Position numbers and translations under genes: made by a program
Shown: positions 1-64,000 of the stretch, in pieces
How the letters are laid out: the number at the start of each line of letters is the position of its first letter
Position numbering within the stretch: position 1 is the stretch's first letter
Source of the DNA: Spirochaetota bacterium
Lineage (GTDB): Bacteria > Spirochaetota > UBA4802 > UBA5550
Reading direction: 5' to 3'
DNA: 64,000 bases
Assembly: GCA_963663865.1 (NCBI GenBank)
Contig: OY760686.1
Location: 992,001 to 1,056,000 of the forward strand
The notes under the pieces: generated by a model
What the model was told of the DNA's origin: nothing
The model's database searches: none
What the model saw: the letters and a program-made list of their open reading frames with translations, nothing else

Positions 1-10530: not shown

Positions 10531-11782
10531 TGACCGCTCCTCTTAGTTTCAAGCCTGACTCATGGACAGAGGCTTTAACCGTGTAAAACTCATTAACGGA
10601 AAGCTCGCGGTCAAAATCGGTTTCAATATAGTATTCGTTAAAGCCGGAACTGATATTGTTTTTGGGCTTTTCAGTAAGCACCCGCACGGGTTTTCCAGAC
10701 AGTCCGGACACATACTCCTTTCTTAATCGCAGTGCGAGTTCCCTGGCCTCGGCGCTCCTCTCCTTTTTGAGGATATCCGGTACCGGGTCTTTCAACTCGT
10801 ATGCCTTTGTTCCCGGCCTGGGCGAGTATCTGAAGATGTGCGTGTTTGAAAAGCCTGACTCACTCATAATTCTGAGAGAGTCCCTGAAGTCTGAATCCGT
10901 TTCGCCCGGGAAACCCACAATAAGATCCGTGGTGACGCTGAACAAAGGATCGTGCGATCTTAGCTTTTCGATTGTTTTCATGTATTCGTCCGGGGTGTAA
11001 TGCCTGTTCATTGCTTTCAGAATATCCGCGCTTCCGCTCTGAAGCGAAATACTCAGATGTTTGACGAACTTGCTGTGCGTAGTCAGATCAATAAGCCTGT
11101 CGTCAACGTAAACCGGTGATATTGAAGACAGGTGTATCCTGAAATCTCCGTCAACCTCAAGGAGCTTCTCAAGAATACCCGGAAGGCCGGAGCCGCCGCT
11201 ATTGTACGCGCCTACCATGACGCCGGTGAGCACAATTTCTCTGTACCCGGCCTCAACCAGTGAAGTAAATGAGGACAGCACCTCCCTCGCGCCGGCGCTG
11301 ACCGGAGCTCCCCTCAGATAGGGAATGTAGCAGTAGGAGCAGAAGGAATCACAGCCATCCTGAATCTTCAGGTTTGCCCTTGTTGTAGAAGATTTGAGCG
11401 CCGGCGCGTAGCCGAACCTTGATCCGGGAAGACCCAGTTCAGGCACGCCTGTTGCCTCAATGGATCCGACTATCTCCGGAATGCGGCTTTTCAGGTCATT
11501 GGATATGTAGCATACGCGGCCTTCGACTCTCGGCTCTCCGGTTCCGCAGCCGGCAACTATTACGTAACCGTGTCCTGAGCTTTCCATGTTTCTTAAAGCC
11601 CTGGATGTCAGCCTCCTTGTGGTTGCTTCGCTCGAACTCGTTACGGCACAGGCGTTGATGATGTGAATGTCGGCGTTATCGGATGAGGTGATAGAGTGCC
11701 CCATCCGCTGCAGTTCGGTGGAAACAGATTCAATTTCTGCGGTGTTGAGCCTGCATCCGAGAGATTCGATTTTGATTTTCAT
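10523..11782 (-). CDS. mtaB: tRNA t6A37 methylthiotransferase (MtaB-type radical SAM)
   Basis: SLGCRLN, INACAVT, LKIQDGCDSFCSYC, DLIVGFPGET, FRYSPRPGT. Confidence 0.85.
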   Translation of the reverse strand: MKIKIESLGCRLNTAEIESVSTELQRMGHSITSSDNADIHIINACAVTSSSEATTRRLTSRALRNMESSGHGYVIVAGCGTGEPRVEGRVCYISNDLKSRIPEIVGSIEATGVPELGLPGSRFGYAPALKSSTTRANLKIQDGCDSFCSYCYIPYLRGAPVSAGAREVLSSFTSLVEAGYREIVLTGVMVGAYNSGGSGLPGILEKLLEVDGDFRIHLSSISPVYVDDRLIDLTTHSKFVKHLSISLQSGSADILKAMNRHYTPDEYMKTIEKLRSHDPLFSVTTDLIVGFPGETDSDFRDSLRIMSESGFSNTHIFRYSPRPGTKAYELKDPVPDILKKERSAEARELALRLRKEYVSGLSGKPVRVLTEKPKNNISSGFNEYYIETDFDRELSVNEFYTVKASVHESGLKLRGAVNE

Positions 11783-11963
11783 TGTTTTATCCGATTAGGG
11801 CATTTTTTTCTGGAGACTGTCTCGCAGACAAGTATTTTTTTAATTTCCGGGATAGCTGAAGAAGGATTTTCGGGAGGTAAAATGACGTATCTTCTATTGA
11901 CAGGGATGACTTTTGGGGGTATCATCATCTTTCCGGGGGATAAAATCTCAAGATGGACAAAAA

Positions 11964-14384
11964 ATGAAAACTGATATCGGGAAAAATGACCAGTCTGACG
12001 AATTTGGCAACAATTTCGGAAGCAGCTTTGACAGACAGCTCCGTCTGATATTTGAGCAGGCCCCATTGTCAATAGCGAGGCTAAGCAGTACCGGAGATCT
12101 CGTGTGGGGGAACAGCCTCTGCTGGTGGAGCCTCGGGTATACGCGCGAGGAGTTTTTATCGCTGAAGCGCGAGCAGTTTACATTTCGCGATGATATTGGG
12201 CGCACCGCGGAGTTTTTCAGCCAGGTCAGCGGCCAGAGAGGAGTGTCGTGTTCCCTTGAAAAGAGGTTTGTAAGAAAAGACGGTTCCCTCGTGTGGGGCA
12301 AAGTCAATGTCGCTCCAATATTCAACGATGACGGAACCTCAGACGGGTTCATAGCCATTATTGAGGATATTGACCAGTGGAAAGCAGCTGAGGAAGAGCT
12401 CAAGGCGAGCGAGAACAGATACAGAACAATATTCACCAAATCACCGGCTCCTATACTGATTATGGACGCTGAAGGTGTAATCGGATGCAATGAGTCAACA
12501 ATCAGGCTTTTCGGCTCACAGAACATGATTGACATTGCCGGGAAGAGTCTTGCCGATCTTTCTCCTCCAAGTCAGCCTGGCGGCGCTGATTCAAGGATAG
12601 CGATTGCCAGAGAGTTTGACCGTGCCCTTCGAAAAGGCTTTCAGGTTTTTGACTGGGTTTTGAGGAGGTCAAACGGAGATGATTTTTTCTCGGAAATCAA
12701 GGTCACTCCATTTTCCTTTCATGGGAACCGGCTGTTTCAGGTGATGATATCCGACATTACCGCGCGGAAGGTTGCTGAGATCGCTCTAAGGGAAAGCGAG
12801 TCCAGATACCGTGAGCTGGTAAACAATGCCAACAGTATCATCCTCAGGCTTGATCCAGAGGGCAGGGTTGTTTTTTTCAACGACTACGCTGAAAGGTTCT
12901 TTCATTACAATATGGAGGATGTTGTCGGAATCAGCGCCTTTGACACCATTTTCCGCGACCCGCCTGAAGGAAAAAATATATTCAGGGAGCTTGTCGAAGC
13001 AATCCCGCTGCAGCCGGAGAGGTATTCATCGGTTGAGTTTCAGAACACCCTGAATGACGGACGCAGGGTGTGGATATCCTGGACAAGCAGGGCAGCTTTT
13101 GACGTGCGCGGCAAGTACAATGGAGTACTCTGTGTGGGGAACGATATCTCTGCTCTCAAGAAGGCTGAGGAAGAGAGAAATGCCTTTCAGTCCCAGCTTG
13201 CCCATTCCCAGAAGATGGAGGCCATTGGTACCCTTGCGGGCGGGCTTGCCCACGATTTTAACAATGTTCTCGGCGGAATTCTGGGCAGCTTAAACCTCCT
13301 CCAGATGCTTCTCGGAAAGGAAGAGCTTAACAGCGCGGACAAGGTTGAAAGGTATCTCGAAATTGCCGTAAAGTCCTCCAACAGGGCTGCTGAGATGATA
13401 AAGCGTTTGCTCTCGCTCACGAGGCGGCACGAGGTCGTCCTTGAGCCTCTGGACATCTCGGTTGCCCTTGCTAATGTCGAAAAGCTCTGTCAGAATAGCT
13501 TCCCCAAGTCTGTCGCCCTTGACTTTTCAGACGCGCGCAGCAATATAGTTGTGTTAGCCGACCATACACAGATTGAACAGATGGTGCTGAATCTCTGCGT
13601 TAATGCCTCACATGCCGTAACCCTGATGAGAGGAGAAGGTCAGAGGGAAGGCGGCACGGTGCGTGTCGAGACCTCGCTCTTGATCAGCGACTGGCAGCTC
13701 TGCATAAAGCATTCAGGCCTTGTTCCTGGAGTTGAGCTTGCACGGATATCAGTTATAGATGATGGAGTTGGAATGGACGAAGAGGTTAAGCGGCGCCTCT
13801 TTGAGCCCTTTTTTACAACAAAGGAAAAGGACAGGGGCAGCGGCCTCGGTCTGGCCATGGTTTACAATATAGTTCAGCTTCACGGAGGACATGTTGAGGT
13901 TGAGTCCGAACCGGGTTCGGGAACGTCAATAAGTCTGTACATACCAGTGTATTCAGGCGAACAGGTTCCGGTCTCTTCCAGGGGTATGGACGGCTCCATT
14001 GTCTCAGGGAAGGGCAACATTCTTATTGTGGATGATGAAGAGGTGCTGTTGAATATTGCCTCGGAGATTCTATCCAATGCGGGCTACACTGTAATCACGG
14101 GCGAGGGCGGCCTAAAGGGACTTGAAATATACAGAAAACAATTTGCTGAAATAGACGCGGTGGTTCTCGATATGTCCATGCCGGAGATATCAGGGATTGA
14201 GGTTTTTGAAGAGATGCTTAAAATCAACCCTTATGTGAGGGTCATCTTCGCTTCCGGATTCATGAATGACGAGAGGCTTAAGAAGGCAATGGAGCTTGGA
14301 GTCTGCGGCTTCATTCAGAAACCTTACACGCCGCATATCCTGAGCAGAGAGATACACCGGATTCTATCAGAGAGGAGTGAGTAG
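11964..14384 (+). CDS. Multi-PAS hybrid sensor histidine kinase/response regulator
   Basis: Three PAS/PAC repeats, H-box LAGGLAHDFNN, HATPase (NLCVNA, DDGVGM, FFTTK, GSGLGL), C-terminal receiver (LIVDDE, LDMSMP, KP). Confidence 0.92.
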   Translation: MKTDIGKNDQSDEFGNNFGSSFDRQLRLIFEQAPLSIARLSSTGDLVWGNSLCWWSLGYTREEFLSLKREQFTFRDDIGRTAEFFSQVSGQRGVSCSLEKRFVRKDGSLVWGKVNVAPIFNDDGTSDGFIAIIEDIDQWKAAEEELKASENRYRTIFTKSPAPILIMDAEGVIGCNESTIRLFGSQNMIDIAGKSLADLSPPSQPGGADSRIAIAREFDRALRKGFQVFDWVLRRSNGDDFFSEIKVTPFSFHGNRLFQVMISDITARKVAEIALRESESRYRELVNNANSIILRLDPEGRVVFFNDYAERFFHYNMEDVVGISAFDTIFRDPPEGKNIFRELVEAIPLQPERYSSVEFQNTLNDGRRVWISWTSRAAFDVRGKYNGVLCVGNDISALKKAEEERNAFQSQLAHSQKMEAIGTLAGGLAHDFNNVLGGILGSLNLLQMLLGKEELNSADKVERYLEIAVKSSNRAAEMIKRLLSLTRRHEVVLEPLDISVALANVEKLCQNSFPKSVALDFSDARSNIVVLADHTQIEQMVLNLCVNASHAVTLMRGEGQREGGTVRVETSLLISDWQLCIKHSGLVPGVELARISVIDDGVGMDEEVKRRLFEPFFTTKEKDRGSGLGLAMVYNIVQLHGGHVEVESEPGSGTSISLYIPVYSGEQVPVSSRGMDGSIVSGKGNILIVDDEEVLLNIASEILSNAGYTVITGEGGLKGLEIYRKQFAEIDAVVLDMSMPEISGIEVFEEMLKINPYVRVIFASGFMNDERLKKAMELGVCGFIQKPYTPHILSREIHRILSERSE

Positions 14385-14390
14385 GGGGCT

Positions 14391-15638
14391 GTGGAAAAAG
14401 GGCCGAGAGATCAGAGTGTGCCCGGTGTGCCGATGGACGAAAGCGCAAGGTACCGGGAAGAGATGTACCGAATGCTTTCAATGATAGATTCAATAATCAT
14501 TGGCGTAACGGTCAGGGACATTGTCACTCACTGGAACCGGACTGCCGAAGATGTTTTCGGCATCAAGGAGGCGGACGCCATAGGCAGGCCCATTAGCGGG
14601 CTGGCGCTCAACTGGGATTGGCCGGTGATCTTTGAAGGTATAGGCGAGTGCTTTATCAGCGGCAGGACCGTTACACTTCAGGACATAACCATGGTCAGGG
14701 CAGATTCAGGACGCAGGGTTCTTGGAGTCAGCATAACCCCTATTAAAACCACAGAAAACGCTCCAAGGGGATTCATTGTTCTCGGGAAGGATATCACAGA
14801 TAAGAAGATCATGGAGATGCAGCTGCTCCAGGACCAGAAGCTCAAGTCAATTGGAGAGCTCGCTTCGGGAATAGCGCACGAGATTAACACCCCGATTCAA
14901 TATGTTAACGACAACACGATATTTTTCTACGATTCATTTAAACAGCTTCTTCCCGTTATGACCCAGATGACCGCCCTTTTTGATGTTTTTAATATGGGGG
15001 GGGATGTGAACGCGGCTGTCAGGGAGCTCATGGAGTCGGCGGAAAAAGCGGATTTCGAATATCTTACAAACGAGATACCAAAGTCGGTCGAGCAGACCAT
15101 TGAGGGCATAGTCAGGATAAGCAGCATCGTGAAGTCACTTAAGAGTTTCGCGCATCCGGACACAAAGGAGAAGGTCCCAACGGACATAAACAAAACAGTC
15201 GCTGACGCGGTTGTTATTACAAGAAATGAGTGGAAGTACAGTTCCGATATTGAGCATAATCCTGACAGGGATTTGCCTGAGGTAAGATGCTATCCAGCTG
15301 AGATAAGCCAGGTCCTTCTGAATATTATCATAAACGCCTCTCATGCCGTTAAAGAGGCTATTGAAGCAGGCCGCATTGAGCGCGGGAAAATTGTTATTGA
15401 AACCCTCGGGAAAAAGGGGTATGCAGAGATTGTAATAACTGATAATGGAATCGGTATGAGCGAAGAGGTTCTCAGGAACATCTACGACCCCTTTTTTACG
15501 ACTAAGGAGGTCGGTAAGGGTACGGGACAGGGGCTGGCAATATCCCACTCCATAGTTGTAAAAAAACACGGAGGCCGTATTTTCTGCAAGTCAAGTCCCG
15601 GCAGGGGATCGTCTTTTTTTATTCAGCTGCCGTACTGA
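14391..15638 (+). CDS. PAS sensor histidine kinase
   Basis: PAS (WNRTAE), H-box GIAHEINTP, DNGIGM, FFTTKEVGKGTGQGL. Confidence 0.92.
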   Translation: MEKGPRDQSVPGVPMDESARYREEMYRMLSMIDSIIIGVTVRDIVTHWNRTAEDVFGIKEADAIGRPISGLALNWDWPVIFEGIGECFISGRTVTLQDITMVRADSGRRVLGVSITPIKTTENAPRGFIVLGKDITDKKIMEMQLLQDQKLKSIGELASGIAHEINTPIQYVNDNTIFFYDSFKQLLPVMTQMTALFDVFNMGGDVNAAVRELMESAEKADFEYLTNEIPKSVEQTIEGIVRISSIVKSLKSFAHPDTKEKVPTDINKTVADAVVITRNEWKYSSDIEHNPDRDLPEVRCYPAEISQVLLNIIINASHAVKEAIEAGRIERGKIVIETLGKKGYAEIVITDNGIGMSEEVLRNIYDPFFTTKEVGKGTGQGLAISHSIVVKKHGGRIFCKSSPGRGSSFFIQLPY

Positions 15639-16037
15639 ATGGAGAAAAAAGTGAAGCGTTATAAAATTCTCTTTGTGGATGACGATGCAAACTTTCTGCA
15701 GAGTCTTGCGAGGAGCCTCAGAAGGATGTCCGCAGAATGGGATTTGCGGTTCGCCAGCAGCGGCTCAATGGCTCTTGATATTCTTGATGCCGAGGTCTGC
15801 GATGCAGTTGTTACCGACTTTAAAATGCCGGAGATGGACGGTCTGGAGCTGCTTTCAACGCTGAAGGAGCGTTACCCTGATGTTGTAAGGGTGTTGTTTA
15901 CCGGCCAGTCCGACGACAGCCTCTTCGGAGAGCTTGTCGGCATTTCCCATGAGTATATTGCCAAGCCGTGCGAAATATCAGTTTTGACGGAAAAAATTAA
16001 AGGAGCTATAGACAGGATCAGGGGGAGAGTTGAATGA
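15639..16037 (+). CDS. Single-domain response regulator
   Basis: ILFVDDD, VVTDFKMPEMDG, FTG, KP. Confidence 0.9.
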   Translation: MEKKVKRYKILFVDDDANFLQSLARSLRRMSAEWDLRFASSGSMALDILDAEVCDAVVTDFKMPEMDGLELLSTLKERYPDVVRVLFTGQSDDSLFGELVGISHEYIAKPCEISVLTEKIKGAIDRIRGRVE

Positions 16038-17182
16038 AAGAAAGGATTCTTGTTGTAGACGATGACAGTAATCTGCTGTCGGGAATTGAACGGCATCTTA
16101 AAGCAGTTTACGAAGTACGGACAGCACTTAGCGGAGCTCGGGCTCTGGAAATAATTGAAGAGGAAGATGACTTTGCGGTGGTCCTTTCGGATTACAAGAT
16201 GCCGGGTATGAACGGCGATAGCCTTCTTGCCCGAGTCAGGGCTCTCAGGCCGGAGACTGTCAGGGTCATGCTGACCGGCCAGGCTGATATGGAGGCCGTT
16301 GTAGCGATAGTAAACGAGGGGGAGATTTTCCGCTTTCTGACCAAACCATGCCCGCCGGAGCTTCTGAAAAAGAACATCGAAGACAGTGTCAGGCAGTATC
16401 GTCTTCAGATAACTGAAAAAGACCTCATGTCGAGAACGCTTGGGGGAACGCTTCAGGTAATCATGGATTTTCTTGTCCTTTCTAAGCCGCAGGCGTTCAA
16501 ACGCGGCCTGAGGGCACGCGACATGGTCAAGAAAATGCTGCCCTATCTTCAGGCAGAAAACGAGTGGCAGGTCGAGGTCGCTGCTATGCTCTCTCAGATC
16601 GGCTGCATAACTGTTCCCGACGACATAATTGACAGGATATACAGAAATATCCCGGTACCGCCGGAAGATAAGCTGCTCTATCAGCTTCACGCGAAAACAA
16701 GCAGCGATATCATTAAGAAAATTCCCAGGCTCAACGGGGTAGCCTCAATCATTGAATATCAGGAAAAGTATTATAATGGTACTGGAATTCCAAACGACAG
16801 CGTTAAGGGCGGCGATATACCTCTTGGATCAAGAATTCTGAGGGCTGCCCTCGATTATGAACAGCTCAAATCAACCGGAATGACCGCTGATGAAATACTG
16901 GCTGAGATGAAGAAACGCGCCGCCTGGTATGACCCCGCTGTCCTCAAAGCGCTAATTGAGGCAGCAAAGGCCGACGCGGAGGCGGTTAAACTTGTACGCG
17001 TAATGTCCTCGATGGATGACTTGGCTGAAGAGATGCTGCTTGCCGGCGATGTCGTTACAAATACCGGCCTTGTCCTGGGAACCGAGGGGCAAAAAGTCAC
17101 ACGCGCCCTTATCGCGACCCTGAAGAACCACGCCGCAAACGGCCAGCTTGAGGATACCGTGGAAGTGATGGCGCCTGCTTAG
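16034..17182 (+). CDS. Response regulator with degenerate HD-GYP-like output domain
   Basis: Receiver (LVVDDD, SDYKMP, KP), then an HD-fold region with LSQIG where HDIG is expected and EKYYNGTGIP where HERxDGxGYP is expected. Confidence 0.85.
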   Translation: MKERILVVDDDSNLLSGIERHLKAVYEVRTALSGARALEIIEEEDDFAVVLSDYKMPGMNGDSLLARVRALRPETVRVMLTGQADMEAVVAIVNEGEIFRFLTKPCPPELLKKNIEDSVRQYRLQITEKDLMSRTLGGTLQVIMDFLVLSKPQAFKRGLRARDMVKKMLPYLQAENEWQVEVAAMLSQIGCITVPDDIIDRIYRNIPVPPEDKLLYQLHAKTSSDIIKKIPRLNGVASIIEYQEKYYNGTGIPNDSVKGGDIPLGSRILRAALDYEQLKSTGMTADEILAEMKKRAAWYDPAVLKALIEAAKADAEAVKLVRVMSSMDDLAEEMLLAGDVVTNTGLVLGTEGQKVTRALIATLKNHAANGQLEDTVEVMAPA

Positions 17183-17356
17183 TGGGCGCATCATCCCGAC
17201 GGCACTGATTTTGTTATTTTTCTGCTTGAACACCTGAGGCGTCTTCTCAAAGAATGTAAAAGGTTATTCACTCCGCCCTTAATCAGGGCCGGGCGGTCTG
17301 CCTGCGGAATGAAGAAGCATTAATATCAGAAATGTGAATTATACAAGGAGACAATA

Positions 17357-18466
17357 ATGACAACCGACGATTCAGTCTGGGTAGACTTTAATACCATGGA
17401 ACTCTTCATGAAAGAGGTATTTATACGTCTCGGAGTATCCGATGAGGAGGCGGCTGTGTGCGCTGATGTTCTGATAACATCGGATAAGCGGGGAATAGAC
17501 TCTCACGGAATAAACAGGCTGAAGCCGATCTACTATGACAGAATAAAAGACGGAATACAGAGCGCTAAAACTGAATTTGAGATCGTCAAGGAAGGCCCGA
17601 CGACCGCGGTTGTCGACGGACATGACGGGATGGGGCATGTGATCGGCAAGCGTTCAATGCAGATGGCCATAGATAAGGCAAAGGAGTTCGGAATGGGCAT
17701 GGTTGCCGTCAGAAACTCAACCCATTACGGAATAGCCGGATATTACGCGATGATGGCAGCAGCGGAGGGTATGGCCGGAATTACTGGAACCAACGCCCGT
17801 CCCTCAATTGCGCCTACATTCGGCGTTGAGAATATGCTCGGGACCAATCCCATTGTGTTCGGCTTCCCGACCGATGAGGATTTTCCTTTCGTTCTCGACT
17901 GTGCAACTTCAATAACGCAGCGCGGGAAAATTGAGGTGTACGCCCGTTCCGGCAAAAACATGCCCGAGGGATGGGTAATACGGACAGACGGATCGTCAGC
18001 TACCGATTCCGAGTCTACTTTGAAAGAGCTGGTGGATGGAACTGCCGCGCTGACTCCGCTTGGCGGAATCGGCGAGGACATGGGCGGATACAAGGGCTAC
18101 GGATACGCTACCGTTGTCGAGATAATGTCGGCTGCTCTCCAGAGCGGATCGTATCTGAAAATGCTTCTCGGATTTGAAAACGGGAAGAAGGTTCCTTACA
18201 GGCTTGGACATTTCTTTATCGCGATAGACATCACCCGCTTTACGGAGCTTGAGGAGTTTAAGAAAACGACTGGAGATATACTCCGCCAGCTTCGCGCTTC
18301 AAAAAAAATGCCCGGTCAGGAAAGAATCTACACCGCAGGCGAAAAGGAGCATGAGGCGTGGCTTTACAGGAAGGACAGAGGCGTTCCGATTAACGACAGC
18401 CTGAAGAAGGACATAATCGCCATGCGCGAAGAACTGGGTATTGAGGGATTTGAATTTCCCTTCTGA
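17357..18466 (+). CDS. Ldh_2 (malate/L-lactate/L-sulfolactate dehydrogenase) family oxidoreductase
   Basis: RGIDSHG, VRNSTHYG, GTNPI, LDCATS, GYKGYG. Confidence 0.88.
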   Translation: MTTDDSVWVDFNTMELFMKEVFIRLGVSDEEAAVCADVLITSDKRGIDSHGINRLKPIYYDRIKDGIQSAKTEFEIVKEGPTTAVVDGHDGMGHVIGKRSMQMAIDKAKEFGMGMVAVRNSTHYGIAGYYAMMAAAEGMAGITGTNARPSIAPTFGVENMLGTNPIVFGFPTDEDFPFVLDCATSITQRGKIEVYARSGKNMPEGWVIRTDGSSATDSESTLKELVDGTAALTPLGGIGEDMGGYKGYGYATVVEIMSAALQSGSYLKMLLGFENGKKVPYRLGHFFIAIDITRFTELEEFKKTTGDILRQLRASKKMPGQERIYTAGEKEHEAWLYRKDRGVPINDSLKKDIIAMREELGIEGFEFPF

Positions 18467-18493
18467 GCTTTGAGCTTAACCGAATGAATTATC

Positions 18494-18521
18494 TTGACTT
18501 GAAGTGAGCAATGTGTATTCT
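18494..18521 (+). promoter_or_regulatory. Possible sigma70 promoter for the CPBP gene
   Basis: TTGACT-16 nt-TATTCT with TG upstream of the -10. Confidence 0.35.
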
Positions 18522-18560
18522 CCGGACAGACGGGGTTAACCTGTCCGTCCGGAGGCTGCC

Positions 18561-19259
18561 ATGCTGACACAGAAAAGCTCTGCGCTCAATACCTGCATCA
18601 GAATTCTCGTTCTTTCCATGCCCTTGCTCCTCAACGATTTTTATCTTCCTCTTGTACCGGAAGAGGCAGTACTTCTGAATTTTATTATCGATGTTATTAT
18701 ATATGTTTTCTGGCAGGGTACGGTCATCTATCTTGCGTATCAGGCGGGGTGGTTTGATTTCAGCGACCTGGGGATTAAGCCTGACAGGTTTATCTGCGAC
18801 ATTCTTTATGGCATTATACTCGCGGCCGGTCTTTTTGCCGCGTACCTCCTTCTTGTTCTCTTTACGGGTTATCTGAAAAAGCATGCCGGAATATCTATAA
18901 CCGGTGAATGGCATTATCCAATGCCTGAAAGCTCGCCGCATCTCAGGTTTGCTTACGTGACCTATCTCGCGCTTACTGCCGGACTGTTCGAGGAGGTTAT
19001 CTACCGGGGAATAGTCATTGCCCAGCTGAGAAGGCTTACTGCAAACCGTGCTCTCCTTGTACTCGCTTCAGCATTTGTCTTTACAGCCATTCACTGGTCC
19101 AACGGCCCGCTGACCTGGATCGAGGCCTTTGTTCTGGGGGCCTTCTGGGCCGGGCTTTTCATCCGTACGGGACGCATTATTCCGATAATGACGGCCCACT
19201 TTATTTTTGACTTCGTGACAATATACGGCCTTCACGGGATCATTCTCGGAGTGGGCTAA
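18561..19259 (+). CDS. CPBP (Abi/CAAX-protease-like) intramembrane metalloprotease
   Basis: Multiple TM segments; EEVIYRG, FTAIH, AHFIFD motifs. Confidence 0.88.
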   Translation: MLTQKSSALNTCIRILVLSMPLLLNDFYLPLVPEEAVLLNFIIDVIIYVFWQGTVIYLAYQAGWFDFSDLGIKPDRFICDILYGIILAAGLFAAYLLLVLFTGYLKKHAGISITGEWHYPMPESSPHLRFAYVTYLALTAGLFEEVIYRGIVIAQLRRLTANRALLVLASAFVFTAIHWSNGPLTWIEAFVLGAFWAGLFIRTGRIIPIMTAHFIFDFVTIYGLHGIILGVG

Positions 19260-20626
19260 TTTCCCGTTATTTTCTTATAAGGCCTGGTCATGTAGTCTTT
19301 CATGCCCTCTGCCATTTTCCTGTACACAAATGGAATTGAGGTCGCCCAGTAACCGGCGAAGACAGCGAGTCTCTTGAGCATTGAGCGGTTAGGGAAATCG
19401 TACAGTCCGTTTTGCCGGTAGTACCTATGGTCCTGTTTGAAAACAATGCGGAGTCCGGAGTAGACCTCGTCTCTGAAAATCTTTAAGCCTGCTGTTTTTC
19501 TGAACGTTGGCGGTGCAATGTAGGCTGATTCGGAGAACCTTGAGAGCCTTGAGGCAAGCGCGGCCAACTGGCTGTCTATTGCCGCTGAGCTCGAACAGTC
19601 ATCGGTTGCAAATCCGGCGAGGTTGGCCCCCTGGAACTCAGTGTAAGCGAAGAGCATCTCCTGAAGGTTCTGTTCGGCGGAAAGAGGCCCTGATATAATC
19701 CATGCCAGCTGCTTTCCGCTCAGGGATGGTCGGTGGTTATTGAAAAAGGAACGGTCAAAAAAGCACTTCCACAGCGAAGAGAGGTAGCGGTCCTTCATGG
19801 ATCCCGCGAAGACGAGACAGTCGGCAGTCATCACCCTGGATCTGTAAAAATTGGTAAACCCGTCAATGCCGTCATAGACGCAGACTCCATTTTGACCGCA
19901 TTTCATGCAGCCCATGCAGCCGCCCTTGAAGCCGATGTCTGCCAGAGACGCAATTTCAAGTCTTCCTGTAAAGTTGGCAAGGCGGGCAATCATTCTGCCG
20001 GTGTTTCCGTCAAGGCTGTCTGTGATAACGAGGGTGGACGGACCGGAAAAGGGCTTCATCTTTTTTGATGGCTTTCCGGGCCTGTACGAGAAAGCTCTAC
20101 GCGGAAGCGGAGAAGACATGGCCGGTGCGATAAGCCTGTTGTCGGCACTGAAGGCGGCGTTTATGAAGAACTCGGACAGACGCTGCCTTTCTGAAGCACG
20201 GAGCAGGTCGTCCATCCGGGCTGAAAAAGAGCCTGTGACGTTCATTCCAAGGTCCTCGCAGACTGAGCGTATGTAGTTATGGGCGGTGTGGTCGTAAAAG
20301 TGAATTGAGGTTGATAGCGACGCTGAGTACCTGCCCTTAAAGGCGGAGGCGGATTTGTTCTCGAATATGAGCTCAATAAATCGTTTGTACTGAGAGCAGA
20401 CCAGCATGTAGTACAGCGGAAACGCCCAGATAACAAGGCGCGATGATTTCACCGAGCTGATTATCGAGCTGTAGAGTTTTTTGTCGCGCTCAATCTGCTT
20501 TATGCGTGAAGCGATCTGAATAATATCAAAGTCATGCTCAGGAAACTGTTTTTTTAAGAAAAGCACATACTGCATGGTGACGCTGTTTTCACCCTTGGGA
20601 CTGCCGGCCAGCACTGTAATTTTCAT
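19256..20626 (-). CDS. Tandem flavodoxin-fold NAD(P)H-dependent FMN reductase / iron-sulfur flavoprotein
   Basis: N-terminal GSPK...T and PLY motifs; second domain with CMGCMKC...C and FFDR. Confidence 0.75.
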   Translation of the reverse strand: MKITVLAGSPKGENSVTMQYVLFLKKQFPEHDFDIIQIASRIKQIERDKKLYSSIISSVKSSRLVIWAFPLYYMLVCSQYKRFIELIFENKSASAFKGRYSASLSTSIHFYDHTAHNYIRSVCEDLGMNVTGSFSARMDDLLRASERQRLSEFFINAAFSADNRLIAPAMSSPLPRRAFSYRPGKPSKKMKPFSGPSTLVITDSLDGNTGRMIARLANFTGRLEIASLADIGFKGGCMGCMKCGQNGVCVYDGIDGFTNFYRSRVMTADCLVFAGSMKDRYLSSLWKCFFDRSFFNNHRPSLSGKQLAWIISGPLSAEQNLQEMLFAYTEFQGANLAGFATDDCSSSAAIDSQLAALASRLSRFSESAYIAPPTFRKTAGLKIFRDEVYSGLRIVFKQDHRYYRQNGLYDFPNRSMLKRLAVFAGYWATSIPFVYRKMAEGMKDYMTRPYKKITGN

Positions 20627-20655
20627 GATTTCTCCTATAATACCGCTGTTCAGGT

Positions 20656-21213
20656 TTAATCTATAATGTCCTCTTCGATTACTGTGCTGTCGGTGATGTC
20701 AATTATTCGGACAGTGCGGTTTTCGAGAATGGCTATGGTGGCTTTCCCGTCCGGGCGCTTGCTCATTGACGGAGAGCCGGGATTAAGGAAAAGGGTGCCG
20801 CAGTCTTTGTACATTTCAGCTATGTGGGTGTGGCCAGTAATGAAGAGGTCAGTTCCATACCTCGCGGCCAGGCCTTCGCGCATCTCGCGTGTTGTGGAGT
20901 GTCCGTGGCAGACGAGAATGCGCAGCCCGTTATCGTATATATGGGCGAATTCCGACTCAATGGGGAAGTCGAGCACCATAGCGTCCACCTCGGAGTCGCA
21001 GTTCCCGCGGGCGGCGATTATGGGCACAGGGCATGAGTTGAGAAGCTTCGAAAGGGAACCCGGGCCGTATTCATCGGGTATGCTGTTGCGGGGCCCGTGG
21101 TAGAGGATGTCTCCCGCGTGAAGAATCAGGCCGCAGTCACTGAGATAACGGCTGAATACGCGCTTCCAGGTTTCTGCGCAGCCGTGAGTATCGCTTATTA
21201 TACCGGTTTTCAT
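20656..21213 (-). CDS. yfcE: YfcE-type metallophosphodiesterase
   Basis: ISDTHG, AGDILYHGPRN, RGNCD, HGH, GHTH, NPGS. Confidence 0.85.
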   Translation of the reverse strand: MKTGIISDTHGCAETWKRVFSRYLSDCGLILHAGDILYHGPRNSIPDEYGPGSLSKLLNSCPVPIIAARGNCDSEVDAMVLDFPIESEFAHIYDNGLRILVCHGHSTTREMREGLAARYGTDLFITGHTHIAEMYKDCGTLFLNPGSPSMSKRPDGKATIAILENRTVRIIDITDSTVIEEDIID

Positions 21214-21348
21214 CATCCCCCCTGATAATAAATACACTATCGGGGGCAGCCGGGGAGTCAAGGAAAAAGCGTGATTAATAATTGGTTGACTGAATCGTAA
21301 AAATCGGCTAAAAAGGGTTAATGAGACTCTCATTATAGGGATTTTTTT

Positions 21349-21660
21349 ATGGATGAATTCAACTCAACGCTCGATTTTGTGACGGAGGACGGAAGGCCCG
21401 TGTACGGTGATGTCACTGTTTACGCGCTTTCAACGTGCGGTTTCTGCAAACGGGCCCTGGCGTTTTTACGGGAAAACGGAATCAGGTTCAGATATGTCTA
21501 TGTTGACAGCATTGAATTTGAGGTTAAGAAGAAGCTCAAACAGGCCCTGAACGATACATACGGCAAGAGTGTTGGTTTTCCCTATCTCGTTATTGACGGC
21601 AGGGAAGCCCATGTCGGTTTTTCCGAAAAGGACTGGAAGGAGATATTTAAATTACTGTGA
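21349..21660 (+). CDS. Glutaredoxin-like (NrdH-type) protein
   Basis: LSTCGFC CxxC motif, FP cis-proline motif, VGF. Confidence 0.85.
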   Translation: MDEFNSTLDFVTEDGRPVYGDVTVYALSTCGFCKRALAFLRENGIRFRYVYVDSIEFEVKKKLKQALNDTYGKSVGFPYLVIDGREAHVGFSEKDWKEIFKLL

Positions 21661-21691
21661 CGGGAACAAAAACGGCAAAGGAGCGCCGCTT

Positions 21692-22018
21692 ATGAACAGG
21701 GAAAAAACTGCTGAAGATGTTATGCGGTTCGTCCGGATGACAGCGGATAAACAGGGCTGGAAGCTCAATCCGGACGCGGAGTTTCTGACGATGATCGTTG
21801 AGGGGCTTGCCGTCAACTATAACCGCTACGGTTATTTCGCCTGTCCGTGCAGAGACGCGGACGGCGACAGGGAGCTCGACGGCGACATTATATGCCCCTG
21901 CGAGTACTGCCGGCCGGACCAGGCCGAGTTCGGGCACTGTTACTGCGGGCTGTATCTGACTCCGGATTTTTTTGCATCAGGGAAAGCCCCCGCGTCTATA
22001 CCGGAGCGGCGTCAATAA
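21692..22018 (+). CDS. Ferredoxin-thioredoxin reductase catalytic-subunit-like protein
   Basis: CPCR ... CPC ... CYC [4Fe-4S]/disulfide motifs; RBS AAGGAG before ATG 21692. Confidence 0.88.
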   Translation: MNREKTAEDVMRFVRMTADKQGWKLNPDAEFLTMIVEGLAVNYNRYGYFACPCRDADGDRELDGDIICPCEYCRPDQAEFGHCYCGLYLTPDFFASGKAPASIPERRQ

Positions 22019-22188
22019 GGCGGCAGTTCAGCTCGTTCTGAATGTGTCTAATTTTGCATGTTTTATGAATAAATACTGGAAAATTATGGCACTCTTGCTG
22101 ATTGTGTCACAGTATCGGGCGATGCAGCGATACCGGCCGCTTTAAGGGCTGTGAGTCATAAAACAATAAACTTAAAGGAGTTAAACGT

Positions 22189-23181
22189 ATGATTAGCTAC
22201 AAGGAAATTGGTCTTGTCAATACCAGAGAGCTTTTTAAAAAAGCTGTGGCCGGCGGATATGCTATCCCGGCTTATAACTTTAACAACATGGAACAGCTTC
22301 AGGCGATTATCGGGGCCTGTGTTGAGACATCTTCGCCGGTCATTCTTCAGGTTTCTTCAGGTGCCAGAAAGTACGCGAACCAGACTCTTCTCCGCTACAT
22401 GGCGGAAGGCGCTGTTCAGTATGCGAAGGAGCTCGGAAAGGAGATTCCCATTGTGCTTCACCTCGATCACGGTGATACCTTCGAGCTATGCAAGAGCTGT
22501 GTTGAAACAGGATTCTCTTCTGTCATGATTGACGGATCTCATCACTCTTATGAGAAGAACGTTGAGCTGACCTCTCAGGTAGTTGAGTACTGCCACAAGT
22601 ACGATGTTACTGTCGAAGGAGAACTTGGGGTTCTTGCCGGAGTGGAGGACGATGTTGTAGCCGAGCATTCAACCTACACACAGCCTGAAGAGGTTGAGGA
22701 CTTTGTCAAGAAGACAGGAGTTGATTCGCTTGCTATATCAATCGGAACCTCTCACGGGGCGCACAAGTTTAAACCCGAGCAGTGCACAAGAAACGAGAAG
22801 GGCATTCTCGTGCCGCCGACACTGCGCTTTGACATACTTGAGGCAATCGAGAAGAGAATTCCGGGATTCCCGATCGTGCTTCACGGATCATCTTCAGTTC
22901 CACAGGATCTTGTCGAGATAATCAACGCCAACGGCGGAGCGCTCAAGGATTCAATCGGTATTCCGGAAGAGTGGCTCAGAAAGGCCGCTTCGTCTGCTGT
23001 ATGCAAAATAAACATCGACTCAGACGGACGTCTCGCCATGACTTCAGCCATCCGCAAGGTGTTTAAAGAAAATCCAGCTGAGTTCGACCCGCGAAAGTAT
23101 CTTGGGCCGGCAAGAGACGCCCTCAAGGCGCTCTACATGGAAAAAAACAAGAACGTTCTTGGTTCAGCCGGAAAGGCATAA
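22189..23181 (+). CDS. fba: Class II fructose-1,6-bisphosphate aldolase
   Basis: HLDHG, SVMIDGS, VEGELG, GTSHG, VLHGSS, KINIDSD. Confidence 0.96.
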   Translation: MISYKEIGLVNTRELFKKAVAGGYAIPAYNFNNMEQLQAIIGACVETSSPVILQVSSGARKYANQTLLRYMAEGAVQYAKELGKEIPIVLHLDHGDTFELCKSCVETGFSSVMIDGSHHSYEKNVELTSQVVEYCHKYDVTVEGELGVLAGVEDDVVAEHSTYTQPEEVEDFVKKTGVDSLAISIGTSHGAHKFKPEQCTRNEKGILVPPTLRFDILEAIEKRIPGFPIVLHGSSSVPQDLVEIINANGGALKDSIGIPEEWLRKAASSAVCKINIDSDGRLAMTSAIRKVFKENPAEFDPRKYLGPARDALKALYMEKNKNVLGSAGKA

Positions 23182-23206
23182 TAAACATCAGCAAAACAGC
23201 TTAATC

Positions 23207-23242
23207 GGAGGCGGCCCTCACATGGGACGCCTCTTTTTTTTT
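23207..23242 (+). terminator. Rho-independent terminator after fba
   Basis: GAGGCG...CGCCTC stem followed by a T9 tract. Confidence 0.75.
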
Positions 23243-23438
23243 GGGGGGGGGGATAAGGCCAGCCGTCGGCCCTGCGCCTGCGAAATAATCGTCATTAATT
23301 CGATGATTAAGCTGTACGCACATGCCCTCAGTTCCTCAAAAAAAGGCTGGACATGCCTGAGCGCTGAAACATTCTGAAGATTCAGGGGTCTAATTCCCTT
23401 AAATTAAAGCTTTTGAATGTTCGAATGAGGATATTATC

Positions 23439-23858
23439 ATGAAAAAAACTGCTTATGCTGTCCTTTTTGCCTCGGCGCTATTTTTCTCCTTTTCCGGAAT
23501 GGATTGTGAAGACGGCGGCGGAATCGAGCTCAGGGTTGTAGGAACAAACGGCAATTTTACCGGATACTACATCATAGACGGCGGCGGAGAACATCATTTT
23601 TCCGGGGAAGACCAGGGGAGCGGGTTCTACAAGTTCAGCGAGAAGCTCGGAACCTTCGATTATGTCGATATATCTGTAACCAAGTCTGTTTCCGAGTCTG
23701 CCCTGGATGTTTATCTCTATGATATCAACGGCGATCTTATAAAGAAAGAGAACAACTCTTCGTGCACGGCTGGAGCCAACAGCACTACTACATGCGATAA
23801 CAGCGTTGACATGAGCTACACCTACAAGGTTAACGATACATCAAGCAGCACCGAGTGA
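23439..23858 (+). CDS. Small putative lipoprotein, function unknown
   Basis: MKK + hydrophobic stretch ending SGMDC; RBS GAGG; beta-rich mature part. Confidence 0.7.
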   Translation: MKKTAYAVLFASALFFSFSGMDCEDGGGIELRVVGTNGNFTGYYIIDGGGEHHFSGEDQGSGFYKFSEKLGTFDYVDISVTKSVSESALDVYLYDINGDLIKKENNSSCTAGANSTTTCDNSVDMSYTYKVNDTSSSTE

Positions 23859-24079
23859 TGTGAGGGGATGAATATTTTTCGTCCGATTCGGAGATAAAAT
23901 CTGTAACAAAGACGGGGCTTCCCCGACAAAAATAGTGCGGACCGGACAATTGGTCTGCCTCGGTATAAAAACTGACCCGGGTTCCCCGGGTATATTTTTT
24001 AGCTGTAAGCGTTTTTGTGCCGGCAATGAGCCGTTCAGGGGCTTGCCGGGCGCGGGAACGCTATAACATGGAGAGGGAA

Positions 24080-25063
24080 ATGGACTACAAGGAAATTGAA
24101 AAGCTTACAGAAAAGGTGAATGAGACAAACGGCTTTATCAATACTCTTAAGGAGGAGATATCAGGCATAATAATAGGCCAGGAAAAGCTTCTCGACCGGA
24201 TAATCATATCCTACATCTGCGGAGGGCACATTCTTCTCGAAGGACTGCCCGGATTGGCAAAGACCCTTTCAGTGAGGGCCTTTGCGAGGTCAATAGGCAC
24301 AGCCTTCGCCAGGATTCAGTTTACGCCGGACCTGCTTCCGGCCGACCTCATAGGAACAAGGATTTACAATCCGAAGGAGTTAGACTTCTTCACAAAAAAA
24401 GGGCCCATTTTTACGAATATACTTCTGGCTGACGAGATCAACCGGGCCCCTGCCAAGGTTCAATCGGCTCTGCTTCAGGCCATGGAAGAGAGGCAGGTGA
24501 CTATAGGTGATGAGACCTATGAGCTTGAACAGCCCTTCATGGTACTTGCCACAGAAAACCCGATTGAACAGGAGGGTACATATCCTCTGCCAGAGGCCCA
24601 GCTTGACAGGTTTTTCATGAAGGTACTTGTGAGCTATCCGGGAAAGGAAGAGGAAAAAGCGATAATATCAGATTACGGCAAAATTGACCTTGAGCGCGTC
24701 AAGACAGTAACGACGGTTTCAGAGCTGAAGGAAGGCAGGTCGGTTGCTGATTCAATATATATGGACGAGAAGCTGGTTGACTATATTGTTTCCATAGTAG
24801 CTGAAACCAGAACGCCTTCGAGGAAGGAGCTGAGGAAGTACATCGATTTCGGGGCCAGTCCCCGTGCTTCCATTTCGCTTATGAAGGCCTCCAAATGCGT
24901 TGCCTTCATGAAAGGAAGAGGCTTTGTAACCCCGGACGATGTTAAAGAGATCGGCGCCGATATTCTCAGGCACAGAATCATTCTCTCTTACGAAGCGGAG
25001 GCCGACGGAAAGAGCCCTGACGACGTAGTCAGGATGCTTTTTGACTCAGTGGAAGTGCCGTAA
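24080..25063 (+). CDS. moxR: MoxR-family AAA+ ATPase
   Basis: LLEGLPGLAKT, RIQFTPDLLPAD, DEINRAPAKVQSALL, TYPLPEAQLDRF. Confidence 0.95.
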   Translation: MDYKEIEKLTEKVNETNGFINTLKEEISGIIIGQEKLLDRIIISYICGGHILLEGLPGLAKTLSVRAFARSIGTAFARIQFTPDLLPADLIGTRIYNPKELDFFTKKGPIFTNILLADEINRAPAKVQSALLQAMEERQVTIGDETYELEQPFMVLATENPIEQEGTYPLPEAQLDRFFMKVLVSYPGKEEEKAIISDYGKIDLERVKTVTTVSELKEGRSVADSIYMDEKLVDYIVSIVAETRTPSRKELRKYIDFGASPRASISLMKASKCVAFMKGRGFVTPDDVKEIGADILRHRIILSYEAEADGKSPDDVVRMLFDSVEVP

Positions 25064-25073
25064 AGTACGATTT

Positions 25074-25964
25074 ATGAGCGGAGAGCAATCAGGAATGGAT
25101 ACAGCAACAGAAACAGATAAATCGCTCAGACCGGCCGCGGCCATTCTCAGAAAGATACGGCTTCAGACCGGACGGAAGATAAGTACCATGTTCGTGGGTG
25201 AGTATCACTCCGCTTTCAAGGGGACTGGGCTCAACTTCGAGGGAGTGCGCGAGTACCAGTACGGTGACGATGTGCGAAGCATCGACTGGAACGTATCGGC
25301 GAGGCTGGACCATCTGTTTATAAAGGAGTTTACGGAAGAGAGAGAACTTTCGGTGGTTTTCATGGTCGACGTTTCCGGTTCATCCGGATTTGGTTCAGCC
25401 AGGAGAAAGCTCGATGTCATTCACGAGGCCGCCGCGCTTTTCCTCTACCTTTCTCAGATGAACAATGACCGTGTTTCGGTGCTTCTGTTTTCCGACAGGG
25501 TTGAAAAGTACCTGAGGCCGAGAAAGGGCGGCAAGTTTGTTCTGAAGGTGATTGATGAGATGCTCAGGTGCCGCCCCGAAGGGAAGGGCACTGACATCGG
25601 AGCGGCTTGTGAGTTCGTGAGCAGGGTCCAGAAGAAGAGAAGCGTTGTGTTCCTCATATCGGATTTTCTTGAGAATGGGGATAATTACAGGCTGAGGCTG
25701 AAACATCTTTCAAAAAAGCACGACATTATTCCCATTCAGGTTTCCGACCCCCTTGAAAGGAGGGGAACGCATTTCGGTCTTACGGAGTTTCTCGACCTTG
25801 AGACAGGCGAGGTTTTTCTTTCAGATTCCCTGCCTGACGATCTTGCTTTCCCCGAGCTTCAGGACTTCAACAGCATTAAACTGACAACAGCCGAACCGAT
25901 TGAGCCGGCTGTTATGGCGTTTTTTGAACGGCGGAACAGAACCAAACTGATTAAGAACAGGTGA
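25074..25964 (+). CDS. DUF58 domain protein
   Basis: GEYHSAFKG.G, VREYQYGDDVRSIDWNVSAR, EEREL, ISDF. Confidence 0.92.
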   Translation: MSGEQSGMDTATETDKSLRPAAAILRKIRLQTGRKISTMFVGEYHSAFKGTGLNFEGVREYQYGDDVRSIDWNVSARLDHLFIKEFTEERELSVVFMVDVSGSSGFGSARRKLDVIHEAAALFLYLSQMNNDRVSVLLFSDRVEKYLRPRKGGKFVLKVIDEMLRCRPEGKGTDIGAACEFVSRVQKKRSVVFLISDFLENGDNYRLRLKHLSKKHDIIPIQVSDPLERRGTHFGLTEFLDLETGEVFLSDSLPDDLAFPELQDFNSIKLTTAEPIEPAVMAFFERRNRTKLIKNR

Positions 25965-26944
25965 ACGTGACAATGCGTTATGTTTTAATAATATTATCAT
26001 GGGCAATGTGTATAGGCGGACTGCATGCTGATGAAGCAGTTAAGGTCAGGGCGGCAGCACTGCCTCAGAAGGCAAGCGTTGGAAGCACAATTGAGTACAG
26101 GGTCACCGCGGCCGGACCGAAAGTTACGGAAGCGGAGATAGTGTTCCCTGAGAGCAGGGAGTTTTATCCCCCCCTTGAAAAAAAAGACAAGAAGAGCGAA
26201 AACGGAGAGGATGACTCAGCGCGCCATGTGCCTCTGTACATTATTCACTCCGCTGTGAAGGAGGACAGCTCTGAGGCCGGGACGGGATATATCAGCGCTG
26301 TGATGAAGCTGTCCTTTTACAGGCCGGGCAGGCATACGCTTCCAGAGATTGAGATAAGCGTGTCGGGGAAGAAAATCAACTACGAGCTCCCTTCCGTAGA
26401 GATTGAGCCGGTGAACCAGGAAGGCCAGATGGCTGAGATTGAACCGCCGCTCGATCTTGGCGGGAATCATAACAGGCTGATGCTTCTACTCCTGGCAGCG
26501 GTATTGCTGACACTTGCTGCCGTACTGGTGTGGAGATATATCAAAAAGCGGAGGGCCCAGAAGGAGGCTCTTGTGCCTCCCGTTCCCGCGATTGAGGTGT
26601 TCAGAAAGGAAGCCGGCGAGCTGGGCGCCCCGGAGCTGATAAACAGCGGCCGCATAGAAGACTATACCGTAGAGATATCGAGAATATTCAGAAGATATAT
26701 CTCATCGCTTTTTGCTATTGACGCTGCCGAGATGACCAGCGACGAGATAGCCGCCGTCCTGAGAAGGCTCGGGAAAAAGGCGGGAATCGGCAAACAGATC
26801 GAAGCGATGATGTCATGCTTCAACCTCTGGGACCTCTCCAAATTCGCGGAGTTCATGCCCGGGCCTGAAGTGCTGCTTGAAAGCAATGATCGAATTGCCA
26901 GGGTCGCTGAAGAACTGTGGGAGGCGCTTAATGTCAGGTCTTGA
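25961..26944 (+). CDS. Bat-operon membrane protein (exported N-domain, one TM helix)
   Basis: Signal peptide, central TM, AEMTSDE and DLSKFA motifs; lies between DUF58 and batA. Confidence 0.7.
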   Translation: MNVTMRYVLIILSWAMCIGGLHADEAVKVRAAALPQKASVGSTIEYRVTAAGPKVTEAEIVFPESREFYPPLEKKDKKSENGEDDSARHVPLYIIHSAVKEDSSEAGTGYISAVMKLSFYRPGRHTLPEIEISVSGKKINYELPSVEIEPVNQEGQMAEIEPPLDLGGNHNRLMLLLLAAVLLTLAAVLVWRYIKKRRAQKEALVPPVPAIEVFRKEAGELGAPELINSGRIEDYTVEISRIFRRYISSLFAIDAAEMTSDEIAAVLRRLGKKAGIGKQIEAMMSCFNLWDLSKFAEFMPGPEVLLESNDRIARVAEELWEALNVRS

Positions 26945-27923
26945 ATTCAAGAATCCGTGGGCGCTGCTTCTACTTGTACCTTACGCGCTGATGGTTTTTG
27001 TGTTTCTCAGAAAGAGGATATTTACGGGCGGGGTTTTGATGGCAGCTTCGTCTAAAGAGCTGATGAAGCCGCGAAGGACATTTCGAACCGCTACCTACAG
27101 ATATCTTCCAGTGCTGAGGCTTCTTGCAATTTTTCTATTGATAATCGCCGTGTCGCGCCCGGGAAGGGGAATTGACTACTCAAGCGTCAAGAACCTCGGA
27201 ATTGACATCATGATAGCTCTTGATGTTTCTGGCTCAATGATGGGCGAGGACTTTCAGCCTGATAACAGGCTTGCTGTCGCCAGAGCCGTGGTCAGCGACT
27301 TTATATCAAAAAGGCCGGGAGACAGAATAGGCATGACCGTCTTCGCGGGCGAGGCATATCTCCAGTGTCCTTTGACATCAGAGCACAATATTCTAGGGGA
27401 TATTATTTCTTCAGTGGATTTCGGAACAGTGGCTGTCGACGGAACAGCCATAGGCGACGCGCTTTCTCTCTCAGCCGCGAGGCTTGCCGAGAGCAAGGCA
27501 AAGAGCAGAATCATTCTGCTGATAACTGATGGAGTCAACAACCGGGGCAGGGTTGATCCGGAGACAGCTTCCGGGATATGCGCAGAGCTGGGCATAAAGG
27601 TTTACTCTGTCGGTATAGGCAGGGAGGGCAAGGTCCCATATCCCGGCGGAGGCATATTCGGGAAGCGATATATCATGAACCAGTTCGATCCGGAGTCACT
27701 TCAAAAGATATCAGAGAAAACAGGCGGCCGGTTCTACAGGGCCCAGAGCGCTGACGTGTTCAGGGAAAACATGAGGGATATTGATGCTCTCGAGAAAAGC
27801 GAGATCGATTTGAAGATATATCATGAATTTCACGATAAGTTTCAGTTTTTCCTTATCGCCGCGGCTGTCCTGTTCGCCGCAGAAATACTTCTATCATCGC
27901 TCTATTTCAGGAAAGTGCCATGA
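26931..27923 (+). CDS. batA: BatA-like vWA domain protein
   Basis: DVSGSM MIDAS, DRIG..VFAG, GTAIGD, LITDG.NN.G; N- and C-terminal TM segments. Confidence 0.88.
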   Translation: MSGLEFKNPWALLLLVPYALMVFVFLRKRIFTGGVLMAASSKELMKPRRTFRTATYRYLPVLRLLAIFLLIIAVSRPGRGIDYSSVKNLGIDIMIALDVSGSMMGEDFQPDNRLAVARAVVSDFISKRPGDRIGMTVFAGEAYLQCPLTSEHNILGDIISSVDFGTVAVDGTAIGDALSLSAARLAESKAKSRIILLITDGVNNRGRVDPETASGICAELGIKVYSVGIGREGKVPYPGGGIFGKRYIMNQFDPESLQKISEKTGGRFYRAQSADVFRENMRDIDALEKSEIDLKIYHEFHDKFQFFLIAAAVLFAAEILLSSLYFRKVP

Positions 27924-28984
27924 CAGTGTTTGGAAACTACAGCTACATAGTCTATATAGCATCAGCGGCCTTTGTGATTCTGGCGGTATTTTTGATGTAT
28001 ATCTACTGGCGGAGAAGGGTGTTGAGATCAATGCCTGCAAGGGGCCTTCTTGTCGCGGGGCCGTCGTGGAGGCGGAAACTCAAGACGGCTCTGATCGCGG
28101 TATCAGTTATTTTGTTCACGCTGACAGTCTTACGTCCACAGTGGGGAGAACGCATGAGAGAGGTCAGCGTGGAGGGCACCGACGTGCTAATCGCTCTCGA
28201 CGTAAGCCGCAGCATGCTCTCAGAAGACGTTGAGCCTTCCCGGCTCGAACGCGCGAAGGAAGCCGTCAGGTGGATTGCCGGCTCTTTAAAGGGCGGGCGG
28301 ATAGGGCTCATCGTGTTCGCGGGCGACGCGTTCATGCTTTGCCCAATGACTACAGACATAGGGGCTTTTCTCATGTTCCTTGACTCGGCCGGGCCGCAGT
28401 CCGTTGCCCTTCAGGGGACCGACTTCAGCAGAATGTTTCAGGAGGCCTACAGGGTCTTTGAGACAAAACGTCTGACGACAAAGATGCTTGTGCTTATAAC
28501 CGACGGAGAGGACAATGAGGGCTCAGCCAGAGACGCCGCAGAAAAGTTCCGCGAACTCGGAGTTGCTGTCTACTCGTGCGGAATAGGCCGCGATGACGGA
28601 GGCTTTATCCCGGCCGGTGAAGATCAGGGCGGCGAGGTTTACCGCAGAGACGGCTCCGGCAGCCTTATAAGAACAGAGCTTAATGAAGGGCTTCTGAAAC
28701 AGCTTTCGGGGCTGACGAGAGGAAGCTACATCAACATATCTGACAGCCTCTCAGGGCTCAGGTTTATTCTAAGCGTTATCGAGAATCAGGAGAGCTCTGA
28801 GTTCGGTTCCAGAATGGTGAGGGAGCCGATTGACCGCTTCGTGCCGTTTGCTGTAGCGCTGCTTGTTCTGCTCTCCGCAGAGCTGATGCTGACGGAAAGG
28901 CCGGACCTTTACAGCATGAAGCTGAAGACCAAAAAAGCGTTCACATCAAAAAAGAAATCCGGAGGAGATGCAGATGCCTCTTGA
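27920..28984 (+). CDS. batB: BatB-like vWA domain protein
   Basis: RPQWG, DVSRSM..DVEPSRL, ITDGED. Confidence 0.88.
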   Translation: MTVFGNYSYIVYIASAAFVILAVFLMYIYWRRRVLRSMPARGLLVAGPSWRRKLKTALIAVSVILFTLTVLRPQWGERMREVSVEGTDVLIALDVSRSMLSEDVEPSRLERAKEAVRWIAGSLKGGRIGLIVFAGDAFMLCPMTTDIGAFLMFLDSAGPQSVALQGTDFSRMFQEAYRVFETKRLTTKMLVLITDGEDNEGSARDAAEKFRELGVAVYSCGIGRDDGGFIPAGEDQGGEVYRRDGSGSLIRTELNEGLLKQLSGLTRGSYINISDSLSGLRFILSVIENQESSEFGSRMVREPIDRFVPFAVALLVLLSAELMLTERPDLYSMKLKTKKAFTSKKKSGGDADAS

Positions 28985-29705
28985 AAAAACAGGGAATTTT
29001 AATATAAACAGATTGCTGCCGCTCGTGATATTGTCAGCTGTTGTGATGTTCACAGGCTGGCTTGATCCCTTTCGTGACCATGTGTCGGATGGGAACCAGG
29101 CTTTTCATGAAAAGAAGTACGATGAAGCCGTATCGAAGTACAACAGCGCCGAAGAGTATGCCCCCGGCGCTGAGGCAAAGAGAAAGCTTGCGTTTAACCG
29201 GGCCAACGCTGATTACGCCGCGGGGAACTATGACAGGGCTATAACCGGATATCGGAACGCGGCCCAGTCAGAGGATAAAGACGTGCAGAAGAAGGCCTTC
29301 TACAATATGGGTAACGCCTATGTGAGGGCCGGCAGGGATAAAGAGGCTGTTAACGCCTATGTGAATGCCCTGCGAATTGATCCGGAATATGAAAATGCAA
29401 AGAAGAACATAGAGTATCTGCTCAATAAAAACAAGAACAACGACAACAAAGATCAGCAGAATAAGGACAATAAGGATAATAGCGGAAAAGATGGTGAGCA
29501 GAATCAAAAAGACAATGAAGCTCAAAAAGATAAGAACAGGGATGACGGCGGGAATCAAAATCAGAAAAGCCCTGATAAAAGAGACAAAAACAGCGGGTTG
29601 ACAAAGGAGCAGATCGAGAATATGCTGAAAAATATGCAGGACAGGCCCGTCCAGCGAAGAAAAGGCAATACAGAAGGAAGGAGGGCCCTTGAAAAGGATT
29701 GGTAA
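28968..29705 (+). CDS. batC: BatC-like TPR protein
   Basis: TPR repeats (AFYNMGNAY, ALRIDP..AKKNIE), N/K/D/Q-rich linker, terminal KDW. Confidence 0.85.
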   Translation: MQMPLEKTGNFNINRLLPLVILSAVVMFTGWLDPFRDHVSDGNQAFHEKKYDEAVSKYNSAEEYAPGAEAKRKLAFNRANADYAAGNYDRAITGYRNAAQSEDKDVQKKAFYNMGNAYVRAGRDKEAVNAYVNALRIDPEYENAKKNIEYLLNKNKNNDNKDQQNKDNKDNSGKDGEQNQKDNEAQKDKNRDDGGNQNQKSPDKRDKNSGLTKEQIENMLKNMQDRPVQRRKGNTEGRRALEKDW

Positions 29706-31320
29706 AAACGCGGGTGCGGCGCTTTTCTCCGCCGCGGCAGCGCTGCTTCTGACGGTTAAGGGGCTTAACGCGGCTGATATAAAGGCGGAGATATCACCGG
29801 GGGCAGTTGGAGTAGGCGGAACGGCGGTGATAACCGTCAGCGTTGAAGGAGGCGGAGATATTGAGCCGGTTACAATCCCGAAGGTTGATGGCCTGAATAT
29901 CGAGTACACCGGTATTCAGAGAAGTTTTCAGTTTATAAACGGCAGAACCTGGAGGGGGGTTAATATAAATTTTTCAGTCGAAGCTCTGAAGAAGGGGAGA
30001 TATACCATTCCGCCCTTTGTGTTTATCGACGGCGGCAAGAGGATCAGTACTGGAGAGCTTGTTCTGCATGTCACCGGTGCTCCTGCGGGGCGTTCAGCCC
30101 CCCGGCAGGGGATGCCTGGATTTATGGAAAGAAGGACTTCGCGTTCAGATGTCAGTGTCGATACACTTGTCGAGGCATCGGCAACAAAGGTATATGCTGG
30201 AGAACCGGTAATTTTGAACTACTACGCCCTTACCGACGGGAATGCAGATATAGCTATTGAGGGAATGGAGGAACAGCCCGAGGCGACCGGGTTCATTCTC
30301 GAGAGGATTGAGACACCTAAAGTCGGGCCTGTCAAAGACGCTGACGGCCGCATTAAGACGAGGATATACAGCTTTGCGGCCTATCCGACCCGCACAGGGG
30401 TTTTTGAGCCGGGAGGCGGGAGCTTCATCTATTCATACGATGATTCTTCCGGAGGTTTTTTCAGTATCGGAAGGCGCGGGAGGATGAGGTTTGACCGTGT
30501 CAGGGTTGAGGTTGTGCCTCTGCCTGATGCCGGAAGGCCGGACGGCTTTTCGGGAGCGGTCGGAGACTTTTCGCTTGAAATGCAGGAATATGAGGAGAAC
30601 CAGGAGCTGTTCGGAGAAACGAGGCTCGTTCTGACCATTAAGGGGGAGGGAAGCTTCAGGCTTCTCGGAAAGCCGCGAAACAGCGGCGGAGATGGAAGCT
30701 GCCGTGTAATCGTTGAAGACGGAGATGAGGATGTAAATCTGAAAGACGGCAGCATAAAGGGGCACAGGCAGTACAGAGTGACGATTATCCCGGAAAAGGC
30801 AGGCAGTGTCAACGCGGGGCGATTTGAGGTCGATTACTTCTCTCTTAAAAGAGCAGGCTACGAGACGCTGATGACCGGGGAGGTAAAACTCAACGTGACC
30901 GGCAAAGCGCCGGCAACGAAGCCCGCCGGCTCGGCATACGAGGAGAAGAAGGAAAAAATCCGTTTTAATCCTATACTCGCGCTGATTATTCTCGCGGCGG
31001 GCATCGGAGCCGGCGCGGCTGTCTTTCTGTATGAAAGGAAGCGCCGCAGACCTCAGGCCGCTGAGAGCGTGCCCGCCGAGGAGGCGCAGGCTGCTGATAA
31101 ACACAGCATAACAGAATCAGATCTCAGGGTTTACATAGATTCAGATAACTTTGACGGCTTCTTTAAGGCAGTATCCAGGCTTACAGAAAGCAGCGCCTCC
31201 ACGGCGGGCGCAGCCGTGAGGGAGAGGCTTTTCGCGGCCCGCTTCGGCGGAAAGGGAATGAACCGCGATGAAATGTCGGCTCTGCTTGAGGATATGCGTG
31301 CAGCGGGATTATTCCGCTGA
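29689..31320 (+). CDS. batD: BatD-like protein
   Basis: FINGR, GRYTIP, KVYAGEP, PLP..GRP..FSGAVGDF, C-terminal TM. Confidence 0.82.
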   Translation: MKRIGKNAGAALFSAAAALLLTVKGLNAADIKAEISPGAVGVGGTAVITVSVEGGGDIEPVTIPKVDGLNIEYTGIQRSFQFINGRTWRGVNINFSVEALKKGRYTIPPFVFIDGGKRISTGELVLHVTGAPAGRSAPRQGMPGFMERRTSRSDVSVDTLVEASATKVYAGEPVILNYYALTDGNADIAIEGMEEQPEATGFILERIETPKVGPVKDADGRIKTRIYSFAAYPTRTGVFEPGGGSFIYSYDDSSGGFFSIGRRGRMRFDRVRVEVVPLPDAGRPDGFSGAVGDFSLEMQEYEENQELFGETRLVLTIKGEGSFRLLGKPRNSGGDGSCRVIVEDGDEDVNLKDGSIKGHRQYRVTIIPEKAGSVNAGRFEVDYFSLKRAGYETLMTGEVKLNVTGKAPATKPAGSAYEEKKEKIRFNPILALIILAAGIGAGAAVFLYERKRRRPQAAESVPAEEAQAADKHSITESDLRVYIDSDNFDGFFKAVSRLTESSASTAGAAVRERLFAARFGGKGMNRDEMSALLEDMRAAGLFR

Positions 31321-31327
31321 AGGCCCT

Positions 31328-32116
31328 TCAGCCCTTCAGCTCTGATTTGGCCTCTTCCCAGAAGGCGTCAAGCTCGTCAAGGCTGTAGTCGGTCATATTT
31401 TTGCCTCCGGCTTCGGCCTTTTTCTCCACGAGGCGGAAGCGGTCTGAAAAACGGCCCGCCGCGGACTGGAGCGCCTCTTCAGCGTTAATGCCTCTGAACC
31501 TGAGAAGGTTTACCACTGAGAAGAGCACATCCCCCGCCTCATGAAAAACCTCCTCGTCGCTGCCGTTGTTTACTGCGTCAGTAAGCTCTTTAAGCTCTTC
31601 GGCGAGCTTTGCTTCAACGTCTTCAATCTTGTCCCAGTCAAAGCCGCGGCGTGAGGCCTTTTCCTGCATGCGGTATGATTTCAGCAGGGCGGGCAGGTGA
31701 TTTGGAACCCCGTCAAGAACCGATTCGCGTTCCTTCTTTTCCTCCTTCTTGATTTCCTCCCAGCGCTTCAGCACCTGGGCCGGATTGTCTGCCTTCTCGT
31801 CTCCGAAGACGTGAGGGTGCCTGCGAATGAGCTTTTCAGAAATCGCTTCGGCCACATCCTCAATGGAAAAGAGGCCCTCTTCAGACGCGATCTGTGCGTG
31901 CGCGTATATCTGATAGAGCAGGTCTCCAAGCTCCTCCTTCATGTGAGCCGGATCGTCGGTGTCAATGGCATCGTATAGTTCGTAAGCTTCTTCGATCAGA
32001 CAGGACTTGAGGGTTCTGGATGTTTGAGCTCTGTCCCAGGCGCATCCGTTTTCGCTTCTGAGTATCTCCGCTATTGATTTGAGCTTCAGCAGGGCGTTTT
32101 CACTTTTTATGTTCAT
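31328..32116 (-). CDS. mazG: Nucleoside triphosphate pyrophosphohydrolase MazG
   Basis: GCAWDRAQT, EEAYE, EELGDLL, KLIRRHPHVFG, GFDW. Confidence 0.95.
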   Translation of the reverse strand: MNIKSENALLKLKSIAEILRSENGCAWDRAQTSRTLKSCLIEEAYELYDAIDTDDPAHMKEELGDLLYQIYAHAQIASEEGLFSIEDVAEAISEKLIRRHPHVFGDEKADNPAQVLKRWEEIKKEEKKERESVLDGVPNHLPALLKSYRMQEKASRRGFDWDKIEDVEAKLAEELKELTDAVNNGSDEEVFHEAGDVLFSVVNLLRFRGINAEEALQSAAGRFSDRFRLVEKKAEAGGKNMTDYSLDELDAFWEEAKSELKG

Positions 32117-32459
32117 TGCAATCTCCATGTCGATTAGTTGCTGTTTGAACTATAAGGAGCGGGCCCTGTTCTTTTCAAGACATAAAATCTTATTTATGGT
32201 TTGCTGCTTAAGGCCCTGCCGCTGCGAGAAATGTATAAAACGGACTTCTACAGGGGCGCTGAAGAAGCTATTGAGGCCTTACTCCCGGCAATTAAATTGA
32301 GTTTTAGCGCGAGCAGAGAGGAGGTTTGAGGATATTTTATATTGACATACTATCCTGTCAGAACAATCTGGTTTCAGCAGTTAACCGGTAAACGGCTTCC
32401 TGAAATACCGGCCTTTTACGGGTTGCACTCCACTAATATTTCAAGGACGGAGGATTTCA

Positions 32460-33722
32460 ATGAACGAGAATATTTCCCTCAAGAGCGTTGACCCGGAAGT
32501 TTATGATATTCTTAAAAAAGAAGATAAAAGACAGCAGGACAGCCTCATCCTGATCGCGTCAGAGAACTATGTGTCAAGGGCTGTGCTCGAGGCTTCATCA
32601 TCAACTCTCACCAATAAATACGCTGAAGGCTATCCCGGAAAGAGGTTTTACAACGGCTGCCAGCAGGCGGATGCGATTGAATCGCTCGCGCTCGACAGGC
32701 TGAAAAAGCTTTTCGGTGCCGAGTACGCCAATGTTCAGCCGCATAGCGGTGCCCAGGCTAACATGGCCGTAATGATGTCCATTCTAAAGCCCGGCGATAC
32801 TTTTATGGGAATGAACCTGGCTCATGGCGGCCACCTTTCACACGGATCGCCGGTTAACTATTCGGGGCTTTACCATAATGTCGTTGCCTACGGAGTAACC
32901 CCTGATACAAATCTTATCGACTACGACGAGGTTATGGCTCTCGCGAAAGAGCATAAACCCAAACTGATTATAGCTGGAGCTTCAGCGTATCCGAGGACGA
33001 TTGATTTCGTAAAGTTCAAGGAGATCGCCGATGCTGTCGGGGCAAGGCTCATGGTCGATATAGCGCATATTGCAGGCCTGGTTGCAGCCGGGGAGCATTC
33101 TTCGCCGGTAGGTCTTGCCGATTATGTTACAATGACAACACACAAAACACTGCGCGGGCCGAGGGGCGGGGTATTTCTCGCCAAAGCCGAGTACGAGAAA
33201 GAGCTTAACAAGTTTACCTTTCCCGGCATTCAGGGAGGCCCGCTAATGCATACAATCGCGGCCAAGGCTGTCTGCTTCAAGGAGGCCATGGAGCCGGGCT
33301 ACAAAGCATATCAGGAGCAGGTCGTTAAGAATGCCGCTGCCATGGCAGAGACGCTTATGTCGAGAGGCTTCAATCTGACGTCAGGTGGAACTGACAATCA
33401 CCTTATGCTCATCGACCTGAGAAACAAGGATATAACAGGAAAGGACGCGGCTGAAAGGCTCGACCAGGCTGGAATAGCATGCAACAAAAACGGTGTTCCC
33501 TTTGATGACAAGTCGCCGTTTATCACAAGCGGTATCAGGCTTGGAAGCCCGGCGCTGACAACAAGAGGGCTGAAAGAGGCCGAGTTCAGGAAGGTTGCCG
33601 AACTGATTGCAGACGTTCTGGATAATCTTTCCGATGATTCGGTGCTGCAGAAAGTCAGGGGCAGCGTGGCGGAGATATGCAGCAGCTTCCCGACAGATTT
33701 CCTGAGGCATGAAGTTGACTGA
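32460..33722 (+). CDS. glyA: Serine hydroxymethyltransferase
   Basis: [40 protein letters not shown]. Confidence 0.98.
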
Positions 33723-34536
33723 GAAAGCCCCGTTTAAGGCTTGCAGAGGCCGGATGAGATATCCGGCCCTTTTTTCAGCCGCTGCGGTTTGCACACTTCT
33801 GCTTGGCTCATGTTCCATCTTCGGCGGAGGCGTGCGTAACGTTCCTGTGCGTTTCGCGCTTACGGGCAACACATCGCCAAAGTCTCCGTATCAATGGGAG
33901 ACTGAAGCTGTTGAAATGACTGTCAGCGCCTTAAACAGGGAAAACCCTGACTTCGTAATACATACCGGAAATATGGTCTTCGGCGGAAACCGTGCCGAGG
34001 GCATCAGCCGTATAGATGTTGAGAGGCAGTTTGACAGCTTTCTTGCCTCGTTTTCCAGGCTCAATCCGGTCCTTTATACCATCTGCGGAGAGTCAGATCT
34101 TCACGACGCAACGCCATATATCTATACTGAAAAGACAAGACGTCCCCTGCGCTACAGCTTTAACTATGGAAGATATCATTTTGTGCTGATGTCCAACTTT
34201 GATTCCAAAGAAAAAGGCATTTCCAGCGAGGACATTGACTGGCTTGAAAGCGACCTTGTCCCTTTTATTTCTTCCGGGGGGATATTCATCCTGTCACACC
34301 GGGCATTGTCTCTGTCTACGGGAGAGCACAGTGGCAGGCTTCGTGAGCTGCTGAAGGCCTATCCTGTTAAGGCCCTCATTTCAGGCGAGTCTGAAGAGCG
34401 GACTGACGTGAGCGTTGACGGCGTTAGAATAATAAATACCGGCTGCGTGACGGGGTCACGGCGGAACAGCTTCCAGTACTGCGTGGCGGCATTTAGCGGC
34501 AGTGAGCTCTCAATAACATGGCACAGCGCGAGGTAA
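33709..34536 (+). CDS. Putative lipoprotein with calcineurin-like metallophosphoesterase fold, degenerate active site
   Basis: Lipobox LLGSC; [20 protein letters not shown] fold signatures; metal ligands substituted. Confidence 0.7.
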
Positions 34537-34541
34537 CGGAT

Positions 34542-34826
34542 ATGGAAGGCAATGAGATTCTCCTTGACTCGACAGACGATTTTATTGATAGAATGCGCGA
34601 GCTGGATGTTACAGCTGTAGCCGCGGCGGTAATTGACGAGAAGCGGGTCAGAGAGGAAGAGCCCGGGAAGCTTTCGGTCTATCACCGGAAGAGCACCGAG
34701 CTTATAGCCTACCGGGACGCAGTTATTTACAAGTGCCGGATCGACGACGCCGATGCCGATGCACTATGCCGCCGGCTCGAAGCTGAAGGCTTTGATGTAA
34801 AGAAGACAAGCAGAAATATTGTCTGA
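34542..34826 (+). CDS. Small hypothetical protein
   Basis: 94-aa ORF packed between neighbours on the same strand, plausible RBS. Confidence 0.6.
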   Translation: MEGNEILLDSTDDFIDRMRELDVTAVAAAVIDEKRVREEEPGKLSVYHRKSTELIAYRDAVIYKCRIDDADADALCRRLEAEGFDVKKTSRNIV

Positions 34827-34862
34827 TAATTACTGCCCGATGCAGATGCAAACGGAGGTCCG

Positions 34863-35828
34863 ATGTCGCCGATGTTGAAAGTTGATAAGCTGTCAGTATC
34901 CTTCAGAATGCCCGGGGGCAATCTTCTCGCCGTGAGGGACGTGTCCTTTGAAATCGAAAGGGGAGGCGCCCTCGGCATTGTCGGCGAATCGGGTTGCGGG
35001 AAGTCGGTTACCGCCTTTTCCATACTCAGGCTGATTGAGAAGCCGGGTGAGATTGTATCAGGCTCTATTCTCTACAAAGGCAGGGACATCGTCAGGATGG
35101 GCGATGATGAGCTGCGCCGCGTGCGCGGTAAAGAAATAGCAATGATCTTCCAGGAACCAATGACCTCTCTGAATCCGGTCTTTACCGTGGGAAGACAGAT
35201 ATCCGAGGTGCTCACTCTTCACTTCGGCATGAATAAAAAAGAGTCACGGGGAAGGGCGGTTGAGCTGATGGGGAAGGTGGGTATCCCCAGTCCTTCAAAG
35301 AGATATGACTCTTACCCGCATGAGTTTTCGGGGGGGATGCGCCAGCGTATAATGATTGCCATGGCCCTGGCAGGCGAGCCGTCGCTGCTCATAGCGGATG
35401 AGCCCACAACAGCGCTTGATGTTACCATTCAGGCGCAGATACTTGACCTGCTCATGAAGATACAGGAGGAGCGCGAGATGGCGCTCATTCTGATAACGCA
35501 TGACCTCGGTGTCGTTGCCAATACATGTTCAAAGGTCGCGGTAATGTATTCAGGCGAGATGGCAGAGACTGCTGATACCGCTTCGATATTCAAGGCGCCT
35601 ATGCATCCGTATACCAGAGGCCTCTTTGAGGCAATACCTCAACCGGGCCGGGGTGATGAAAGGCTTTACACAATACCCGGTACGGTCCCGTATCTAATGG
35701 AAGAACCGGAAGGATGTGTTTTTGCTCCGCGCTGCTTTCAGGCTTCCGACGAGTGTCTGCGCGGCAGGATCGCTCTCGAGGAAAAGACAGGCGGGCATTC
35801 TGTGCGCTGCATAAAGCCGCTGGTTTGA
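34863..35828 (+). CDS. OppD/DppD-type peptide ABC transporter ATPase
   Basis: [38 protein letters not shown]-terminal Cys motif. Confidence 0.92.
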
Positions 35829-35957
35829 TAAAAGTTCAGCGGTGAGCTTTCGTCCGCTGTTCAGTGTCCCCGCTTTAACAGGGCTTCTGAATACATAAGC
35901 TGCTATACTGTGACGAAGACTTTTAACAATCTGAAGCATGCTCGATGAACGTGAGAT

Positions 35958-37481
35958 TCAGCTTACAAGGCCGGCGTAGTTCCTGGCCAGGTTCTTGTAG
36001 CCAACTGCTTCCAGCACATGGCGTTTTGATATGTTTTCCGAGCCCTCAATGTCTGCGATGGTTCTCGCTACCTTCAGAATTTTAAAGTACGACCTTGCTG
36101 AAAGCTTCATCATCTTTACGGCTGATTCAAGAATGCCCTCTGTGGCCGGCTCAATGCGGCAGTGCTCCCGTATCTGCGGAATGGTCATGCGGGAGTTGTA
36201 CAGTGTGCGGCTTCCGGTAAATCGAAGCTTTTGAACCTCGCGTGCCTTCATAACCCTTCTCAGAATACTTTTTGAATCTTCCGCGTGTGATGCAGTTGAT
36301 ATGTCCTTGAAGCTTACACGGTTCATAAGGACTTCAATGTCTATACGGTCAAGTATGGGGCCGGAGATTTTCTGGTAGTATCCGCTTATGCTTTTGGGCC
36401 GGCAGCTGCAGGGCACCTCCGGGTCAAACAGATAACCGCAGCCGCATGGATTGGTCGACGCTATAAGCATGAAGTCAGCCGGGAAGGTCTGTGAGCCGGA
36501 TGCCCGCGATATTGTAATCTCATGGTTTTCAAGGGGCTGCCTGAGTGCCTGAATAACATTGCTTCTGAATTCAACGAACTCGTCGAGAAACAATACTCCG
36601 TTGTGTGAAAGGGAAATCTCTCCTACCCCGGGCAGGTGGCCGCCTCCGACAAGCGCCGCGTCTGAAGAGGTGTGGTGCGGAGAGCAGAACGGAGGCATCA
36701 TGATAAGGCTTCCTCCAGGAGAAAGTTTCCCGGCCGCGGAATGGATCATTGTTGTTTCTACTGAGCGGTCGTATTCAAGCTGAGGCATTATGGACTGGAC
36801 CCGTTTCGCCAGCATGGTCTTGCCGGCACCCGGAGGTCCGTAGAGAAGAATATTATGGCTGCCTGCCGCGGCTACTTCAAGCGCCCTCTTGGCAGTCTCC
36901 TGCCCTCTGACATCAGAAAAGTCAGGGAGCGGAGCGGGCTCCGCTTCAGGCGCCGTTCCTTTGAAAGGTTCAGGCCGTTTTTGCAGAATCTCAATTGTAT
37001 TTCGGAGGCTGTTCACCGGGAAAACAGAGATTTGATGAACGGCCGCTGCCTCAAAGCGGTTTTCTTCCGGTACAATGATTGAATTGAAACCGTTCCGAGT
37101 CAGGGCTATAGACATTGATATTGCCCCTTTGACGGGTTTGACGCGGCCGTCAAGTGAGAGCTCGCCAACCATGGGAACTGTCTGTGATGTCAGCGATATC
37201 TGACCGGTGGCCCTAAGAATGCATACCGCGATGGGCAGGTCGAAGTTAGCGCCCTGTTTTTTGAATCCTGCGGGTGCAAGGTTCACCACAAAGTTGCATG
37301 GAGGAAATTCATAGCCCGAGTTTTCTATTGCAGATCTTATGCGATCCTTCGACTCCCTTATTGTGGAATCCGGCAGACCCACAATAGTGAATCCGGGCAG
37401 GCCCTTGATTATGTCGACTTCAATCTCGACGATTCTCGCGTCGATTCCGTTAATGGCCAGAGAGAACGCGCCAGAAATCAT
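35958..37481 (-). CDS. comM: ComM/YifB Mg-chelatase-like AAA+ ATPase
   Basis: VGLPD, NLAPA, GELSLDG, GPPGAGKT, PHHT, GEISLSHNGVLFLDE, NPCGCG, SGPILDRID. Confidence 0.93.
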   Translation of the reverse strand: MISGAFSLAINGIDARIVEIEVDIIKGLPGFTIVGLPDSTIRESKDRIRSAIENSGYEFPPCNFVVNLAPAGFKKQGANFDLPIAVCILRATGQISLTSQTVPMVGELSLDGRVKPVKGAISMSIALTRNGFNSIIVPEENRFEAAAVHQISVFPVNSLRNTIEILQKRPEPFKGTAPEAEPAPLPDFSDVRGQETAKRALEVAAAGSHNILLYGPPGAGKTMLAKRVQSIMPQLEYDRSVETTMIHSAAGKLSPGGSLIMMPPFCSPHHTSSDAALVGGGHLPGVGEISLSHNGVLFLDEFVEFRSNVIQALRQPLENHEITISRASGSQTFPADFMLIASTNPCGCGYLFDPEVPCSCRPKSISGYYQKISGPILDRIDIEVLMNRVSFKDISTASHAEDSKSILRRVMKAREVQKLRFTGSRTLYNSRMTIPQIREHCRIEPATEGILESAVKMMKLSARSYFKILKVARTIADIEGSENISKRHVLEAVGYKNLARNYAGLVS

Positions 37482-37739
37482 AAAATATCTCCAAATGACA
37501 GACAATAATCTGCTTCGAAGAGATAACGGATGAGTCGGACAAAAATAAAAAAAATGGCAGAAAAAAGGATGAAACTTATATCAATTATGGGTATCAAAAA
37601 CGGGCAAGGTGCAAAAACTGATATATCAAGGATTCGATAGATATATTCTTATGAATGTGTTGTTATTGACCATGGGTTGAACATATTCGGGATCGATAAT
37701 ACGGCTGTTCCGGTATATAAACCCTCCTAAAATAGTGTT

Positions 37740-37772
37740 GACAAAGGAGGAGTCCCTGGCTCCTCCTTTGTC
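37740..37772 (-). terminator. Terminator-like hairpin downstream of polA
   Basis: 13-bp perfect stem GACAAAGGAGGAG/CTCCTCCTTTGTC, 9 nt after the polA stop. Confidence 0.65.
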
Positions 37773-37781
37773 TAAATTAAT

Positions 37782-40490
37782 TTAGTGAGCTTCATCCCAG
37801 GTTTTTCCGAAACCGCAGGTGACCTCAACGGGCACTTTCAGCTCAATCGCGTTCCGCATCTCTTCAGTCACGAGGCTTTTAACACTTTCAAGCTCATCTT
37901 CGGCGGTTTCAAGAACGAGTTCATCGTGCACCTGCATTATAAGGCGGCTCCTGAGCGATGAAGAGATGAGGCTTTCGTGAATCCTTATCATGGCAATTTT
38001 TATCATGTCCGCGGAAGTACCCTGAATCGGAGTGTTTATGGCTATTCGTTCTGCGCCCTCGCGCCTGAACTGCGCCGAAGAGTCAATTTCCGGAATAGCC
38101 CTTCTTCTTCCGAGCATTGTTTCGACATATCCGTGTTCTTTAGCGAAGGCAATGGTCCGGTCCATATAGTCCTTGAACCCCGGATATGTTTCAAAGTATA
38201 ACCTGATAAACTCCGCTGCCTCTTTGACGCCGATCTCGGCCTGCTGAGAAAGCCCGAAAGGTGATACGCCGTAAATCGTTGCAAAGTTGATAATCTTTGC
38301 CTGACGGCGCATCTCGGGGGTGACATCGTCAAGCCCTACGCCGAAGACTGAAGCTGCCGTTTTCGTATGAATGTCAACTCCGTCAATGAAGGCAGCTATC
38401 ATATTCTCATCGCCCGAGAGGTGAGCGGCGAGTCTCAGTTCAATCTGTGAATAGTCGGCCGCCAGGATCAGGAAACCCTTCTGAGCTACAAAACCAGCCC
38501 TTATTTTTCTACCGAACTCGGTCCGTATGGGTATGTTCTGCAAATTGGGGTCTGAAGATGAAAGCCTTCCTGTGGCTACAACAGTCTGATTATATGAGGT
38601 GTGTATGCGTCCGGTCAAAGGGTTGATGAGCTTTGGCAGTGCGTCAATGTATGTTCCGCCAAGCTTGCTCAGAGTCCTGTAGCTTATCAGGTGGTCAACA
38701 ATAGCGTGGTGTCCCCTCAGCGCTTCGAGTACGGTGATGTCAGTTGAAAAGCCTGTCTTGGTTTTCTTGACGGGCTTGAGCCCCAGTCTGTCAAACAGAA
38801 CGGCTGACAGCTCTTTTGTTGAATTGATGTTGAACCGTCCGTCTGCTTCTTTAAAAATATTTTCCTGCGTATCGAAAAGCAGCTTTTCATTTTCAGCGGA
38901 GAGTGCCGCAAAGTGTTCCGTGTCAATAAGGACTCCCGCTGCCTCCATGTCCGCCAGGACCTGAACGAGCTTCATCTCAACATTGAAGAACAAATCTTCA
39001 AGTCCTTCTTTTTTTATGCGGGGTTCAAAGATACGGTAAAGCCTGAGTGCGATGTCGGCGTCTTCTATCGCGTAGTCAGCAAGCTTCTCAAGCTCGACCT
39101 CAGAAATCGATAACGCGTTTTTTCCCGTACCGGTGAGTTCTTTATAGGTTGTTGTTTTGTAGTTAAGGTGCTGCATGGCCATGTCGTCAAGGTTGTGCCT
39201 GCGTTCTGACGCGTCAAGGATGTATGACGCTACCATTGTATCGAAGTAAACCCCCGCTAGCCTGATGCCATGTCTGGCGAGTACTATGATGTCGTACTTG
39301 ATATTCTGTCCTACCTTTCTTACCGCATCATCTTCGAGTAGAGGTTTGACAGCGGCGAGAGATTCCGACGGATCCATGTGTCCCTCGCTGAAAAGCCCAG
39401 AGCTTATCATCGGAATGTACCAGCCCTGCGAGTCCTCAATCGAGAATGATATTCCAACAAGGTCGGCGGCAGCGGGCGAAATAGATGTTGTTTCGGTGTC
39501 AACAGAGACTGTCCCTGCAATACTGATCTGCTTCAGCATATCTGTGAGTTCATTGATGTCCCGTATTATGCGGTAGTCTTTCTGTTTCGACACGGTTTCG
39601 TTTTGGGGGGTGGATGTTGACCCTCCGTCGTAGTAGTCTTTTACCAGGGCGTTCATCTCATGCTCCTCGAAAAACTTCCGTGTCGCAGTGGTCATTATTC
39701 CCCCCAGAGAAAAGGGAGATGTGTCAATGTCAATGCTCACTTCCGTCCGGATGGTTGCCAGGTTGCGGCTGAGCTCGGCCGATTCACGGCCCTCCTCAAG
39801 AAGCTTGCGCTGCCTCGGCTGAACATCTTCAATGCGCCGGTAAATCTCATCAAGGCTGCCGAACTCGGCGATAAGCTTTTGGGCGCTCTTTTCTCCGATG
39901 CCGGGGACGCCCGGAATATTATCGGATGAGTCTCCCATCAGAGCAAGGTAGTCCACCATCTGGGACGGAGATATTCCGAGTTTGCTGCTAACCTCTTCGG
40001 GGCCCATTATCTCATATTCGGAAATACCCTTCTTCGGAGCCAGAATGCTTACGCCGTCCTTCAGGAGCTGGAAAGCGTCCTTGTCGCCGGTAACGAGGAC
40101 AACTTCAAAACCGAGCGATGAGTATTTGGCCGCGGCCGATCCCAGAAGGTCGTCGGCCTCATATTCATCATTTTCCAGTACGGGCAGGCCCATTGTTTCA
40201 ACCATTCTCTTTATCTCGTTGATCTGAGATTTGAGATCTTCGGGAGTCTTCTGTCTTGTAGCCTTATACGGTTCGTAGAGCCTGAACCTGAACGACTTTA
40301 CCGGAGGATCGAATGCTACTGCAAGGCAGTCAGGCTTCTGGTCTTCGGCGAGCTTGAAAAGCATTCTGGCAAACCCGTATATCGCCGATGTGTTCTGTCC
40401 CTTTGAGTTCACGAGCGGATTTCTCATGAAAGCGTAATAGGCCCGGTAGCAGAGAGCGTGGCCGTCTATAATAAAAAGGCGTGTTTTCAC
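37782..40490 (-). CDS. polA: DNA polymerase I
   Basis: 5'-3' exonuclease (IDGH, EADD, GDSSDNIPGV), 3'-5' exonuclease (DTET), polymerase motifs (DYSQIELR, KIINF, QVHDEL); GTG start. Confidence 0.98.
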   Translation of the reverse strand: MKTRLFIIDGHALCYRAYYAFMRNPLVNSKGQNTSAIYGFARMLFKLAEDQKPDCLAVAFDPPVKSFRFRLYEPYKATRQKTPEDLKSQINEIKRMVETMGLPVLENDEYEADDLLGSAAAKYSSLGFEVVLVTGDKDAFQLLKDGVSILAPKKGISEYEIMGPEEVSSKLGISPSQMVDYLALMGDSSDNIPGVPGIGEKSAQKLIAEFGSLDEIYRRIEDVQPRQRKLLEEGRESAELSRNLATIRTEVSIDIDTSPFSLGGIMTTATRKFFEEHEMNALVKDYYDGGSTSTPQNETVSKQKDYRIIRDINELTDMLKQISIAGTVSVDTETTSISPAAADLVGISFSIEDSQGWYIPMISSGLFSEGHMDPSESLAAVKPLLEDDAVRKVGQNIKYDIIVLARHGIRLAGVYFDTMVASYILDASERRHNLDDMAMQHLNYKTTTYKELTGTGKNALSISEVELEKLADYAIEDADIALRLYRIFEPRIKKEGLEDLFFNVEMKLVQVLADMEAAGVLIDTEHFAALSAENEKLLFDTQENIFKEADGRFNINSTKELSAVLFDRLGLKPVKKTKTGFSTDITVLEALRGHHAIVDHLISYRTLSKLGGTYIDALPKLINPLTGRIHTSYNQTVVATGRLSSSDPNLQNIPIRTEFGRKIRAGFVAQKGFLILAADYSQIELRLAAHLSGDENMIAAFIDGVDIHTKTAASVFGVGLDDVTPEMRRQAKIINFATIYGVSPFGLSQQAEIGVKEAAEFIRLYFETYPGFKDYMDRTIAFAKEHGYVETMLGRRRAIPEIDSSAQFRREGAERIAINTPIQGTSADMIKIAMIRIHESLISSSLRSRLIMQVHDELVLETAEDELESVKSLVTEEMRNAIELKVPVEVTCGFGKTWDEAH

Positions 40491-40802
40491 GTAGTATCTC
40501 CAATCAAAGTAATTATTCTATCATAGCCCGCGGGGGCGTGACTGTCAACCTGCATTTAGAAGCGTTGAATAACACGGGGAATTATGAGAGTGGAAAAGGT
40601 ATAAATAAGTTAGATAAATAAAACATGTTGACACTTAAAGGACTTTTCTGTAATGGGAGTATAAATAAACAATGTTCACTATAGAGGAAGCCTGACTTAA
40701 ATGATTTTGAAATAACGTTTTTCGATGAAGCATTACCAGTGCGTAAAACGGGAACTGCACGGCAGTGCCCTGTCAAAATATTATACTTAAGGATATATTC
40801 CA

Positions 40803-42572
40803 ATGAATACCTTATTAAAACTTCAGTATTTTATGGCCGGAAGGAAGATGCTTCTTCCAGGGGCCCTTGTATTGTCCGTAATAAGCGCGATTACCGGCAT
40901 TGCGCCGTTTATATTTATCTGGATGATTGTCAGTGAACTGTTTGGCGGGGGGGCTGGTTCATCACGGACAATAGCATTCTGTGCCTGGTGGGCCGTTGGT
41001 ACCTCGGCGGCAAGCATATTATTTTATTTTCTGGCTCTAACATTTTCTCACCTTGCCGCTTTTAGGGTTGAAGCGAATATAAGGAAATTCGCGATGCGAA
41101 AAATAATCAGATTGCCTCTGGGGTACTTCGATAAAAACACTTCGGGCAGAATCCGTAAGGTGGTTGATGAGAACGCAAGTATTACACACAGCTTTCTTGC
41201 CCACCAGCTTCCTGATCTTGCCGGTACAGTGATAATTCCTCTGGCGGTGATTGCGCTTATTTTCATTTTTGACTGGCGGCTTGGCCTTGCCTGCGTTGCT
41301 CCAATTGTCATATCAATGACCTTATTCGGTGCAATGATGAACACCGAGGGAAAGAGGTTCATGAATAACTACATGACATCTCTTGAAGAAATGAATACTG
41401 AAGCAGTTGAATACGTGCGCGGAATACCAGTTGTCAAGGTATTTCAGCGGACCGTATTTTCCTTCAAGAATTTTTATAATAGCATTATAAAATACAAGGA
41501 AATGGTCTTCAGATATACATGTCTATGGGAAAAGCCAATGTCGGCGTACACTGTTTTTATCAATGGATTCTCATTTTTTCTGGTACCTGCCGCGATTTTG
41601 CTAATTAACAACTCGGGAAATCACAGGGGAGTAATTGTAAACCTTTTTCTGTATGTCCTGATAACGCCTTTTTTTTCTCAGAGCATTATGCGGAGTATGC
41701 ATCTCAGGCAGGCGATGGCACAGGCGTCAGAGGCAGTTAGAAGGTTAGAGGAGATAACCGACTCGGCATTGCTTCCTGCTCCTCTGGAAGCCCGGAGCCC
41801 GAATGGTTTTGCTGTCAGCTTCAGAGATGTATCTTTCGGCTATCCAGGATCGGAGTCAAAGGCTATCAGCGGGATAACCTTTGATGTTCCGGAAGGGAAA
41901 ACCGTAGCTCTTGTTGGAGCATCTGGCAGCGGTAAAACAACAATTGCCAGAATGGTTCCCCGCTTCTGGGACGTGGATGCCGGGAAAGTTCTTATCGGTG
42001 GAGTTAATGTCAGAGACATGAATCCTGAAAAACTTATGAGGAACATATCTTTTGTGTTTCAAAACACTCATCTCTTTAAAACTACATTGCTTGAAAACAT
42101 AAAGCTGGGAAATCCGTCCGCTTCAATTGAACAGATTGAGCAGGCTCTTGATATGGCACAGTGCCGTGATATTATTAACGGACTCAGGGACGGGCTTAAT
42201 ACCAAAATCGGGGTGGAAGGAACATATCTTTCCGGCGGAGAACAGCAGCGGATTGTATTAGCGCGGGCATTTTTAAAGAACGCACCGGTCGTAATACTTG
42301 ATGAGGCAACCGCTTTCGCTGATCCGGAGAATGAACATATGATTCAGAAAGCATTAAGAAAGCTGATGAAGGGGAAAACAGTGCTGATGATAGCACACAG
42401 ACTTACGAGCGTTGTTGATGCTGATGAGATTCTTGTTATCGACGGCGGCATTATCGTCGAGCGAGGAACCCATGAGGAGCTTATCAATAAGAAAGGGGTT
42501 TATTCACGAATGTGGGAGGATTATCAAAAATCTATAAAATGGTCTATAGGAAAGGAGGCCCTGTATGTTTGA
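40803..42572 (+). CDS. ABC transporter fused permease/ATPase, subunit 1 (YbtP/IrtA-like)
   Basis: SHLAAF, AHQLPD, VEYVRGIPVVK, GASGSGKT, LSGGEQQR, DEATAFADPENE. Confidence 0.88.
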   Translation: MNTLLKLQYFMAGRKMLLPGALVLSVISAITGIAPFIFIWMIVSELFGGGAGSSRTIAFCAWWAVGTSAASILFYFLALTFSHLAAFRVEANIRKFAMRKIIRLPLGYFDKNTSGRIRKVVDENASITHSFLAHQLPDLAGTVIIPLAVIALIFIFDWRLGLACVAPIVISMTLFGAMMNTEGKRFMNNYMTSLEEMNTEAVEYVRGIPVVKVFQRTVFSFKNFYNSIIKYKEMVFRYTCLWEKPMSAYTVFINGFSFFLVPAAILLINNSGNHRGVIVNLFLYVLITPFFSQSIMRSMHLRQAMAQASEAVRRLEEITDSALLPAPLEARSPNGFAVSFRDVSFGYPGSESKAISGITFDVPEGKTVALVGASGSGKTTIARMVPRFWDVDAGKVLIGGVNVRDMNPEKLMRNISFVFQNTHLFKTTLLENIKLGNPSASIEQIEQALDMAQCRDIINGLRDGLNTKIGVEGTYLSGGEQQRIVLARAFLKNAPVVILDEATAFADPENEHMIQKALRKLMKGKTVLMIAHRLTSVVDADEILVIDGGIIVERGTHEELINKKGVYSRMWEDYQKSIKWSIGKEALYV

Positions 42573-44298
42573 GTTTCTGCAAAAAAAGCTGGCGCTATCT
42601 AGAAAAGGTGCCGTGGACTTTTTAAAGGGAGTTTATATGACTACCCTTCTTGATATGGCGCTTATGATTCCTGCCATATATGTTTTCATGTTTCTGGATC
42701 AATATCTCAATTCGATGCCAGGGGCAAACTCGGCAGGTGACAATAGACTCCTCTTCTACACCCTTTTGGGCGCGGGATTTATGGTTGTTATGTACATTAT
42801 TGCTGTTTTTCAGTACAGGAGCACCTATACGACTATTTATGATGAAAGCGCGAATAGGCGAATCTCTCTTGCTGAAAAAATTCGTAAGCTTCCTCTTGCA
42901 TTTTTCGGAGAAAAGAATCTATCAGATCTAACTTCAACAATAATGGAGGACTGCACCGAGCTTGAACACACTTTTTCTCACGCGGTTCCTCAGCTTTACG
43001 CTTCAATTATTAGTGTTTTTATTATCGCAGCTGGCATGTTTTTCTACAACTGGCAGCTATCACTCGCTCTATTCTGGGTAGTACCGATTGCATTTGCGAT
43101 TGTTATGCTTTCCAGGAAAAAGCTGCACGATGAGAACAGAATACTCTATCGGGCGAAACGCGATGTAACCGAACGAATACAGGAAGGACTTGATAATGTT
43201 CAGGAGATCAAATCGTATTGCCGTGAGGATAGTTACATCAAGGAGTTAAGTGAAGCTGTTGACGGATATGAACGTCAGTTGATTAAAGGTGAACTTATGG
43301 CTGGCGCGATGGTAAATTCAGCGCAGAGTTTTTTGAAGCTGGGGCTTGCAACCGTTATTTTTTCGGGAGCCAATCTTCTTGCTTCCGGCAGCATTAATCT
43401 GTTTGTTTACCTTGTCTTTCTGATGGTTGGGTCGAGAATATTTAATCCAATCAGTGAGGTTTTTAACAATATGGCAGCATTATTCTATCTCGATATACGG
43501 ATCAACCGTATGAATGAGATGGAGTCTTTGAAAGTTCAGCAGGGTTCAACTGATTTCAGTCCTGTCAATTACGATATAACATTTGAAAACGTTGATTTTT
43601 CCTACGAGGCCGGACAGCCGGTTTTAAGGAATGTCTCTTTTTGTGCCAGACAGGGAGAGGTTACTGCGTTAATAGGACCATCAGGCAGCGGGAAAAGTAC
43701 GGCTGTAAAACTTGCGGGACGTTTCTGGGATATTGGAAGGGGTAAAATCCTTCTGGGTAATCACGATATTAGCCTTGTAGATCCTGAGTCTCTTTTAAAA
43801 TATTACTCAATTGTGTTTCAGGATGTTGTTTTGTTCAATACATCCATAATGGATAATATAAGAATCGGAAAGGCGGACGCGACTGATCAGGAGGTAATGC
43901 GAGCCGCTGCTCTGGCCCAGTGCGATGAATTTGTAGGGAGACTGGCCCAGGGTTACAAAACCGTAATAGGTGAGAACGGAGAAACTCTCTCTGGCGGAGA
44001 ACGACAGAGAATATCAATAGCACGTGCAATATTGAAGGATGCTCCTATTGTACTTCTTGATGAGGCTACAGCATCGCTCGATGTGGAGAATGAAACAAGA
44101 ATACAGAGCGCAATTTCCGAGCTCGTAAAAGACAAGACTGTCCTTATTATTGCGCACAGGATGCGGACAGTAGCATGCGCGGATAAGATTATAGCTCTAA
44201 AAAAAGGAGAGGTTGAAGAATGCGGTTCACCTGACGAACTTAAATCGAGAGGAGGGCTTTTCTCTAAAATGTTGGAAAGGCAGATGGTGGAAGTTTGA
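42565..44298 (+). CDS. ABC transporter fused permease/ATPase, subunit 2 (YbtQ/IrtB-like)
   Basis: RISLAEKIRKLPL, GPSGSGKS, LSGGERQR, DEATASLDVENE; overlaps subunit 1. Confidence 0.88.
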   Translation: MFEFLQKKLALSRKGAVDFLKGVYMTTLLDMALMIPAIYVFMFLDQYLNSMPGANSAGDNRLLFYTLLGAGFMVVMYIIAVFQYRSTYTTIYDESANRRISLAEKIRKLPLAFFGEKNLSDLTSTIMEDCTELEHTFSHAVPQLYASIISVFIIAAGMFFYNWQLSLALFWVVPIAFAIVMLSRKKLHDENRILYRAKRDVTERIQEGLDNVQEIKSYCREDSYIKELSEAVDGYERQLIKGELMAGAMVNSAQSFLKLGLATVIFSGANLLASGSINLFVYLVFLMVGSRIFNPISEVFNNMAALFYLDIRINRMNEMESLKVQQGSTDFSPVNYDITFENVDFSYEAGQPVLRNVSFCARQGEVTALIGPSGSGKSTAVKLAGRFWDIGRGKILLGNHDISLVDPESLLKYYSIVFQDVVLFNTSIMDNIRIGKADATDQEVMRAAALAQCDEFVGRLAQGYKTVIGENGETLSGGERQRISIARAILKDAPIVLLDEATASLDVENETRIQSAISELVKDKTVLIIAHRMRTVACADKIIALKKGEVEECGSPDELKSRGGLFSKMLERQMVEV

Positions 44299-44370
44299 AA
44301 AATAAAATTTTAATAAAGGTGTGCTGCCGCAGGCTTTAACTCGCTCAGCTGTGCGACTCGCTTTTTTTTA

Positions 44371-44485
44371 AGCAGGGAGCCTGCCGTCCATCTTCACACT
44401 GAGAGCGTGGCACTTTTTTGCCGCTTTTTGACCGGCAAAAAAGCGGCGGGGAAAGGCGTTTCTCAATCGCCGGAAGGGCGGAGTT
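44371..44485. repeat. Palindromic repeat element, copy A
   Basis: GCAGGGAGCCTGCCGTCCATCTTCACACTGAGAGCGTG...T6-hairpin...AAAGGCGTTTCTCAATCGCCGGAAGGGC; both ends match the copy at 45784-45963. Confidence 0.8.
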
Positions 44486-44515
44486 GCCGCGGGTTTATGT
44501 TCAGCTGTGCTGCGT

Positions 44516-44600
44516 CATTTTTCACACTGGGAGTGTGAGACCTTTTTTCGTTACTTTCTTTTTTTGAGCCAAAAAAGAAAGTAACCAAAGAAAAAGGGCT
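44516..44600. repeat. Palindromic repeat element, partial copy B
   Basis: CATTTTTCACACTGGGAGTGTGAGAC followed by a GTTACTTTCTTTTTT...AAAAAAGAAAGTAAC hairpin. Confidence 0.75.
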
Positions 44601-44795
44601 CCCCTGCGCGGGGGGCGATGGGACATCCATGTCCTAAGAATTAGTTACTGTGAATTAATCCAGCGAATGATAGCTTTATTATGTCAGGCTCCTTCGGAGC
44701 CGGAAAGCGCAGCGTCCTGCTGCGCTTGAGTGATTATGTATTTTGGCTATATTACGTTATCATATTGATTTAATCGCCATTAGGTTCCGGCACCC

Positions 44796-44826
44796 GGTAG
44801 AGCCGCCCAATTTGGGCGGCTCTACC
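44796..44826. repeat. GTAG-footed perfect palindrome (REP-like)
   Basis: GGTAGAGCCGCCCAA-T-TTGGGCGGCTCTACC, 15-bp arms. Confidence 0.7.
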
Positions 44827-44897
44827 TCACCGAGACACGCAGCGCACCGCGGATGATAAGATGAGTCGGAAAGGCGAAGGCCTAAACATTGGCGGCG

Positions 44898-44946
44898 TTT
44901 TTTTTGGCCTACTTTTCTTTCTAAAAGAAAAGTGGTGAGAAAAGGG
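44898..44946. repeat. T-tract/ACTTTT...AAAAGT hairpin related to copies A and B
   Basis: TTTTTTTTGGCCTACTTTTCTTTCTAAAAGAAAAGTGG...AAAAGGG. Confidence 0.6.
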
Positions 44947-45219
44947 ACAACGCGCTCCGTGCGTAAGAGGTAGTACGCTCTGTACAAAAAAGCCTCATTG
45001 GTGAAAAGTTTTAAATACTGCTTGAAAAAATGAAAAGAAGGATGAGTGTAAAGGTCGTACTCAACGACAACGGATTTCTGATGAGCTGCATGGAGTAAAG
45101 GTCTTGCGGCGATATATGGTTAGAAGAAAGGAGAAAAAATTATACTATAACCGACTGTAAACGTTATCTGGATTATAGACTGAAATTATTGAGGCAGATT
45201 GTTATCATTATTATGATAT

Positions 45220-45759
45220 ATGGTTAAGGTGATTATTGTGAATGAGATTATTCCATCTGAACAGGTATTGAACAGAATCTATCTTGTACGATCAGTTAAA
45301 GTTATGCTTGATTATGATCTGGCAAAACTGTATAATATTGAAACAAAGGTTCTGAAACAGGCGGTTAGAAGGAATATCAAACGTTTTCCGGATGATTTCA
45401 TGTTTGAACTGTCAAAGGATGAATATGACGTTTTGAGGTCACAGATTGTGACCTCAAACAGAGGCGGGACAAGATATTTGCCAATGGCTTTTACCGAGCA
45501 GGGAGTTGCCATGCTTTCATCGGTTTTAAATGGTGACAGGGCTGTACAGGTTAATATACAGATTATGAGAGCATTTATTCAGCTCAGGAAAATGATTTAC
45601 TCAAATGATGCTTTAAATAAGAAAATTGAATCACTTGAGCGGAAATATGATAATCAGTTCCGCATTGTTTTTCAGGCTATAAAAAGGTTGTTAAAAGATG
45701 ATGAGAATCGGCATGTGAAAACGATTGGTTTTAAAATGGATAATGGCAAGAAAAAATGA
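45220..45759 (+). CDS. ORF6N (KilA-N-like) DNA-binding domain protein
   Basis: VMLDYDLAKLY, LKQAVRRNIKRFPDDFMFEL, LRSQIVTS, AFTEQGVAMLSSVL, IQIMRAF, terminal IGF. Confidence 0.92.
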   Translation: MVKVIIVNEIIPSEQVLNRIYLVRSVKVMLDYDLAKLYNIETKVLKQAVRRNIKRFPDDFMFELSKDEYDVLRSQIVTSNRGGTRYLPMAFTEQGVAMLSSVLNGDRAVQVNIQIMRAFIQLRKMIYSNDALNKKIESLERKYDNQFRIVFQAIKRLLKDDENRHVKTIGFKMDNGKKK

Positions 45760-45783
45760 TTGCTGATGATACACTGCATTTTT

Positions 45784-45963
45784 GGCAGGGTGCCTGCCGA
45801 CCATTTTTCACACTGAGAGTGTGAGACTTTTTTTCGGGACGGTCTTGATCGTTCCCTACCATTGTTTTCTGTGCGGAGCGCACGGGCTTTTTTTTGGCCA
45901 CTTTTTTGTTGCGCCACAAAAAAGTGGCCAAAAAAAGGCGTTCCTCAATCTCCGGAAGGGCTG
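45784..45963. repeat. Palindromic repeat element, copy C (longer internal part)
   Basis: GGCAGGGTGCCTGCCGACCATTTTTCACACTGAGAGTGTGAGAC...TTTTTTTGGCCACTTTTTTG/CAAAAAAGTGGCCAAAAAAA...GGCGTTCCTCAATCTCCGGAAGGGC. Confidence 0.8.
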
Positions 45964-46037
45964 GCTTTTGCAGTTAGCATACTATTTCAACGCCGTTATC
46001 ATCATCCTGATGAAACGGCGCCCGGGCGATTTGTTCC

Positions 46038-48002
<1,965 letters not shown>

Positions 48003-48311
48003 CATGCAAATCGCACTGGTAATATTGTTAAAGTACGATGCCTGCAGTTTCTTAATTCCGCCATTGTGTTCCAGTCAGCCGATGGTATTTTCGAGGTCCT
48101 GGCGGCCATCGGAACTAAAACATCCTGTTTGTCGGACTGCATCGCAGGAGGCTAAGGAAAACAAAGATATTGATGTTGAGAACAGTCAATATTTCTCCGC
48201 ATAATCCAACGAATCCGTTTTTTGCGGATATTCTGTCAGGTTTACGCGCCCCGTGGTAAAGGGAAGACGCTTCGAAAAAAAATTACAACCCTATGGATTC
48301 AGGGAATATAC

Positions 48312-50483
48312 CTATTTTAGCCTTGATGTATAGATATATGACGTGTCGTATTCATTCTGCCCCCATGCAGCAATAATATTACCCTCAGAATCAGATGCAA
48401 TTATTGGATTTCCAACATTTCCCGTTCCGGTTTCAACTGGACCTGCTGCTTTCCAGCCAAATCCATTCAGGTATTGGTTTGAATAGATATAATGAGTTTG
48501 TTTGATAGTCTTTTTCCATATTGCTGTTGCATTTCCCTCAGAGTCGAAGACAACCCTGGGATTGATAGACTTTCCATCAAGTGTTTCAATAATTTCAGGG
48601 CAGCCCCATCCGGATACTCTTGTGTAGTAGTTTGCCCAGATAGCAGTTTTGTCTGCATAACTCTGCTCCCAGATAGCTATTGCATTGCCCTCAGTGTCAA
48701 AGGATACTTGAGGGTTACTGCCGCCGTTAAAATCTTCGCAGTTAGAAACTTGCTCGGCTGAAGACCAGCCGTTATTTACTGAATATCGGCTTGCATAGAT
48801 ATCAATTGTGTATCCATTTAACTTTGCCCAGACAACCAGAGCATTGGAATTATTATCAAAGGCTACTCTCAGAGGTCCGGCATTACTGGTACCGCAATTC
48901 TCAATAATTTCAGCTGCGCTCCATCCTGAGCCTGGTGTGTATCGTTTACACAAAATATCAATTGTGTTAGTGATATAATCATTATGGATCCAGACAACGA
49001 TTGCTGAACCATTTTTATCGAATGCTATCTGAGGGCTATATAAAAAACTGAGGGTATCGTAAATGGTATCAGGGGTGCCCCAGCCTGTATCCGGTGAGAA
49101 GTGGTTAATCCAGATTTGATTAAAAACACGCCACACAGCGATTGCATTCCCATTACAGTCCATTGCAATTTGATGTTCGGTTGCGCCGCCGGAATTGGTA
49201 CAGATTAATTCAGCTGAATCCCATCCTGATTCCGGAGAATAACTGTCTGTACGGGTATAATTAATTCTTCCGTTTGCACACCAGGATATAAATCCTTCAC
49301 CAGTCTCAGAAAAGACAATTTGCGGATTGTCGGGTTTCATATCGCTGTATTCAACAGCTTCAGCAGGGCCCCATCCAGACCCTTCCATATATCGATTTGC
49401 ATAGAGGCTTGGGAATGATTCATCATCATGGCGGTCTTCCCATACGATGGTTGCGCAGTCGTTAATGTCAAAGGCAAGCTGAAGGTTGACAGGAAGGATG
49501 TCTGAGTTAGAAATGATTTCTTTTGTTCCCCATGTTTTTAAGTAAACAACATTCAGGGTAAAACTTTTCTCAGCAACTGCTTCGCCTCTGGTAACGGTTG
49601 CTGTAAGAACAACTGTAGCTTCAACGGTGTTTATCACTGTTCCATCAGGGGCTATTACAGAATTATTGCTTGAATACCATGTGACATTGGTGTCATTCGG
49701 GCCTCTTGTGGAGAGCGAAATATCTCTTGTGACGCTCAATGCATTGTCTCTATCAGCATATATAATTTCAAGATTATCAGTGTCTTCTTGAACAGCTTCA
49801 TCATCAGTGGGCGGTATCTGTTTCACGATTAGTGAAAACTCGACAATATCTGTCACTTCTCCCTTTGCGACAGTAGCAGTGAGCAGCACAATAATGTCCC
49901 CAGAACCGAAGAATGGTCTAAATACTGTTCCGTCAGGAGCTATTACAGAGTTGTTGCCTGATGTCCAAGTGACAGTTGTACCGTTAGGCCCAATAGCGGG
50001 AAGAATAACATTTGTTGTTACGCTCCTTGAATTGTCATTTCCCGCATATGTTATTTCAAGATTATTTGCGTCTTCTTCAACAGCCTGTTTGTCAGTTTGA
50101 GGGCTTTCTTTAACGGTTAGTGAAAATATAACAATGCTTTTTTCATCGCCCTTTGAGACGGTTGCAGTCAGTATTGCTACACTATCTCCTGCCCCATATG
50201 GTGGTCTTGACACCCTTCCTTTAGAGTCAATTACATAGTCTTTATCGGATTCCCATGTAACAGTTGAACCGTTATTGCATATAACAGGTAATATTATATT
50301 GCCAGTGATTGAGTCTGAGCTGTCGGAATTGTTGAATATTATTTCCAGTGATTGTGTATCGACTGTTACTGCTTCTAAATCACTGAGTGCCCTGTTTGAG
50401 GCATCATCCGAGTTATAGCAGGCCGAAGTTAAAAGAAGTGATATGCATATAATAGACGTTGTAAAATGGATGATATTTTTCAT
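48312..50483 (-). CDS. Surface lipoprotein with three bacterial Ig-like repeats and C-terminal beta-propeller-like repeats
   Basis: Lipobox LTSAC; three repeats of (SVT.N..LP..G.NG..VTW.S...VI..DG.V...LTATV); about 8 repeats of P.i.fD..GnaiavW...Y..GW. Confidence 0.8.
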   Translation of the reverse strand: MKNIIHFTTSIICISLLLTSACYNSDDASNRALSDLEAVTVDTQSLEIIFNNSDSSDSITGNIILPVICNNGSTVTWESDKDYVIDSKGRVSRPPYGAGDSVAILTATVSKGDEKSIVIFSLTVKESPQTDKQAVEEDANNLEITYAGNDNSRSVTTNVILPAIGPNGTTVTWTSGNNSVIAPDGTVFRPFFGSGDIIVLLTATVAKGEVTDIVEFSLIVKQIPPTDDEAVQEDTDNLEIIYADRDNALSVTRDISLSTRGPNDTNVTWYSSNNSVIAPDGTVINTVEATVVLTATVTRGEAVAEKSFTLNVVYLKTWGTKEIISNSDILPVNLQLAFDINDCATIVWEDRHDDESFPSLYANRYMEGSGWGPAEAVEYSDMKPDNPQIVFSETGEGFISWCANGRINYTRTDSYSPESGWDSAELICTNSGGATEHQIAMDCNGNAIAVWRVFNQIWINHFSPDTGWGTPDTIYDTLSFLYSPQIAFDKNGSAIVVWIHNDYITNTIDILCKRYTPGSGWSAAEIIENCGTSNAGPLRVAFDNNSNALVVWAKLNGYTIDIYASRYSVNNGWSSAEQVSNCEDFNGGSNPQVSFDTEGNAIAIWEQSYADKTAIWANYYTRVSGWGCPEIIETLDGKSINPRVVFDSEGNATAIWKKTIKQTHYIYSNQYLNGFGWKAAGPVETGTGNVGNPIIASDSEGNIIAAWGQNEYDTSYIYTSRLK

Positions 50484-50608
50484 TACAATCACCTCTGATT
50501 ATCCGATTAAAAATAATATAATCGAATTACAACTGGAATTAATATTCAATTATTTTTTAGTATTGACGCTATAAAAATTTATAATTATTTAATAATCATG
50601 GTGAAAAA

Positions 50609-51319
50609 ATGAGCGAAATTATAAAACAAATCAGAGGCGAGCTTCTTCGATTGTCGGACGATGCTGTAAGAGACAGCGGAAGCCGTTTTTTTAAGGAGGA
50701 GGTGAAAATTTACGGAGTCAGGACTGCCCTTGTTACAAAGACAGCGAAGGAATTTTGGAAGAGTATAAAATCCAGTTCTAAAGATGAAGTCTTTTCCCTG
50801 TGCGAAATACTCTGGAAATCGGGCTACATGGAAGAGTCGGGCATAGCCTGCACGTGGGCGTACGAGTTGCGAAAGCAATACACTGAAGACGATTTCGCAA
50901 TATTTGAACGTTGGGTAAATAACTATGTGAGCAACTGGGCTGCCTGCGATACTCTCTGCAACCATACCGTCGCTGCATTTATAGAAGCTTTCCCAGGTTA
51001 TATTGATAAGCTGAAGGAATGGGCCCGGTCAGAGAACCGGTGGGTGAAGCGGGCTTCTGCAGTGACATTGATTATTCCGGCGCGAAAAGGAATTTTCCGC
51101 CGACAAATTTTTGAGATTGCTGATATCCTTCTGATGGATAATGATGACCTTGTCCAAAAAGGCTACGGATGGATGCTCAAGGCCGCATCGGAGTTTGACA
51201 GCGGTGATGTCTTCGAGTATGTCCTCAGGAATAAGGGGGTAATGCCCCGCACTGCCTTAAGGTACGCTATTGAAAAGATGCCCTCAGAGATGAGAAAAGC
51301 TGCGATGAGCAAAGGTTGA
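50609..51319 (+). CDS. DNA alkylation repair protein (AlkD-like HEAT repeat)
   Basis: YGVR, NWAACD, WARSENRWVKR, DDLVQKGYGWMLK, MPRTALRYAIEK. Confidence 0.88.
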   Translation: MSEIIKQIRGELLRLSDDAVRDSGSRFFKEEVKIYGVRTALVTKTAKEFWKSIKSSSKDEVFSLCEILWKSGYMEESGIACTWAYELRKQYTEDDFAIFERWVNNYVSNWAACDTLCNHTVAAFIEAFPGYIDKLKEWARSENRWVKRASAVTLIIPARKGIFRRQIFEIADILLMDNDDLVQKGYGWMLKAASEFDSGDVFEYVLRNKGVMPRTALRYAIEKMPSEMRKAAMSKG

Positions 51320-51388
51320 TATCCCTCCCCCTGAATAAAAAAGAATACATGTTGCAATTTGCCGTCTGATATAGCTGATTGTAAAACT

Positions 51389-52438
51389 ATGAAAATAAAC
51401 AGCTTTTACAACCTCTCGCCTGACGCGGTTATCAATGCTCTTGAAAAAGAAGGGTTTGACCTGACAGGCCACTGTATGCCGCTCAACAGCTACGAAAACA
51501 GGGTGTACGACCTCCGCTGTGAAGACGGCTCTCATATTGTTGCAAAGTTTTACAGGCCAGGGCGCTGGACACAAGAGCAGATTCTCGAAGAACACGCCTT
51601 TTTGTACGAGCTTGAGGAGAACGAGATACCTGTTTGCGCACCGCTTCGATTCGCGGACGGCGGGTCGCTGCACATAGACGGAGGTATTTTTTACGCCGCC
51701 TGGCCACGAACAGGCGGGCGCGCGGCCGATGAGCTCACGGACAGTGACCTTGAAATACTTGGAAGGATGCTGGCGCGTATTCACAACAACGGGGCGATAA
51801 AGTCCGCTCCTGCAAGGATGAAGCTCTCCGCGCGGGCGTTTGCGCTCGACCCGCTTGATTTCCTGCTTCATGGCAATTATATACCGGACAATCTGCGAAC
51901 CCGATATTCTGAAGCCGTCTATCAAATTGCTGAAATGTACGAGAGCGCTTCAGCGGGAGTGCCGGCGCACAGGATTCACGGTGACTGTCACCTGGGGAAT
52001 CTTCTTTCGGGGAGCAGGGGATGGTTCTTTCTCGATTTCGACGATTTCCTGACTGGCCCTGCTGTCCAGGATGTGTGGATGCTGGTTCCTGCCAGGGATA
52101 GAGAGGGCCTCAGGCAGAGGGGCGTTTTCCTGGAGGCATACAGGCAGTTCCGGGATTTTGATTCGGCTTGGCTCAACCTGATTGAGCCGCTCAGAGCGAT
52201 GAGATATATCAGGCATTCGGCCTGGCTGGCGGCCAGATGGATCGACCCGGCCTTCCCGAGGGCCTTTCCGTATTTCGGAACCAATGAGTACTGGCACAGA
52301 GAGACTACTGACCTTGAGGAGCAGATTGCTCACTGCCGATGCAATGTGCCATGCTTTATGGGTCCCGCAGACGGCGGCGTGGAAGAAGAAAGAGAGCTCA
52401 CTAACAGTGATTTTTTCTGGGACTACGACGACAGATAA
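51389..52438 (+). CDS. srkA: Stress response Ser/Thr kinase SrkA/RdoA (YihE)
   Basis: LNSYENRVY, KFYRPGRW, EEHAF, IHGDCHLGN, DFDD, GPAVQD.W, DPAFP. Confidence 0.92.
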   Translation: MKINSFYNLSPDAVINALEKEGFDLTGHCMPLNSYENRVYDLRCEDGSHIVAKFYRPGRWTQEQILEEHAFLYELEENEIPVCAPLRFADGGSLHIDGGIFYAAWPRTGGRAADELTDSDLEILGRMLARIHNNGAIKSAPARMKLSARAFALDPLDFLLHGNYIPDNLRTRYSEAVYQIAEMYESASAGVPAHRIHGDCHLGNLLSGSRGWFFLDFDDFLTGPAVQDVWMLVPARDREGLRQRGVFLEAYRQFRDFDSAWLNLIEPLRAMRYIRHSAWLAARWIDPAFPRAFPYFGTNEYWHRETTDLEEQIAHCRCNVPCFMGPADGGVEEERELTNSDFFWDYDDR

Positions 52439-52468
52439 TGGCTCCCTACTTTACGCGCAATGATCGAC

Positions 52469-54967
52469 TCAATCCGAATGAGTAATTTTTACAGGGCTCA
52501 CTTTCCAGATGTCCCGCGCGTATTCACTGATTGTCCGGTCTGATGAGAACTTGCCCATTCCCGCCGCGTTGAGAATTGAAAGCCTTGCCCATCTTCGTGT
52601 ATCCTGCCATGTGTCGGAGACCTCGTTTTGACAGTTGATATATGACTCATAGTCGGCGAAGAGGCAGTACTGGTCGCCGTGATAGAGAAGTGACTCCATC
52701 ACCGGTCTGAATATGTCTGGATTATCCCGTGAATATTCACCATTCCATATCTGGTCTATGACGCGCTTCAGCTCAGGGATCCGGCTATAATACGAATAGG
52801 GGTTGTAAGCGCTCTGTTTGAGGGCGCTGACCTCGTCCGCGTTCATGCCGAAGATGAAGAAGTTCTCTTTCCCGACTTCTTCAGACATCTCAACATTTGC
52901 TCCATCCATTGTTCCAATTGTCAGAGCGCCGTTTAACGACAGCTTCATGTTGCCTGTTCCGGAAGCCTCCATTCCGGCGGTCGATATCTGTTCTGAGAGA
53001 TCGGCGCCCGGAATAATCTTTTCAGCGTTGGATACAGCATAGTTTCTGAGAAAGATTATTTTTAAGAGATTTTTGGCGTCCGGATCGGAGTTAACGGTTT
53101 CTGCCACTGAATTGATCAGTTTGATTATCAGCTTGGCGATATAGTATCCGGGGGCGGCTTTCCCAGCGAAGATGATTGTTCTGGGTACAAATGCCCCGCC
53201 GGGATTGTCCTTAATGCGGTTGTAAAGGGTTGCGGCGTGGAGCAGGTTAAGAAGCTGTCTTTTGTATTCGTGAATTCTCTTTACCTGAACGTCGAACATC
53301 GATTGAGGATCGACCTTTATGCCGTTTCTGCTGTTGATGTATTCTGAAACAGTGTCCTTATTAGCCTGTTTAACCTTCATCCATTCAGTCTGAAAACCGG
53401 AGTCGTCAGCAATATCCCTCAGTTTTTTTAATTCACTCAAGTCTGTTGTCCACTTTTCACCTATCGCTTCGGTTATAAGCTCCGCGAGACGGGGATTGCA
53501 GAGCTTCAGCCAGCGGCGCTGGGTAATGCCGTTAGTTTTGTTGTTGAACTTTTCAGGATAAACTTTGTTGAATTCCGGGAATATAGTTTCCCTGATTATC
53601 CTTGTGTGCAGGGCGGCTACACCGTTTATAGAATGGCTTCCTATTATTGCGAGATTTGCCATTCTTACTTTTTTGTTTTCTCCCTCCTCAATGACAGAGA
53701 GGTTCCTTATCATCTGGTGCTCGCCGGGATATTTAGAGTACATATCTTTCAGAAAAATATCGTTAATACGGTATATTATCTGGAGATGACGCGGCAGAAC
53801 CTTTTCAATCAGGCACACAGGCCAGCGCTCAAGCGCCTCAGGAAGAACTGTGTGGTTTGTATAACCGAAGGCACGCACTGTAATGTTCCAGGCCTTATCC
53901 CAATCCATGTTTTCAATATCGACAAGCCTTCTCATCAGCTCCGGAATGGCAATGGCGGGGTGGGTGTCGTTTAGCTGAACGGCCGTTTTCTCATGAAAGT
54001 TGTCAAGGGTTGGATAGGCTTTCTTGTGTCTCCTTATTATATCCTGTATGGTTGCTGAAACGAAAAAGTATTCCTGTTTGAGCCGGAGTTCTTTCCCCTC
54101 AAAAACATTGTCGTTAGGATAAAGAACCCTCGTGATGTTTTCAGTGACGGACTTGTCCGATACCGCCTTTTCATAGTCTCCGCTGTTGAAGTAATCCAGA
54201 TTGAATTCGCGCGACGACTTTGCGGACCATAACCTGAGGTTGTTGACTGTTCCGTTCCTGTAACCCGGCACGGGCGTGTCGTAGGCCATGGCCATCACGG
54301 TCTCAGTGTTTACCCATCTGTGTCGGACGCATCCGCTGCTGTCGGTGTACTCCTCAACGTTTCCGTAAAACTCAACCGGGTAAAGATGTCCGGGCCTGGG
54401 AAACTCCCAGAAGTTGCCCAGCCTGAGCCAGTTGTCAGGCGATTCAACCTGATACCCGTCAATGATTTTCTGAAAGAAGATACCATAATCATATCTAATT
54501 CCGTAGCCTATTGAAGGTATCTCAAGTGTGGCCAGCGAGTCCATGAAGCAGGCAGCGAGACGGCCCAGGCCGCCGTTTCCAAGACCCGCGTCCCATTCCT
54601 GCTCCCTCAGCTCTTCAAGGTCGTATCCGAGTTCCTTCATCGCGTCTGCCGCTTTTCCGTACAGGCCAAGGTTAATGAGGCTGTTGCCGAGCGTCCGTCC
54701 GATGAGAAATTCAAGCGAAAGATAGTAAACCCTCTTCGCTTCTTTATTGTAATATGACTGCTGTGTGTTTATCCATTTTTCTATCAGCCTGTCCCTGACG
54801 AGAAGCGCCATGCTCGCGTAGCCATCGTGTGGTGTCACTGTGTATTCGTCTTTGGCAAGGGAATATTCGAGATGATTGACGAATGAATTTTTAATAGACT
54901 CTTTGTCGTTTCTCATGAGATCGTTGGTCGAAGGGGTGAGTGAACCTTTTAATATTTTCTCTGACAT
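52469..54967 (-). CDS. glgP: Glycogen/starch phosphorylase
   Basis: YYLSLEFL.GR, GLGNGGLGRLAACF, LNDTHP, QVKRIHEYKRQ, EASGTGNMK. Confidence 0.97.
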   Translation of the reverse strand: MSEKILKGSLTPSTNDLMRNDKESIKNSFVNHLEYSLAKDEYTVTPHDGYASMALLVRDRLIEKWINTQQSYYNKEAKRVYYLSLEFLIGRTLGNSLINLGLYGKAADAMKELGYDLEELREQEWDAGLGNGGLGRLAACFMDSLATLEIPSIGYGIRYDYGIFFQKIIDGYQVESPDNWLRLGNFWEFPRPGHLYPVEFYGNVEEYTDSSGCVRHRWVNTETVMAMAYDTPVPGYRNGTVNNLRLWSAKSSREFNLDYFNSGDYEKAVSDKSVTENITRVLYPNDNVFEGKELRLKQEYFFVSATIQDIIRRHKKAYPTLDNFHEKTAVQLNDTHPAIAIPELMRRLVDIENMDWDKAWNITVRAFGYTNHTVLPEALERWPVCLIEKVLPRHLQIIYRINDIFLKDMYSKYPGEHQMIRNLSVIEEGENKKVRMANLAIIGSHSINGVAALHTRIIRETIFPEFNKVYPEKFNNKTNGITQRRWLKLCNPRLAELITEAIGEKWTTDLSELKKLRDIADDSGFQTEWMKVKQANKDTVSEYINSRNGIKVDPQSMFDVQVKRIHEYKRQLLNLLHAATLYNRIKDNPGGAFVPRTIIFAGKAAPGYYIAKLIIKLINSVAETVNSDPDAKNLLKIIFLRNYAVSNAEKIIPGADLSEQISTAGMEASGTGNMKLSLNGALTIGTMDGANVEMSEEVGKENFFIFGMNADEVSALKQSAYNPYSYYSRIPELKRVIDQIWNGEYSRDNPDIFRPVMESLLYHGDQYCLFADYESYINCQNEVSDTWQDTRRWARLSILNAAGMGKFSSDRTISEYARDIWKVSPVKITHSD

Positions 54968-55071
54968 AAGTCCTCCCCGCAAAGGATAGCACAGTCCATT
55001 GCGGGGAAATTGTATCATTGATTTTTGCTGCTGTCAATAGGCGACTTTCACGTATTTGTAAATGCGTGATA

Positions 55072-56109
55072 TTATTCACTTTGTTTAAAGCGTATGGTTG
55101 ATGAAGTGACGGAACTTACCCCGGTGTAGAGGAAAACAAATAAAGCTGCAGCCTGTACAATGAGGATTGTTTCCGGCCGCCAGAGAGCCGCTAATCCTGA
55201 TTTTAACGAGACGGCGGCGTTCGCCGGTGACGGCATTATAAACGGCATCATCAGGTAATATGGGATAATTGAGAGGCTCATTATCTGATAGGGCGATATC
55301 ATCCCTCCGCCTCTGTAGTCAGCCCTCAGAAATTCGGAAAGAAATCTCCAGAGTTGCGTAATGCACAGCGGAACAAGAAGACCGGCGGTAAAGCTTCCGG
55401 TAATAATCAGGTGCATGCCCGATATGCCGGCTGCGGTATTAATAGCAGCTGTCAGCGCCTGTATCGGGAAAAGTCTGACACCGGAGAGGCCGCTTGCGTA
55501 GCATGCCTTTCTCGTCTCCTCGGTGAAGGTGAAGCTGAATCTGGCGAGTGCCAGAGTCTTTGCTTCCCCGGTTTTGCTTAAAGGCTTCCCGTAGCAGCAT
55601 CCGAAGCTTATGCATGACAGGCGGCCGATGCCCTCTCCGAAGGCATAGGCTGAGACCAGGACCGCAAGGGCTGGTATAGTTTGAAACAGCATTGAATCGT
55701 TCCCGAAGTGTCCCAGGACTGCCTTAATAATCCACGGAGCTGTAACAAGCCCGGCAAAGGCGCCTCCCCCAATTGTGATAGTGTTCTTCCTCCGTTCTAC
55801 TATCCTGGCAATAATTTTCACTGCCGGAATGCCCGCTGCGAGGGTAAGGGCTGTTATGAGCAGTACTCTGCCATAGGTTATGCCAAGAGAGCCCATCATA
55901 AGGAATGAGTAAGCAAGCGAGAAACCTGTACCCGCGGCGATAAAAACCCCGTAAAAGGTCAGGTTGCGTCCTTCCCAGCTTCCGTCCGTGTTTTTCTTTG
56001 CCGGCACGGCGGCCAGGAACTGCCAGCGTTCTTTTGTTAGAGTTTTGAAGAGAATCGTGTACGTCACGGTGAAAAAAAGGGCGAGTCCAGTTGTTATCAA
56101 GATTGTCAT
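55072..56109 (-). CDS. Divergent prolipoprotein diacylglyceryl transferase (Lgt)-like membrane protein
   Basis: Multiple TM helices; TFYG, GEGIGRLSCISFGCCYGKP, FPIQ, WRFLSEFLRAD. Confidence 0.8.
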   Translation of the reverse strand: MTILITTGLALFFTVTYTILFKTLTKERWQFLAAVPAKKNTDGSWEGRNLTFYGVFIAAGTGFSLAYSFLMMGSLGITYGRVLLITALTLAAGIPAVKIIARIVERRKNTITIGGGAFAGLVTAPWIIKAVLGHFGNDSMLFQTIPALAVLVSAYAFGEGIGRLSCISFGCCYGKPLSKTGEAKTLALARFSFTFTEETRKACYASGLSGVRLFPIQALTAAINTAAGISGMHLIITGSFTAGLLVPLCITQLWRFLSEFLRADYRGGGMISPYQIMSLSIIPYYLMMPFIMPSPANAAVSLKSGLAALWRPETILIVQAAALFVFLYTGVSSVTSSTIRFKQSE

Positions 56110-57119
56110 TTGCTGCTCCTGCAGGGAATTGCTTTTGCTATTTCTGTTCTTACCTTAACTTCAGTTTCAATCAGGGGCTTTCCGAAAAAGCGGGAAAAAC
56201 GGCTCATCGCGAAAGGATGATTGAGGTTGTCTATGATATCTTCGGAGAATCGTATTCGTCCTTTCTGAAACAGAACAATATCCACGGAACTTCCCGGAGA
56301 GTAGTAGCTCTTGGGCTGGCCGCGCCGAATGAACATTCCGCGCAGTACTTTCTGCGGAGACGAGTATCCTGTTTCTGAGTATGCCTGTGTTATCCTGCCG
56401 ATCATCAGGGCGGCGACCTCAATCATGGCAACATGGCCGGCCTGAGAGCCGCCGGGGACATCGGTGTTGATTATGGTAATACAGCGTCTGTTTTTCGAGT
56501 AAGAGTTCTCGATAGATATTACGGCGTGTGGATTGCATGAGTTGTAGGCCCCGCCGATTTCGTAGATGTCTTCAACAATGCCAGAGACGGGCGAGTGGTT
56601 CCAGTGGTACTTTTCCGGGGTTAGTCTGAACACAGCGAAATCGCCTCCGGAAAAGGTACGTATCCAGGTGTTTTTAAAGCCGAGAAGCTCTTCAAGGTTA
56701 AAGAATTTTTCCTTTATGAAGAGAAGCGGATTGGCTGAAAGCGAACCGGCAATTAATCTCGAATCGGCCGGAGATGATATCGACGAGCATTCGAGGTTCA
56801 TAGGCCTGAGCTCATCATATTTTATTTTACGCTCGAAAATCTTCCTCATGGTATTCATTCGCCGCGGATCATCCAGACATTCTTCAAGGTCCATTCCCAT
56901 TGACTGCATCTCCCTGAGTGAGTTCCGGGCAAAAGGACCCGCCGCGATATCATAGTTGAGTATTCCGATGATGCGGGATGTGTATGAAGATGTTACCGCT
57001 CTGAATAGAAGTCCCGGCCTCTCGCGCCTGGTGTTGTAGATCATCCTTATCATACGGTCACGGTAAAGCTTTTCTGTGCGGATAGCTCCGGTTTCCCGTT
57101 CAATATACTGGTGTATCAT
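56106..57119 (-). CDS. Phosphatidylserine decarboxylase-like pyruvoyl enzyme
   Basis: FERKIK, SPADSR, FRLTPEKYHWNHSPVSG, N.R, VAALMIGRI, candidate autocleavage site PGSS. Confidence 0.85.
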   Translation of the reverse strand: MIHQYIERETGAIRTEKLYRDRMIRMIYNTRRERPGLLFRAVTSSYTSRIIGILNYDIAAGPFARNSLREMQSMGMDLEECLDDPRRMNTMRKIFERKIKYDELRPMNLECSSISSPADSRLIAGSLSANPLLFIKEKFFNLEELLGFKNTWIRTFSGGDFAVFRLTPEKYHWNHSPVSGIVEDIYEIGGAYNSCNPHAVISIENSYSKNRRCITIINTDVPGGSQAGHVAMIEVAALMIGRITQAYSETGYSSPQKVLRGMFIRRGQPKSYYSPGSSVDIVLFQKGRIRFSEDIIDNLNHPFAMSRFSRFFGKPLIETEVKVRTEIAKAIPCRSSK

Positions 57120-59476
57120 TATTTAGCCTCTAACGCTTTTCTGAAAGATATTACGGCTGATGTAATTCGGATTAAATCCTGAACCTCTGATTCATCCGCC
57201 GTGCTGGCAGTGAACCTGCCAATCAGCCTCTTTGCCCCTTCGTGGAGGTTCTGATTTGAGCTTATGTTTTTAAGATCGGGCATGTAATTTCTCATGAAGC
57301 CGGGAGATGAGCACATCTCAGAGAGTTCGCCGAGAAGGATTTCACCAGCTTCATCAGTATTCCTTTTGGCGAGGTCATGCCGGTAGTAAAGCTCTGCGAC
57401 GTTGTTGAACGATGAGGCTGAAGTCTTCATTGGAGATGATTCGCCTGTCCGCTTGAGTATCCCCCTTGTGAGTTTCCACTCGGCTGAGCTTTCCTCCGGG
57501 AAAATAAGTCTCTGTTCAAGGTTGTTCACTGTGTCCCTCAGCTCTCTGTCTTCCAGGAGATCAGCGGCGTCTTCCCTTATTATCCTGACCAGGGCGAGCC
57601 TGTATTCACGGTTGTAAACCCTCAGGTAGCCGGGATAGCGGTTGCTGCTTCTGGTCTTCTGAGTGTATGATATAATTCTTCTGAGAAACTGGTTCGGCGT
57701 ATTCTTCTTAATGTAGAAGGTCGGAATTCCAATTGCTGAATCAAAGAATATCTGCCTTCTCTCACTTTCAATGATAGGGCCGTCAGGAATCATTTCAGGA
57801 GTTATAGTTCGATCCAGGACGTAGCGATAAGCGACTGAAGTGAGGATGAACTGAAGCGTTACAGCGGGGGCCATATCTCCAAGAAAACTTTCAAACTGGC
57901 TGTAATATCTGCCTTCAAATCCTGAGAATCCCATTTTTTGAAACTCCCTTAATTTGTAGAGAAGGTAGACTGACATCTCATTGTCAAAGATGCCCATTGT
58001 GGTCAGGTCTTTCTTCAGCCTGTCGACGTTTCCCATACTGCCGTCGAGGGCGGGGCTTTCGTCGGTGCTAAGAATCCAGGCGAAGTAGTCGACAAGCCTG
58101 TAATCGGACGTATAGTCTCCGCGTATTCTGAATGTCCTGGCTATAACGGAATCAAGGCCGTCAAGGCCGAATGGCGTTACGGAATACCCAAGTATTTTAA
58201 GGTTTGCCTTTTTCTTCCACCGCCTCCACATCATGCGCAGGTGTGTGAAGTCAAGTTCGTGCGGCAGAAATCCGAGCACCGACTCGGGGTGAAAATCCTC
58301 GAAGGCAAGCCTGTACGGGGCTGCCGAGAATGTGCCTACAAAGAGAGGAAGAAAGTGCTCCATAATTTTTATAACAAGGTCGCCGTTGAATTTTTCATTG
58401 GCCGGTCTGAAACCGGAACAGCTGTCGCCCATCAGGCTGTTGAGCGTTCTGCTTCCAAGGCTGACGTGGGTGCCGTTGTTTGCCAGGCTCACATTTGAAA
58501 TGTTTTTCAGATATGTCAGATGTCCGTAGGTAATCCCGGCCTCTCTGAGTTTAGAAATAGCGTTGAGGCTGCTGCGTGACAGGACCTGATGGCAAAGCCT
58601 CATGTAGTTATGCTTCTCTTCGCCTTTGTCCCAGCCCGAAAGGCAGGGGCTCATAAACAGCTCTCTGTAGAAGCTGTCCGGTATGATGTCATTGAGCCTT
58701 TTCTGTCTCTGCGGCGGGTGAGGCGCCAGGTATACCATTGCCTCCTGGCCGTGCTCCCGGAGTTTGAATCTCGTGTTAGCGAACTCTGTTAAAAGACGAG
58801 TTAGAAGATACCGGAGAGCGGTTTCCCTGGCCGGCGCTTTTCCGTATTTATTTCCGGGGGATATTGACGTGGTGTAGAAGGAAAATGTTTCCGGTGAAGA
58901 ATTGTCGTTCAGAAAGTGTTTCATCATCCATCGAACGTTACGCGGGCCTGTGCTTCCTGCTGAATCGCCGGCCGCGGCTGCCTCAGCAAACGCGAGCTTC
59001 AGAACGTAGCTTACCGGAAGCCTCAGAAAAACGGTTCCTTCCTTTTCTACAAAGAAGGTATCCGAGTCGGAGCGCCTCGGGCCTTTCCTGTCAGATTTGT
59101 CTCTGAGCAGATCGCAGCTGAGGATTTTCCTTGCGCCTGGAGAAAGACAGCTTTCAGGAAATCTGACCCAGCTGTTCTCCCATACACCTGACGAATTGCT
59201 GTTGACGAAATCATTAAGACGCCTGATGATTTTTCCGGGTGAATCGCCGCTTTTAGTCCGTCTTAAAAGGTTTCTGTAGTAGTTTGATTCAACGATGCTG
59301 CTGACCAGATCGGAATGTTCCCTGTCCGAAGCAACACATACCTGGAGCTCGTTCTCGACACCGGCAGTAGTGTCTGAGATGCTGAAAGGGCAGCTCTCCG
59401 GCGGGAAGCTTTTATTTGGATTTAACGGAATAATTCTTTGAACATCGCAGTTGTTCAACTGGAGCGCTTTGTTCAT
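57119..59476 (-). CDS. Large hypothetical protein, putative glutamine-synthetase/gamma-glutamylcysteine-ligase-fold carboxylate-amine ligase
   Basis: 785-aa ORF with RBS GGAGA; motifs TAGVENELQ, NGTHVSLG and LR...GFEGR in the order expected for this fold. Confidence 0.65.
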   Translation of the reverse strand: MNKALQLNNCDVQRIIPLNPNKSFPPESCPFSISDTTAGVENELQVCVASDREHSDLVSSIVESNYYRNLLRRTKSGDSPGKIIRRLNDFVNSNSSGVWENSWVRFPESCLSPGARKILSCDLLRDKSDRKGPRRSDSDTFFVEKEGTVFLRLPVSYVLKLAFAEAAAAGDSAGSTGPRNVRWMMKHFLNDNSSPETFSFYTTSISPGNKYGKAPARETALRYLLTRLLTEFANTRFKLREHGQEAMVYLAPHPPQRQKRLNDIIPDSFYRELFMSPCLSGWDKGEEKHNYMRLCHQVLSRSSLNAISKLREAGITYGHLTYLKNISNVSLANNGTHVSLGSRTLNSLMGDSCSGFRPANEKFNGDLVIKIMEHFLPLFVGTFSAAPYRLAFEDFHPESVLGFLPHELDFTHLRMMWRRWKKKANLKILGYSVTPFGLDGLDSVIARTFRIRGDYTSDYRLVDYFAWILSTDESPALDGSMGNVDRLKKDLTTMGIFDNEMSVYLLYKLREFQKMGFSGFEGRYYSQFESFLGDMAPAVTLQFILTSVAYRYVLDRTITPEMIPDGPIIESERRQIFFDSAIGIPTFYIKKNTPNQFLRRIISYTQKTRSSNRYPGYLRVYNREYRLALVRIIREDAADLLEDRELRDTVNNLEQRLIFPEESSAEWKLTRGILKRTGESSPMKTSASSFNNVAELYYRHDLAKRNTDEAGEILLGELSEMCSSPGFMRNYMPDLKNISSNQNLHEGAKRLIGRFTASTADESEVQDLIRITSAVISFRKALEAK

Positions 59477-59806
59477 ACCTGTGTATTATCTCCCATCTGT
59501 TTTTTTAAGCATATATTATTTTTACATATAAAGTGTTGGCGGAATATAAGGAATTTGTCTGGATTATGTTAAAGGTTACAGGTTTCAGGGTTTGATATTG
59601 TGAAAGTATTTTGTGTGGGCATTTTTAGAAAATTGCTGCCGAAACAGTTTTGAAGCGGAAAGATGAATTCAGAGTGTTCTTCCGGCAGGGGGAGGGTCAA
59701 GATTGTTTTTGAGGTTTTAACAGCTGAAAAATGATGTAAAATTCTTGCCCTTGGCAAACCTGAATTTAGAGTTATCCGTAGTCATTTTATATATAAGGGA
59801 AAACCA

Positions 59807-60256
59807 ATGAATCTTAGAATTAGAAAGGCAAAAGCCAATGATATATCTCACCTCTGCTCATTGCTTGCAATACTTCTTGATCAGGAAGCGGAATTCAAGC
59901 CGGACAGAGAACTTCAGGAAAGGGGTTTTAAACTGCTTCTTGCAAATCCGGAGAAAGGATTTGCCGTTATTACGGAACTTGATGGTGAAGCGGTTGCTAT
60001 GTGCACCGTCCTTATGACTATAAGTACGGCTCTGGGAGGCCCTGCAGCTGTGCTTGAGGATGTTGTCGTAAGACCGGAACATCGCGGGAAGGGAATCGGC
60101 TCAGCGATGATAAATGAGGTTAAGCGAATGATCGAAGAGGCCGGCTGTCTCAGGATAAGCCTTCTGACAGACAACGACAACGCCCGCGGTCAGAAGTTTT
60201 ACTCATCACACGGATTCACATCATCCCCCATGATTCCGATGCGTCTGATTCTGTAA
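59807..60256 (+). CDS. GNAT-family N-acetyltransferase
   Basis: LEDVVVRPEHRGKGIGS acetyl-CoA motif, N..GQKFY..HGF. Confidence 0.9.
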   Translation: MNLRIRKAKANDISHLCSLLAILLDQEAEFKPDRELQERGFKLLLANPEKGFAVITELDGEAVAMCTVLMTISTALGGPAAVLEDVVVRPEHRGKGIGSAMINEVKRMIEEAGCLRISLLTDNDNARGQKFYSSHGFTSSPMIPMRLIL

Positions 60257-60306
60257 GGCAGACAGATCCATGAAAAGCCTGGTTGCCGGCAATCCCTGCT
60301 GATGGC

Positions 60307-60480
60307 TCAGGAGCAGTTCTCTTCATCATCGGCCAGTGTGTCCGGGTCTTTCAGCTTTGATTCAATGAAGTCAATGCGCCGCTCTATTTTTCTTGAGACG
60401 GCCATTATTACGAAGCTGTTCAGACAGAGGCACAGAACAGCGACCGTGAAAAGAAGATTTGAAACTGCTTCAGAGCTCAT
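60307..60480 (-). CDS. 57-aa single-TM small protein (absent from the ORF track)
   Basis: Translated by hand: MSSEAVSNLLFTVAVLCLCLNSFVIMAVSRKIERRIDFIESKLKDPDTLADDEENCS; G-rich RBS (AAGGGGGGAAGC-ATG). Confidence 0.55.
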   Translation of the reverse strand: MSSEAVSNLLFTVAVLCLCLNSFVIMAVSRKIERRIDFIESKLKDPDTLADDEENCS

Positions 60481-60893
60481 GCTTCCCCCCTTAAAAGAAA
60501 AGTAATTTTATATAGAAATTACTCCAGAAATAAAACGCGAAAAAGCTCTACAATAGATTCCGGCAGTTGAGGGAAAAGCAGCCTGCCGTGTAAAGAAAAT
60601 ATGCTTATTAACGGCTAATCCTTTAAACCCATGATTGATCATGTCAATAACAATTCATCTTGCAGTCTGCAAATGTTTTCCGGGTGATTCCCGTTGCGCC
60701 TGACCCAAATGGAGATTTGTATTGATAATATCTGCAGGGATGTTAAAATTATGGAGGTATCAATGTGAATCTGTGAAGAAGTATTCTGACAGCAAGGCTT
60801 AAAAATTATCTCTGACTTAAATATTATATTAAGCCGGCCGCATGATGTGACGATACTAACATGATGGGGATACATATGCCCGGGAGGACTGTC

Positions 60894-62093
60894 ATGCATC
60901 GAAGAACTCTTTCTGTAGCGCTTGCCTGTGTCTTTATTTTTTCTACTATAAATATGCTGAACGCGGCTGTTCTCAAATGGGATATCCCGCTTAATAAACG
61001 TCTTGAAATGACACGCACAGCCAGGGTCAATTACTACGAGAATGACCGAATCAGACGTGTCTATGAGGAGAGAAACATAATAGATCTGACCTGTTTTTCA
61101 AGGGATGGGGACGTCAATCATGTTAAGGGCGTATTCTCCGTTTTTCATCGCGAATCCGGGCAAAGCGTTTTCAAGCTGAGGGAACAGTACATGTCGGATT
61201 TTAGCGTGTCCGCAAAAGGGCGCTTTGATGTCAGGAAGGGAATCTACATGCCTAACCTGAGGAACATCCCCACCTTTCCCGATTTCGAAGTTGGGCAGGG
61301 TTCAACCTGGAGTGCGGAAGGCCAGCTTGTGATAAACGACTTCTCGCGGCCCTTTATGCTTTCATTTCCAGTTAACTACAGGCTTGAGGAGATAAAGAAG
61401 CTCAACGGAAGCGAGATAGCCGTAATCAAGTACAGCTACGAGATAAATAATACCCTGCTCAATTCGGGCTATCCGTCCGATTTCCCTGTAAAAATTTCGG
61501 CGTCAAACAGCGGGTTGATAAACTGGGATATTACCCAGAGTTCTCCCGTCAGCATAAATGATTTTTACAATATGACTCTTGTAATGCGCGCCGGCACCGG
61601 ATTCGGGACAATGAGCTTCCGCATGAAAATCGACACGGCAAACGAAATCTACAGCCCCGTTCCGGAGAAGGAGAAGGAGCAGGCGAAGGCGGAGATCGAG
61701 AAGGCACTCCCTGAGAACAGCGGCATTGATGTAGGCCTTGATGAGCGGGGAATTGTTCTCCGGATGGGGGAGGTCCTGTTCGATTTCGATTCAGCCGGGC
61801 TGCGCGAAGACACAATGCAGACTCTTTCAAAGGTTCTTCCGGTCATAAAGAAAAAATACCCTGACAGAGAGATAATCGTAGAAGGACATACCGACAATAC
61901 CGGGGCAAAAGAATACAATTACAAGCTTTCACTTGAACGGGCTAACTCTGTTGCCGGATATCTCAGGAACGGGTTGGGGCACGACAAGTTCTCTTACAGG
62001 GGATTCGGGCCGGACCGCCCGATATCGGACAACTCCACCAGAGAGGGCAGGGGGAAGAACAGGCGCGTTGAAATAATTATTAAACTTAAGTAA
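60894..62093 (+). CDS. OmpA-family peptidoglycan-binding protein with large N-terminal domain
   Basis: Signal peptide; C-terminal LFDFDSA, VEGHTDNTG, LSLERANSV, NRRVEI. Confidence 0.9.
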   Translation: MHRRTLSVALACVFIFSTINMLNAAVLKWDIPLNKRLEMTRTARVNYYENDRIRRVYEERNIIDLTCFSRDGDVNHVKGVFSVFHRESGQSVFKLREQYMSDFSVSAKGRFDVRKGIYMPNLRNIPTFPDFEVGQGSTWSAEGQLVINDFSRPFMLSFPVNYRLEEIKKLNGSEIAVIKYSYEINNTLLNSGYPSDFPVKISASNSGLINWDITQSSPVSINDFYNMTLVMRAGTGFGTMSFRMKIDTANEIYSPVPEKEKEQAKAEIEKALPENSGIDVGLDERGIVLRMGEVLFDFDSAGLREDTMQTLSKVLPVIKKKYPDREIIVEGHTDNTGAKEYNYKLSLERANSVAGYLRNGLGHDKFSYRGFGPDRPISDNSTREGRGKNRRVEIIIKLK

Positions 62094-62230
62094 ACCGTGT
62101 CAGTGCCGTTTTTCAGGCCTACAAAACTTAAACTTATTGACAGGCTGCCTCCGGGCTGGCAAGTCTATGAACGCTCCGTGCGTTTGTACCGCTATCGCGG
62201 GGCTTTATATACCGAAAAAAGGATTCAGCC

Positions 62231-64000: not shown

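What the first reader, a model, noticed from the sequence alone, without database searches (positions are those of the whole stretch)
55072..59476. Candidate new pathway: GS/GCS-fold ligase + PSD-like decarboxylase + Lgt-like transferase operon
Seen: three minus-strand genes translationally coupled (TAATG overlap at 57119; ATGA overlap at 56106-56109), behind an AT-rich upstream region. Gene 1 (785 aa) has GxExE (TAGVENELQ, ~59340-59370), GxH (NNGTHVSLG, ~58455-58480) and R...ExR (LR...GFEGR, ~57905-57950). Gene 2 has PSD motifs and a PGSS candidate self-cleavage site. Gene 3 is Lgt-like. Known: that motif order marks ATP-dependent carboxylate-amine ligases (GshA, YbdK, PafA/Dop, glutamine synthetase); PSDs are pyruvoyl decarboxylases of amino-acid head groups; Lgt moves diacylglyceryl from phosphatidylglycerol to a Cys thiol. 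No phosphatidylserine synthase or Lsp/Lnt gene is adjacent. I know of no characterised pathway combining the three. Inference: ligate an amino acid (Ser or Cys) to an acceptor, decarboxylate it, and attach diacylglycerol, giving a new aminolipid or thioether lipid, or an alternative protein-lipidation route.
Basis: partly seen in the sequence, partly recalled or inferred. Interest (0 to 1): 0.88.

Follow-up and report, generated by a model that had tools for sequence, protein, structure and literature searches.

The report
Candidate genes for sulfur aminolipid synthesis
Three tightly linked genes (a glutamate-cysteine-ligase-like enzyme, a phosphatidylserine-decarboxylase-like enzyme and a relative of the lipoprotein lipid transferase Lgt) always occur together and are the best candidate pathway for a phosphorus-free, sulfur-containing membrane lipid whose genes are unknown.

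Summary
Three overlapping minus-strand genes lie at the stated coordinates with the stated motifs.

- **Gene 1** (785 aa) matches no Pfam, NCBIfam or PDB sequence. Its model matches only GS/GCS/PafA-type carboxylate-amine ligases (Z 13-15), and it carries an invariant GhExE motif.
- **Gene 2** is a divergent phosphatidylserine decarboxylase (PSD) relative with an intact Asp-His-Ser triad and Gly-Ser cleavage site.
- **Gene 3** has the Lgt fold (Z 13.0) and keeps the equivalents of R143, R239, E243 and R246. Its charge distribution is reversed, so the active site probably faces the cytoplasm.

The three genes occur in exactly the same 37 of 101 sampled genomes of one class. They come on top of ordinary psd and lgt genes. 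In 16 of 80 loci they sit beside pst/phoU/phoB/phoR genes.

The three chemistries together predict S-diacylglyceryl-N-(4-aminobutanoyl)cysteine. Its head group is C7H14N2O3S, which is the composition of the "butyramide cysteine glycerol" (BACys) lipids that Desulfatibacillum alkenivorans makes under phosphate limitation (Ding 2024; no genes assigned). That species encodes a gene 1 homologue.

I propose this operon is the BACys pathway. Nothing has been tested at the bench. Confidence is about 0.55.

The parts
57119..59476 (-). Gene 1: 785-aa member of an unannotated family with the fold of ATP-dependent carboxylate-amine ligases (GS/GCS/PafA)
   Evidence: ORF. No Pfam or NCBIfam hit and no PDB sequence hit. 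2956 homologues. AF2 model with pLDDT 70.8. In the VIA-align search all 7 chains with Z>=8 are PafA, GshA, Dop, GshF, a YbdK-like protein and two gamma-GCS/GCL (Z 10.4-14.8).
59348..59362 (-). GhExE motif (G39-V-E41-N-E43) of gene 1
   Evidence: Translated. G39, E41 and E43 are invariant in 24 sequences. The motif lies on predicted strand 36-50. It is the signature of the superfamily's strand 1 according to PMC2588565.
58460..58480 (-). NNGTHVS segment of gene 1 (H337-x-S339), candidate strand-4 motif
   Evidence: strand 336-342. Only a partial match to [HD]x[NH].
57908..57916 (-). E521-G-R523 of gene 1, candidate strand-6 Ex[RK] motif
   Evidence: The predicted strand 519-522 lies in a low-confidence part of the model.
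56106..57119 (-). Gene 2: 337-aa divergent pyruvoyl decarboxylase of the PSD family
   Evidence: PF02666 at 119.8 bits against a cut-off of 22, but below all NCBIfam PSD equivalog cut-offs. The family profile hits the E. coli PSD beta chain at E 2.4e-17. It is 24% identical to the genome's own canonical PSD.
56289..56294 (-). G276-S277, predicted self-cleavage site and pyruvoyl precursor of gene 2 (PGSS)
   Evidence: Invariant in 25 sequences. D119 (56763-56765) and H172 (56604-56606) are also invariant and align with the PAD and YH motifs of E. coli PSD. The triad is defined in PMC7952604.
55072..56109 (-). Gene 3: 345-aa, 9-helix membrane protein with the Lgt fold, predicted to be inverted in the membrane
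   Evidence: PF01790 at 21.6 bits, below the 24.9 cut-off, while orthologues score 27-44 bits. hhalign against Lgt profiles gives Prob 97.4-97.5. AF2 model pLDDT 89.3. E. coli Lgt is the top hit by Foldseek (E 7.8e-3, prob 1.00) and by VIA-align (Z 13.0, 231 of 284 residues; next hit 6.5).
55588..55626 (-). Gene 3 counterpart of the Lgt signature motif (G162-R163-L-S-C166-I-S-F-G170-C171-C172-Y-G174)
   Evidence: Invariant residues. Mapped onto E. coli G142-G154. R143 is kept, while N146 and E151 are replaced by Cys.
55324..55347 (-). Gene 3 R255-x3-E259-x2-R262, counterpart of Lgt R239, E243 and R246
   Evidence: These residues are essential in Lgt according to PMC4728403.
59543..59572 (-). 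Promoter-like site upstream of gene 1 (TTAACA, 18-nt spacer, TATATT; 10 of 12)
   Evidence: This is a consensus match only.
55048..55069 (.). Inverted repeat directly after the gene 3 stop codon; possible end of the transcription unit
   Evidence: A strong promoter-like site for the downstream phosphorylase gene follows at 55037-55009 (11 of 12, with an extended -10).

Best explanation
The three genes form one self-contained pathway that builds a phosphorus-free, sulfur-containing aminolipid of the 'butyramide cysteine glycerol' (BACys) type. The predicted product is S-(diradylglyceryl)-N-(4-aminobutanoyl)cysteine or an isomer. [quoted passage not shown] It joins the gamma-carboxyl of glutamate to the amino group of cysteine. 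(2) Gene 3 is an Lgt-type transferase whose catalytic cavity faces the cytoplasm. It moves the diacyl/alkyl-glyceryl group of phosphatidylglycerol onto the cysteine thiol and releases glycerol-1-phosphate inside the cell. A phospholipid thereby becomes a phosphorus-free lipid and its phosphorus is recovered. (3) Gene 2 is a pyruvoyl decarboxylase working at the membrane surface like PSD. It removes the free alpha-carboxyl of the gamma-glutamyl head group and leaves a 4-aminobutanoyl amide. The order of steps is open. Gene 2 could instead make 4-aminobutyrate from glutamate first, with gene 1 then ligating it to cysteine; the product is the same. The lipid is zwitterionic like phosphatidylethanolamine and would replace phospholipids when phosphate is scarce. 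What is shown here: the folds, the conserved catalytic residues, strict co-occurrence, neighbourhood with Pho genes, the match in head-group composition, and a gene 1 homologue in the BACys-producing species. What is inferred: the substrates, the order of steps, the membrane orientation and the regulation.
For: Folds and residues. Gene 1: all 7 chains with Z>=8 among 48161 are GS/GCS/PafA-type ligases, and GhExE is invariant. Gene 2: a PSD-family domain with invariant D119, H172 and G276-S277. Gene 3: Lgt fold at Z 13.0, next hit 6.5, with the equivalents of Y26, G142, R143, G154, R239, E243 and R246 kept.

Orientation. K+R on the head-domain side against the other side is 24 vs 4 in the window protein and averages 18.2 vs 1.7 in the loops of 26 homologues. 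E. coli Lgt gives 8 vs 13, and its periplasmic side is described as negatively charged. This puts gene 3's active site on the side where an ATP-dependent ligase and a PSD-type enzyme work.

Functional unit. Gene 2 follows gene 1 in 79 of 80 loci and gene 3 is present in 66 of 80. All 5 genomes checked whose locus lacked gene 3 have it in the genome. Genes 1, 2 and 3 each occur in the same 37 of 101 genomes of one class.

Not housekeeping. The window's own genome and 5 of 5 other carriers also hold a canonical psd and lgt.

Phosphate link. 16 of 80 loci carry pstC/A/B, phoU, phoB or phoR-like genes within the fetched flanks, 11 of them Pst or PhoU genes, in several different arrangements. In one genome phoR and phoU lie between gene 1 and gene 2.

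Product match. Gamma-Glu-Cys minus CO2 equals 4-aminobutanoyl-cysteine, C7H14N2O3S (206.0725). The BACys head-group fragment is C7H13O3N2S+, m/z 205.064. BACys lipids appear only under phosphate limitation in D. alkenivorans.

Organism match. A gene 1 homologue is annotated in D. alkenivorans DSM 16219 (P0354) and is 53% identical to the window protein over 695 residues without gaps. A genome whose gene 1 is 97% identical to P0354 has genes 1, 2 and 3 contiguous.
Against: - No activity, lipid or expression data exist for any of these genes.
- Gene 1's link to the ligases is by fold only. Foldseek gave no hit at E<=0.001, profile-profile comparison with GCS2 gave Prob 0.1, and Pfam found nothing.
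- The model is poor (pLDDT<50) at 295-334 and 454-524, which includes E521/R523. The strand-4 and strand-6 motifs fit only partly (HxS in place of [HD]x[NH]; ExRxxS in place of Ex[RK]xxD).
- Nothing shows that the substrates are glutamate and cysteine.
- Gene 3 lacks the Lgt residues N146, E151 and G145, so the donor need not be phosphatidylglycerol.
- The inverted orientation rests on the positive-inside rule alone.
- The module is in only 38 of 151 sampled genomes of the Desulfococcus genome's order, so its presence in D. alkenivorans could be coincidence.
- I could not verify that genes 2 and 3 lie next to P0354 in strain DSM 16219 itself.
- The BACys structure is tentative and based on MS2. 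Its connectivity is in figures and supplements that I could not see. 'Butyramide linked to cysteine' may mean an isomer of my predicted head group.
- 64 of 80 loci, including the window, have no Pho gene nearby. No shared motif was found between the gene 1 upstream region and the genome's own pst region.
Confidence: 0.55

Rival explanations
1. The module modifies a membrane lipid head group, but a different one from BACys. For example, gamma-glutamylation followed by decarboxylation of the amine of phosphatidylethanolamine or phosphatidylserine, or a diacylglyceryl-serine or -cysteine lipid decarboxylated as PS is to PE. Under this reading the formula match with BACys is a coincidence.
For: The same fold, residue and co-occurrence evidence applies. 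PSD relatives normally act on lipid-bound serine. Extra neighbours in some loci also point to lipids: Zn-dependent phospholipase-C-like genes in 11 loci and a PHP-GT4 glycosyltransferase in 20 of 80.
Against: It does not explain why an Lgt-type thiol transferase is always present. It does not explain why the composition predicted from the three chemistries equals that of a lipid seen in a species that encodes gene 1.
Confidence: 0.17
2. The ligase and decarboxylase make a soluble small molecule such as a thiol, polyamine-like amide or cofactor precursor. Gene 3 then serves as a membrane anchor, exporter or unrelated transferase, and no lipid is made.
For: Some PSD-family enzymes act on soluble amino acids: the gene 2 profile also hits PsiD-like tryptophan decarboxylases at E 2.6e-6. 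GS/GCS-type ligases mostly make soluble gamma-glutamyl compounds. Gene 3 has lost E151 and N146 of the Lgt signature.
Against: Gene 3 keeps the Arg/Glu network that binds and activates the diacylglyceryl donor in Lgt. Gene 2 matches E. coli PSD far better than PsiD (2.4e-17 against 2.6e-6).
Confidence: 0.1
3. The module is an alternative protein-modification route: PafA-like tagging and/or Lgt-like lipidation of a protein cysteine on the cytoplasmic face.
For: PafA and Dop are among the best structural matches of gene 1 (Z 14.8 and 14.3). Lgt's known substrate is a protein.
Against: No conserved small ORF lies near the module: the most widespread small-ORF cluster is in 5 of 80 loci, and it sits far downstream. 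PafA scores no better than GshA, GshF or YbdK. A pyruvoyl decarboxylase needs a free alpha-amino acid, which fits a small head group better than a protein.
Confidence: 0.05
4. Genes 2 and 3 are merely spare copies of psd and lgt, and gene 1 is unrelated to them.
For: Both belong to the PSD and Lgt families.
Against: All three genes occur in exactly the same 37 of 101 genomes. Gene order is fixed and the reading frames overlap. Scores are far below the equivalog cut-offs. Key Lgt residues have changed and the charge bias is reversed. Canonical copies are present in all 6 carriers checked.
Confidence: 0.03

Closest known systems
Lgt, phosphatidylglycerol:prolipoprotein diacylglyceryl transferase (E. 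coli, PDB 5AZB/5AZC)
   Same: Same fold (Z 13.0, 231 of 284 residues aligned). The profile-profile match has Prob 97.4. The equivalents of Y26, G27, G138, G142, R143, G150, G154, R239, E243 and R246 are kept.
   Different: The window protein scores below the Pfam cut-off. N146 and E151 are replaced by invariant Cys and G145 by Ser/Ala. There is an extra transmembrane helix at each end. The charge bias is reversed, so the cavity probably opens to the cytoplasm. The gene is always paired with genes 1 and 2 and comes on top of a normal lgt. The proposed acceptor is a small-molecule thiol, not a lipobox protein (inferred).
Phosphatidylserine decarboxylase (E. coli Psd, PDB 7CNW/6L06)
   Same: PF02666 domain. 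Gly-Ser self-cleavage site. Asp-His-Ser triad equivalents are invariant.
   Different: 24% identity to the genome's own PSD. The cleavage motif is PGSS rather than LGST. The D142 position holds an invariant Lys. The protein is below every NCBIfam PSD equivalog cut-off. The proposed substrate is a gamma-glutamyl head group or free glutamate, not phosphatidylserine (inferred).
Carboxylate-amine ligases of the GS fold: gamma-glutamylcysteine ligases GshA, GshF and YbdK, and PafA/Dop
   Same: Fold (Z 13.3-14.8, 295-344 residues aligned). GhExE on the first core strand. Conserved His and Glu-x-Arg further along, in the order typical of the superfamily.
   Different: No detectable sequence or profile similarity. 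At 785 aa it has large insertions and a C-terminal helical domain. It forms its own tight family: 605 representative clusters with no outside relatives.
Phosphate-starvation lipid remodelling systems (PlcP-Agt glycolipids, BtaAB betaine lipid, OlsBA ornithine lipid, SQDG)
   Same: Same proposed role: replacing phospholipids with phosphorus-free lipids when phosphate is scarce, under Pho control. The role of these systems is as described in the text of PMC11181052 and PMC5193443. The gene names PlcP, BtaAB and OlsBA are recalled.
   Different: The enzymes are unrelated. The head group is attached through sulfur and built from Glu and Cys. The proposed direct transfer from phosphatidylglycerol would need no separate phospholipase C step.

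Membership tests
Carboxylate-amine ligase superfamily (GS fold: GS, GCS1/2, PafA) | GS-type saddle fold | tested here: met
   In the VIA-align search of 48161 chains, ranks 1-13 are all GS/GCS/PafA-type enzymes. Z is 14.8-10.4 for ranks 1-7. Foldseek alone was not significant (best E 0.66), although GshF, GshA, YbdK and Dop are among its top rows.
Carboxylate-amine ligase superfamily (GS fold: GS, GCS1/2, PafA) | GhExE / Ex[EH] on core strand 1 (PMC2588565) | tested here: met
   G39-V-E41-N-E43, invariant in 24 sequences, on predicted strand 36-50. The definition was read.
Carboxylate-amine ligase superfamily (GS fold: GS, GCS1/2, PafA) | [HD]x[NH] on strand 4, Ex[RK]x2D on strand 6, acidic residues on strands 2 and 3, and arginines on and before strand 5 | tested here: inconclusive
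   H337-V-S339 lies on strand 336-342. E521-G-R523-x-x-S526 lies on strand 519-522, a low-pLDDT region. E100 lies on strand 98-100. R414, R418 and R419 are invariant. No residue-level structural alignment was available, and two of the motifs fit only in part.
Carboxylate-amine ligase superfamily (GS fold: GS, GCS1/2, PafA) | Match to a sequence model of a member family (Pfam GCS2, Pup_ligase, Gln-synt_C) | tested here: not met
   No Pfam family at E<=1 for the whole protein, and none at E<=10 for three pieces. Of four distant homologues scanned at E<=10, two gave none and two gave only weak, unrelated hits below the cut-offs. hhalign against 9 GCS2 proteins gave Prob 0.1.
Carboxylate-amine ligase superfamily (GS fold: GS, GCS1/2, PafA) | ATP-dependent ligation of a carboxylate to an amine | not testable with these tools
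   Needs an enzyme assay.
Phosphatidylserine decarboxylase family (PF02666) | Pfam domain above the gathering score | tested here: met
   119.8 bits against 22.
Phosphatidylserine decarboxylase family (PF02666) | Gly-Ser self-cleavage site and Asp-His-Ser triad (PMC7952604) | tested here: met
   G276-S277, D119 and H172 are invariant in 25 sequences. The PAD and YH motifs align with E. coli PSD. The definition was read. The second Asp (D142) is Lys here.
Phosphatidylserine decarboxylase family (PF02666) | Equivalog-level match, meaning the same function as PSD | tested here: not met
   The best NCBIfam model, NF001941, scores 138.9 bits against a cut-off of 371. All five PSD models are below their cut-offs.
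Lgt family (PF01790) | Pfam gathering score | tested here: inconclusive
   The window protein scores 21.6 bits against 24.9. Orthologues score 42.1, 41.3, 44.5, 41.4, 40.0, 34.5, 27.2 and 32.1 bits, all above the cut-off.
Lgt family (PF01790) | Lgt fold | tested here: met
   5azc_A gives Z 13.0, rmsd 3.9, 231 of 284 residues; the next hit gives 6.5. Foldseek's top hit is 5azb with prob 1.00.
Lgt family (PF01790) | Essential residues R143, R239, E243, R246, Y26 and G142 (PMC4728403) | tested here: met
   R163, R255, E259, R262, Y53 and G162 by hhalign mapping. All are invariant in 26 sequences.
Lgt family (PF01790) | Complete signature motif including G145, N146 and E151 | tested here: not met
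   S165 (Ala in most homologues), C166 and C171. Mutants at G145 and E151 are inactive in Lgt.
Lgt family (PF01790) | Head domain and active site on the periplasmic side (cytoplasmic side positive) | tested here: not met
   K+R on the head side against the other side: 24 vs 4 in the window protein, 18.2 vs 1.7 as the family mean in loops, and 8 vs 13 in E. coli Lgt. This is an inference from the positive-inside rule, not a measurement.
BACys (butyramide cysteine glycerol) lipid biosynthesis; no gene family defined yet | The producing organism encodes the genes | tested here: inconclusive
   A gene 1 homologue (P0354) is annotated in D. alkenivorans DSM 16219. That DSM 16219 is the strain PF2803T used in the paper is recalled, not checked.
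BACys (butyramide cysteine glycerol) lipid biosynthesis; no gene family defined yet | The predicted product has the observed head-group composition | tested here: met
   C7H14N2O3S is predicted. The reported fragment is C7H13O3N2S+, m/z 205.064. The connectivity was not compared because the supplements are closed.
BACys (butyramide cysteine glycerol) lipid biosynthesis; no gene family defined yet | Induction by phosphate limitation | not tested
   Only indirect evidence: Pho-regulon genes lie beside the module in 16 of 80 loci. No RNA run was listed.

The most novel reading that the evidence does not exclude
This three-gene module is the missing biosynthetic pathway for the sulfur-containing aminolipids (BACys) that replace phospholipids in phosphate-starved anaerobes. 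Its core is an 'inside-out' Lgt that lipidates a small-molecule thiol in the cytoplasm. In doing so it turns phosphatidylglycerol directly into a phosphorus-free lipid and hands glycerol-1-phosphate back to the cell. It would be the first Lgt-family enzyme with a non-protein acceptor, a new family of gamma-glutamyl-type ligases, and a PSD relative that decarboxylates a glutamyl head group.
Probability: 0.45. Interest if true: 0.9.

Novelty: new variant of a known kind. Interest (0 to 1): 0.82.

Why it matters
Phosphorus-free membrane lipids are a main way for microbes to survive phosphate scarcity. For anaerobic sulfate and metal reducers, a new sulfur-and-nitrogen lipid class was reported in 2024 with no genes attached.

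A gene assignment would have several uses:
- It would let the trait be traced in genomes and metagenomes. At least 579 species genomes held a relative in one capped scan, mostly Thermodesulfobacteriota, with some Acidobacteriota, Brocadia and the window's own lineage.
- It would give a marker for phosphate stress in anoxic sediments.
- It would help interpret sulfur-containing lipids as biomarkers.

On the biochemical side, it would widen the known scope of three enzyme families: an Lgt that faces inward and acts on a small molecule, a PSD relative with a new substrate, and an unannotated ligase family of about 3000 known sequences.

The hypothesis can be tested directly in cultured strains and in E. 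coli.

Tried and rejected
**Gene 1, sequence level.** Pfam and NCBIfam found nothing for the whole protein or for three pieces of it. Of four distant homologues, two gave nothing and two gave only weak, unrelated hits below the cut-offs. PDB searches by phmmer and by profile gave only noise, NifB at E 1.3. hhalign against 9 GCS2 proteins gave Prob 0.1. The ESM Atlas returned only its own unnamed clusters. A residue-by-residue mapping of gene 1 onto GshA or PafA was therefore not possible.

**Gene 3.** Its profile against PDB sequences found no Lgt. Only profile-profile and fold comparison did.

**Complex prediction.** Gene 2 with gene 3 gave no verdict (score 0.00). This counts neither for nor against binding.

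**Expression.** No RNA holder was listed among 12 runs.

**Pup-like partner.** A search for a conserved small ORF found none. The best cluster is in 5 of 80 loci.

**Gene fusions.** A 748-aa open frame over gene 3 in one genome turned out to be an overlapping frame in GC-rich DNA, not a fusion. I did not run 'longer' or 'shorter' protein searches, so fused or split forms are not excluded.

**Pho box.** Comparing the gene 1 upstream region with the genome's own pst intergenic region gave only one 10-mer and a few AT-rich 8-mers. This is no evidence either way.

**Membrane topology.** A crude hydropathy-based topology count failed because it missed TM4 of E. coli Lgt. An alignment-based count replaced it. 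An earlier mapping script misread HHalign's dots (lower part) and was corrected.

**Finding Desulfatibacillum.** A first protein search with the Desulfonema homologue did not list any Desulfatibacillum protein among its best 120.

**Literature.** Searches for the gene trio found nothing relevant. 'Butyramide cysteine' occurs in one paper of the library; the other 18 rows hold only an unrelated letter string. Iyer et al. 2009 on amidoligases (PMC3268129) is not held, so I cannot say whether it mentions this family. Supplements are closed, so I did not see the proposed BACys structure and MS2 interpretation (SI of PMC11181052).

**Neighbouring genes.** The PHP-GT4, phospholipase-C-like and DUF2062 neighbours are recorded as leads only.

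Full report
**1. What is in the sequence**

One search lists three consecutive minus-strand ORFs:
- gene 1, 57119-59476, 785 aa
- gene 2, 56106-57119, 337 aa
- gene 3, 55072-56109, 345 aa

The gene 1 stop and the gene 2 start share one base (TAATG). The gene 2 stop and the gene 3 start overlap by four bases (ATGA).

The upstream intergenic region is AT-rich and holds a promoter-like site at 59572-59543. After gene 3 come an inverted repeat and a strong promoter-like site for the next gene, a glycogen phosphorylase. The unit is therefore most likely these three genes only.

The other neighbours are a GNAT acetyltransferase, an OmpA-like protein, a phenylacetate-CoA-ligase-like enzyme and others, all unrelated. 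No Rfam family matches the region.

**2. Gene 1**

Sequence searches give no annotation. There is no Pfam or NCBIfam family and no PDB sequence match.

Gene 1 belongs to a large, tight family with no function assigned:
- 2956 proteins at E<=0.001 among the 8000 candidates scored. All named ones are 'hypothetical' and none carries a Pfam domain.
- 605 representative clusters in the exhaustive search, all of them the same family or fragments of it.

In an alignment of 24 members, mean column identity is 63%. E41, E43, N333, N334, G335, H337, E521 and R523 are invariant.

The AlphaFold model is of moderate quality (pLDDT 70.8, pTM 0.78). It is poor at residues 295-334 and 454-524.

Foldseek gave nothing significant, although GshF, GshA, YbdK and Dop are among its top rows. 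The exhaustive VIA-align search was clear. Of 48161 chains, the 7 with Z>=8 are:

| Chain | Z |
|---|---|
| PafA | 14.8 |
| GshA | 14.4 |
| Dop | 14.3 |
| GshF | 13.9 |
| YbdK-like protein | 13.8 |
| E. coli gamma-GCS | 13.3 |
| plant GCL | 10.4 |

Ranks 8-13 are glutamine synthetases and yeast GCL.

Iyer et al. 2008 (passages read) define the superfamily by five features: GhExE on strand 1, acidic residues on strands 2 and 3, [HD]x[NH] on strand 4, Ex[RK]x2D on strand 6, and arginines at strand 5. Gene 1 has an exact, invariant GhExE on its first long predicted strand. It also has H337-x-S339 and E521-x-R523 on later predicted strands, which fit only in part.

[quoted passage not shown] It is not a member of any described sequence family (hhalign against GCS2 gives Prob 0.1).

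**3. Gene 2**

Gene 2 has a PF02666 domain (119.8 bits) but scores far below every NCBIfam PSD equivalog cut-off. It is 24% identical to the genome's own canonical PSD.

Its family profile hits E. coli PSD at E 2.4e-17 and PsiD-like tryptophan decarboxylases at 2.6e-6.

D119, H172 and G276-S277-S278 are invariant in 25 sequences. They align with the Asp-His-Ser triad and the Gly-Ser cleavage site described for E. coli PSD (passages read). Gene 2 should therefore self-cleave and carry a pyruvoyl group. That means it decarboxylates a substrate with a free alpha-amino acid group.

**4. Gene 3**

The window protein just misses the Pfam LGT cut-off (21.6 against 24.9 bits). Its orthologues pass, at 27-44 bits.

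Profile-profile comparison with 29 Lgt-family proteins, and then again with E. coli Lgt added, gives Prob 97.4-97.5 and E about 1e-11. The model is confident (pLDDT 89.3). E. coli Lgt is the isolated best match: Z 13.0 with 231 of 284 residues aligned, next hit 6.5. Foldseek agrees, with prob 1.00.

Mapped on E. coli Lgt, gene 3 keeps Y26, G27, G138, G142, R143, G150, G154, R239, E243 and R246. Mao et al. 2016 (passages read) show that R143, R239, E243 and R246 are essential and form the pocket that activates the glyceryl C3-O bond. Gene 3 replaces N146 and E151 by invariant cysteines, and G145 by Ser or Ala.

Gene 3 has one extra transmembrane helix at each end. Its charges are reversed compared with Lgt:

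| Protein | K+R, head-domain side | K+R, other side |
|---|---|---|
| Gene 3, window protein | 24 | 4 |
| Gene 3 family, mean in loops of 26 homologues | 18.2 | 1.7 |
| E. coli Lgt | 8 | 13 |

The paper describes Lgt's periplasmic face as negative and its cytoplasmic face as positive. By the positive-inside rule, the catalytic cavity of gene 3 opens to the cytoplasm. This is an inference, but it fits the partners. The ligase needs ATP, and PSD works on the cytoplasmic leaflet.

**5. The three genes are one unit**

Among the best 80 loci:
- Gene 2 follows gene 1 in 79, and gene 3 is present in 66.
- Most of the loci without gene 3 end at a contig or window edge.
- In all 5 genomes that I checked, gene 3 is present with E<=1e-143. 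In four of them it lies on the same strand, at coordinates just beyond the fetched stretch.

ORF clustering shows no other gene conserved at that level. The next cluster is in 28 of 80 loci.

In a sample of 101 genomes of the class that holds Trichlorobacter thiogenes, genes 1, 2 and 3 each occur in 37 genomes. They are the same 37 handles each time.

The module comes on top of housekeeping genes. The window's genome has a canonical PSD (195 bits) and two Lgt-family genes (148 and 131 bits) elsewhere. Five of five other carriers have a canonical PSD (142-157 bits) and Lgt (264-274 bits).

Distribution is patchy:

| Group sampled | Genomes with gene 1 |
|---|---|
| The window genome and its 40 nearest relatives (6 includes the window's own genome) | 6 of 41 |
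| Other genomes of the window's phylum | 0 of 150 |
| Order of a Desulfococcus genome | 38 of 151 |

Named carriers are mostly Thermodesulfobacteriota, with some Acidobacteriota and a Brocadia MAG. In a midpoint-rooted FastTree the window's copy groups with the five copies from its own order (branch supports not examined).

**6. What the module does**

Three constraints limit the possible chemistry:
- Ligases of this superfamily activate a carboxylate, usually the gamma-carboxyl of glutamate.
- A pyruvoyl decarboxylase needs a free alpha-amino acid.
- Lgt puts a diacylglyceryl group from phosphatidylglycerol on a cysteine thiol whose amino group is in an amide bond.

The simplest product that uses all three is S-diacylglyceryl-gamma-Glu-Cys, decarboxylated at the glutamyl alpha-carboxyl. 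That is S-diacylglyceryl-N-(4-aminobutanoyl)cysteine.

Before I knew of any such lipid, the neighbourhoods pointed to phosphate. In 16 of 80 loci the fetched flanks hold pstC, pstA, pstB, phoU, phoB or a PhoR/PnpS-type kinase. In 11 of them these are Pst or PhoU genes. Representatives pass NCBIfam equivalog cut-offs:

| Gene | Score (bits) | Cut-off (bits) |
|---|---|---|
| PstA | 293.9 | 193 |
| PstB | 404.8 | 343 |
| PhoB | 297.2 | 296.2 |
| PhoU | 229.5 | 130 |

The arrangements differ between lineages: upstream, downstream, on the opposite strand. In one genome phoR and phoU lie between gene 1 and gene 2.

A genome has one or two such loci in several megabases. Chance would therefore put one in a 14-kb window in roughly 1% of cases. 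This is my estimate, and the loci are not phylogenetically independent.

The window's own pst/phoU locus lies about 1 Mb away.

**7. The match with a known orphan lipid**

I read the abstract and sections 5, 13 and 16 of Ding et al. 2024 (PNAS, PMC11181052), plus passages found by term search. They report the following:
- Desulfatibacillum alkenivorans PF2803T, when phosphate-limited, replaces PE, PG and cardiolipin almost completely.
- The replacements are glucuronosyl-glycerols and a new class of sulfur-containing aminolipids.
- The head-group fragment is m/z 205.064, C7H13O3N2S+.
- No genes are named.

Gamma-Glu-Cys minus CO2, which equals 4-aminobutanoyl-cysteine, is C7H14N2O3S (206.0725). 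The reported fragment is that composition less one hydrogen.

A protein search with a Desulfobacterales gene 1 homologue returned 'hypothetical protein SAMN02745216_03986 [Desulfatibacillum alkenivorans DSM 16219]', 827 aa. It is 53% identical to the window protein over 695 residues without a gap. The query genome's gene 1 is 97% identical to that protein. In that genome genes 1, 2 and 3 are contiguous, with PSD at 131.9 bits and LGT at 32.1 bits.

In the searched library only the Ding paper holds the words 'butyramide cysteine'.

**8. Judgement**

Five independent lines converge:
- three enzyme chemistries that together predict one head group;
- the same elemental composition seen in a lipid made only under phosphate limitation;
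- a homologue in that organism;
- Pho-regulon neighbours;
- a predicted membrane orientation that puts all three active sites on the same side.

Against this:
- Nothing has been tested at the bench.
- Gene 1's substrates are unknown, and its active-site mapping is only partial.
- The BACys structure is tentative, and I could not see its connectivity.
- The module is present in only about a quarter of sampled Desulfobacterales, so co-occurrence with one producer is weak evidence on its own.
- I could not confirm the adjacency of genes 2 and 3 in the producing strain.

I put about 0.55 on the BACys pathway. I put about 0.17 on a different lipid head-group modification. The remainder goes to a soluble product, protein modification, redundancy, or something I have not thought of.

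**9. Novelty**

The enzyme superfamilies and the role of phosphorus-sparing lipid replacement are known. The lipid class was described in 2024. Four things would be new:
- the gene assignment;
- a new ligase family;
- a PSD relative acting on a glutamyl head group;
- an inward-facing Lgt relative with a small-molecule acceptor.

I file it as a new variant of a known kind, with high interest, because it makes an open question directly testable.

Noticed in passing
L007:9293-11752 and 19 other loci; own genome G000:C1:1660184-1662640: A protein of about 815 aa lies beside or inside the module in 20 of 80 loci. It has an N-terminal part that looks like a PHP-type phosphoesterase (my reading of its HxH start, not tested) and a C-terminal GT4 glycosyltransferase. 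In Trichlorobacter the order is gene 1, gene 2, a 735-aa unknown protein, GT4, gene 3. Its best NCBIfam match is GlcNAc-phosphatidylglycerol synthase, at 118.6 bits against a cut-off of 480. It could be the glycolipid (glucuronosyl-glycerol) arm of the same phosphate response. The window's genome has a homologue elsewhere.
   Followed up: partly
L060:10905-11840, L049:10331-10846 and about 10 further Geobacteraceae loci: A Zn-dependent phospholipase-C-like gene (PF00882) and a DUF2062 membrane protein directly follow gene 3 in 11-12 of 80 loci. This fits phospholipid breakdown during remodelling.
   Followed up: no
G000:C1:2509362-2510078 and 1120310-1121014 (loci L003, L004): The two 'canonical' Lgt-family genes of the window's genome score only 148 and 131 bits, while some relatives have copies at 190-243 bits. 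Both carry cysteines in the signature motif where E. coli Lgt has Asn and Glu, as gene 3 does. This order holds at least three Lgt subtypes, and which one is the true prolipoprotein transferase is not clear.
   Followed up: partly
window 55009-55037 (-): A near-consensus sigma-70-type promoter (TTGACA, 17-nt spacer, TACAAT, with TG) lies 53 bp after gene 3, in front of the glycogen phosphorylase gene at 52469-55018.
   Followed up: no
G304:C1:1346060-1348377; G290 contigs C32 and C14; G297:C23:5068-6054: In a few carriers gene 1 is split into two pieces or cut by a contig end, and one gene 2 has an in-frame TGA. These may be decaying copies or assembly errors.
   Followed up: no
window 48312-50492 (-): A 726-aa predicted lipoprotein with three 'atrophied bacterial Ig' domains (PF20578, 247 bits) followed by a long repeat-like C-terminal part.
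   Followed up: no
L138 (G000:C1:13000-25000): The genome's own phosphate locus appears to run pstB, phoU, a response regulator, a kinase, pstC, pstA on one strand. This is an unusual interleaving of regulators and transporter genes. Only PhoU and PstA/PstC were confirmed by family search; the rest is read from ORF sizes.
   Followed up: partly
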